DNA of 64,000 nucleotides from Eledone cirrhosa (taxonomy: Eukaryota), in contig OZ024742.1 in the NCBI GenBank assembly GCA_964016885.1, positions 119,412,001 through 119,476,000 on the forward strand, given 5' to 3'. Positions 1 to 64,000 of the stretch are shown here, one piece after another. The notes below the pieces were generated by a model. It saw only the letters and a program-made list of their open reading frames with translations. It ran no database searches and was not told the DNA's origin. Within the stretch, counting starts at the first letter, position 1. Each line of letters begins with the position of its first letter. The position numbers were made by a program, and so were the translations under genes.

Positions 1-425
1 TTAATAATACGAACTTAGTTTGCCATCAAGTTAGTGAGGAAATGTGGGAAGCTATGTCCGTTCTATTCGACTTGCTTCGCCTACTAATTATATATATATA
101 ATTAATTAATTAATTATAGTATGTGTTAGTTTATCACCGACACTTTAGTATGCTGGGTAGAGCACTGGACGAATTACACATGTGGGTCTGTTTACTCCAT
201 AGTATATTTTTATGATCATGAAGTACAAATCAACAGGTTATAATTCACTCCGTTTATTTATAATCGCTGTTATATATATTTCGGTGATAACAGTTATGCA
301 ACAGTTACCGGTGCTTTGAGAGACCAACACCAAATATCAGCCCGGAGCATATCAATGAATCAAAACAACAGAAGCAAGTTTTAGTTCTTTATGTTTTTCT
401 GTTTTTTTTTCCTGTTCAAATTCTA

Positions 426-484
426 GCTGTCTGATGAGGTCATAACTATTGCATAAGGGTTATCACCGAAATATATATAATAGT
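426..484 (+). ncRNA. Type I hammerhead ribozyme motif (C.C stem II class)
   Basis: GCUGU-CUGAUGA-GGUcAUAAC..GUUAUcACC-GAAA-UAUAUA-UA|AUAGU; a truncated inverted copy lies at ~230-307. Confidence 0.8.
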
Positions 485-718
485 GATTACGAATAAACGA
501 AGTGAATTATAACCTGTTGACTTGTTCTTCAGGTTTATATATATATATATATATATAAAAGAAAATTTTCGCTCTACATGGCTGAATACAATAAATGTAA
601 TCTGAGTTTTTCGAATATTAATAATAACATTCGATTCGTTTGCAATTATGCAAATAAGCCTCAATTTTATAGCCATGTCAGTAGAATGAACCCTTCATTC
701 TTACTCTTGTGTTGGCAT

Positions 719-784
719 GTGAACAGAACTGCAGACACTAATGTTTCTGGGTATCACCTTTCATCAGTACAGCTCACTGTTCAC
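719..784 (-). ncRNA. Type I hammerhead ribozyme motif (left arm of fold-back)
   Basis: Reverse complement of 1066-1131. Confidence 0.75.
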
Positions 785-1065
785 CTGCCAAACTGTCAGA
801 GCTAGTGAAAATATATGCTATTTTCAAAAATACACAGTAACTGATCGGCCTGATTTGCATATTATCAGACTGGCTGATCAGTCAGATCTGCATATTAGCA
901 GATCCACTGATCAACCAGATTTTCATATCAGCAGACTGATCAGTGGATCTGCTAATATGCAGATCTGACTGATCAGCCAGTCTGATAATATGCAAATCAG
1001 GCCGATCAGTTACTGTGTATTTTTGAAAATAGCATATATTTTCACTAGCTCTGACAGTTTGGCAG

Positions 1066-1131
1066 GTGAACAGTGAGCTGTACTGATGAAAGGTGATACC
1101 CAGAAACATTAGTGTCTGCAGTTCTGTTCAC
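1066..1131 (+). ncRNA. Type I hammerhead ribozyme motif, long bulged stem I, GUC site
   Basis: GUGAACA(GU)GAGCUGUA-CUGAUGA-AAGGUGAUACCCA-GAAA-CAUUAGUG-UC|UGCAGUUCUGUUCAC; 15-bp stem I with a 2-nt bulge; predicted cleavage after 1116. Confidence 0.8.
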
Positions 1132-1237
1132 ATCCAACACAAGAGCAAGAATGAAGGGTTCATTCTACTGATATGGCTATAAAATTGAGGCTTGTTTGCA
1201 TAATTGCAAACGAATCGAATGTTATTATTAATATTCG

Positions 1238-1420
1238 GTGGTGGATTGGCAGTATCGGTAGAGGGTCGGACGCCATGCTTTCCAGTGTAGTTACGTCCCT
1301 TTACGATCTGAGTTCAAATCCCGCCGAGGTTGACTTTGCCTTTCATCCTTACGGGGTCGATAAAATAAAGTACCAGTAATGCACTGGGTAATTGCTGGCC
1401 TTGAGCCTAAAGTAGAAACA
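1238..1420 (+). mobile_element. tRNA-derived SINE
   Basis: A box TGGCAGTATCGG, B box GAGTTCAAATCC, core GCCTTTCATCC..GGGGTCGATAAAATAAAGTACC; 14-bp TSD ATTATTAATATTCG at 1224-1237 and 1421-1434. Confidence 0.9.
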
Positions 1421-1699
1421 ATTATTAATATTCGAAAAACTCAGATTACATTTATTGTGTTCAGCCATGTAGAGCGAAATTTTCTTTTTTATTTGAATTT
1501 GGCAAAGCCGGCCATTTATCGCTCGTATACAGGAAACTAACTGGCCAGTCTGCTGTTATGCAAATCCGGCTGATCAGTGGATCTGCTAATATGCAGATGT
1601 GACTGATTAGCCAGTCTGATAATATGCAAATCAGGCCGATCAGTCATTATGTATCTTTGAAAATAGCATATATTTTCACTAGCTCTGACAGTTTGGCAG

Positions 1700-1765
1700 G
1701 TGAATAGTGAACTGTTCTGATGAAGGGTGATACCCAGAAACATTAGTGTCTGCAGTTCTGTTCAC
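1700..1765 (+). ncRNA. Type I hammerhead ribozyme motif (third copy)
   Basis: CUGAUGA-A-GGGU-GAU-ACCC-A-GAAA-CAUUAGUG-UC|; stem I changes are mostly wobble-compatible; predicted cleavage after 1750. Confidence 0.8.
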
Positions 1766-2426
1766 ATGCCAACACAAGAGCAAGAATGAAGAGTTCATTC
1801 TACTGACATGGTTATAAAATTGAGGCTTGTTTGCATAATTGCATAATTGCATAATTGCAAACGAATAGAATGTTATTAATTGAAACCGTGGCATGAACAC
1901 AGATTACCGACGACCTAAAACACCCAGCACATATGTAGAAATAGAAACCTTCCTAGTCAATGAAAGAGCCTCTATGTCGCTCGAATTGTTAGAAATAGTA
2001 GTCAAATCTCTTTTATACAACCGTAAAAAGTTCACTTTTAATGATTTAATCCTAAATACTATTGTCTGAAACAAGTAGGTGATGGCTACAAGGTTTTTAA
2101 TCAAAGACCTGCTCAATTGGGTTGACCTAGGCTAAACGAAAATCACTTGAATTATTTCAATGCACACATCATGCCTATATGTATGCAACAATGATCGTCG
2201 ATTGTCCTCACCTGTAATTAAATAGATCTAGAGAATCAAACCATACGACTACACTCGACCTCAGACACTTCTACCATACAACATAAGGATGTGCTAGACC
2301 GCCCATGTTCTGCCAACTATATCGCTATCTCCCGTTAAACAAGTTACCGACCCCCACCTATCACTTGTATAGGGATGGCGGGCGTTATCAAGCTTCAGTC
2401 TTCATATTACGTAGTTTCTGTATAAT

Positions 2427-2612
2427 AATTGTTTCTACTTTAGGCACAAGGCCAGCAATTACCCAGTGCATTACTGGTACTTTATTTTATCGACCCCGTA
2501 AGGATGAAAGGCAAAGTCAATCTCGGCGGGATTTGAACTCAGATCGTAAAGGGACGTAACTATGCTGGAAAGCATGGCGTCCGACCCTCTACCGATACTG
2601 CCAATCCACCGA
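2427..2612 (-). mobile_element. tRNA-derived SINE (same family)
   Basis: Near-identical reverse complement of 1238-1420; flanked by TTTCTGTATAATAAT repeats. Confidence 0.9.
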
Positions 2613-3384
2613 CCTTACCGTTTCTGTATAATAATAATCATTGTTATCTGCAGCAACTACAGCCCTATTGTGCAGTCGTGTGCCCACGACCAAATAAAGA
2701 ATCATTAAATCGGTGTATAATTCACTGTGAACCTAATTTCAGACCAATACAAAATAAAACCGAAACATTAAAGGTAGCTTGTATCAAAGTGATATTAGCC
2801 TGGAAATTAAATAAATCACAATCTAAATAAATGAAATTAGTACAAATAAATAGATATTACCTAAATATGTTCTCAACATTTTAGACCAACCAACCATCAA
2901 ACGTACCAACACACACACTGACACATATATCCATATGGCACCACTACCCTGACCTATATAGAACTATATGACATTCGGGGCCACTACATGATGCAGCCAG
3001 ATAAAGTGACCAAGTTGAAACTTCGAGGTCACACACACACACACACACATATATTTATATATAATGTCTGTGTGGGCGTATGTACTTGTGTGCACACATA
3101 CACACATATATATTTATATTTTCCTCTATATGTATGTATGTATACGCACAATCACAATTTAGGTAGGATATTTATGGGCTGTTTACGGAAATAATTATCA
3201 TTCAAGAAAGATTATAGTAATATCTTTGGGCTATGAGAGGCGTATTCCCGTCTTTGCTGGGGTTATTATTATTTTCCTTTCAATGTCACACAAAAGAAAA
3301 CAACGAAGAAGACGAGGGATATAATAAAATGATCTGCCTGCAAGGTATTAGAAAATTCTTCCTCCACCTTTCTCTCTCACACAC

Positions 3385-3435
<51 letters not shown>

Positions 3436-3465
3436 TATATATATATATATTATATATATATATAT

Positions 3466-3496
<31 letters not shown>

Positions 3497-3557
3497 ATAT
3501 ATATTATATATATATATATATATTATATATATATATATTATATATATATATTATATA

Positions 3558-3606
<49 letters not shown>

Positions 3607-3614
3607 ATTATATA

Positions 3615-3671
<57 letters not shown>

Positions 3672-3757
3672 ATTATATATATATATTATATATATATTAT
3701 ATATATATATATATATTATATATATATATATTATATATATATTATATATATATATAT

Positions 3758-3791
<34 letters not shown>

Positions 3792-3842
3792 ATTATATAT
3801 ATATATATTATATATATATATATTATATATATATATATTATA

Positions 3843-3911
<69 letters not shown>

Positions 3912-3913
3912 AT

Positions 3914-3962
<49 letters not shown>

Positions 3963-4118
3963 ATATATATATTATATATATATATTATGTATATATATAT
4001 ATATATTATATATATATTATATATATATATTATGTATATATATATATATATTATATATATATTATATATATATTATGTATATATATATTATATATATATT
4101 ATGTATATATATATTATA

Positions 4119-4193
<75 letters not shown>

Positions 4194-4449
4194 ATATTAT
4201 ATATTATATATATATATTATATATATATATTATATATATATATATATATTATATATTATATATATATATTATATATATATATATATTATATATTATATAT
4301 ATATATAATATATATATATATATTATATATATATATATATTATATATTATATATATATATAATATATATATATATATTATATATATATATATATTATATA
4401 TTATATATATATATAATATATATATATATTATATATATATATATTATAT

Positions 4450-4481
<32 letters not shown>

Positions 4482-4526
4482 ATTATATATATATATATAT
4501 TATATATATATTATATTATATATATA

Positions 4527-4598
<72 letters not shown>
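3385..4598. repeat. Very long imperfect (TA)n microsatellite
   Basis: ~1.2 kb of TA with periodic TT/TG interruptions. Other large (TA)n tracts at ~9320-9685, 12640-12745, 13140-13560, 19120-19770. Confidence 0.98.
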
Positions 4599-4602
<4 letters not shown>

Positions 4603-4839
4603 TTTGAGTATATGTTGGTTGTATACCAACACCTCAGTATGCAGATTGGAGCACTCGACGAAGTGTACAGGTTAGTTTGGTTACTCTGGAGTAATGTAAA
4701 ATAAAATAAAATAAATAAGTCAAAATGATTCGAGTTCCTCAGTGAAATAACAACCCAACCAGGAACTGGGCATATCAGAGTATTGACAAAATTATACACC
4801 TCAACAACATGTGTACTCGTCTCTACCACACTAATTCGG

Positions 4840-4894
4840 ACTGCCTGAAGAGGTCACAGCCAAAGATGGCTGTCACCGAAATATATATAGCAAT
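4840..4894 (+). ncRNA. Type I hammerhead ribozyme motif (C.C class)
   Basis: ACUGC-CUGAAGA-GGUcACAGCCA-AAGA-UGGCUGUcACC-GAAA-UAUAUA-UA|GCAAU. Confidence 0.8.
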
Positions 4895-4945
4895 AATAAA
4901 CGAAGCCAAATTTTAAACATTTGACTTATTTATTTTATTTTATTT

Positions 4946-4997
<52 letters not shown>

Positions 4998-5902
4998 GAC
5001 TACTACAGTACTAGAACTGTTATCATTCATCCTGTAGAAGTCATTTCTATATAAAATAAAGATGCATATACTCTACTAATGTATTGGGTACCTTTTTTAA
5101 CATTTGATGTTCGTAATTGATCAAAGTTTCTATTGATGAAATCGTTCCAGTATTTGGATATCCCAGCAGTACAAAGTTCCCATTGCACAACCATAGAGTA
5201 AGGTGGAAACAACTACGGCTCGATACATCAGTGATGCCATCAAAAGGATGAAACCAAGGAAGTTACTTGGTCAAGATAACATACCTTTAAGAAGAAGGTC
5301 ATTCCACCTCATCCTGAATATGTGGAAAACCCAAATATATCTGCAGATTTTAAGAAGGCCTTTATCGCCACAGTCGTTAAGAAGGGAAATCGCAGCATCT
5401 GTGAAAACTGCCATGGCATATCCTAAGAAAATCCTTGCCAGAATACTAGTCAACCGTCCCCTAGTCAGTGATGTCAGAATCTCAGTGTGGGTTTCGAGTC
5501 CCTAAAGAACTATTGACAAGACAGTTGCCGGAAAAATGCAGTGAACAACGGAAACTTCTCTTGTCTGTCTTCTGTGAACTCGCATAGTTATGTGGAGGCT
5601 GCTGAAATGATTTATCCAACTAAAAAACATAAATGTTTAACTCTGAACAATGTATCCTGCTTCTGTCATTTTGTTTACAAGTACTGTACGTATCTTATCT
5701 TTTCATTTGACACAACAAAAGTTGAAATTATTGAAATAATAAACATATCTGCATGTTTTCATGAGATAGAAACATCAGAATTTACACGTCAGAAGGAGGT
5801 GTCGATAACCGCCCAAATAAGATCAAGGCCTATTTATCGATTAAATAGATAAGAACGAGGAAGGCCTATAACAATATTTTGTCACATTTTTCTATCTATT
5901 AT

Positions 5903-6352
5903 TATACTAGACCTGAAAAATGCGCAAGCTCAAAAGAGCCACATAATGTTATAATAAACCTTCAAAAGTGTGGGACTAGAGTTGTTACTCAAAAGTATTG
6001 TAATAATTATCTATCGTACACTCTGTGGCATCCTTTTATATAAAAGAGACTCATAACGAACTCAAGACGACACGATAATTATTTAAGCTAATGTTCAATA
6101 GCTCATATTAGATGTTTAGTAATGATTAATACGAAATGCACTTAAACCGAATTCTATATTATAAATTCACTTAAATAATTATCGTGTCGTCTTGCGTTCG
6201 TTTTGAGTCTCTTTTTTATAAAAGGATTCCACAGAGTGTACGATAGATAATGATTACAATATTTTTGAGCAACAACTCTAGTCCCACACTTTTGAACGTT
6301 TACTATAACATTCTATGGCTCCTTTGAGCTTGCGCATTTTTCAGGTCTAGTT
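5903..6352. repeat. Diverged ~450-bp palindrome (MITE or fold-back)
   Basis: CTAGACCTGAAAAATGCGCAAGCTC... pairs with ...GAGCTTGCGCATTTTTCAGGTCTAG; arms ~190 bp with scattered mismatches. Confidence 0.8.
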
Positions 6353-7258
6353 TAATATTTTTTAAGGCAACGCTTGTAATAACTCTATTTAAAACATGAT
6401 ATATATTAATAATAAATTATCGTTGTAATGTAATTAGATTATATAATTGTTATTTTATGAATGATCTTATAAATATTATTGTAAGATGTATAAAAATATT
6501 TTCAGACTTTTCATATAAACAACTACAAAAAACAATCAATATTAAATAAATATATTTTACATAATAATTGTTATAGTTGAATTAATAAAAATTAAATATT
6601 ACATACAAATAGTCTAACATAATAATAAAAAAATAATCTAACATAATAATAATAAAATAATCTAACATAAAACGAACAATAATATGGACAAATATACAAG
6701 TAAATATGATACAACCAATATTATAAGCATGTTATAACGAACTGAAAAAAATATAGTTAATATAAATTTAAAAAGTCATATATAAATTAACAATATAACT
6801 TACCAAAACGAGAAAAATAGTTTGATGATAAACGACGAAATACAGGAGGAAGATTCGAAAGTGAAACGATAAATAAACGTGCAAACAAAATGACGGATGT
6901 TTTTGAGCAACAACTACTCTCATTGGTTGATTAGCCAATAAGACGATATATTACAAAAGATGTTTGGCAGGGATCACCACGGCCAGCGAAAGCCCTTGAA
7001 TTTTTTTATTCACAAGCTACGCATATATGTCAGACATGCAGACTTAAAACATTCTGTTGTTAGACACTGCACAAACATTCATATCAATTCACATACAAAC
7101 ACAAACACACACATCTGCATATATGCATATATATATATATATATTAATAAAAGGAATTCCAACTTTGTCTGATTTACTCGTTTTATTTACAATCCTTTAA
7201 AATTATAATGATATTATAAGGAAATATTATGGTAGAATATTAAATGTTAAATGTTAAT

Positions 7259-7297
7259 TGAACAAGTACTTTCATGCTTTCGGAATCTTCAGGTTCA
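7259..7297 (-). ncRNA. Degenerate minimal hammerhead motif
   Basis: UGAAC-CUGAAGA-UUCCGAAAGCAU-GAAA-GUAC-UU|GUUCA; stem I perfect, stem II weak. Confidence 0.55.
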
Positions 7298-7944
7298 TAT
7301 TCAGTGGTGACAGTCAAGTTTGCAATTTTCAACTGTCACAGTTGAAAATTGCAAACTTTCCTTATAATATCATTATAATTTTAAAGGATTGTAAATAAAA
7401 CGAGTAAATCAGACAACGTTGGAATTCCTTTTATTAATATAATCTTCTATACACAATCATACACACCCGTGTGTGTATATATATATATATAGCAATAATA
7501 ATAAATTTGAAGACTAAAATCCAAAGAAGGCTCGATAAGGATAAATATATACCAAATATATAAGAACCCTAGAGCAAATATTTATTAAAATAACAGATTA
7601 AAGATTTAAGCAAAGAATCGCTGCTTTCATCCATAACGGGATCTTCTGAAACAGTTTCAGAAGTTCCCGTTAAGGGTGATAGCAGCGATTCTTTGCTTAA
7701 ACTTTAATCTGTTATTTTAATATATATATATATATATATACAGTATTTACGTATCGAGAGAGAGAAAAAAAGAGGGAAGATAGGTGATACATATAGTTAT
7801 GCCAAAGGTGCTCGATACTAGTGCCGGCAGTATTAAATATTCGAAGTGTTAATATTTAGTGGGCTAGAGAATTAGCAGAGCGTAAGCACGTGGGAAAGTA
7901 AGAAATCGGAGAATAGACCGTTAAAACATGTTTATTTAAAACAG

Positions 7945-7984
7945 CACCTACGTACGTTTCGCCCAGTTGGGCTTCTCAAGGGCA
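7945..7984 (-). ncRNA. Minimal hammerhead motif with CUUGAGAA core
   Basis: UGCC-CUUGAGAA-GCCCA-AC-UGGGC-GAAA-CGUACG-UA|GGUG, followed by AAUAAA. Confidence 0.7.
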
Positions 7985-8012
7985 TAAATAATCAAAAGTG
8001 TTCCTTACATTG

Positions 8013-8071
<59 letters not shown>

Positions 8072-8176
8072 TAAACAGAAACAAAAAAAGCAAACGACAC
8101 AGTACAATGAAGAAATATATATATATATATATATACGATATTAGATAAATGGAAACTATATTTATAAAACCATATT

Positions 8177-8242
8177 TATTTCATTATATATATTTCAGGG
8201 ATATCATATTAAAAATATGGTATGCCTTCATCAGACAAAATA
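8177..8242 (-). ncRNA. Hammerhead motif (left arm of 8134-8482 palindrome)
   Basis: Reverse complement of 8374-8439. Confidence 0.75.
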
Positions 8243-8373
8243 CAATATAAACAGTCTTATAAATAGATAGATTTGACATACCTTACACTTCAAACTTCCA
8301 TTTAAAAAGTTTAAATGGAAGTTTGAAGTGTAAGGTATGTCAAATCTATCTATTTATAAGACTGTTTATATTA

Positions 8374-8439
8374 TATTTTGTCTGATGAAGGCATACCATA
8401 TTTTTAATATGATATCCCTGAAATATATATAATGAAATA
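8374..8439 (+). ncRNA. Type I hammerhead ribozyme motif (C.C class)
   Basis: UAUUUUGU-CUGAUGA-AGGcAUACCAUAU..AUAUGAUAUcCCU-GAAA-UAUAUA-UA|AUGAAAUA. Confidence 0.8.
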
Positions 8440-8565
8440 AATATGGTTTTATAAATATAGTTTCCATTTATCTAATATCGTAAATATACTCCAAATACTT
8501 GTTGAGTGCTTTTATATCAGTTATAAATATTTACTCGTTGTAACCCAACAATTTAAATAAAACTT

Positions 8566-8613
<48 letters not shown>

Positions 8614-8703
8614 AAGGTTGCAGGTAAATGCGTCAGTAGGCGGTATGCCGGTTGAGAACTTGATGCTCGCGCAGAGCAGAGTATATTATTATAGATAACG
8701 AGG

Positions 8704-8887
8704 TGGTTGATTGGCAGTATCGGTAGAGGGTTGGACGCCATGCTTTCTAGCATAGAGTTACGTCCCTTTATGATCTGAGTTCAAATCCCGCCGAGGTTAA
8801 CTTTGCCTTTCATCCTTACGGGGTCGATAAAATAAAGTACCAGTAATGTGCTGGGTAATTGCTGGCCTTGTGCCTAAAGTAGAAACA
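8704..8887 (+). mobile_element. tRNA-derived SINE
   Basis: Same family; 19-bp TSD ATTATTATAGATAACGAGG at 8685-8703 and 8888-8906. Confidence 0.9.
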
Positions 8888-9317
8888 ATTATTATAGATA
8901 ACGAGGAATCAGTGATGCATCAAACCACAATTTATTAACATATTACATATGTTTCCCGTCGATCATATCGAGGCAGGATCTGTTACAGATCGAACCTGAC
9001 TCTGCATTCGAACGAACCTTCGAATGCAGAGTCAGGTTCGATCTGTATCGATCTGGCCCGACTCAGGAATCAAAATCTCGTTGGGACTCTGCTATGGTAA
9101 TGACAGAATGAACCTCGTTACAGACGGGAAACTACGCATCGAGTGCTCACTCAGGTGAACCTACAGTAACTGCACGTTACACTCCCTATATATAAGTTTA
9201 TCCCGAGTTCAATCGGGAGTAAGCACAGTAAGTAAGGTACTCAATGCATAGCGGAGTATAAAAACTTAATATAGAAATGGCTTCTACAGGACTAGAACTG
9301 TTTCATTCAGGAGAAAT

Positions 9318-9374
<57 letters not shown>

Positions 9375-9406
9375 CATATATATATATATATATACATATA
9401 TATATA

Positions 9407-9613
<207 letters not shown>

Positions 9614-9647
9614 TATATATATATATGTGTATATATATATATGTATG

Positions 9648-9679
<32 letters not shown>

Positions 9680-9739
9680 TATATAAACCCTCCGCTGTGA
9701 GTAATTTCGATATTAAAGAAAATAATGTAAAACAAAATG

Positions 9740-10178
9740 CGAAATAAAAACAAAATTCTTTATAAGACTTTATAAGAGGTGTTGACAGTATCGTCCTTCA
9801 TTTTCAACTTGTTTTGAAACACATCTTGGAGAGTGTTACGTACTACGGACAGTGTGAAGGGTATAAGTGCATCTTTCGGGTCGTTAATTGTTTTCGGACG
9901 ATTCTTATACGGCGATTCTTTAACTGCTCCCCAGGAAAAGAAATCTGGCAGTGTCAAATCAGGTGATCTTAGTGGTCAAAGTTCCTTCAAAATAATCCGA
10001 TCAGCAAAGAGCACTTGGAGTAGCCATGGTTGCGGAGAAGTGTGTGCTCTGTAGTTCCTTTTTGTTGAAAATAAGCATTGTTAATTTCACATTCAGTAAG
10101 TTGGTCTAGGAATGGATAGACAATAACTGAGAGCGATATGACAAAATACTGCGGAGAGACTTTTTGAACACCCTGCAC
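9740..10178 (-). mobile_element. Tc1/mariner-superfamily transposase relic
   Basis: Minus-strand FQQKGTTEHT and PLRSPDLTLPDFFSWGAVKE match FQQDGAxxH and WPxRSPDLxPxDFFLWG; TIR-like end CAGGGTGTTCAAAAAGTC. Confidence 0.75.
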
Positions 10179-10192
10179 ATATATATATACAC

Positions 10193-10233
<41 letters not shown>

Positions 10234-10563
10234 TTTCTGTTAGCGTAAACAATTAATTTGATTATGTAACAAGAAACTGAAGCGGCTTACAGTAATGTTT
10301 TACTCGACAGTCGAATTATTTCATTTGATAAATCCTGTCGTAGTTCCATTATAGGTCCCAAGAGTAGAAATTTACCAAATTAATATTTAAATTATTATTT
10401 AAAACATCACATTCAAGAAGAGTGAGAATAACTATTGCATCACACTGCTACGTGTTTCTTTGTATCTGTTACATATCAGTTTGATATGTAACATATACAA
10501 AGAAACACGTGTCAGTGTTATACAATAATAACACACAAAAACAGGACAGAAAATAAAAACCCA

Positions 10564-10606
10564 GTCACTGAGGAGGTCATAGAATATGTGATGAAAGAGC
10601 TCTGAC
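10564..10606 (+). ncRNA. Probable minimal hammerhead motif
   Basis: GUCA-CUGAGGA-G-GUCAUA-GAAUA-UGUGAU-GAAA-GAGC-UC|UGAC; one extra G before stem II. Confidence 0.55.
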
Positions 10607-11003
10607 AATATATAAACAACCATCAAGTTATCAAACCAACTAACCAACCGGAAATTTATAATAAATTGAAGTGAAAACTAACAGGTGCACAGGTGCATGT
10701 GTCTTTATTGGAAGCATGGACCTTATAATGTATAACAATGTATGTCTATACTTGTATATATATATATATATATATATTCTCTAGTTCACGATTTTATCGA
10801 GTTTATATTCATAGAAATCTGGGACTTGTCTCTTTCCTCTCACTTTCTGTTGCTTAAACCATTTTGTTTGTTCACCCTAACGTTCTCTTTATTTACGTGT
10901 CCCAACGACTTTTTTTAGCCGTTGTTCGCACCAACCTGAGGTATATGGCCCTTAAAGCGATGAAATGCCTGGGACGGTTGGAGGGTCACTGATGAAGGAC
11001 TCA

Positions 11004-11068
<65 letters not shown>

Positions 11069-11344
11069 GTCTGTATGTCTGTAAAATATCTGTCTGTATG
11101 TCTGGATGTCTGCATTAGACATTATGAAAACATTGTTCTTATTGCTGACGTATTATTTTCGCTATTTTTCGTTCATTGCCAGAGAACGTCTTCACGAACC
11201 AAAGTATCGTCTTCTTGTTTTCCTTCGGCTCCAACGTTTTTCGAAATATTCACTTCTGCGTTCACAGAATGATTTTTTTTGTTTCAGAAGATCCCGTTAA
11301 GGGTGAAAGCAGCGATTCTTTGCTTAAACTTTAATCTGTTATTT

Positions 11345-12231
11345 TAATATATATATAATTATATATTCGTGTACAGATATTTTTGCATACACAAAAACAA
11401 AATATAAACAAACGTATTTATTTCACGAAAGCACAGACGGCTTATCGTCATTGTTACTGCCGATATGCCACCCCAAAAGTCCCACTACTTTTGGCACAAG
11501 GCCAGCAAACTGGTAGAGTACTCCTTACTCTACCAGTTAGTCTCAGTGTACTTCGTCCTGCTTTTAGGTCATGCCTCGAAGGAAGAGACACTCCATTGGC
11601 CGAAATACTGCGAAAGCGGCAAGAAAAAGAACAAGGCGGGCAAACGAATCGTCAGTGGAATCTGCTATTCGACGGTCACAAGATGCTGAACGTACCGCCA
11701 CCAGAAGAGCACTTGAAACAGACAACCAACGAACCATTCACCGAACCGTGTCAGCTTTGCAATGTCTATCAACAAATCCCAGGGTCAGACCCTAGCTGTT
11801 GCTGGTCTTCTTTTGGAAGAGTCGTGTTTTTCACGTTGGCTGCTCAAGAGTGGGAAGCAAGACAAATCTCTTTGCATATGCCCGACCCGGAAGAATAAGG
11901 AACATTGTGTACAAGGAGGTGCTACAATCATTGTTAGGTTGAGGCAGAAGGGATATACACGATTGGCTGAAGAAGGACGAGACATTGATAGTAGTACGAC
12001 CAACGGCTGCTATCACACCAACAGCAGTAAAAACAACAACAACAAAAAAGAGAGGGAACGCAATTACAAGCTTTTGAAAAATCTTAATGGAAAATTCTTT
12101 GCCTAAGCACAAAATGTAGACACCATCCCCAGGCCAAGGTATTCCGTACTTCTCTGTACTGTTTCAGAAAGGAGGGATAAACATGCCAATCTATGTTTAG
12201 AAGCCCGCGCAACGCCGGGCCATTCTGCTAC
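11345..12231 (+). mobile_element. Internally deleted Helitron
   Basis: MPRRKRHSIGR Rep-Hel-like N-terminus fused to the PIF1-helicase C-terminal motif AMSINKSQGQTL..GLLLEESCFS; 3' GC hairpin GCCCG..CGGGC then CTGCTAC; 5' boundary approximate. Confidence 0.78.
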
Positions 12232-12258
12232 TATATATATATATATATATATATATAT

Positions 12259-12294
<36 letters not shown>

Positions 12295-12664
12295 GGAACG
12301 ATCGACTTTCGTCAAATCGGACCGAGGAAACAATGTTTCCGTTGGTCTTTCCAATTGCTAGTACTATCTATCGGTCGCAACTCCAGGTAGAAGGAGCAAT
12401 GTGAAATAAAGTGTCTTGCTCAAGGACATAACGGTCCAGGAATCGAACTCACAACCTCACGATTGCGAATCCAATACTCTAACCACTCAGCCACACGCCT
12501 TCACATATATATATATATAGAGAGAGAGAGATATGCATAGATATATGTATATGTTATGAGTGTGTATATGCGTGCGTGTATATATATATATATATACACA
12601 CACACATAAATATATATTTATGTATACTGTATATATATATATATATACAGTATATATATATATA

Positions 12665-12747
<83 letters not shown>

Positions 12748-12880
12748 AGACGTAAAATAAGAAAATTATAAAATTAACTTACTTACTAAAATATCACTTC
12801 CAACTATTTCCTATCCACTGAATTATTTTTTAATAAGTTTCCAGTGTCCTCGCTTTGCCTAGAAACTTACATGAGAATAG

Positions 12881-12963
12881 ACTTTCCTGACGACGGAATG
12901 CTTCTCTATATTATTCTTCGGAAAATATATTTACTCCATTCCGGAAACTAATTAGTTGGAAGT
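12881..12963 (+). ncRNA. Type I hammerhead ribozyme motif, large loop II
   Basis: ACUUUC-CUGACGA-CGGAAUG-(36 nt)-CAUUCCG-GAAA-CUAAUUAG-UU|GGAAGU. Confidence 0.82.
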
Positions 12964-13136
12964 GATATTTTAGTAAGTAAGTTAATTTTATAATTTTCTT
13001 ATTTTACGTCTCTTATATTATTGTTCTGCAACCCCATGCATTGAACCACACTGTTATTAACACAAAACCTATATATTTGCTAGCATCGATATGCATCTGT
13101 ATGTATATATATGTTACTAGATATGAATTCTTTATT

Positions 13137-13201
<65 letters not shown>

Positions 13202-13228
13202 TTTATATATATACAGTATATATATATA

Positions 13229-13390
13229 TAACGAAGGAAAGGTGGTAAGGAACCAGGTGGACCATAACGCACCAAAGTACTCAATACTTAGGGTAGTAGA
13301 GTGGGTAATAGGAACAAGTAAGACCCCGACGGCTGAGCTCAAGCCGTTTTGACGGCTAATTCTTGTCGGGGTCTTACTTGTTCCTATTAC
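13229..13390. mobile_element. Mini fold-back of the Penelope-like 3' tail (family of 22038-24895)
   Basis: AACGAAGGAA..ATAGGAAC..GACCCCGACGGCTGAGCTCAAGCCGTTT then an inverted GTCGGGGTC..GTTCCTA, embedded in (TA)n. Confidence 0.8.
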
Positions 13391-13412
13391 AGTATATATA
13401 TATATATATATG

Positions 13413-13491
<79 letters not shown>

Positions 13492-13705
13492 GTATACATA
13501 TATATATATATATATGTGTGTGTGTGTTTGTGTGTATATATATATATACACGCACGCATATACACACTCATAACATATACATATATCTATGCATATCTAT
13601 GCATGTGTATGTATGTGTGTGCGCATGCATGTTAAATACACCACTGTCTAGTTATATCGTTTTTCTCAACATTTTTCCCATATTTTCGTATGAATTCCAA
13701 GTATT

Positions 13706-13885
13706 GGATTGGCAGTATCGGTAGAGGGTCGGACGCCATGCTTTCCAGCATAGTTACGTCCCTTTACGATCTGAGTTCAAATCCCGCCGAGGTTGACTTT
13801 GCCTTTCATCCTTACGGGGTCGATAAAATAAAGTACCAGTAATGCACTGGGTAATTACTGGCCTTGTGCCTAAAGTAGAAACAAT
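13706..13885 (+). mobile_element. tRNA-derived SINE
   Basis: Near-identical to 1238-1420. Confidence 0.9.
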
Positions 13886-13949
13886 TATTTGATTTTCTAG
13901 AAAAAGTAGTTTCATGTAAGAAATGAAATCATTTTCCACTAGGTTTATA

Positions 13950-14560
13950 TCAGTCTGGTGTCTAGGTCATGTTGTATCAGTATGTGATGCATGTTCGATG
14001 CACCTTTGGAATACTTCATCTGAAATATTACTCAACGCCGACGTCGCAGTCCACGTGATGTTTCTATCGTCTTTCAAAGCGGGAGCCTTTCAGTAGCATC
14101 TTCATTTTAGGGAACAAGTCAAAAGTCAGAAGGAGCTATTTCTATAGAGAAGGGAATTCGCCGAATGAGTGAGATACGTTTCTTTGGTAAGAAACCTTGG
14201 CTGAGCTGTGATGAATGAACTGGAACATTGTTATGACGTAGCTGCCATATTTGCGAGGCCCTCAGGTCTTGTCTCTTGCACCGAACTCCATCATGAAGAC
14301 ATCGGAAGATTTCTTGATAACTCCCTGTAACTGTTTGTTCCTCTGGCGTGTAATTATGATTCTAGAAGAAAGCAGTTAGTAACACCTTGATTTTGCTCCA
14401 CCCCTGATGTGCTTTTGGGGTTATTGGCGATATTGGATGCTTCTACTGTAGTGATGGAGTTTTGGTTTGCAGATCATATGCGTACACCAACGTCTCATCT
14501 CCAGTTATCACGGTATTCAGGAACTGACGGTCGTTGTTGGCAGTGTCGAGCTGGCTGTCT
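13950..14560 (-). mobile_element. Mariner transposase relic
   Basis: Minus-strand decayed motifs LRHNNVP (LHxDNAP) and APSDF*LFPKMK. Confidence 0.6.
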
Positions 14561-15753
14561 GACAGTCACTGATGCATTAAAAAACCATACATGCACGTGA
14601 ATGTATGTCTTCACTTTGCATACCTTTGATACTCTAATGCCACTGCGGAGAAAACGTCGGATACTTTTTCGACGAACCTTAAATATATAGAAATCCAAAT
14701 AGATAAATTCAAACGCATAATAAAAAAAACAAAAACAAATGGAAACGTTTCTTCTTCTTCTTCTTCTTCTTCTTCTTCTTCTTCTTCTTCTTCTTCTTCT
14801 TCTTCTTCTTCTTCTTCAAAACAAATGAGAGCACCCTCCCATCGAAATGGAAAATATAAAAATAACTAATGTTTAAAAACTATACTAATAACTTCCAGAA
14901 TGTCTTAAATAAGCATTTATCACTCTTCAAAAAATTCACATACAAACCAACAAAATATAGAAAATTATATGGGCTAGACAGAAACACACCTAAACACTCA
15001 TTATCAAACTAGACCCATTATTATGACTAGAAAACCCAGACCGACACTAATGACGGCCATAACGTTGAACGTATTTGAGGTCAAGATTTGTATGTCATAC
15101 ATACCAGGATTACAGGCTATATGAACAATCATACAAATTGGGAAATTTACATATAAATTAAAAAATGGCTTGCATAAGATAAACCCTATAGTTTATTTAT
15201 AGATATAGGATGCCCAAGCGCAGAAAATAGCTGCCATTATAGTCAGTTGCTATAAAATAGCTTATAAATCTGGTAAAGACCCATAAAGACAGAAAAAGAT
15301 ATTGTCAGTGGCCGCTATCTTTTTCCGTATCTAAGGGTCTGATTTTTATAAGCTATTTTATAGCAATTGATTGTAATTGCAGTTATTTTCTGCGTTTTAG
15401 TATCCTATATCTTCTATGAATGTATTTCCTTAGCGTTTAATAAGTTCGAATGTTTGAGCTTCACACGATGTTTGTTTACCCATAATTTATGTTGATTACT
15501 GATATATGGAGGTGATTAAAGATAAGAATGATATTTTGATAATATATTTCTATGATATAATGACATAAATGTTCAGCATATATATACAAATGATATACAA
15601 TATTAACTGCATGAGTAACTTTGGAAAAATAACTATTTAAGAGACAAATGTAGGGTTACCACCCAAATCTTTGTGATTAGAGAGCTTACTTCTTGTAGCA
15701 ACATACCAGATAGCAAATGCATTGCGTATATGTTTGTTATACGTTATAGTTAC

Positions 15754-15823
<70 letters not shown>

Positions 15824-15879
15824 GTGTATATATATATATATAAAATCAAGGTTAATTGCGGTGGGGCGTGTGGGGGCAT

Positions 15880-16750
15880 ATTGTCTATATGCTTCAGCTT
15901 GTACCCATGGGAGGTCGGGTACTCTGTATTACTGCGTGACGCCAGAAGTCACGGTCGTGTGTCGTTGTCTTTGAGAGGTGTAATTGGGTAAGGTCGGCTT
16001 TTATCACCTCATCTCAGGTCATCTTGGGTCTCCCCACTCCGCGGTTTCCATCAACTTCTAGTGCTCTGCACCTTTTTATGCAGCTGTCATCCTTCATACG
16101 CATCACATGTCCATACCAGCGCAACCGCCTCTCCTGCACACAGCATTTGATTCCTCTTATGCTCAGTCTCTCTCTCAATTCATTTATGCTTTGTCGTTCA
16201 CGTATATTACTGTTACACATCCATCGGAGCATGCAGGCTTCGTTTCTCTCTAATCTACGTAAGTCTTCCACCTTCAGCGCCCAGGTCTCACTACCATGCA
16301 ACATCGCTGTTCGGATACACGCATCATACAGTCTGCCTTTCATTCTGAGGGAGAAGCCTTTTGCAGCTAGCAGAGGTAGTAGTTCCCTAAACTTCTTCCA
16401 TCCCGTTCTTACCCTAGTTATTGTACTTTCTGAGCACCCACCTCCGCTGCTAATTCGGTCACCTAGGTAGCAGAAGCTGTCTACTGTTTCTACAGGGCCC
16501 TCCCAGAGATTGGTGGTACTTGTTTCCTGTGGCTGTTTGCTGCTTGCTGTCTCAGCACAGCTGCTGCATGTGAATCCTACATTCTTAATTAAGCTTCCTG
16601 AGATCCCGCTACATCTCTTGTGTACCCATTGTTTGCATTTGGGGCAGAGAATGGAGTTCCTACCTACACCTTTCCTACATACTGAGCAAGGCCATTTCCC
16701 TGAGGGGATCTGGGTTCTGTTTTCTCGTCTACTTACAAGGACCTTAGTAT
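15880..16750 (-). mobile_element. RTE-clade LINE 3' fragment
   Basis: FCYLGDRI..G..SE..TRVRTGWKKFREL, LHGSETW and ERRLRWYGHVMRM motifs; upstream Cys-rich finger. Confidence 0.9.
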
Positions 16751-18380
16751 ACATATAATAAATAATAAATACAATTATTGTTAATAATGTTATAATTGAA
16801 GTTTTACATCAAGTTAAGTGGAAAAAGTTTGTCGACTAGGATCGTGTGCGACACATATACCATAAATATATAAATCAAACAACTTGAATCTTAAAACCAA
16901 CATACTCCAAAAGAATAAATAAATGAATAGTTTACGGTTCCTTGTAACTGTTAACCATATAAGCTATATATTTTTAAAACATACAAAAATCCCGACCAAA
17001 TTAAATGTACTTACACAATCAAATGATATGCATATTCATCAAGAGATCATGTTAACAGTCTATATGTCTATATATTTATATAGAACCCTTAATCTAACAT
17101 TAATCCTATCGTAAAATGAATAAAAATTATTATAAGGTTTTATAATCTGTTATAACCTTTTACGCACTCAGTTGATAAGAAACGTCAAAAATTAGAAATT
17201 ATTTAAAATTTATTTATTCAGTGTTTTTTCCTGACGTTTTGCGAGGCTTATTATTATTTTTAATGTAATTAAATTTGGGTTACCTTCGGGTTGATGAAAA
17301 TCTTAAGTCTTCTATTTCTCATGTTTGCAGACACTTTAAATATGATATTATGCTATAATATAGATCCTTAAAAATTTTCTTGTATTTTTAAATTATATAG
17401 CTTAGATATTTGGCACTTATAGGATCGCAAACCATTTATTTATTTATTTTGAATCTGGTTCTTATCTTTTATGATTCATGAAGTTTGATTTGTATATTTA
17501 TAGTATATATGTATTACATGATCCTAATATAATAATTGATGTAAAACCTTAATTTTAACAATATTAACAGTAACTTATTTATTATATTATATATTACTGA
17601 CTAATATCGTCTTAAACTTTAAACAATATACTCTTTGTATAAATTTAGACAAATACGTATATCTAGTTTAATAATACCCTTTTTAAGTATAATTATAAGG
17701 CCTTTGGATACTTTAGGGCATTCTAATTGTTAATTTAAAATTTTTAAAGTTATAATTGTAATTACTTTCTAAATTATATAATGATTATTATTTTTTAGTA
17801 TAAAATCTCTTTAATATAAAAAAAACTCGAAATTAAACCCTCATATAATTACACCAAGATATATTTAATATTTAGATTGATTGATTATTTCTAGATAATT
17901 CAAAGAGTCGAAATTATTCTTCCACAAAACTATGCTCAAATGTATATTTATGTATTTATATATATATATATTTTTGCATCATCTAATTATACGCTATTAA
18001 TCCACGACAATACAAATCTCCCTCCCTATGCTTTATGCTATAAAAATTATTATTCTTCCTTGTCTCTCTATCCTTAATCAATTCTCTTTTGCTTTCGTGC
18101 ATAAGATATTTCTATACTTCTAGTAACTATCTTTTCCTCATTTGTTTCTCCCTCTGTCTTTCTTCTTTCTTCAATAATTTAAATTATTTGAATCTCTAAC
18201 AGTTATGTAAATTGCTATTATGTATTTTTATAAGCTTTCTCACACGCACCCTCTGTATTATATGTAATTTTTTCATGCCTCAATCTTAAGGTATATAAAT
18301 ATTGAGTTTTGTCATATCTTATACACTACCATGACTGAATCTTAACCATCTACTAAGTGAGGGTATGTCATGCATCATCT

Positions 18381-18447
18381 TATTTTATCTGATGAGGACG
18401 TACTGTTGAAGATAGCTCAGTACCTCTGAAATATGTATAATAAAATA
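18381..18447 (+). ncRNA. Type I hammerhead ribozyme motif (C.C class)
   Basis: UAUUUUAU-CUGAUGA-GGAcGUACUG..CAGUACcUCU-GAAA-UAUGUA-UA|AUAAAAUA. Confidence 0.82.
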
Positions 18448-18495
18448 TACTTGATCACACGAATGTTTATTTTTGTTAATATTTTGAATTAATAT

Positions 18496-18539
<44 letters not shown>

Positions 18540-18602
18540 TCTACTGTCATACCAAGGGCAATATATCTGCGTGTCTGGGCACATTGATATATTTGTCAAC
18601 GA

Positions 18603-18643
<41 letters not shown>

Positions 18644-18802
18644 TAGATAGATAGATAAATAAATATATTGAAAGAGATAGAGATAGAGAGAGAGAGAACA
18701 AATTTTGTTTTATATATACATATATATACATTTATATATATATATATATATATATATTTATTTATATATATACATATATATACATATACATATATATATA
18801 TA

Positions 18803-18842
<40 letters not shown>

Positions 18843-19149
18843 TGTTTGTCTAATTTTAGATCTCTAACTATTTATACCTAGTTTATTTTAGGTGGAGTTA
18901 ATGAGCTTGTGTCTTCGATTGGATATAAAGTTAATACTATGTAGGGTTTCTGAGGAATGGGTGGTCTATAAAATCTTTCTATAATTGTGTTGTTAAAGTG
19001 TCCTTCCATCGTCGATTGCATCATTACATTGTATGTATATGGTTTTGTTTTATGTGTGTTTTTGTTATATTGTAAACCATAATAATCCGCTGAGTGTGTT
19101 TGTTTATATATATATAAACAATTAATATATATATATATATATGTTTGTT

Positions 19150-19256
<107 letters not shown>

Positions 19257-19339
19257 TATATATATATATATATATATATATAAATGAAAAAATTACGAGA
19301 GAGAATACAGACTGTTAGAACATGTTTATACAATAAGCA

Positions 19340-19775
<436 letters not shown>

Positions 19776-20387
19776 TTGTTTATATATATATAAACACACA
19801 CACTCAGCGGATTATTATGGTTTACAATATAACAAAAACATACATAAAACAAAACCATATACATACAATGTAATGATGCAATCGACGATGGAAGTTACAC
19901 TTTAACAACACAATTATAGAAAGATTTTATAGACCACCCATTCCTCAGAAACCCTACATAGTATTAACTTTATATCCAATCGAAGACACAAACTCATTAA
20001 CTCCACCTAAAACAAACTAGGTATAAATAGTTAGAGATCTAAAATTAGACAAACAAGAAACTATTACAATGAAACTGTTTAGTTGTTTAACAACATTGAA
20101 AATAAATACATCAACTGCACTGACTATATGGAGGTGATTAAAGATAAGAATGATATTTTGATAATATATTTCTATGATATAATTACATAAATGTTCAGCA
20201 TATAATTACATAAATGTTCATACAAATGATATACAATATTAACTGCATGAGTAACTTTGGAAAAATAACTATTTAAGGGACAAATGTAGGGTTACCACCC
20301 AAATCTTTGTGATTAGAGAGCTTACTTCTTGTAGCAACATACCAGATAGGAAATGCATTGTGTACGTTATAAAGAGTTACACATACA

Positions 20388-20503
<116 letters not shown>

Positions 20504-20600
20504 CAGAAAGAGAGAGAGATAAACAAATAGATAGATTGAAAGAGAGAGAGAGAGAAAACAAATTGTTTTATATATATATATTTGTACATATATATACATT

Positions 20601-20634
<34 letters not shown>

Positions 20635-20855
20635 GATAACAAAATATTCTTATAGGTAATCCAGTTAGAGGTTGTGAATACTTCGTATTATGGATAGTTT
20701 TATCGTACGGTGTTGTTTGACTCAACAAGGGGTTTACGTAGGTGGCGAGTTTATGAGTTCCCTTGCATTCCTATGTAAGTTTATCTTGGAGTAAAAATAT
20801 TGAAAGAGTGAAGAATAACATGGTCAACAGTACAAAAAAAGGGTTTTATTTACAG

Positions 20856-20959
20856 TCTAACAATTGTTTCACTGATTAAGTTGTCTAAAAATTGCTGAAC
20901 ACTTGAAACTGTGCCACTCAATTTTAAATACGATGTTAGCTTAACCAGATCATCTGAGA
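20856..20959 (-). ncRNA. Hammerhead-like motif with CAGAUGA core
   Basis: UCU-CAGAUGA-U-CUGGUUAAG-(long loop)-CUUAAUCAG-U-GAAA-CAAUUG-UU|AGA, followed by AAUAAA. Confidence 0.6.
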
Positions 20960-21042
20960 AATTATTAAAATATGTTCACGAATTCAAATTACAGCATCAT
21001 TAATAATAATGATAGAGGGAGAAAAAAGAAAGAGAGAGAGAG

Positions 21043-21230
21043 AGATGGAAAGCATATCATTACGATAAAGGACATAATATTAATGATAGAAATGATGGGT
21101 TTACCAGTGAAAAATATGGGTTCAAATCCTTTAAAAATCCACCGAACAATCCACAACTTGATGCCTTTGAACTTGACCTCATGAACAGGATAAAAGAAAC
21201 CAAATTCAAAAAACGAACGCATCACAAGCT
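21043..21230 (+). mobile_element. Penelope-like ORF N-terminal fragment (not in the ORF track)
   Basis: RWKAYHYD..EKYGFKSFKNPPNNPQLDAFELDLMNRIKETKFKKR aligns to RWRAFYFD..DKFGFKTYNNSPCNPALLPFENDVLELIRSIKFRNR of ORF 34371. Confidence 0.8.
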
Positions 21231-21240
21231 GCTTTCTCTC

Positions 21241-21346
<106 letters not shown>

Positions 21347-21987
21347 TATGGTCGTTTTGGAAGCCTCAACAATGCAGATGGGTAAATCTCCGGGTAACAG
21401 AATCCGGTGGTGTAGAGAGAGATGTAAGAGGAAATGTAGAATGAGATGTATAGTGTGTAGAGGAACGTAGGAAAGAGCGCAAAAAAATAAAAATGATAAT
21501 ACGAGATAGAGTTACCTTGGGAGAAATTGAATTTCCCTATATTTAGGATTCGCATCCATCAACTGGGGGGGGGGGGGGTTATCTGTCGGAAAGGAACGGT
21601 ACGAGGCTTCTGTTTTCCGCAGTTTGTGTGTAACTAAGATACACACAAACCGCGGACAACAGAGGCCACGTACCGTTCCTCTCCGACAGATAACTTATCC
21701 CCCGGAAAACACCCCCACTTGATGGATGCGAATCCGAAATATAGGGACAATTAAATCTCTCCCAAGGTAACTTTATCTCGTATTATTATTTTTATTTTTT
21801 TGCGCTCTTTCCTACGTTCCTCAACACACTATACATCTCATTCTATATTTCCTCTTACATCTCTCTCTACACCACCGGATTCTGTTACCCGGAGATTTAC
21901 GCATCTGCATTGTTGAGGCTTCCAAAACGTCCAAAAAAAACCAAACATTTATTATTCCACAATGCTTCAAGCAAACTTCAATACTTT

Positions 21988-22037
<50 letters not shown>

Positions 22038-22041
<4 letters not shown>

Positions 22042-24895
22042 AACGAGTAGGACCCCGACGGCTGAGCTCAAGCCGTTTCGACGGCTAATTCTGAACTAAA
22101 TGAACATTTTTATCCTGGTATTTGAATAGCCGAGCTTCTCAGGGGGTAATTCCATATATGGTAAAAGTGATTGTCACAAGGATTGGTCAAAAGTTTGTTG
22201 TTGAGACATAATAATTCTATCATGGCAATTTGTGGAGGGAAGGGGTAGCTGAACCTGCCAGTAGAAGAAAGAGGGAGAGGGGGTGGAAGAAACCCAGTCG
22301 TGCGTTGATAGTGCCAACTACGGCTGGGCAGGAGGTCAAAGAAGATACTAGGGGAGAGGGGGAGGAAGTCGAAACAATAAGTAAAACAATATGGGGTAAA
22401 TATATAGAAAAATACCGGGAGTGTTAAAAAACAATTAAGTGTAAAGAAAAAAACAATTTCTGGTTACTATAACCTAAGGACAGCTATCAAGTCTCTCACT
22501 GGTACTGCTAGACTAAAGAAAGGTTTACTAGGTGGTACGGAATTATAATGAGACCCTTTTAAGGGGTATAAGTAAACAACCGAATATATCTTACGGTGAC
22601 GGGTCAACATGTGGGGGGCCAAAATACTAAAGAAACTACCACGAAATAATAAATCAGAGTCCCGAGACCAGTACGAAATTAAGGTTTCTACCCCAGGCAC
22701 AAGGCCAGCAACCACCCAGGGCAAAAAAAAAAAAACTAATACGAAATAATAATTCAGAATCCCGAAAAAGAATACTAATACTATCTCTAAGGGTGCCGCC
22801 ACGCTACAGAAATTCTAGTGCAAACTACATAAATGCTCGTACGAAGTATATATAAAATTTGATACGGAAAATTATTTCAGAATCCCCCCCCCCCCCCAAA
22901 AAAAAAAATAAATACTGATATACGAGAAATTAAAGCAAAGATACCACTAAGAAATATAGAAACCACGGAAAAGGTGCGGCCATCGGATAAGAAGGCTAGT
23001 ATCCGGGTCTAACACATCTGCTATAAAAAGCGGAGTCGGCCAAATCTATCATAGAGGCTACAAGGGACCGAGGGGCTGCCTCGGGTGGGCGAGAAAGTAA
23101 AAGGACGACGAGAAAGAAAGAGGACTGGGGTGGAAGGACTAGGGAGGGATCCGGGTAAGAAGGAAATATAGAGGAAGTGATAAAAAGATATAGAAGAAGA
23201 TATTAGGTCTACCTTTGCAAGCAGAGGTTACCCGTTATAAAATCGGCAAGTGGGGTGTTATAGCCCTAGTCTACCCCCCCCCCCCCCCCCCGGTCATTAT
23301 GGGGTTTGAGGGCGAGGTAAGTCCTACGCAATCGGTGTTTACATGCAGTTACCAGTTCATCTTTCTTGTTTAGGAGTTGGTCCGTCGAGAACAGCATTTG
23401 TAAAGTTTCCTCCAAGCATAAATTGCACGGACGGCGTCCTCCCGTGTAAGAGTTGGCTCTGGACAGTAAGCTCCAAGTGAGATCATAGGTAATATTGTTA
23501 TCCTTGAGGTCCCATATGTGGCCCGAAAGTGTAGTGGCGTGACGCCGGGCCGGGTTTCGGAAGGTATGTCTGTGTTGGTATAGCCGGGTCTTGAAGTCAC
23601 ATACGGTTAATCCTATATAGGCTTTGTTGGAGGTGTCCGTCCTCACGTTGCACTGGTAGATCACATTACGATCTCTACATCTGTTGTCGAGGGGGCAAAT
23701 CGATCCATCAGAACAGTTGCACCTCTTGGTCGGCTCTCCACTGCTATTTCGGTACTTTCTTTCATGGGGGTTGAGTTTTTTGTTGTTAGAGGAGACGATG
23801 TTTTGTGTAAAGTTCGGTGTGGTGCTGTAGGAGAGTTTGATGGTATTTTTGTTAATTATGTTGTGGTAGCGCTGTTGTAGTAGAAAGTGTTTTTCAATGA
23901 GCCTAAAGAAGATTTTCCCGATAGGAGTTGTCACCTCGGCGTTGTGGGGAGGATTGAACCATGTTAAGTTGCGTGAGCGGCGGTGTCGCCTGCTTGTTCC
24001 GCTAATGGAAGCTGGACAGTAGGATAGTTCCTCCCGGAAACCACTCCGTTTGAAGGCCTGGTTGTAGTAAGGCGCATGTTCCTCGAATATCTGCTCATTA
24101 GCTGACAAACGAGATATGCGGAGGGAGATGTTTTTAATCAGGTTATTGGTGATGTTCCTAGGAAGGTTTGACCGGCGGTGGATGTACTGCAGGTTGTCGT
24201 TAGGTTTCCTGTATGGGTAGTACAGATCATTATCGAGGTCAAGGGTAACATCCAGGAAGTTACCTCGGGTCAGGTACGTTTGTAGGCCACTACACTTTCG
24301 GGCCACATATGGGACCTCAAGGATAACAATATTACCTATGATCTCACTTGGAGCTTACTGTCCAGAGCCAACTCTTACACGGGAGGACGCCGTCCGTGCA
24401 ATTTATGCTCGGAGGAAACTTTACAAATTCTGTTCTCGACGGACCAACTCCTAAACAAGAAAGATGAACTGGTAACTGCATGTAAACACCGATTGCGTAG
24501 GACTTACCTCGCCCTCAAACCCCATAATGACCCGGGGGGGGGGGTAGACAAGGGCTATAACACCCCACTTGCCGAATTTGTATCGGGTAACCCCTGCTTG
24601 CAAAGGTAGACCTAATATCTTCTTCTATATCTTTTTATCACTTCCTCTATATTTCCTTCTTCCCCCATCCCTCCCTAGTCCTTCCACCCCAGTCCTCTTT
24701 CTTTCTCCTCGTCCTTTTACTTTCTCGCCTACCCGAGGCAGCCCCTCGGTCCCTTGTAGCCTCAGTACCAACCCTCCTTCCCCTAATCTATGATAGATTT
24801 GGCCGACTCCGCTTTTTATAGCAGATGTGTTAGACCCCGGATACTAGCCTTCTTATCCGATGGCCGCACCTTTTCCGTGCTTTCTATATTTCTTA
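22038..24895 (-). mobile_element. Penelope-like retroelement, 5'-truncated, with inverted duplication
   Basis: ORF 23266-24306: RT thumb (FLDVTLDL, YRKP), WFNPP, CNC..CP...C, GIY-YIG (VIYQC..AYIGLT); 24286-24895 is an inverted copy of 22948-23538; hammerhead at the 3' end next to (TA)n. Confidence 0.92.
22052..22147 (-). ncRNA. Hammerhead motif at the 3' end of a Penelope-like element
   Basis: ACCCC-CUGAGAA-G(CU)CGGCUA-(long loop)-UAGCCG(U)C-GAAA-CGGCU-UGAGCUC-AGCCG-UC|GGGGU. Confidence 0.78.
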
Positions 24896-24922
24896 TATTT
24901 CTATATTTCTAAAATAGAAACA

Positions 24923-24951
<29 letters not shown>

Positions 24952-24953
<2 letters not shown>

Positions 24954-26154
24954 TTTGAGTCTCACTCATTGATGTTAGTTAACTGGAAAGTTTGTTGAAA
25001 TGAATATCAAGCCACTATCTGCAGCCTCAGATATTCAGGACGTATCGGAGGGTACTTGCTGTTCCCAGCAAGCATGCCTTTTGAAGCGTTCCAAAAAGCG
25101 TGAAGGGGCCAATTTTCTTAAACCATCCCTGGAAACTTTTTGAGATAGTCCCTAGTGCGCCTATGACAATCGGGATCACTTTGACTTCATGGCAGTTCCA
25201 AATCCTTTTTACCTCCCACTTTAAGTCCTGGTATCGGTTAATTTTCTCCCTCTCCTTCTCTTGCACTCTCGTGTCGAATGGGCAGGCCACATCCACAATC
25301 AGGCACGATCTTTTTTCTTTGTCCACAACCATCAAGTCAGGTCTATTGTGTTCCAGTTTCTTGTCCGTCTGTATCCTAAAATCCCACAGCACCTTCACCT
25401 GATCGTTTTCTATCACCGACTCTGGCTTATGCTCATACCACTTCTCAGAATGTGGTAAATTATTTACTTTGCATAGGTGCCAGTGGACCACCCTGCCCAT
25501 CACATCATGTCTCCAGCCCTTATAGTGAGTCTGGGCTAGGTGTTTACACTCGGATACAATGTGAGCCACAGTCTCCCCTCTCTCTCCACAGATCCTGCAC
25601 AGTGGGCTAGCCTCCTCCTTGTAAATATGGTGTTTCAACCACTTCGTTTTGAGGGCCTGCTCCTGCGCAGCCATTAACATTCCTTCTGTAGCCTTTTAAG
25701 GTCTCCTCTTTTCAACCAGTTCCATGTCTGTGGATCTCTAAATTCAGTTTTCTCAAAGAAGGTACCATGAAGGGATTTTTCCTGAAGGCTGCTCTTTCTC
25801 CTTGATGTTATTTCCTCATTGGACATCCCCTGGCCTATTGTCCCCTCCTTCAGTACAGTTCTGAGCATTGGCTCCTTACTATCAGTCACGTATTTGTGTA
25901 GGTTGTTTTTCTCCATCTGAACACAGTCCTCTATGCTGATAAGACCTCTTCCACCTTCAGATCTCCTTAAGTAGAGTCTATCGACATCACTCCTCTTGTG
26001 GAACATGTTGTAGATAGTCAATAGCTTCCTAGTCTTCCTATCCATTTCTTTTTGTTCAGCAACATTCCATCTCAGAATTCCCGCACTGTACCTAATAATA
26101 GACACAGCTCGGGAATTTACTGCACTTATGGCATTCCTACTGTTCAGATGTGAC

Positions 26155-26158
<4 letters not shown>
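24952..26158 (-). mobile_element. R4/Dong-type non-LTR retrotransposon 3' part
   Basis: CCHC (CRICGERGETVAHIVSEC), RHD and PD..D..P..EK..RY restriction-like endonuclease; frameshift near 25680; both ends in (ATT)n. Confidence 0.9.
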
Positions 26159-26187
<29 letters not shown>

Positions 26188-26328
26188 CGCCATGCTTTGC
26201 AACAAAGAGTTACGGCCCTTTATGGTCTGAGTTCAAATCCCGCCGAGGTTAACTTTGCTCTACGAGGTCGATAAAATAAAGTACCAGTAATGTACTGGGA
26301 TAATTGCCGGCCTTGTGCCAAAAGTAAA

Positions 26329-26400
<72 letters not shown>

Positions 26401-26401
<1 letters not shown>

Positions 26402-26864
26402 CAAATAGACCTGATATAATATTGAAGGACTTTCAAAGGAGGGTATGCCTGCTAATTGATATGTCTGTTCCAATAGACAAGAATGTATCTATAAAAACAT
26501 TTGAAAAATTGAGCAAGTATAAGGACCTGGAGATAGAAATTGGAAAAATGTGGAAATTGAGAACTAAAACAATACCAGTGGTTGTAGGTGCTCTAGGAAT
26601 GATACCTAAGGGGTCTAATGATTACTTATCGCAAATCCCAGGAAACCCACGTATAGGAGAAATACAAAAGATAGTACTAATGGGAACTGCCCATATACTA
26701 AGGAAGATTCTGTCAATATAAGTACATCACAAGTCTAAACACTAAAGATGCATGTGTGAGTATGTATGTTCTTTTTTGAACATGGCGGACCTTGTTGTCT
26801 CTTGAGGTCACTGGTTGTGACTTGGTGATAACTCGTATGAACATAAAGCAAGATAAATGCAGCT

Positions 26865-26867
<3 letters not shown>
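26401..26867 (+). mobile_element. Second R4/Dong-type 3' fragment
   Basis: NRPDII..LIDMSVP..EKLSKYKDL..IPVVVGALG; flanked by (AAT)n on both sides. Confidence 0.88.
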
Positions 26868-26915
<48 letters not shown>

Positions 26916-26973
26916 CACTAAAAAGAACAGAAACATTTGTCAATTGATAAAAAGGACGAACAATAGTATAGCA

Positions 26974-27304
26974 CAGAGGTTCTCAAACCTTTGGGGCCAC
27001 CGCCCCACTCATAGTCACGTATTACCCTCAGCGCCCCACCCCTATTTCCAGAGAGATCTGCCTACATGCAAATTGTAAATAATATATAATAAATAAAATC
27101 GTTAATTTATATACAATAAATAATATAATATATACTATATATAAATAAATATTATATATTTTTTATTTTACTATATTTATATATAATATGTATCAATTGA
27201 TATTTAATATACTATTATATCATCTCTACCCCCCAGCGCGCCTGGACCTTCTTAACGCCCCCCCCCCCCCCCGGGATTGGTAGATCCCACTTTGAGAACC
27301 TCTG
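26974..27304. mobile_element. hAT (Charlie-like) MITE
   Basis: TIRs CAGAGGTTCTCAAA / TTTGAGAACCTCTG; exact 8-bp TSD GTATAGCA at 26966-26973 and 27305-27312. Confidence 0.92.
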
Positions 27305-28896
27305 GTATAGCACATCATAAAACATATGAAGAAGAGATGGGCAGAATATGTAGCTCTAATATTGATTAGTCCTAAATAAGTGAAAATTCGGCAACATCTG
27401 ACATATGGGACAGAGTTGACAAATTTCGATGAATAAAGATTGCCCAAACAATTAATAGACAAAAAACATTTTCCGGTTTCAGGGGGTGATTTTAAAATAT
27501 AAAACAAGTAAAGGAGATAACTCCAATGAGATCAGGTGATCGAAGTTTTGGGGCAGTATAGACAATGCATATTGGGGCGGTGCTGGTAAAAGTGATGGAT
27601 ATTGTACCACGTGAAAAACAAATAAAAAATAATAAAAACAAACATTTTCTCCTCAAACGAAGAGTCAGTTTCGAAAGGTCGAATTTCGTTTCTCACTGCG
27701 GTTTACGAACTTATCTAAACCCAGAAACTTAACATTAATATTTGAAGGTTAAAGTAAATGACTATTATTTCCTAACTTAACCAAGATAACCATCAGAATT
27801 CAAAAAATTTAGAAGTGAACTGCTTTGACATTAGTCAAGTCAGCAGAAAAAAAAAAATAATAATAAAAGATTATGGTGGAGCTGGTGAAAGAGCGATGTA
27901 TATGTTTTGGTATCATTAGACCTCTTCAACGAAGCATATTAGTATATATGGGAAACTGCAGAGATAATTATATCCCGGTGGATCAACTTTTAGATCCGAT
28001 TTCAACGCCCACTTTAATTATATTATATCAAATACTCCTCGTACTTACGATTGTCGGCTACTGACAATGGTGGGATAGATATATTTAGCTCTTGGCTTAC
28101 TACAAAAATACAAATTCTTCGATGGTGTTCGAAACGCTCAGTAAGAACGTGGGTACATTTTCATTTTCATGTTAGTATGCCGTGAGAAAAAGTTTTAAGT
28201 TATTGTTTCGAGTTCTGCTTTTTGACTTTCATCTCCTTTAAACATAGTTGAGGGAAACAGTTTGAGAGAAAGCAAAACAATATGTATGCATTTCTGAATC
28301 TCTTAAATACATCACCAGCCCTTTCTATTGCTTTGTTTCTCTCCATTGCTGCCCATGCCGCAATTAATTGTCTATGTTTGATATGTTGACATTACTGTTA
28401 ACTAAAAACATTCTTTACGTTATATTTGAATATACACATATAAAAACTCATGTGTGGCTTTAGAAGGTGGCTTCGCATCCATGTTGTTCCCGATTCGACC
28501 TTACTGTACAACAGCTTAAGCAAGTGCTTAGCCTATCGTATAACCCCAAATTGTCCATGGTAGACGGAAACGCGTTTGTGCGCGTGCGTGTGTGCATGTG
28601 TGTGCATAAAAAAGTCAACAACGAAAAATAACACGATAGAACAATGCAGTGAAATGATGATATATTAATTTAACGCTTGATATAGTAGGAAAAGAGTCTT
28701 AAAGTTTAGGATGTTAGTTTTTCACCGGAAGATAGAATAAGAGAAGATAGAAGAAATAGAAGGATATACGAGAGTAAGAGCCAGACGAGACGGAAGGAGG
28801 AAAGAACATGTGTATTTAGTCAGCCATTATATATATATATATATACAGTAATTGAGTATTCAAAACCTTAGCGGTATGTCGCATATCCAATCTCTC

Positions 28897-28965
28897 ATAT
28901 ATTTTATCTGATGAAAACGTACTGAAACACCATTATACCTTTGAAATATGTATAATAAAATATAT
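28897..28965 (+). ncRNA. Type I hammerhead ribozyme motif (C.C class)
   Basis: AUAUAUUUUAU-CUGAUGA-AAAcGUA..UACcUUU-GAAA-UAUGUA-UA|AUAAAAUAUAU; related to the 18381 motif. Confidence 0.75.
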
Positions 28966-29005
28966 ATTTTGGTTATGAGAATATTTTTCATTTATTAATA
29001 TTTTG

Positions 29006-29084
<79 letters not shown>

Positions 29085-29394
29085 GAGAGCGAGAGATGTA
29101 TATATATATGTGTCTGTATGAGTGTTAGAGTGTTTGTGCGTGTGTAAATACGTTCGAATAATTTGAGTATACAACAGTATATATGACCATATATATTATT
29201 TACAACTTCGCTTACGAAGTCAAAACATCTCTCCCATTGGTATATTATAACATGTACAGAAAATTATTTTACTTTGATAAGCTATTCTTCAAGGAACGAA
29301 TTTTCTTTCATTCTTGTTAGTCTAATGAAACGATCGTAAGATTATTAAATGTTTTAATCATGTTTAAATCCTTGTCTTAATATTTGTTTTGTTA

Positions 29395-29767
29395 CTATGC
29401 AAGAAACCTCCAATACGTCCTGAATATCTGAGGCTGCAGGTAGCGGCTTGATATTCTTTTCAACAAACTTTGCAGTTAAAAAACATCAATGACTGAGACT
29501 CAAAGAACAATAATAATAATAATAATAATGATTAAGAAAAGAACAGAACAATATTTGCGAATGATTCTTGGTTTACCCTTTCTGCACGAGGTGCAAACAA
29601 TTGTTTTGACTGGTACTGCTTTTTAGAACACTTCAAAAGGCATGCTTGCTGGGAACAGCAACAACCCTCCGATACGTCCTGGATATCTGAGGCTGCAGGT
29701 AGCGGCTTGATATTCATTTCAACAAACTTTCCGGTTAAATAACATCAATGACTGAGACTCAAAGAAC

Positions 29768-29810
<43 letters not shown>
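29395..29810 (+). mobile_element. Two tandem 3'-end fragments of the Dong-type element
   Basis: Both match the reverse complement of ~24952-25100 and end in (AAT)n. Confidence 0.8.
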
Positions 29811-29814
<4 letters not shown>

Positions 29815-29985
29815 TTTCTATTTTAGGCACAAAGCCAGTAATATTTTTTTTTGAGGGCGGAGGGGAAAGTCGATTAAATCGACCCAAGTGTGAGACTGGT
29901 ACTTTATTTTATCGACCCCGAAAGGTTGAAAGGCAAAGTTAACATTGGCGGGATTTGAACTCAGAACGTAAAGGGCCACAACTCT
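29815..29985 (-). mobile_element. SINE (related subfamily)
   Basis: Shares the core TTTTATCGACCCCG..AAGGCAAAGT..GGGATTTGAACTCAG. Other copies at 26186-26327(+), 38470-38637(-), 40098-40275(-), 41846-41950(+). Confidence 0.8.
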
Positions 29986-30062
29986 TTACGCTATAATAAT
30001 AATAATAATAATAATATATATATATATATACGACAGTATATACTTTAAGGTGGAAAAGTTAT

Positions 30063-30177
30063 TTTTCTTACGGCCACCGTTTCATAGTTCGTAAACCATA
30101 GCGAAAATCGATTATCAATTATCCACTATTGATTTTGGTAGAACTACGGAAGACGCGAAACTAATCGTCAGAGGAAA
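30063..30177 (-). ncRNA. Type I hammerhead motif (U.U class), large loop II
   Basis: UUUCCU-CUGACGA-U-UAGUU(U)CG-(loop)-CGAACUA-U-GAAA-CGG-UGG-CCG-UA|AGAAAA. Confidence 0.72.
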
Positions 30178-30730
30178 TCGTCTTTGTATAAGTTCCTATA
30201 AAGTACCAAATACCTTTATATCTGTCGTGTTCCAAGAAGTAGTCAATCCATACTTCGTGATATGAAGTAAGTTTTAACTGTGATAACAGATACTTAAAAT
30301 ATATACTGTTTTCCAAATATTATATGCTTTATATATATATTCTAGTCGATCGACTTTCGTCAAATCGGACCGAGGAAACTATGTTTCCGTTGGTCTTTCC
30401 AATTGCTAATACTATCTATCGGTCGCAACTCCAGGTAGAAGGAGCAAAGTGAAATAAAGTGTCTTGCTCAAGGACATAACGCATCGCCTGGTTCAGGAAT
30501 CGAACTCACAACCTCACGATTGTGAATCCAATACTCTAACCACTCAGCCACACGCCTTCATATATATATATATATATATGTACAAAATACTATGTGTTTC
30601 TCTGATGATATATTGCTATATACATATAACTTTCAATTTAAGTTATTGATGCTCTGGACAGACGTCCATTGAGCTTTTTCACTGAGAAACATATTCATCA
30701 TACATATTATATATGTTATAATACTTTAAA

Positions 30731-30808
<78 letters not shown>

Positions 30809-30836
30809 CGGATATTACCTTCCAGTGTTCCACCAC

Positions 30837-30910
<74 letters not shown>

Positions 30911-31033
30911 TGTGTGTGTATGTATGTATAGCCATATATAGTGGTGGAACACTGGAAGGTAATATCCGTAGTGGTAGAGCACTCAGTCCAAGGGACGAGT
31001 TAGGTAGAAATGGTTACACAACAGTTAGTTCAC

Positions 31034-31081
31034 CATACCGAGAACAATTGTTTCACCTTCGCGGATCTTCAGCTCGGGATG
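31034..31081 (-). ncRNA. Minimal type I hammerhead motif (U.U class)
   Basis: CAUcCCGAG-CUGAAGA-U-CC-GCGAA-GG-U-GAAA-CAAUUG-UU|CUCGGuAUG. Confidence 0.82.
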
Positions 31082-31099
31082 TGTATATATATATATATA

Positions 31100-32171
31100 T
31101 GAATAAAGTTAGTCCTTCATCAGTGATCTTCCAACCATCATTGGTATTTCATCGCTTTAAAGACCATATACCTCCGGTTGGTGCGAGCAACGGCTAAAAA
31201 AAGTCGTTGGGACACGTAAATAAAGGGGACACGAGTGTAAACAAACAAAAATGGTGAAGCAACGAAAAATGAGGAAGAAGGAGTCAAGTCCCAAATTTCT
31301 ATGAATTTAAATTCGGTGAAATCGTGAACGAGAGAGAATAAAGACCATCAAACCTGGTTGAAATGTGAGCAAGGAAGGAATTTCGCACAGGTCTAACGGG
31401 AGGAAGAAGGGTCTAGTCTGTGAATTCGGTAAACATAAGTTCTGTGAAATCGTAGACGAGAGAGAGAAAAAATGCCGACCGGCCTGGCAAGCGTGCGAAA
31501 GAAAAGAATTACGCACGGGTCAAACGGGAAGAAGGAGGAGGAGGAGAGGTAGTAACGGAGAATGAGTGAGTGAAGGGTGAGGAAGAGGCTAACAGAGAGA
31601 GTGACTGCTAGAGAGGGTAAATATACAGAGAAAGAGGAAGCATTAAGAACGAAATAGACGGGTAAAAGCAGGGGAAAAAATATGTGTAAATATGAAATAA
31701 ACGTGCTGCGGGGTTGCTAATGGGTTTACATATATATAAAGTTAGTCCTTCATCAGTGATCTTCCAACCATCATTGGTATTTCATCGCTTTAAAGACCAT
31801 ATACCTCCGGTTGGTGCGAGCAACGGCTAAAAAAAGTCGTTGGGACACGTAAATAAAGGGGACACGAGTGTAAACAAACAAAAATGGTGAAGCAACGAAA
31901 AATGAGGAAGAAGGAGTCAAGTCCCAAATTTCTATCAGCACGTTTATTTCATATTTACACATATTTTTTCCCCTGCTGTTACCCGTCTATTTCGTTCTTA
32001 CTGCTTCCTCTTTCTCTGTATCTTTACCCTCTCTAGCAGTCACTCTCTCTGTTAGCCTCTTCCTCACCCTTCACTCACTCATTCTCCGTTACTACCTCTC
32101 CTCCTCCTCCTTCTTCCCGTTTGACCTGTGCGTAATTCTTTTTTTTTCGCACTGATGAAGGACTAACTTTA

Positions 32172-32175
<4 letters not shown>
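31100..32175. mobile_element. Rearranged non-coding element with inverted termini in (TA)n
   Basis: Ends ATGAATAAAGTTAGTCCTTCATCAGTG / CACTGATGAAGGACTAACTTTATTCAT; 31105-31300 is repeated directly at 31738-31933; 31495-31706 is inverted at 31936-32150; a relative lies at 10780-11008. Confidence 0.75.
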
Positions 32176-32214
<39 letters not shown>

Positions 32215-32739
32215 CAGATTTGAAAAAAGAAGTCCTGGGGGTATTATGACTTCACACCACGTCTCTAAAATCATTGACCCCATTTACCTCCGTCATTTAG
32301 ATTAATTTATGTTGAAGAATGAATGAAACCGATGTAATATCCATAAGGTAAAAAAAAAATTATAAGCTGGGAAATACCTCTAAAAATAGAAAACATTTAA
32401 TCCGCTTAATTGTATACAACAGGAGCAAATATATAATGGAATTAACACGACTAATGCTTTCTTTATATTTTACTTTATATTTTATATTTTGTGAACATTG
32501 TTGGTTTATAAATTTCTAACTGGCCGATCATTGACTAACTGTAATTTAATTTTGTTGGTGAAAATGACAAAGGTGTATGTGGAACTTGAACAGAATGAAT
32601 ACCGCAAATTTTCTAACCTCAACAGACCCGTATTTTTATGCTCTGTGGTGTGTGTGTATAGGTGGGGTTCCAAGTTTATTTTAGGATTTGTATATGTATA
32701 TGTATATATAAATTTCTGAATATTTTGAAAGGGTTTCAT

Positions 32740-33480
32740 GACCGCATATGTTTGCTCACGTAAATATGGATAGAAAGCTGTCTGAACCCAACCCATAAAC
32801 GCCAGGAATAGAGTGAAGCAGGGAGATATTCTTGCTCCTACACTGTTTACATTGTACTTCGCAGTGGCATTTTAACTGGCTTTCGGTGACTGTAAACATG
32901 GTGTTTATGTCCGCTATCGAACAACTGGAAATGTATTTAACAGCAGACGTTTTAAAGCAAAGACAAAGGTATTTTCGACATTGGTGAGGGATTGCTCTAT
33001 GTCAATGACTGTGACATTGTGGTTGACACAGAAGAAGATATGCAACATCTACTGGATAATTTCCAGAAGGCCTGACTGTCTTGTGACTGACAATAAGTCT
33101 CAAGAAAGCTGGGGTGATGTTGCAATCTGTGCTTGGAAGCCAATACAGAGAGCCAAATATCTTTGTGGATGGGAAGCGCCTTGGAATAATAGAACATTTT
33201 GTTTATCTTTGAAGCACACTGAGAATAGGTCTTGCAACATGGATGATGAAGTGAATCTCAGGATTCAGAAAGCAAGTCATCTATGTTCCCAACATGGGAT
33301 CTCACTGCAGACGAAAGTAAGAATGTTCAATGCATGTGTTCTCACATCATTACTGTACACTTGTGAAACATGGGTAACTTACAGGTATCACTACAAACAA
33401 TTCGAAAGGTTTTACTAAATGAGTTTCAGAAGGATTGCTGGAATTGACTGGAGACCCATGGAAAGAGACTAAGATGCACT
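32740..33480 (+). mobile_element. Degenerate RTE/BovB-like LINE
   Basis: GVKQGDILAPTLF-like, DDEVNLRIQKAS and SLLYTCETW motifs with frameshifts. Confidence 0.75.
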
Positions 33481-34140
33481 GGTGGCAGACAACGACAGAG
33501 ACCTGAAACCCGTCAACAAACGACATAATGTTAGATGTAATTGACCCTGATCATTGGAACATTTTAGCTGCATCATGCATCTCAGGACGCGGGAGCTTCT
33601 AAGTAAGTAATTAGAGGAAGAATGTCGCCTGAAAGACAAATCTAATGAGTTGCAGTTCAAATGAGAGACTGGAGGTAATATTTAATGTGATATCTGGGAG
33701 GTTAGACACATTACGCGCCCCGGGGTTGAGGAAAGGCGGATGAAATAAATGGGGTTAGGTGGAAAAGCTATGCAAGCAACTAATTTAGAAGTTGTAGTAA
33801 CAATAGAAAAGGCAGAGAGATAAAAAAAAAGTGCAATTGTAAGATATAGATTATATCTTATATAGCCGCAAGATCTAGAAATTGCCGGGGAGGCGAAAAT
33901 GTGAAGTCATGTATTACATTTGTAAACAAACTTTCTTTTCATATTTGAATCAATGTTATCTAACTTAACTAAATAAATGGGATAGGTACATATTTTTCTA
34001 GGACTGTTTTTGTGCGGTTCTATTTAACCAGGACTTATCAATATTATCACAATAACACGTAAAGAAAAAGAAAACGCAGTCACATATATTTACTTACATA
34101 TATATATACATGTAGGTATACATACACCCCATATGTTTGT

Positions 34141-34172
<32 letters not shown>

Positions 34173-34237
34173 GCGCGCGCGCGTTTCTCGATTTATCAGC
34201 TCAATGTTCGATTTGTATCGATCTGACCCGACTCTGG

Positions 34238-34286
<49 letters not shown>

Positions 34287-34289
<3 letters not shown>

Positions 34290-37200
34290 ATAATAATAAT
34301 AAATTTGAAGACTAAAATCCAAAGGGGGCTCGATCAGGATAAATATATATCAAATATATAAGAACCGTAGTTGCGTTGGCGTGCCTTTTATTTCGATAAT
34401 CCGCGAAAAGCTGACAACAAACAGGATAAATTTGGGTTTAAAACCTATAATAACTCCCCGTGTAACCCAGCATTGCTACCCTTCGAAAATGATGTCTTGG
34501 AACTCATACGGAGTATCAAATTTCGGAATAGGAGCAATTCCTTCCAGCAGGACCTGAAGAATAGAATTCGTTCTATTAAGGATTCTAATGCCGTGCACGT
34601 CCATTCCGACAAAACTGGCAACCTATATCAAGTGGCGCGCAGTACTTACCATCAACTACTACATAATGCTGTAACTAAGGATTACCGTAAAACTAATCGG
34701 TGCGTCATCAATGAAATCAACGATGCTGGGTTTAAAATCACCTCTGATCTCAACATCCTGGACCGGACCGAACCTCTGGACCCTATTTCTCCCCACTTTA
34801 CCCTGAAGGATCACAAATCCAATTTTCTGAACAACCCCTCTATTCGGCTTATTAACCCTACGAAGTCCGATTTAAGTAGACTTAGTAAAAGGATTCTTGA
34901 TAGAATTATACCAGAAATTAGAAGTTTGGCCCCTCTTGCACTGTGGAACAATTCTTTCGCGGTGATTGATTGGTTCAACGGCATATGCAACAAGGAACAT
35001 TGCCGTTTTATCCAATTCGACATCAACAATTACTACTCCTCCATCACTTTACCACTTCTCATTAGAGCTATCAATTTCGCTAAAACAGTCACAGTAGTTA
35101 AGGATTTCGAAGTTGATGTCATCCTCAATGCCCGTAACTCGGTGATTAATTTCGACGACTCTATTTGGATTAAAAAATCCAATAGTACCCCATTCAACGT
35201 GAGTATGGGCGCCAGCGATTCTGCGGAGGTTACTGATCTTATCGACCTTTTCCTTCTTTTCTCTATCAAGGACGAATTCCCCAACGCGGGCGGTGGTTTG
35301 TACCGTGATGATGGTCTTTTGACCATGACTAAGTGCGGACCTCGTGCTTGCGACAGGTTCAGAAAAGAACTCACAGCCTTCTTTAAAGGCTTCAACCTCT
35401 CTATACAGATTGAGGCCAATCTCTCGGTCGTTAATTACCTCGATGTTACCCTCAATTTATCGAATGGGTTGTATTACCCGTATAGAAAGCCGAATGATAC
35501 GCTTAATTACATAAGTATGCATTCTAACCATCCTGCCAGCATAACCAAGAACCTAGTAAGAAACGTTTCGTCTATCTACTAACGAGCATATTTTCAACGA
35601 CCATTCCACTTATTGCAATGAAGTGGAATGGTCGGAGTGGATTTGTCGATAAGGTAGCATATACTGAGTACGAAAATAGACCTAGAAGAAATAGATCCCG
35701 TCGCATTTGTTGGTATAACCCACCATATAATATGGAGGTGGCCACACCATTAGCTAAGATCTTTCTTTCCCTTATTACGAAGCATTTTCTCCTACACATA
35801 AATATAGTAAAATTTTTAATAGAAATACTATTAAAATTTCTTACTCTACGACTCCTAACCTTGCACATAACATCACAGTTTCAAATTTAGCTAAACTACC
35901 TAGCCGTAGGAACACGTGCAACCCTGTAGTTAGTACTAACTGTAATTGTAGGAATCGGGTTGATTGCCCCCTATCCGGGAAATGCCTCTCTAGTAACATT
36001 GTCTACAAATGTAAGGTTGAAACACCCACGTCCCGTAGTGCCTACATAGGGTTAACCGCCAATAGATTCAAGCAGCGTCTTTACATGCATACCCATTCTT
36101 TTCGTTACCCTCTAAGAAGGAATATGCCGTCACTTTCAGCTTATATCTGGAGTCTAAAAGACAACCGCACCCAATATAAGTTACACTGGGAGATCCTAGC
36201 TAGAGCTAGAACGTATAACGGAAATAAAAGACCATGTGACCTCTGCGCCGCTGAGGCCCTGGAAATACTCTACGCCACAGACCACATCCTTAACAAAAAA
36301 TCTGAGGCAATTTCGGCTTGTAAACATAAATTGCACAAAACTTTCCTGTATTACAGCGCCACGTTATACCCTAACGGATAGTACGATCTATACGTGGATA
36401 TTTTACGTCTTGATGTGGTAGCTAAGTATATGTTTTATTTACACCATTACTTATTTGCATAGGTAAGTATATATTACCTGTATGTTTTGTGAAGGTACGT
36501 ATACTTTTTCGTACGTATATTTGATTGTATATGTTATGGCGTATAATTTTTTTATATATTCTGGTATATATGGTTTGGTTATGTGTATACGGGAGTTTTG
36601 CGTCTGTGTGAGTATACAGGTTCGTACGTATGTTGGGTGTGTGTATATGTGTACTTCATGTTTTGGTTGACTTACGTCTCCGAACATTTGTGTATTTACA
36701 TATAGGTATGTGTGTGCGCTTGTTATATACGTATTTTATTTATATACGTTTATTTAATTTATATGTGCGTGGTTTTGTATACCTATGGCAAGTGTTTTCG
36801 CGTATGCTTGTGTATGTACGTATTTGCATGCGTGTATGTATTTATTTAATTTCTATTACCTCTGTATTGTATTTTATTTACTTTATTCTTAACTCTGAAG
36901 CGGAGATTCATTCGGTTTCCTAGTTAGAATTTTAGTCTACGACTTCAGCTATACCATTTACGTGGTTTTGTCTTTGCGTGCAATTGTTCTCCCCGCTTCA
37001 CATACGACATATTATCTTCGTTTTTTTCGTTCATTTCCAGAGAACGTCTCTATGAACCACCTAAGAAAACATTAGTCTACGACTTCTTTTATACCATAAA
37101 CGTGGTTCTGTCTTTGCGCGTAATTGTTTTTCACTGCTCCTATTAATGACGCATTATATTCGTTTTTTCCCGTTCTTTGCCAGGGAACGTTTTCACGAAC

Positions 37201-37351
37201 CAAAGTATCGTCTTCTTGTCTTTCTCCAGTTGCAACGTTTTTTGAAATATCCACTTCTGCGTTTACAGATTGACTTTGTTAGTTTCAGAAGATCCCGTTA
37301 AGGGTGAAAGCAGCGATTCTTTGCTTAAACTTTAATCTGTTATTTTAATAA

Positions 37352-37352
<1 letters not shown>
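34287..37352 (+). mobile_element. Penelope-like retroelement (RT + GIY-YIG) with inverted 5' tail
   Basis: ORF 34371-35582: FDINNYYSSI, SMGA, YRDDGL, YLDVTLNL; frameshifted continuation WYNPPY, CNCRNRVDCP, IVYKC..AYIGLT; 34287-34370 matches the tail sequence seen at 7491-7570; inserted in (TA)n; 3' fragments at 7491-7722 and ~11100-11350. Confidence 0.93.
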
Positions 37353-37391
<39 letters not shown>

Positions 37392-37419
37392 GAGTATGTT
37401 AATTGAAGTTTGCGGCAAT

Positions 37420-38115
37420 GCAAAATAAATGGTCAGTGAACGGGCCGGAGTGAGCTAATCTGCATGTCTGGTCCCTCGTTGCCGATAGCTCAGCGGATTG
37501 TCATGGTTATATTTTCACTGAAGTGCGGTGGTTTCTGTAAGCAGGTATTGGAGGAGGTCCTATGTTTTTGGTGTTTCGAGCTCCTTATATGACTCAAGGT
37601 GGTTGTTGGGTATCCAGTGACTTTAAGTACTTCCAGGAAACGAGATGTGTGTGTGGCTTGGTCCTCCGCCTTGCTGCATTTGTTTCGGATACGTTTGAGT
37701 TCATTCCTCACGTATCCAATTTTAGCCCAAGTATCAGGGCCAATTTATAATGTACAAACAAGTCTCTACAGGTAGCTTTCCTGTAAAAGTTGGTGTAGAT
37801 GACACTCTCCTCCGTTACCCTCAGTTGGAAGTCAAATAGGGGCAGGGATCCAGTGCGATCAAGGTGTTCTACATTGAAATGTATATTACCGTCCGCGTTC
37901 GCGAATGTCCTGGGTATTTTGTCGGCCTATTCACTGGAGGATAAGAATATCGTCTATGTACCTTGTGAAGAAGGTACACGTGTAATAGTTATTGAGCGTA
38001 CGACAATCCAGTTGGTTCGTGTACGTGATGAGTTCTGAGAGGTTGGGTCCCTACTTGTCTGTTTGTAGATTTGTTGATGGAAGGTGAAGGTGTTGTCCAC
38101 GATGATGGATAAAAA
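37420..38115 (-). mobile_element. Degenerate Penelope-like RT fragment (different family)
   Basis: Minus-strand RYIDDI and FYRKATCRDLFVHY motifs. Confidence 0.65.
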
Positions 38116-38639
38116 TCACTGTATGTCGGATGCAAAAAGTTTGAAGAAGTATATGTAGCGAGAAATGATGCAGTCAGCTGACAGCTGGGTGGGCGGGTAC
38201 TGATGTGAAAAGGGAGACAACATCGAAGCTAAATATTTATGAATTATGTCTAAGTTGTTCTGGCGGTAGTTGTCGGAGTCTGTATATAACCTCATCAGAA
38301 CTGCTGTCATGTCCAGGAAAAGTAGAAAATATAGGATTGAGGACAGTGGCGTATTGCTGGGAGTATCTAAGGTTACAGCTGCAGCTCCCAAATAAATTAA
38401 AAAAATAGTGTATACTTTGCTCGTTTATTTTAATTACACAAAACATAATAAAATATGTACAATACAATAATTGTTTCTACTATTGGCACAAGGCCAGCAA
38501 TTACCTAGTGCATTACTGGTACTTTATTTTATCAACCCCGTAAGGATGAAAGGCAAAGTTAACCTCGGCGGGATTTGAACTCAGATCGTAAAGGGACGTA
38601 ACTATGCTGGAAAGCATGGCGTCCGACCCTCTACCGATG

Positions 38640-39095
38640 ACCACATACTACAAAAGGCAGGCGGAAGGGGTGGACAACCGAGCCGCTACCAGAGTAAAAG
38701 ATAACAGTATCGTGAGGAGCACTGGAATTTTTGAGGCAAGCCAGCACGTTCGCAGCGTTACCTCGGGTGATGGCGAGGCTGATGGGCTGGAACAACCAAG
38801 CGCCCCAGTTACTTCTGTTAAGCGAGCCGCCAGTGAAGATAGGAATCTTGCAGTCAGTAGCCCGACTCCCCCAAACGTCTCGAACGCCACAGGCTGGAAA
38901 ATGTAGCTGGCCGACAGATCACGGTATTTTAGAATTTTGTTCCGTTCGGCAGCGGAAGCTCTGGCTCTCACCCTAACTGCAGCATCCAGGATGTGGGAAG
39001 AAGCTAAAGAGTCACTAACTATGACGTCCCAGACAAGGCCTCTTCCTTTCGACCTGGAGCACAGGGTAGGACCGTCAGGTCTTTTCCCATCTGTT
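38640..39095 (-). mobile_element. CRE-like non-LTR endonuclease fragment
   Basis: DGKRPDG, WDV..SDSLA and KYRDLSASYIFQPVAFETFGG motifs. Confidence 0.7.
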
Positions 39096-40936
39096 TGAAA
39101 AATTCTAACATAGAATTATGGTGGAAGGTTTTTAAATAAATAATAGCATTTTAAAATAGCCAGCTTAGAACCAGTGGCTTGTAGACTGTTTATTAAAACT
39201 ATAGAAAGTATGGCTTGCTGCTAACCGTCAACTATCTCTTTCCACAGTTGCACGATGCTAGAAATGGACGAACGAAAGAAAAGGATAACAAATATGAACA
39301 GAATAAAACCGGCAGTGCACCAATCATTCAAAAGTTAATTAGAAATAAACTAAGGTGAGCAAAAAATATTTATCAATAACCAAAGTTAGTTTCAATATAT
39401 TTATGTCTCATGTAATTTATTCTTCGCTATTTCGCATTTAAAATGAAAGGTAGACTTCGACGATGAAGCCAGATGAACCCCTAAATATGTCCAGAGTTAT
39501 TCCTCTTACTTACTGAAAAAATGAAAGTAATATTGGTGATTGACTAAAAATCATGTTTTTTTAACACCACGTAATCATTTCCTATTTGTTTAGATTCCAT
39601 GCATTAGATAGGTTAACGCAAGCATCTTTGAATTATTTAAGCCCTTGACTGTTTATTTATTTCGTGACAATAAACAAAGAAACAAATCATTAGAAAGAAA
39701 GCAAACAACAACAAAAACATATACACTCACTCACTTGACGGGGAATGCTTGAGTTGCTATCTAAAAATGTTTGGGTCAACCGAAAACACTAACGGTATTG
39801 CCACAGGTGAGAGCAAGGCAGGGAGTGTTGGAACATCAAAGTGTCTTTACGAGTATCACCTGATATTTCAGCAAAGCGATCACATAGATTAACCATCTTC
39901 TAATTCACCATCTTCTAAAAATCTATCAGGCTCCTCCGTATGAACTCTGAAGAATCTAACCGAGAATTGAGATGATATTAGTCCATTTTATAATTACTGA
40001 TGTGGCGAGCGAAATGACTTGTATTTGTTTCAAAGAATAAGAAAATAGAAACTACGAGGTTTCTGCCTTTGTAAGAAGATTAGCAGTACAACAGATAATT
40101 GTTTCTACCTTTGGCACAAGGCCAGCAATTACCCAGTGTATTACTGAGTTTTCAGGAAGGGGAAAGTCGATTAAATCAACCCCAGTATGTTACTGGTAGT
40201 TTATTTTATCGATACAGTAAGAATGAAAACTAAAGCCAACCTCGCGGGATTTTAACTCAGAACGTAAAAGGGTATAACTGTCTGTCGCTTTTGTGTTACA
40301 GGGAGACAACTCGTTATCGATAAATTTTAAAGATGAAACGCAGTTTGTGCACTTACTGTTTTCACCTTAGTTATTTGGAAGGACGATCTTGTTATTTATT
40401 GAGTAATTATAAAATAGGTATAGGTTTATTCTAATAACTAATTCAATTTGACCTTTTTACATACTCTATTTTTCTAAACAATCCAAGTTGACAATAATGT
40501 TAAGTAATCTCCCTTTACAACTGAAACGTCATTACAACCCACGATTTAAACATGTAAATTAAGCCTCACTGTTGTATTTAAAACATTACGATTTCACTTT
40601 TATTAGTGATATTTATCATTCAAAATCATTTCTTAAAATCCAGTAAAATACAAACACGACAGTTCATGTAATTTCTACTCTCGGGTATAAGAAAAAAATC
40701 TCAGTATTCTACCTTGATCTCTTATTACGTAGTCATTCGGAAAGCTTGACGGGTAGTATATATTCCTTTTTTTTTCTTTTGCCGTATTTGATTGTTTTAT
40801 TAAATATTAACAGTTTTATTATGTTATTTTATATATAGATATATTTTGTTTTTAAAAATCATTTAAATTTTTTTTGTCCGTGAATTTTGTTTGTTTGGGT
40901 TTTCCTCAACAGATTACACATTTGTTGTTGTACAAG

Positions 40937-41057
40937 ATGGCAGCTCCGATTAATTCACTCAACATGAATTCAATGAAAGATCCTGAAAAACCTTCTGTGA
41001 TAGATGACTTCATGTATGGAAGTAATGTTGCTTCTGCACATATTTACATACGTATGG
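40937..41057 (+). CDS. TMBIM4: TMBIM4 / protein lifeguard 4 (GAAP), coding exon 1
   Basis: ATG at 40937; MAAPINSLNMNSMKDPEKPSVIDDFMYGSNVASAHIYIRM resembles the TMBIM4 N-terminus (DDFxYGSxVASAxxxIRM); donor G|GTGAGT at 41058, phase 1. A polypyrimidine tract + AG at 40911-40912 suggests an upstream 5'UTR exon. Confidence 0.93.
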
Positions 41058-41269
41058 GTGAGTCTTAATTTATCGATTTATTGTTCGGAATTTTCAGCCA
41101 AGTCATGATTTCTCTTTTAAGATTTCGTATTTAATCGATCTCACTTCTAAAGTTACAATATGTATATATATATAATATACACACTCCCTATATATATATA
41201 TAATATACACACTCCCTATATATATATATATATATATACACTGCCTATATATATATATATATATATATA

Positions 41270-41448
41270 TAACGAAGGAAATGTGGTAAGGAACCAGGTG
41301 GACCATAACGCACCAAAGTACTCAATACTTAGGGTAGTAGAGTGGGTAATAGGAACGAGTAGGACCCCGACGGCTGAGCTCAAGCCGTTTCGACGGCTAA
41401 TTTAGCCGTCGAAACGGCTTGAGCTCAGCCGTCGGGGTCCTACTCGTT

Positions 41449-41452
<4 letters not shown>
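41270..41452. mobile_element. Mini fold-back of the Penelope-like 3' tail in TMBIM4 intron 1
   Basis: ~53-bp perfect arms around 41400 containing GAAACGGC..GCCGTC|GGGGT; flanked by (TA)n. Confidence 0.85.
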
Positions 41453-41501
<49 letters not shown>

Positions 41502-41806
41502 ATATTAAATAAATGGAAACTATATTTATAAAACCATATTTATTTTATTATATATATTTCAAGGGCAACCAAGATAAACATTTATGTTGTCGTCAGTTGT
41601 TAGCTGTCGAGACACTGCATCCTTTAAAACCTCCATGCTTCCTGAGATTCGCCAACACTACACCTAATGTTCCCCCCTCCATACACACATACATGTATAT
41701 CATGACTCATACACTATTCACTTCCCTGTCATTTGTATATTATTCTATGTATTATACATGCACCTTTGACGAGTTGTAGTGCACCTGAGCACTTTACACA
41801 ATAATT

Positions 41807-41846
<40 letters not shown>

Positions 41847-43430
41847 CCCGCCGAGGTTAACTTTGCCTTTCATCCTTCCGGGGTCGATAGAATAAAGTAC
41901 CAGTAATGCATTGGGTAATTGCTGGCCTTGTGCCAAAAGTAGAAACAATTATTATTATTATTATGATACCACTGAATGTCATATGCAATATATAGGTCAG
42001 TAAAACTTCGTCATAATAAATACATAAAAATATTGTTTTTCATTGACAACTTCAAAAACGACTTATAAATAGATTAACTTCCATGCAACAAAACAAATGT
42101 ATTTTAGATCCACATTGACCTTAATTAAGCAGAAATATTCATGAAGAAAAACAAAAACAAACGTTTCAGTTATCACCGTCGTATCTTTTATTTGACAAAG
42201 TATCAAATGTCCGTTTATTTTGTTTTTGTTTTTTTGTATAAGGTGGTATGGTGTGTTATGAGGGCGATTTAGCTGCTATTTCTAGCAGGCGGGTCGACTT
42301 TGCAGAAGCTTTGTTGACTCGTCACTTGTAAATGTTGATTGACAAGGAATGATTGTGACACTTAAAGAGCCTTATAAAATAAAAAAGGGAACTAACGCTA
42401 TGTCAGTCTAACTCAGACATGCAAAAACATTGTGGAGATTTGATGTATAATGGAGATAATATGATTAAATATATGAAATTAGTACAATGAATATATCACC
42501 CAGATACCTACTGAGGCATGTCAAATTTATAAGTAAAAACATGTACTAAAATTAATTACTGGGTAAAAAAAAAAGATAATTTCTATTATACATATATAGG
42601 TATGTGTGGTAATGGTAGTTGTAGGTTAAAATGGTACCTTATCAATAATTTCGACACTGGTACTTCACAATAACTTTTATTATATGTATTAGAATGTCAT
42701 AAATATCTAATGGTATCTATGGTAAAATAAGTCATCAATATACAGTACATAATCCTTCAGCTTGATTTCACAAAAGATTACATTATCAAAGCAGATTTGT
42801 TTATGTGAATCTGTATCATTATCATTAGTCGATTTTAATTACTATTCTCCATACTTGCATATGATTAGACAAGTTTTCTATGCTTACACACATATATTAA
42901 ATCATAGTGTGAGAGCCATGTATAGGACTTATGCCAGCAATGAGTTCAGTAAGGAATTTAATGTGCACATTGATATCCATTAAGGCTTAATTCTTGGCTT
43001 TAAACATATCTTGGAAGCAGCACCCTACAAAAAAGCAACTTTACACCCATTTACTTGCATTCTCCCATAGCATCCAAATTAAACAAACCAGACTTGTGTG
43101 ACCTACATCAAACAGCTATATGAAGATGCTGAGTCGTGCACAAGCAGTGGATGACCGAGAAAGATGGAGGAGAGTGATGGGGATCTGTGCAAGCAGCACA
43201 GCAACATGATGGAGAGAGAGTGATGGTGATCTGTGCAAGCAGCATGCCAAGATGGAGAAGGAGAGTGATGGTGATCAATACAACCAACACACCAAGATGA
43301 TGATGAATCTGGAACCAAATTTCAAGCCTGGTGGTGGAAACACCTGCATTCCAATGACCTAGCTCATATCTGAGTTGGTCAAAGAATTATAGGAAATGCT
43401 CTAAAAATGAGAACAGGATCAAAAAGTCTT

Positions 43431-44066
43431 AAAGTATACCTAGCAAAGGCAAATGTCTGAAAGTACACCTAGCAAAGACAAATGTCTGAAAGTACACCTA
43501 GCAAAGGCAAATGTCTGAAAGTACATCTAGCAAAGGCAAATGTCTGAAAGTACATCTAGCAAAGACAAATGTCTGAAAGTACATCGAGCAAAGGCAAATG
43601 TCTGAAAGTACATCTAGCAAAGGCAAATGTCTGAAAGTACATCGAGCAAAGGCAAATGTCTGAAAGTACATCGAGCAAAGGCAAATGTCTGAAAGTACAT
43701 CGAGCAAAGGCAAATGTCTGAAAGTACATCGAGCAAAGGCAAATGTCTGAAAGTACATCGAGCAAAGGCAAATGTCTGAAAGTACACCTAGCAAAGGCAA
43801 ATGTCTGAAAGTACACCTAGCAAAGGCAAATGTCTGAAAGTACACCTAGCAAAGACAAATGTCTGAAAGTACACCTAGCAAAGACAAATGTCTGAAAGTA
43901 CACCTAGCAAAGGCAAATGTCTGAAAGTACACCTAGCAAAGGCAAATGTCTGAAAGTACATCTAGCAAAGACAAATGTCTGAAAGTACACCTAGCAAAGA
44001 CAAATGTCTGAAAGTACACCTAGCAAAGACAAATGTCTGAAAGTACACTTAGCAAAGACAATGTCT
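43431..44066. repeat. 29-bp tandem minisatellite, ~22 units
   Basis: Unit AAAGTACA(C/T)C(T/G)AGCAAAG(G/A)CAAATGTCTG. Confidence 0.97.
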
Positions 44067-44899
44067 TATTAAAAAAGAATACAGACTTTACTGCTTTCTA
44101 GTAATGGTCTTATTTGATATGCAGAAAAAGATGTAGGTAAGAATTCTACACTATGTAGTTAATGTAAACTATTTGTAGACAAAAGATGCAGTGGATTCAT
44201 ATGCAATCTAACTGTGAAGAACTTTGTATATAATAAACAGGAGTAGTAAGCAGTAATAGAGCACCCATAAAATTCTTTCATATGCTTGAAAGGCTCACTA
44301 GAAGCAATTGGTAATTTCCATTACCAAGGTGATCTAATTAGCATTAGAGGTTTATGTTCCTAAGGTATAATAGCCAGAATAAAAAGAGTAGAAAACGTTC
44401 AGTGAGCTATTTATTACCTCTGTTGGAAACAGGGATTTTCTTCAATTGAAAGGCAAATTGTATGTTACATATGTATGAAGGGAAATGTTGCATAGTAATG
44501 AAACCATTGTACATTTAATGGTGAATGGTAGGCAAAGGAAAGATATGAGGTTAGCATGCTCCACTGGATGTCTAATGTTAGTGTATATGAACTAGAAAAC
44601 ACAAATGAGCTGAGAGATAATGAAATACACTCATCATCATCACCATTTTACATCCATTCTTCCACGCTAGCATGGGTTAGACGGGTTGTCCTGTTGTGGG
44701 CAATGCCAGGTCAGGCGACCATGTTTTGCTCATACAGAACTGATTTCGGCTTGATTTCTACAGCTGGATGCCCTTCTTAACCACAACCTCATTTACAGTG
44801 AGTACTGGGTGCTATTTACCGTGGTGCCTACACAACCACTTTACAGTGTGGACTGGGTGCTTTTTTGTTGTGACACCTACATGACCACTTTACAGTGGA

Positions 44900-46390
44900 A
44901 GTCTATATGCTTCAGTTTCGGTTTGTACCCATTGGAAGTCGGGTCTTCTGTATTTCTGCGTAACACCAGAGGTCTCAGTCCTGTTTCATTGCCTTTGAGA
45001 GGTGCAATTGGGCAAGACAAGCTTTTATCACCTCATTCCAGGTCTACTTGGGTTTCCCCAATCCAAGACTTCCATTGACTTTTAGTGCTTTGCACCTTTT
45101 TATGCAGCTGTCATCCTTCATACACATCACATGTCCATACCAACATAATCTCTCCTGCACACAGCATTTGATTCCTCTTATGCTTAGTCTCTCTCTCTCA
45201 ATTTGTTTATGCATTGCTGTTCGTGTATATTACTATTACACATCCATCGGAGCATGCAAGCTTCATTTCTTTCTAATCTATGCAAGTCTTCTGTACACAA
45301 CGCCCAGGTCTCACTACCATGCAACATTGCTCTTTGTATACATGCATCATACAATCTGCCTTTCATTTTGAGGGAAAAGCCTTTTGCAGCTAGCAGTGGT
45401 AGTAGTTCCCTAAACTTATTCCATCCCATTCTTACCCTGGTTGCTGTACTTTCAGAACACCCACCTCCACTGCTAATTCGGTCACCTAGGTAGCAGAAGC
45501 TGTCTACTGTTTCTACCAAGCCCTCCCAGAATTTGGTAGCACTTGTTTCCTGTGGTCGTTTGCTGCTTACTGTCCCGGTTGCAACTGCTACATGTAAAGC
45601 CTACATTCTTAGCTAAACTTCTTCAGATCCCACTACATCTCTTGTGTACCCATAGTTTGCATTTGGGGAAGAGGATGGAATTTCTACCTACACCTTTCCT
45701 ACATACTGAGCAAGGCCATTTCCCTGAGGGGATCTGGGTTCTGTTTACTCTTCTACTTACAAGGACCTTAGTCAGGTTGACTTTGAGACCGCTTCTTTCT
45801 CAATTTTGGAAACGTTCTTCTCTAGTTCATCATAGATTCAGCTATAAGTGTAAGATTATCCACGTATAGAAGTTCCCATGGGCACCCAGTCTTAAACTCC
45901 TCTGTTATAGCCTGCAATACGATTATAAACAGGAGAGGGATTACAATAGAGTCCTGGTGGACACCAACCTGTATGCTAAATTCCTCGATATAGTCATTGT
46001 TAACCCTAACTTTGCTGATTGCTCCCCTATACATGGTTTGTACAGCCTTCACAAGCCAATCATCTACTCCTAGTTTTCTCAGAGCCCACCAGATTATAGC
46101 ATGGGGCACTCTGTCGAAGGCTTTTTCCAGATCGACAAATGCCAGGTAGAGCAGCTTACTTTTAGCTAGGTACTTAGATAATCAGTGGTACTTTTGCCTG
46201 GCACAAACCCAAACTGTATCTCATCTAGTTTTACCCGGTCCCTAATCAGCTGTGCTATAACTACTTTCATGATCTGGTCCATGAGCTTTATACCTCTATA
46301 GTTTCCTCTATATAGTGCATCTCCTTTACCCTTGTAGCAGTTGACAATGATGTTGCTACGCCAATCATTTAGTATGATGCCCTCGTGTTT
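44900..46390 (-). mobile_element. RTE-clade LINE, same family as 15880-16750
   Basis: NYRGIKL, QFGFVPGKSTTD, FVDLEKAFD, GVHQ, LLYVD and LHGSETW motifs with frameshifts. Confidence 0.9.
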
Positions 46391-46688
46391 CAATTAATTT
46401 TGAAAAATAATAATAACCAAACATTAGCAGGAATTTAATAAAATAACTAAGTTTTTCATTAGTAAGCTGATATTTAGAATATTATTTAAGAAAAACTTCC
46501 AAAATAGAATTATGATGGAAGGATTTAATATAAGGGTAAACAGTTTTGTATCATACATCTAGGGTAGTTTCAGGTAGTTTGGTATCAAGAAGTTTAAGCC
46601 TTAAAACACTTGCTGATGTGTGTTTTAATTGCTTCTTATATTTATGTCTTGTGAGTATCTTAATTCTTAAATGTATTTATTTTGCAAG

Positions 46689-46797
46689 GATTTCTGCGGA
46701 AAGTCTATGGTATACTGACAGCACAACTTCTTCTCACAACCCTAACTGCAGCATTTTTTATATTGCATGAACCTACAAAACTTTTTGTGCAGCAAAA
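46689..46797 (+). CDS. TMBIM4: TMBIM4 coding exon 2
   Basis: tttgcaag| (G)FLRKVYGILTAQLLLTTLTAAFFILHEPTKLFVQQ |gtaagt; FLRKVY is the BI-1/TMBIM TM1 motif; 109 nt, phases 1 to 2 fit. Confidence 0.95.
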
Positions 46798-48500
46798 GTA
46801 AGTAAATATTAAATTTTTGTCTGTTGCTTTACCAATTCTACCAACCAATGCCCTTCTCAATAATAATGTGATATATTTTTTAATATTAAGTTCTTTATTT
46901 ATATTGCATAAGATTATTTTTTTAGGGACAAGCAAAGTTAAGTGATTGACTCATTTAGAATATAGGATGGAAAGTAGACAAAATCAATAATAATAATAGC
47001 TATATCTTCTTTAATAAAAAATCATACAAATACAGAATTTAATTAGATAATTATTCAACTTCACAACAAACATGATAAAATAGCATTGCTAAGCACAGAA
47101 AATATGTTACACAAAACGTGTGTTACAATAAAAATGCAAATATACCTGTAAACAAGACACATATGAGGGAAACATGAACAAACTGGTCTCTACACAAGAT
47201 AGATGCACCTCTATGTGAGTGGTCAAGCTCCTAGAAATCGTAGTCCTAAAAATACATTTTCTGAGTTTAAAAAAGGATACAATGGATACTATCATCAGTG
47301 ATATAGAAAATGATAGAATAATTGTGGCTGGAATGCCTTTGATTATATCTAAGTTTGCTTGATTAAGGATTACTCAAGGCTAAAAAAACATACATGACCC
47401 AACATCTCATTTCATTTCTCTGAGCGATACTTCACTCATCCACTGGAGCATTCTCATTTCTATTCTTTCCAGTCTTTTCTGCTACTCCATGTCTCACTCC
47501 CATAAATCATGGCACTTCTCACTCATGCCGCACACACCTTTCTCTTCAGTTTTAGTTATATTCCCCTCCTCATTAGCATACCACTCACTTGCTAGAACTG
47601 CTTCCATGCATGTCTTACATCGTTTAACATCTATTTTCCACACTAGCATGGGTTTGCAAATTCTGAACAACAATTTAACATGCCTCCTAGGTGACAAAAT
47701 GTGTTCACACTTTCCATATTCCCACCTCAAGATCCAGCTCAACATCCCTCTATCTGTAGCTCATTCCATATATATTTTACACTTAAATGTAGCTGCCACA
47801 TTATTTAATAATCTTTTCACACCACAACATTTTTTATGTACCCACCTAGTGAATTGGTTATCACAAATTGACAGCTCCATCAGCAAACTGTAAAATACTT
47901 TCACCCCCTCTATTCCTCACATCATACCTGTAGCTCCTTTGGACTTCCTCAAAACCAATCTATATTCCTTTCAAATCCTCACTTATGATAAATTTCATGT
48001 CTTTCATCATCTTCTCTATTGAACACTAAAACTTGTTTTTCTCTGACCAGCCTGTGAGATATATCCTGAGATATATCCTGAGATGATGTTCATCAAGAAC
48101 TTTCCAGTCGCCAGTTTCACCATCATCAATCATTCACTTTATAACTATTGATGTTCATCAAGAACTTTCCAGTCACCAGTTTCACCATCATTCACTCATA
48201 ACATTGTTTACAAATTCATCAGAAATCAAGACACCAACACCATGCAAACGTTGCAGACAACCATGCCACACAAACTTGTACTTCTGCTCTGGTCTTCATT
48301 TCACCATTCACTCATTCTAATCACATTTATCACAATGTCTATAAACTCTACAGTAATGAAGACACCAACACCATGAACACATTCTGGACATCCTTGCCAC
48401 CCAAACTTGTACTTCTGTCATAGTCTTCTCTTAAACATTCTCACACCACTTCCATTTGGTCTTGTCTCCTGCACACAACATATGTCCATTCTTCTTCCAT

Positions 48501-48725
48501 TTAACCCTTTATTTAAACCAGCGTTATCTGGCCAGAATTCTCTCACCTCTTTCTGTTCAAACTAGCCATAACCCGCTGCTTATACTTATGTTAAGGTATT
48601 GTTCTCAAAATAAATAATATTCGTTGAATTGTTGATTCAATATTGTGAGATAATTATGTAAGATAAAGTGTTTACCATGAAAATACAATAGTATATATAG
48701 AGTAATGGAAATGGTAAAAGGTTAA
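48501..48725. mobile_element. TTAA-flanked (piggyBac-like) MITE
   Basis: TTAACCCTTT...AAAGGTTAA; relatives at 54426-54626 and 56466-57747 (the latter split by a CR1 insertion). Confidence 0.65.
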
Positions 48726-50250
48726 TGCCACCACCACTTTTCCTGATTTCCCTGTCATTGTCTCTACATTCCATTTCCCAAACCTCATATACCTGCTCAC
48801 TACATATATCCACTCTTTTACTATTTAGTGCCTCTATCATTTCTTCTGATCTCTCTGTCTTTCTTCCTATATCCCACATTCCAAACCTTATACACCTGTC
48901 TCTACAAGGGACATCAGACATGTGGCCATCATAAACAGACTTAACTTCTCCCTTGTTTCGACTGGGTTCCCTGCCTTGAGTTTTAGCAAGACGGTGTGGT
49001 GACTCCCACGGAGGCACTTAGGGCTGTACCTTGCTCATGTGTTTTTATATTTATCATGAGGTCCTTTTGGGGGCAATATTTAATTTTTTATGAAACTAAT
49101 GTTTTTTATGCCATACTATATCGTCATCATTGACTTAAGTTTTCCCAGCTAGCAAAATGTCTTATTTTATCTGTTCCTCCATATTACCATAGACTAATTG
49201 TATCTGTAAATGTGAGTTTTCACAAATCATATATAACAACATCACTTGATATCTTACTTTTCTCTAATTCCCATTAGTTATTTTCTTACTTAGTTATTCA
49301 TTTCTTGATGTCTCTAACATATAGTCACATTAAATTAGTTCTTACTCAATATTTTGTGTAGATGCCCCAAATCTGCAGACATTCTTAAACATAAGACAGC
49401 TTATGTTTCACAGTTAAATAATCTGATCACCTTAAGTTCTAAATTTTACTCATTGAACCTGTGTTTAGGTAACACGTTACTCTCTTAAAAATTGAACTCT
49501 TTTAAAAAATTTTTTTCTGATTAGTTCAGGTGGGAAGGGCAGTCCCTAAAACTTTTATTTTTCAGGCTCTCCGAGTCAGGTGTGAAGAACTTATCCTCAA
49601 ACTAGAGATTTAATCCAAAATGCTTGCAGCAGAGTGAACTACTAGACACTCAATGACCTGGTGGTGTGTTAAACCAGGTTGGAGATGAAATTTACCTCTA
49701 AGGAGCCAGAACAAATAACTTTCCAATGCCCTAATAATTCTGTCAATCTACTACCATGGGCTTTATTTTGTAGACACAGAAAAGATGAAAGACAAAAGCT
49801 GTCCTTGGTGGAATTTGAATAGAAAATACTGCAGGGTATTTTGTCTCATGCTCTAACAACTCTATTAATTTGCCATCTGTAATGTAGCCTGAGATATTTA
49901 TATAAAGACAGGATGGTTATGGCTGGAACAGTTTTGATCATAACTAAACAACAGCAACAACAATCATACTCATTTCATTGGCTTCAGAGAAAGAAAAGAG
50001 TAAAATAATTTTTGACTTGTATTTAACTCATAAGTGTATAGCAAAGGAAGAGATACCATGATTCTGGCTTTCTCCTTTCTCAATCAATACAGTTACTGAA
50101 TACAAACTAAATAAAATGGGGAAACTAAAAATTTGTCTCTAACAATTGCAAGTGTGCTATTATGTAAAGTTAGAAATTCATTCAAATGCTTATTTCTCTA
50201 ATTTCCTTTTCTGTTTTTTTTTTCTTTTTCTTTTTTGCTTTTTTTTACAG

Positions 50251-50356
50251 TCAATCGATGCTTATGATTTCCCTCTTTGCCACGTTTGGTGTGATGATAT
50301 TATTAACAATTAAGAGGAGAGAAACACCTATAAACTTCATTCTCTTGTTTGTCTTT
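50251..50356 (+). CDS. TMBIM4: TMBIM4 coding exon 3
   Basis: Long poly-T + tacag| (N)QSMLMISLFATFGVMILLTIKRRETPINFILLFVF |gtaagt; 106 nt, phases 2 to 0. Confidence 0.93.
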
Positions 50357-50615
50357 GTAAGTATTCTTTTTTGCTTATCAAGTCTTAATCTTAAAGATCA
50401 AAATGCTTAACAAAAATGTTATTTGTATAAAAGCTTTGTTATGGCTGAGAATAAGAGCTGATTCAGTTGTTTATGTCCCAGCTTATTTTTCATTTCTCTT
50501 TTAAGCAAAAACTGTAACAAGGAAGCCCCATGTAATTGCTCCACTTCTTAGAAACAGCAGTCAAATCTTCCACAAATGATACCCTTCCATTTAAAAACAA
50601 GGCAGACATATTGTA

Positions 50616-50817
50616 TATGAAGGTTGGCTGAAAAGTTCATAAGCTAACTATGAAGGATTGATGCAAGTGCTCTGAAATATTGCATGCATTAATTTCAATT
50701 CCTTTTGTTAATAACTGCATTATTTCTTTCCAGAGACTATGTTGAAAAATAAACCTCATATGGTCATTCTATGAGAGTATCTTGGTCAGCCTATGAACTT
50801 TTCAGCCGACCCTTGTA
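50616..50817. mobile_element. Mariner-type MITE
   Basis: TIRs TATGAAGGTTGGCTGAAAAGTTCATA / TATGAACTTTTCAGCCGACCCTTGTA with TA ends. Confidence 0.8.
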
Positions 50818-51429
50818 ATGTTGTCTTAGACTAGGTTTGAAAAATAAAGTCAAGATAGCTATAAACTTGAATGACTTTGATCATATATTTGCTCAATGAA
50901 AAGTGGCCAGTTTATTACATACAGGCTTGTTGTTTAACCTGAGCTAAACAACAAAAACAACCTGTAATAAAGTAGTTATTCCTTTGCTATGATGTAAAAT
51001 ACTAGGATAATATTCAACACACAGTGTTACTGGGTAATAATGGTAGATAAAATAGAGAAAATAAAACAGCTTGGTTTAACATCTTAACCCTTAACACCTT
51101 GTACCACAAGAAACTGCATTAGTAAGATAGACTTGCAAAGTATAAAACAAAACAGAATTATGATTACATAAAATTACCATGTAAAGTCTTTCTTTAGTAT
51201 ATTTATGCAAATTTTCACAACACTTTGTTGACTAGTAAATATACTATAAACATCTGAATTAGAAAACCTGTTTTAGATACTTTCTATTAAATCATTACAA
51301 GTTAAGAGTTAACTATTCAAAATGCATTTGAAAATGTTTTTATGCATTGATTTAGCAGTCGTATTTCAAATAAAATATTCTACCTCTGTATTCTATTAAT
51401 TTTCAAAATAATAAAAAGAATTTGTAGGG

Positions 51430-52020
51430 ATTTAGTAAAATACCAGATCATCTGCATAGCTAAGATTTGATAGAATTTTACGTCCTATTTGATAGCCGGA
51501 GGAGCATTCTTCTTCAGTTTGGTAGATAAGTGTAGCTATAATTATACAGAAAAGAAGTGCTGATAGTACATCCCTCTGCTTAACTCCATGCAAGATATCT
51601 ATACACCATATAGTTCCCAAATCTGTTTTGATAGATGCTGTTGAGTTGGTGTAAGTTTCTTTCAGTAGGTTGATGTATTTCCTGTTAATTCAGGTTTTGT
51701 TTAAGAGTTGCCACAAGCTGGGTAGTACCACGTCGGCTCAGTGACCGTATCTGTATCAGTGGGCTGCTCAACATCACCAGGCTTAGCCCAATCACATCGG
51801 TTGTCAGGTCAAGAATGCTTAAACTGTATGGTCATATCAAAAGATCAACTTGTGGTGTGAGTAAGTTATGCCTAGAAGGAAAGTTGGCTGGTAAGAGAAG
51901 CGGAGGCCGGCAGCCAAAACGTTGGCTTGATAATGTCAACTTATGGACTGGACTTCACCTTTGCTCTTTAAATTCTTCTGCTGATGCGCAGTCTGAAACT
52001 GGCGGAGTTAGTGTCTAGAG
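51430..52020. mobile_element. LINE RT fragments in opposite orientations
   Basis: Minus strand GVKQRDVLSALLF..LSYADDL; plus strand LKLYGHIKR..GKRSGGRQPKRWLD. Confidence 0.65.
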
Positions 52021-52424
52021 AGAGAGTAAAATACCTATTTTCTTCATAACAAAGCTGTTTTTTGGAACATAATTTAACAAAAAGGTTCTTAGAATTATAA
52101 TAGAAGTTTAAATTTTAATATGAACATATTCATATAGATAATTTTGTATCATAAAACCTAGGGTAGTTTCAAGTATGTTTGTATCAAAAGTGTTAAGATA
52201 AAAATTTCTTTGCTCATAACTCATGGCTTCAAACTAATGAACAAAGGTATTTACTTCATTCTTACTCTTTCTACCTACCTGAAGAGTAGCTATTATTATT
52301 TTTATTGATAATGCTAAGTGCTACACATTTACTAATAGATGTATAATGTGACAACACGTTTCTCCTACTAGTATGACAACAGTTGTAGAAAAGCAGATTG
52401 CCCTATTACTTGAAATTATATAAT

Positions 52425-53660
52425 GATAATAATGAAAATATTGTGTACAGTGCTCAGGTGCACTACAGCTCATCAAAAGTGTATGTATAGTACATAGGGT
52501 AATGTACAAACGGCAGGAAAATGAACAGTGCATGTGTGCATGTGTATGGAATGGGTACATCAGGTGTAGTTTTGCCGAATTTCGGGAAGCATGAGGGTTT
52601 TAAGGGATGCAGTGTCTCGGCAGCTAACAACTGACGCAGGCAGTTTGTTCCATTCTTCAGCAACTCTAAGCGTGGAAAAGTGTTTCCGAAAGTCATGGGA
52701 GCTGTGCTGTTTTCTGACTTTGTAGGCATGTCCACATGTGTTAGACACATGGAGATCAAAAAGGTGCTCAAGGTTGTTGTTGGCGAGATGGTTAATAACT
52801 TTGTGTGGGTGTTTACCAAGTTCATTGCCAGACGTCAGAGCTTCAATGAATCCATACCCAGGGAAGCAAGGTGTTCAGAGTATGGTAGGTGTCTGATGGA
52901 GGGTATTCACTTGGTTGCACGTCTCTGAAAAGTTTCCAAGAGGTCAATGTTCTGAGCAAGATAGGGATTCCAGACTGATGATGTGAATTCCAAGTGTGGT
53001 CATACCATAGATGTATACAGCTTTAAATAGATGGCTGGAGAGCGGCTAACAAAGGTCTTGCTGAGTGATGCCAAGACACCCTCGGCCTTCTTGACTATTT
53101 TAGAGATGTGCTTTGTCCAATGCAAATCGCTGCTGACAGTAATGCCCAGGTCACGTTCACAAGAAGACTTCTTGATATCAGTGTTGTGGAGAGAGTATGT
53201 GGACACTGGATTTTTCCTCCCAAAATGCATGGTGGTACACTTGTCCACAGCCAGCTTCAGTTGCCAGTCTGTGATCCATTGCTGCATTGTGTCCAGGTCT
53301 GATTGTAGGAAAGAGTTATAGATTTCAGGATCTGTCCTTTTGATTTCAAGGTACAGCTTGATGTCATCTGCATATTTCAGTACTGTGGCATTCTTTAAGT
53401 TGGCATCTATGTCATTAATGTATGCAACAAACAAAAGGGGACCAAGAACAGATCCCTGTGGTACACCAGATGACATCTCATATGGTGAAGAATGCTGTCC
53501 TAGAACCGTGACTACCTCTTTTCGGCTGAAAATGAAGGATTTTAACCAGTTAAAAAGATCATCCTTTATACCCATTGCAGAGAGTTTCGCCATAAGTCTT
53601 TTGTGTGGCACAGAATTAAAAGCCTTAGCAAAGTCAAGGTAAACAACATCCACCCACGAG
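52425..53660 (-). mobile_element. CR1-like LINE 3' part
   Basis: YLDFAKAF, SGVPQGSVLGPLLF, KYADD and ERDLG motifs; 3' end in an (ATT)n-like tail. Confidence 0.92.
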
Positions 53661-54733
53661 CCGCTGATGATGGTGATTGTAGCTAGGGTGTTGAAATATG
53701 TGATTTTCAAAACATGCAATATAAATTTGAAGTATAGACTGAGTTTAAGCAACTAAGAATTAGATGTATTAAATGTTATTCATAAGAGAAAAGTTATATA
53801 CAATACAAATATGTGATGAAAAAGGATTATATAAATTGGGTTTATAAATGCTATGAAATTGGGTTGCATATGATCATACATGAGAAAAAAAATGTATATC
53901 TAATGATATACATGACTAACATATTGTGTATTAATGTGGTGTAATGTCTTTATTTCTCCATATTTTCATGTATATACAAATCATCATCATCATCATTATC
54001 ATCATCATCGTTTAACCATGCTACCATGGGTTTAGACTAGAATTGTCCCACATGAGGCAAGATTGGTTGTCTTGCTCATATATATGTAATTGATTCGACA
54101 ATTTGTCTATTTTTTAGTCATATTTTTGATGGGATAAAATGTTGGATTACATACTGGGTGGTGGGTTTATATCCTACTTCAAGTATTACATTTTGACTCT
54201 GGACAAGACATTTAATTTTACACATACTCCAGTTTACCTAGCTGATAAATATGTTACAGAATTACTGGGAATGTTAGCTATGGTGATCTAACCTGCTAAC
54301 CAAAGAGAAATTTGTCTCTCATCTACATAATACTACTGTATGACATTACATTTATGTAGCAGCCATAAGAAACTTTGTGCTTCAAGAATAGATCAACTTT
54401 TCATTTATATTTTAGATATGATGCATTAACCTGCCATATCTGGCTAGAATTATCTTACCTCTTTCTGTTTAAACCAGCTGCAACTGGCTGCTCATAATTG
54501 ATGTTAAGGTATTGTTCTCAAAATAAATGATATCGAAATCTCGTAGATTCAATATTATGTGAGATAAAGTGTTTACCGGGAAAATATAATAGTAAATATA
54601 GAGTAATGTAAATGCTAAAGGGTTAATGCTGATGCTTCAGAAATTACTCTATCATTATTATTGTAAAGTTTTGTATTTTTACATAAGGAATACATGTATA
54701 TATATATTTATATATATATTTTTTTTCTTGTAG

Positions 54734-54767
54734 ACTGCCCTAGAAGCCTACACAGTTGGAGTAATCG
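54734..54767 (+). CDS. TMBIM4: TMBIM4 coding exon 4 (34-nt small exon)
   Basis: ttcttgtag| TALEAYTVGVI +G |gtaata; phases 0 to 1. Confidence 0.9.
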
Positions 54768-54976
54768 GTAATATTTTATTTCATCATCATCATCATTTAA
54801 CATCTGATCTTGCTAGCAAGGGTCTCAGATATTATCTATTAATTATATAAAATACGATCAAACATGTAATATATTTTTATATTACTATTATTATTGCTGT
54901 TTTCATATCAACAATTTTGCATTGATATTATAATATGTTTTTGTATTTGATTCTGTATGTATTTTTCTTCTTACAG

Positions 54977-55094
54977 TAACATTCTATGATGTGTCAATGG
55001 TGTTAGAAGCATTTGCACTGACCTGTGCTGTCACTTTTAGTTTGAGTTTGTATACATTGCAAAGCAAAAGAGACTTCAGCAAGTTGGGGGCTGG
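54977..55094 (+). CDS. TMBIM4: TMBIM4 coding exon 5
   Basis: ttcttacag| (V)[38 protein letters not shown]+GG |gtaagt; YTLQSKxDFS motif; 118 nt. Confidence 0.95.
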
Positions 55095-56039
55095 GTAAGT
55101 ATCTAATGTCATAGATATTTTGACTATAGTTAGATAACTTGAACAATATTGGAAATGTTAACTCAACAATTATTTTTAGCAACTTAAGTACAGCCCACAC
55201 TGGAATGTGGAAGTGCTGGTGTCAGAATAAAATGCACCCAGTCCACTCTGTAAAGTGGTAGTGCTGGTGACATGATAACATGCATCCAAACCACACTGTA
55301 AAGTGGTAGTACTGGTGCTATGAAAAATGCACCAATGCACTCTGTCAGGTGGTAATGGTAGTGCCATGAGAAAACAAATCAGGTACATGGTGTAAAGTGG
55401 TTGGCATTAGGAAGGACATCTAGTTGTAGAAACCATGCTAAAATGGAACAATATAAACAAGATGCTGTCATCAAATGTATCTATTCAGCCTCAGATCATG
55501 ACAACGTGTCAAACCCATACAAGCGTTGAAAATAGACATAAAACAGTGATGACAATGATATACAATTTTCAGATAAGTTTTATGAAAATATTCTTTTGAA
55601 CTCAATGAAACAAGTCATTTATAACTATAGTCACCAGTAACACTGAAATTACCTGCCTAATGGCATGTTGTGTCTCTGTAGTCTTTTATTTCTAGTCTCG
55701 CAAGATTCACTTATGCCTCTACCTATCCAATTAAATAAACTACCAATAATAGTACCAGATTCTATTAAATTTAATCTCTTGCCAAATAAGAAACCAATAT
55801 TTTTCACAATGTTTTTTTCATTAGAAATCATACAAAAAGAAATACTGAGATGTACAGCAAAATGTGAAATTAATTTGTTGTTGTTTTTCTAAAAAAATGA
55901 ATCTTTCAACTAGCATTTTGCTCTTACCTTTTAGAAAATGTGTTATGGATGAACATGTCTTATGTTATCTATTTATTTAATCAATTTAAACGTCCGTATA
56001 GAGCTAGTAAGCCACGATAGACTAGGGAAAGTATCTAGT

Positions 56040-56380
56040 ACTTCTAACACACGTGGGCATGCCTACAAAGTCAGAAAACAGCACAGCTCCCATGACTTTC
56101 GGAAACATTTTTTCATGCTTAGAGTTGCTGAAGCATGGAACAAACTGCCTGCGTCAGTTGTTAGCTGCTGAGTCACTGCATCCTTTAAAACCCTCATGCT
56201 TCCCGAAATTCGCCAAAACTACACCTGATGTCCCCCTTCCATACACATGCACACGTGTGTATCATGACTCATGCACAGTTCATTTTCCTGACGTTTGTAC
56301 ATTACACTATGTACTATACATACACTTTTGATGAGTTGTAGTGCACCTGAGACTGTACACAATATTTTCATTATTATTAC
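56040..56380 (+). mobile_element. CR1-like 3' end
   Basis: TRGHAYKV..FRKHFF..WNKLP; same family. Another plus-strand 3' end at ~41590-41845. Confidence 0.85.
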
Positions 56381-56604
56381 AGTTGAAAAACAAACAGGGT
56401 AGACAGATAGATGTATATATATATAAAAAGAAAAATCCTGTAGCTTTTAATAAAAAAAAAACATATTTAGCATTTAAACTGGCCATATCTGGTCAGAATT
56501 CTCTCACCTCTTTCTGTTCAAACTGGCTGCTCATACTTATGTTTAGGTATTGTTCTCAAAATAAATAACATCAATATCTCATAGATACTATGTGAGATAA
56601 TTAT

Positions 56605-57640
56605 AATAATAATAATGAATAATAATTATAATAATAATGAAATTATTGTGTACAGGTGCACTACAACTCATCAAAGGTGCATGTTTAGTACATAGAATAG
56701 TGTACAAATGTCAGGAAAATGAACAGTGTACGAGTCATGATATAATAACAATAACAATAATGAAATATTGTGTACAGTGCCCAGGTGCACCACAACTCAT
56801 CAAAAAAGTGCATGTACAGTACATAGGGCAATGCACAAACATCAGTAAAATGAACAGTGCACGAGTCATGATACACAAATGTGTGCATGTGCATGGAAAG
56901 GGTACATCAGGTGTAGTTTTGGCGTATTTCGGGAAGCATGAGTGTCTTAAAGGATGCAGTGTCTCGGCAGCTAACAATTGACGCAGGCAGTTTGTTCCAT
57001 GCTTCAGCAACTCTGAACGTGAAAAAATGTCTACGAAAGTCATGGGAGCTGTGCTGTTTTCTGATCTTGTAGGCATGTCCACGTGTGTTAGACACATGGA
57101 GATCAAAGAGGCGCTCAGGGTTGCAATTGGCGAGATGGTTAAAAACTTTGTGGGTATTCACCAAGTCCATTGCCAGACGTCGGAGCTTCAATGAATCCAT
57201 GCCCAGGGAAGCAAGGCGTTCAGAGTATGGTAGGTGTCTGATGGAGGGTATGTGCTTGGCTGCACGTCTCTGAACAGTTTCCAGGAGGTCAATGTTCTGA
57301 GCAAGATAGGGGTTCCAGACTGATGATGCGAATTCCAAGTGTGGTCGTACCATAGCTGTATACAGTTTTAAATAGATGGCTGGAGAGCGGCTAACAAAGG
57401 TCTTGCTGAGTGATGCCAAGACACCCTCGGCCTTCTTGACAATCTTAGAGACATGCTTTGTCCAACGCAAATCGTTGCTGACAGTAATGCCCAGGTCACG
57501 TTCACAAGAGGACTTTTTGATATCAGTGTTGTGGAGGGAGTATGTGGACGCTGGATTTTTCCTTCCAAAATGCATGGTGGTACACTTGTCCACAGCCAGC
57601 TTCAGTTGCCAGTCTGTGATCCATTGCTGTGATCCATTAT
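56605..57640 (-). mobile_element. CR1-like LINE 3' part nested in a MITE
   Basis: ORF 56907-57710: VRPHLEFASSVWNP, TRGH, WNKLP. Confidence 0.9.
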
Positions 57641-59596
57641 GTAAGATAAAGCCTTTGATCCATTGCTGTGATCCATTATGTAAGATAAAGCCTTTACTGT
57701 TAAAATACAATAGTAAATATAGAGTAATGTAAATGCTAAAGGGTTAAGGAAATTCATTCTGAACAAGGCAGAGATCAATCTTTGGTTCATCATCTTATTG
57801 TGTCTTATTTCTGATCTCTCTGCTTCTACTTTAACAAACATACTCATTTTTGTAATGTAATGCTCAGAGATTTAAGTTGTTTTGTACTTCATCTACATGA
57901 TATTAAACAGGCAAAGTATTATCAAGTATGTAGTAAAATAAAAACAATACTAGCTAACCACTTATATTGTTTCTAGAGACAAATATAAAAGACAACTTTG
58001 ACTCCTTATTGCCTCCATTTAAGGGCTCAGGATGTTTGAATTACTAATTAAGATTTTACCTGAATAACTCATGCAGATAACACCCCCAGAGAGACTTCAC
58101 ATTCACTAACAAGCAAATATATGATTTATTAAGAATTTGTAATTTATTATATTTAAGAATGTAAGTGTTAAAAATTGACTAATCTTTGCTGAAGAGCCCT
58201 CAGATATAGTTGTCTTCTGTACTTACAAATGAAAAATAAAAATATTGTATTTTCTTTTATACATATCTGAATATACTTTCATTGTTTAATGTTCTAATAA
58301 TTAAATATATTTGCACCTATATAACTGTTTTCTCTTTCAAACTTACCAATGGCATTTTATCTTCATTTGATACATCCTCAACTTTACTCCTCACCACTTA
58401 TATATATTGTGATATGATATTTTTCCTAAATTGTCACTTCCTTCTAGAACTTTTCTCTCATTTGTTCACATGGTGTACTAGGTAATGTTTAGGAATTTAG
58501 GGACATCAATGTTTAGGAATTTAGAAACTTATGAAAACTTATTTGTTTTGATTTCCAGTTGAAATAACTTAAGCTACTTCTTCAATTTTATCATGATTAA
58601 AGGTTTCTTGTTTAAGTAAGAAAACACTAGTGTTTATTTTTTCAACAAAATATAGATTGAATTAATTACATCATGGTAGAGTCATTTTAGTCATTCAAAA
58701 CACACAGGAAAACTGTTAAATCTCCTTTATATTTATAATTTATTTAGTGGTATCAACATTTTCTATACACTCTTTGCAACCTCAACACTTGCATAATTTA
58801 ATTGCAGCTATTTTGATGGAATTATATAAATAACCCAAGTCACAAAGTGTATGCTGACAATTTTGAGACCATGACATAAATGATATTTAAAGTAGATTTA
58901 ATAGTTTGTATGTGTTTTGAATGGTCCACGTTGAAATAGCTTCAATTCGAACAATTGGTCTTAATTACAACTCTGAAACGAATTATTTCATTATTTACCT
59001 TCCTCCGATTATTTCCCTTGTGTTATCTTCCAGAGCATTTAACGGCGTTTCTATTTACTAATATAAATTTTGGTTTTTATTCTCGTTCCATTATTTTTTT
59101 CATAGAAATTATTACTGCCTCCATTGCTCTTCTCCCTGTTACTTCTTTACTCCAAGCAGACTTGCTTTCCCCCCATCATAATGTAACATTCCTCACTAAC
59201 TCTCCTTGGTCCTTCTCTCGTAGCTCTCTGTACTATTTACTCTCTTCGTCTTGATACCAGGTATAAACAGAGACAATATAGCGTAGTGAGTACTCTTTTG
59301 TCTTGCAAGATTTAAGGCAAATTCATAATAAAATGCACCTAAATACACTTTGTAAAGTGGTTGGTGTGAGTAAGGGCATCCAGTTATAGAAAGCAGGCCA
59401 TTAATAATGTGTATGAGCAAGATGTAGTTCTGACTCATTTAGGCTCAGACATTGACAACCTGTCCAACCCATGTTAGCAGAGTAAGTAGATGTAACATAT
59501 TGATAGGGAACAACAGATATTATTTCCTTTTGTTTCAGTATTGAATTGTTTCAAATAATTTTTTTTATTCACCATATGAACTTTTCTTTCTTCCAG

Positions 59597-59642
59597 TCTT
59601 TTTTCAGTGTTATGGGTTATTATTTTGGCTGGACTTTTACAG
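59597..59642 (+). CDS. TMBIM4: TMBIM4 coding exon 6
   Basis: ttcttccag| (G)LFSVLWVIILAGLLQ |gtacat; 46 nt, phases 2 to 0. Confidence 0.9.
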
Positions 59643-62599
59643 GTACATATCTTTTTTTATTTTTAATCTTAGAATTAATTATATACTGTTCCATTTTATT
59701 GCATCATCTTTTCTTTAATATATACTGAATGACTGATTATACATTATAAACCAATTCATTAAATTATACTTATTAATGATTATTTTTAAAATTTTAGTTA
59801 TGAAGTTTATATTTTCTCTTATTCCTTTATCAATTTCAGTCATTGCATAGTGGCCATGCTGGGGCACTGCCTTTAGTGGATTTTAGCTGATTGTGGCCCA
59901 AATGTTTTTTTGTTTTTTTTACTCTCGTACTTATTTTACCAATTGGCTAAGTTAACATTTGATACAGATGTGAATAATATACATACACACACTACAGACA
60001 CTACACACTCCACACTCACACAACAGGCTTCTGCATGGTTTCTGTCTACTAAATTCGACTGTGGCAGTATTAGTCAATCTGACACTTTAGTGGAAGACAC
60101 TTGTCCAATGGGCCACACAGTGTGATCTAACCAGATAGCCATACTTGTGTTTAGGATCATCCCAGTTATGAAAGGGAACTCCATTGTCGGTCTCACCTTG
60201 AATTTGTTAGGAGTTAGTAATTGTTGGGGGATGAAGTATTTTCTGGGCTTAGCCAGGTTTTTTTTATGCAGTTTGTGTGATTGCCATGAGAGGTCCTTAG
60301 TGCTGGCAAAGATTAGTATCTGTAGTGAGTATAATGCTATTCATGTTTGGTGGGTGGGGAGTATGATGTTTTTTAGATGCAACTGAAAGGTTGTAGTGCT
60401 GGTGCCACAACAAAAAGCACCCAGTCCATCTTGTAAGGTGGTAGTCATGATAAAATGCACCCAGTACCTGCTGTAAAGTGGTTGGCACTAGGAAGGGTAT
60501 CCAGCTATAAAAACCAAGTCAAAAACAGATGTATAAACAAGACGTAGTCACCAGACCAGTCTAACCTCAGTACGTGGCAAGCACAGAAATTTGATGTTAG
60601 ACAGTGATTATGATGATGTTGATTGTGTATTTAGAGTTCTGAAGACCCCTTTGTGAAGGATGTTTTCAAGGTCTCCATGTTTAGCATGAAGTATCTAAGT
60701 GGAGGATACTTTGGTGTAAAAGGTTAGGGAAGAATGAATGGTGATATTATCTGTGTATTAAGTGTAAATTGTTGGTAGTTTGTTTAAGTGGCTTTAAACC
60801 AAGCAGCATAATGCACCTCTAATTCCCCCTCCCCAGGGCGACATATGCAACAGAACTGCATTTGACAATGCTGTACTAGGCTTATAATAACATTAGATCA
60901 AACATGTCTTGCCAGCATGGAAAAAGAGGTGATGATGATATATACTTCAGCTACTAGTATATGAATCAGTTGTTTCAATTACATAGCTACATGTGCAGGC
61001 ATGGATGTGTGATTAAGAAGTTCACTCTACAATCATGTAGTGGCATGTGAGTGGAGCTTTTCATGTGTGTGTGTATATATATATATGTATCTCATCATGA
61101 TCATCGTTTAACGTCCATCTTCCACAGGGGCATCCAACTGTAGAAAACCTGCCAGACAGTCCTATGCGAGCAAGACAATCACTCTTGCCTCAAGTGGGAC
61201 TACCCCCGTCCAAACCCATGCAAGCGTGGAACACGGACGTTAAACGTTGATGATGATGATGATGATATAAATATTAATAGATAATATAATTTTTCAGATT
61301 CAATACAAATTCTTTAAAATAAATTTAGAAACAGAAGTAATTTAAACATTCGTTTTCCTAAAAGCTATCAGCTATTTCAAAAATAAGGATTTGTATTTCA
61401 TTTAAACTTTCCCTCTCTATATTTTACTAAACTAAAATCTTGGGTATTAATATTATTTTAGAATGTGAAAAAGAAAAGCAAATTCTTAAACCTCTATGTT
61501 ATCTCCCTTCATTTGTTTCTTACAAACACTCTACATTATTGCAGTTCCTCAGTATCTGTACTTTATAAAGTTTCTCCTGGAGAAACTATGCAAAATAACC
61601 CTTCAGAAAGCTTTCTAAGTTTGTAACATGCTTGAAATAAAGTTTAGATTGCCATTAGAAAGGTTATCTGGCTGTAAGAAAACTGTCTAAAAAATCTTGG
61701 GTATGTAACATGCTTGAAATAAAGTTTGGGTTGCCATCAGGAAGGACATCTAGCTGTAAGAAAACTGCCTCAAAAAATATTTGGCAACCCATGCTGGCAT
61801 GGAAAAGCAGACGTAAAAATTATGATGATAACGAAATTATACATAGATATTTGCACACACATTCACACATATATATTACATGGCCTAGTGGTTAGGGTTT
61901 TGGGCTCATGATCATAAAGTCAAGGGCTTAATTTCCAGACTTGATGTAGCATGATGCCCGTGAACAGGTCACTTCATTTTATTTTGCTCCAGTTCACTCA
62001 ACTGACAATGAGCACCAGCAGTTATGGGTTAGCCCTGCAATGGACTTATATCCTGTCATGTACTTTCAGTCTCTTAACATCCATGAAACCACAATAAACT
62101 CTGAGCGTCATACAAGCCACCATGGAAAAATGGACATAAAAATGATAACTCAACTAATTCGATTATTTGGATATATATATATACATGGAATCTTATAGAC
62201 TGCAGTCTTCAAACAATAGTATGATCATTCACATAAGCATATTGTTCCTATCATTTTGTGTGGGGCAAATGTTCATAATTTTCTGACAAAAAGGACTAAA
62301 TTTTCCAACAATTTTGGGTGAGTGCAGTTGCACTACCCTCCATTAGCAATACGCCACTGATCATATATATAAATATATGAAATATTTTCAAAATTACTGC
62401 AAATGTCACAAACTTCAGTAAAATATTTATAATTACTGTTACAACTCAATTATTATTATTATGTATGAGACTGTCTTAGGTTGTTGTTGTTCACCTGATT
62501 GAGATCAGTGATGGTCGACAAACATGGGCCCTGTAACTTAATTGATTAAGCAGTGGTTATAAACCAGTCATTAAAAAAAAATGTGTTTAAGTCTATAAC

Positions 62600-62950
62600 A
62601 TCATCATCATCATCATTTTACGTCCGCTTTTCCCTGCTTGCAAGGGTTGGATGGGTCCTATTCAGCACGACATCTCTCCACTTGTCAAGGTCCTTCATCA
62701 TCTCCTCGGTGAGTTTCAGCGATCTGAGATCTGCTCTCACCACCTCCACCCATGTTTTTTGTGGTCTTCCTCTACTGTGTCTTCCTTCTACTGGGATTTC
62801 TTGGCACGTCTTTACCCAGCGGTTATCCTCCATGTGCATCACATATCCATACCATCTCGGCCTTCTCTCCTGCACACCACAACTTATCCCTCTTATACCC
62901 AGTTTCTTTCTCAATTCGTCTATGCTTGGTCGTTCATGGACATTGACATA
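62600..62950 (-). mobile_element. RTE 3' fragment just upstream of TMBIM4 exon 7
   Basis: ERRPRWYGYVMHM..RGRPQKTW; (GAT)n tail. Confidence 0.85.
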
Positions 62951-62998
62951 TATATTTATTAACAAAAATAAAAATTTATAATATTTTCTTTATTTTAG

Positions 62999-63202
62999 AT
63001 TTTCTTCCAGAGTGAAATGCTTGACAAACTGTTGGCTGTTGGAGGTGCAATTGTTTTCTCACTGTTTATTGTCTTTGATACTCACATGATGATGCATAAG
63101 TTGTCAGCTGAAGAATACATTGTAGCTTCTATCAATCTCTATTTGGATATCATCAATCTATTTCTCTACATTTTACGTATACTCAATGATACTCGGAAGT
63201 AA
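62999..63202 (+). CDS. TMBIM4: TMBIM4 coding exon 7 (terminal)
   Basis: tattttag| IFFQSEMLDKLLAVGGAIVFSLFIVFDTHMMMHKLSAEEYIVASINLYLDIINLFLYILRIL...K*; conserved FDT and YLDIINLF aspartates. The seven exons sum to 738 nt = 245 aa + stop. Confidence 0.96.
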   Translation: MFFQSEMLDKLLAVGGAIVFSLFIVFDTHMMMHKLSAEEYIVASINLYLDIINLFLYILRILNDTRK

Positions 63203-63250
63203 ATGTTGACTTCCATTCTCCACAACTACGATGGAAGAGTTAATCAATGA

Positions 63251-63256
63251 AATAAA
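63251..63256 (+). promoter_or_regulatory. Candidate polyadenylation signal of TMBIM4
   Basis: AATAAA 49 nt after the stop codon; a second at 63343-63348. Confidence 0.45.
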
Positions 63257-63739
63257 TTATCTAATAACCAGTGAAATAATAATTTAACCAAACAATATTT
63301 CCAAGGGGATTTTTCACTTCAAATAATCTGTATTATATAACAAATAAATGTAATTATTTCAAAATTTAATTGCTTGCAAGTTTTATTTATGATGTTTATT
63401 ACTGTTAATAGGCTGTTGTCTCAATTTCAATTGTGTTGGTGGCTTGATAAAATGAACCCTTGAACCTTGTCGATGACTCAATATCTTCTTTAGTACTGGT
63501 GCCTCTATAAAATGTACTCCACCCAGTACATTCTGTAAAATGGCTGGTGTTACGAAAATCATCCAGCTGTAGAAGCCATGCCAAGGATGAAATATGAGCA
63601 AGACGTGGCCCACTGAGCTATCTAGGAGGAGAGTAACTCTGAATATGAACCAACTTGGACTGTGATGACCTGTCTAATCCATAACAGATAGATATAAAAT
63701 GATAATGAGGTATTCTTTGTATTGTTAGGATGATATATA

Positions 63740-64000
63740 TATAATAATAATGAAAATATTGTGTACAGTGCTCAGGTGCACTACAACTCATCAAAAGTGT
63801 ATGTATAGTACATAGGATAATGTACAAACGTCAGGAAAATGAACAGAGCATGAGTCATCATATACACACATGTGCATGTGTATGGAAGGGGGACATCAGG
63901 TGTAGTTTTGGCGAATTTCGGGAAGCATGAGGGTTTTAAAGGATGCAGTGTCTTGGCAGCTCACAACTCACGCAGGCAGTTTGTTCCATGCTTCAGCAAC
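63740..64000 (-). mobile_element. CR1-like 3' end (runs off the window)
   Basis: Near-identical to 52425-52665. Confidence 0.88.

What the first reader, a model, noticed from the sequence alone, without database searches (positions are those of the whole stretch)
556..1880. Tandem GUC hammerheads 634 nt apart plus an antisense copy: retrozyme-like unit
Seen: two same-strand hammerheads (predicted cuts after 1116 and 1750) with a 15-bp bulged stem I and a canonical GUC. A third copy on the minus strand (719-784) makes a ~930-bp fold-back. The spacing is 634 nt, or 437 nt once the 197-nt SINE + TSD is removed. The element is non-coding and has ~33-bp subrepeats. Stem II is closed by an atypical A.A. 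Established: tandem hammerhead repeats (retrozymes) self-process into monomers that can circularise. Inference: a transcript could release a unit-length RNA, and the fold-back could form long dsRNA that masks the ribozyme or feeds small-RNA pathways.
Basis: partly seen in the sequence, partly recalled or inferred. Interest (0 to 1): 0.72.

Follow-up and report, generated by a model that had tools for sequence, protein, structure and literature searches.

The report
Penelope-copied hammerhead repeat, cut-site footprint
This is one damaged copy of a small non-coding repeat present thousands of times in this animal genome, and its copies often begin right at the predicted self-cutting site of the RNA, which likely records that the RNA cut itself before a Penelope-type jumping gene copied it into DNA.

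Summary
In detail: three type I hammerhead cores, a 437-bp non-coding unit, a 197-bp SINE insert and a fold-back. The locus is one insertion of a dispersed family (2,803 exact hits of a 3' 21-mer). Copies carry Penelope-like-element (PLE) marks: two fixed 3' ends about 37 bp apart, one long plus one short in 29 of 32 inverted pairs, (TA)n targets and 5' truncation. So the fold-back is an insertion by-product. No locus has more than two same-strand cores. The most useful result: copy 5' ends pile up at the hammerhead cut (34 seen, 6.6 expected, positions 0..+8; weaker in the second sample) and fall to background just upstream. Arms that cross a second hammerhead mostly stop within 100 nt, which favours linear templates over a rolling circle. 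All three local hammerheads carry a lesion next to the core, so the proposed 634-nt RNA from this locus is doubtful. No RNA data and no coding partner were found. The scan noted sibling two-armed families on other DNA of this genome. Verdict: new member of the PLE-mobilised retrozyme-like class, with likely fossil evidence of self-cleavage in vivo.

The parts
553..936 (-). Inverted arm, about one unit, ending at the 'long' 3' end next to (TA)n
553..589 (-). About 37-bp PLE-type tail (between the short and long 3' ends; approximate)
536..556 (.). (TA)n target microsatellite
   Evidence: 94 of 104 family ends abut a dinucleotide run
719..784 (-). Type I hammerhead 3, core starts at 767, predicted cut after 734; G10.1 changed to A
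914..936 (.). Fold-back junction inside the self-complementary 33-bp subrepeats
932..1010 (+). 33-bp subrepeats (also 840-939 and 1549-1646), strong hairpin (z -4.8)
937..1237 (+). Plus arm, upstream unit, first part
1066..1131 (+). Type I hammerhead 1, core starts at 1083, predicted cut after 1116; A at 1091 breaks the 10.1-11.1 pair
1238..1423 (+). SINE inserted at a recurrent site of the unit; target duplication 1224-1237 / 1421-1434
1424..1569 (+). Plus arm, rest of the upstream unit, holding internal copies of both 3'-end sites (about 1455 and 1492)
1570..1880 (+). Plus arm, downstream unit; stops about 30 bp before the usual short end; 8-bp duplication at 1831-1859
1700..1765 (+). Type I hammerhead 2, core starts at 1717, predicted cut after 1750; U.U at the first stem I pair

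Best explanation
The locus is one two-armed insertion of a dispersed 437-bp non-coding hammerhead repeat that is likely copied into (TA)n by the reverse transcriptase and endonuclease of a Penelope-like element, likely from linear RNAs of one to two units that are often already self-cut. Steps. Shown: fixed paired 3' ends, (TA)n targets, variable 5' ends, inverted arms, at most two cores per arm. Inferred from PAc biochemistry (PMC11167929): the PLE enzyme nicks both target strands and starts copying at two internal RNA sites about 142 and 179 nt downstream of the cut, giving one short and one long end. Inferred: copying runs to the RNA's 5' end, often the hammerhead cut, and the two cDNAs join head to head by microhomology. 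Inferred: cleavage needs a second hammerhead or protein help, because the monomer is predicted to prefer an inactive fold. Inferred: this copy is decayed, and the SINE came after insertion.
For: 3' ends: 56 short, 45 long, 3 intermediate of 104 in 81 loci; 29 of 32 inverted pairs are long+short; 94 of 104 abut dinucleotide runs. The older subfamily uses the same two ends (15 short, 10 long). 5' ends at 0..+8 from the cut: sample 1, 23 seen vs 3.3 expected; sample 2, 11 vs 3.3 (P 6e-4); positions -7..-1 pooled, 5 vs 4.4. The best single change-point in sample 1 is at -2 to 0. Other TGCA words show no such pile. At the upstream cut of longer arms, 7 of 24 end at 0..+8 and 0 of 17 at -9..-1. Beyond a second core 13 of 14 unselected arms and 20 of 26 dimer-set arms stop by -100, against 38 of 131 and 31 of 124 beyond a first core (P about 1e-6 to 4e-6). 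Stem I has 5 of 21 pairs with two-sided changes across 33 distinct copies of two subfamilies. Units and arms of one insertion share variants: 82% and 81% vs 60% in random pairs. GIY-YIG/RT PLEs are abundant in the genome.
Against: No RNA evidence and no cleavage assay. No coding partner in the 50 GIY-YIG loci examined, out of 10,597 first-look candidates. The 0..+8 window was chosen after seeing sample 1. In sample 2 the direct contrast with -9..-1 was 12 of 93 vs 4 of 81, Fisher P 0.11. Ends are also enriched at +7..+26 (40 vs 17.4), where stem I and a near-palindrome could stall or fold back the cDNA, and a second hot spot lies at -170..-162 in the subrepeats (11 of 71). Arms of one locus are not independent. 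120 of 263 arms cross the core intact, so cutting is not required. The double-hammerhead fold (-52.0 kcal/mol) only equals two inactive monomers (-52.8). Covariation among related copies is inflated by shared descent.
Confidence: 0.62

Rival explanations
1. Classical non-LTR retrozyme cycle: dimers are transcribed, cut twice, ligated to a 437-nt circle, and a PLE enzyme copies the circle for more than one turn; linear monomers explain the pile at the cut.
For: Unit size and type I hammerhead match the class (PMC7229834 parts 2-4). 35 exact-core dimers. Tandem units in one insertion share variants. Nearly half of arms read through an intact cut site.
Against: A circle has no 5' end, yet arms stop sharply within 100 nt upstream of a second core and also pile at the second cut. 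No trimers (weak on its own).
Confidence: 0.2
2. PLE-mobilised element whose hammerhead is not cut during transposition; the pile of 5' ends comes from the enzyme stalling or folding back in the 21-bp stem I.
For: In PAc, hammerhead mutants insert normally in vitro and no RNA-seq reads ended at the cut (PMC11167929). Excess ends at +14/15 and +23, and a hot spot in another hairpin. Monomer predicted inactive, by 6.5 kcal/mol.
Against: The highest 9-nt window starts exactly at position 0 and the rate drops to background at -1. A stall would be expected at the entry of the helix, not its last pairs (inference). Core and stems are kept across subfamilies.
Confidence: 0.15
3. The copies are only truncated ends of a coding PLE not yet found; the fold-back is a regulated dsRNA switch.
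For: A read-through transcript of 556-1880 is predicted to pair core 1083 with the minus arm. The partner search was far from complete.
Against: In dimers the sequence upstream of one unit is another unit, not an ORF. No PLE protein hit lay directly upstream of an arm in a shared position among 270 family loci and 30 sister loci. Junction points differ from locus to locus. No A-to-G hyper-edited arms.
Confidence: 0.03

Closest known systems
Metazoan non-LTR retrozymes (Cervera and de la Pena 2020, PMC7229834, parts 2-4 of 6 read; Li, Clavereau and Pollet 2026, 10.64898/2026.07.22.740005, part 1 of 5 and passages read)
   Same: Non-coding unit in the 150-450 bp range, type I hammerhead, low GC, head-to-tail dimers, proposed PLE link. 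A mismatch at the base of helix II is described for axolotl HHR_Amex2, which cuts best as a dimer.
   Different: Dispersed and two-armed, at most two cores per arm, PLE tail at the ends. Arm lengths argue against a circular template. Long (21-bp) stem I; loop 1-loop 2 tertiary contact not assessed.
Insertion units of EN+ Penelope-like elements (Craig et al. 2021, 10.1101/2021.04.23.441226, passages read; Cervera and de la Pena 2014, PMC4209133, parts 1-2 of 4 read)
   Same: 5' truncation, partial tandems, inverted 5' copy, 30-40 bp tail at one end, microsatellite targets, extra nucleotide between A9 and G10.1, self-complementary helix III.
   Different: No RT/GIY-YIG ORF; the whole element is 437 bp; an added extra A before G12; 3-bp helix III rather than a minimal one.
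PAc Poseidon of Anolis (Frangieh et al. 2024, PMC11167929, parts 1-2 of 4 read)
   Same: Two internal start sites downstream of the hammerhead define the tail; AT-rich targets; both strands extended.
   Different: There the hammerhead was dispensable in vitro and no RNA ends mapped to the cut; here genomic 5' ends pile at the cut.

Membership tests
Type I hammerhead ribozyme | CUGANGA and GAAA boxes, NUH cut triplet, three helices with helix I open | tested here: met
   95 of 133 unselected whole cores intact; no Rfam hit
Type I hammerhead ribozyme | G10.1-C11.1 and 1.1-2.1 pairs next to the core | tested here: inconclusive
   Met in the family (broken in 4 and 6 of 133); each of the three window copies breaks one of them
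Type I hammerhead ribozyme | Self-cleavage at the GUC | not testable with these tools
   Indirect only: pile of 5' ends
Non-LTR retrozyme | Non-coding 150-450 bp unit with a type I hammerhead | tested here: met
   437 bp; sense frames at most 67 aa
Non-LTR retrozyme | [quoted passage not shown] 2026) | tested here: met
   35 exact-core dimers
Non-LTR retrozyme | Multimeric tandem arrays | tested here: inconclusive
   0 trimers, but only about one expected; the 2026 preprint says most families have few units
Non-LTR retrozyme | Expressed as linear and circular unit-length RNA | not testable with these tools
   No RNA run available; arm lengths lean against a circular template
Penelope-like element (autonomous) | ORF with RT and GIY-YIG endonuclease | tested here: not met
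PLE-mobilised insertion | 30-40 bp tail at one end only | tested here: met
   Ends at unit positions B28-29 and B65; 29 of 32 pairs long+short
PLE-mobilised insertion | 5' truncation, partial tandem, inverted 5' copy, microsatellite target | tested here: met
PLE-mobilised insertion | An identified coding partner with matching ends | tested here: inconclusive
   None in 50 loci examined

The most novel reading that the evidence does not exclude
Thousands of genomic copies form a fossil record showing that a PLE-type hammerhead cuts in vivo during transposition, and that this 'retrozyme' spreads from linear one-to-two-unit transcripts, not from a rolling circle; the cut sets the 5' end of a large share of inserts, and transcription starts just upstream of the hammerhead.
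Probability: 0.4. Interest if true: 0.7.

Novelty: new member of a known kind. Interest (0 to 1): 0.5.

Why it matters
What hammerheads do in the PLE cycle is open: the papers read call it unclear (Craig 2021), dispensable in vitro with no RNA ends at the cut (Frangieh 2024), or propose circles as templates without showing it (Cervera 2014, 2020). A non-coding family with PLE ends lets both questions be read from DNA alone, by counting where copies start. If the pile at the cut is real cleavage, it is in vivo evidence; the wall beyond the second hammerhead tests the rolling-circle model. It also gives a short 437-nt substrate for PLE enzyme assays. The locus itself is a decayed copy and likely has no function.

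Tried and rejected
Rfam scan: no hammerhead family, only hairpin miRNA look-alikes below gathering score. Sequencing runs: no RNA holder listed; laying contigs of unknown kind showed presence only and was not used as evidence on expression. Coding partner: blastn of the unit against 50 GIY-YIG loci gave only bystander copies (L074, L103) and a weak 27-nt match in L106 that I rejected on reading the region; tblastn of 28 ORFs against 270 family loci and 30 sister loci gave unrelated neighbours. The sister pattern (301 hits) is an older non-coding subfamily, not the partner. ADAR scars: A>G 229 vs T>C 179 over 206 arms, P 0.07, top arms 10/2, 8/1, 6/0; no hyper-editing. TGCA microhomology alone does not explain the pile. 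Variant sharing between tandem units cannot tell circle from linear dimer. Rows dropped before counts: loci that repeat the same place or recent segmental duplicates (lists in the scripts), 3 SINE-broken arms, and, from the lists, places already held, tRNA-array copies, duplicates and one place not fetched. Paper searches listed no paper on this family or on genomic 5' ends at a PLE hammerhead cut; most subscription papers are not searched and no supplements were read, so Fig. S2 of PMC11167929 and family lists in supplements may bear on novelty.

Full report
Observation. The three cores, the spacing, the SINE and the fold-back are in the sequence as described. Each hammerhead is type I: a 15-bp stem I with a 2-nt bulge, extended by 6 bp; stem II GGGU/ACCC; stem III of 3 bp whose strand is self-complementary with G.U pairs. 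Rfam does not score it. An extra nucleotide after A9 is a described trait of PLE hammerheads (PMC4209133, parts 1-2 read), and other hammerheads near GIY-YIG genes in this genome show U.U there. Copies 1083 and 767 have A in place of G10.1, and copy 1717 has U.U at the first stem I pair; these lesions occur in 4 and 6 of 133 unselected whole cores.

Family. G000 is a 3.0-Gb animal genome; earlier notes call it cephalopod, which I did not test. A 21-mer near the 3' end has 2,803 exact hits and the core 2,240, with 0 for reversed controls. Mean divergence from the majority is 3.8%. An older subfamily, mostly 77-93% alike, has 301 exact hits, the same non-coding unit and the same ends. Across 33 distinct copies of both, 95% of cells pair, 5 of 21 stem I pairs and 1 of 8 pairs of a downstream hairpin change on both sides, and slid controls pair 32-45%; shared descent inflates this.

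Insertion anatomy. In 81 loci the 3' ends fall at two places about 37 bp apart (56 short, 45 long, 3 between); 94 of 104 abut a dinucleotide run, mostly (TA)n; and 29 of 32 inverted pairs have one long and one short end. 95 of 169 unselected loci are two-armed. This is the PLE signature: partial tandems, inverted 5' copy, a 30-40 bp tail at one end, microsatellite bias (Craig 2021, passages read). PAc biochemistry traces the tail to two internal start sites downstream of the hammerhead (PMC11167929, parts 1-2 read). So the antisense copy is an ordinary product of insertion. In the window the junction lies in the self-complementary 33-bp subrepeats. The inner arms differ at 3 of 289 sites against about 6% for typical pairs, which suggests later arm-to-arm conversion (inference). 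The plus arm lacks its short end. There are 35 exact-core dimers and no trimer.

Where copies begin. I mapped arm 5' ends in two samples chosen only by a 3' word: 134 and 129 arms after removing duplicates. Relative to the cut, positions 0..+8 hold 23 ends (3.3 expected) and 11 (3.3 expected, P 6e-4); positions -7..-1 hold 5 pooled (4.4 expected). The best change-point in sample 1 is -2 to 0. The pile is seen in arms flagged as inverted (26 of 108) and not so flagged (9 of 65), and other TGCA words lack it. It recurs at the upstream cut of longer arms: 7 of 24 against 0 of 17. Against this: the window was set after sample 1; the direct contrast in sample 2 gave P 0.11; ends are also enriched at +7..+26 and at -170..-162, where hairpins could stall or fold back the copy; and 120 of 263 arms cross the core intact. 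I read the pile as run-off from self-cut RNA, at roughly two to one against stalling.

Linear or circular. Beyond a first core, 38 of 131 arms end within 100 nt; beyond a second core, 13 of 14 unselected arms and 20 of 26 dimer-set arms do. A circle offers no such wall. It fits linear RNAs that start a short way upstream of a hammerhead and span at most two units, though a length limit of the enzyme is not excluded. Units and arms of one insertion share variants more than random pairs, which fits either model.

Activity. The monomer is predicted to prefer a fold in which the core pairs with loop 3, 6.5 kcal/mol below the hammerhead fold; the double hammerhead roughly equals two inactive monomers. 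Dimer-dependent cutting is reported for axolotl retrozymes (PMC7229834) and protein-assisted cutting for PAc (PMC11167929). No RNA data were available. A read-through RNA of 556-1880 would bury core 1083 in the fold-back but not core 1717; nothing shows that it is made.

Partner. RT/GIY-YIG elements are abundant, but none of the 50 loci examined shares this unit's ends or hammerhead.

Verdict. It works like a non-autonomous PLE passenger and meets the sequence criteria for a non-LTR retrozyme; circular expression is untested and it is not a coding PLE. The class is known, and the 2026 preprint argues for the PLE origin (part 1 and passages read). What adds value is the family-wide record of 5' ends at the cut and the wall that argues against a rolling circle. 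Earlier notes of this scan describe sibling families on other DNA; two of them favour circles, which my counts for this family do not.

Noticed in passing
window 1224-1434; family loci L144-L323: The SINE sits at the same site of the unit in 40 of 169 unselected loci, with varied 5' junctions, in both subfamilies and often in one arm only: a strong recurrent insertion hot spot.
   Followed up: partly
window 431, 4845, 8382, 18389, 28908 (+); 7292, 8234, 31072, 41596 (-): Further hammerhead-like motifs of other families, several with a TATATA-type helix III; 8234/8382 form an inverted pair. Such motifs are common in this genome.
   Followed up: partly
L093, L097, L098, L101, L107, L111; window 7292 and 31072: Hammerheads near GIY-YIG genes carry U.U at the base of stem II, so a mismatch there recurs across PLE families of this genome.
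   Followed up: no
L061-L062 (G000:C3:17.74-17.76 Mb): Dimer copies of the element are amplified inside a roughly 2-kb tandem array of tRNA-Thr(AGT) genes.
   Followed up: partly
window 37442-38368 (-): Decayed PLE ORF fragment, 41% identical to the L104 protein.
   Followed up: no
window 2423-2610 (-): A second SINE copy, 98% identical and inverted relative to the one at 1240-1427.
   Followed up: no
L094, L095, L096: Long open frames of 938, 844 and 1096 aa with RT matches beside GIY-YIG hits: candidate intact PLEs.
   Followed up: partly
window 1046-1064 and equivalents: Several arms that cross a second core stop 51-71 nt upstream of the cut, at the 5' base of the extended stem I; possibly a transcription start.
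   Followed up: partly
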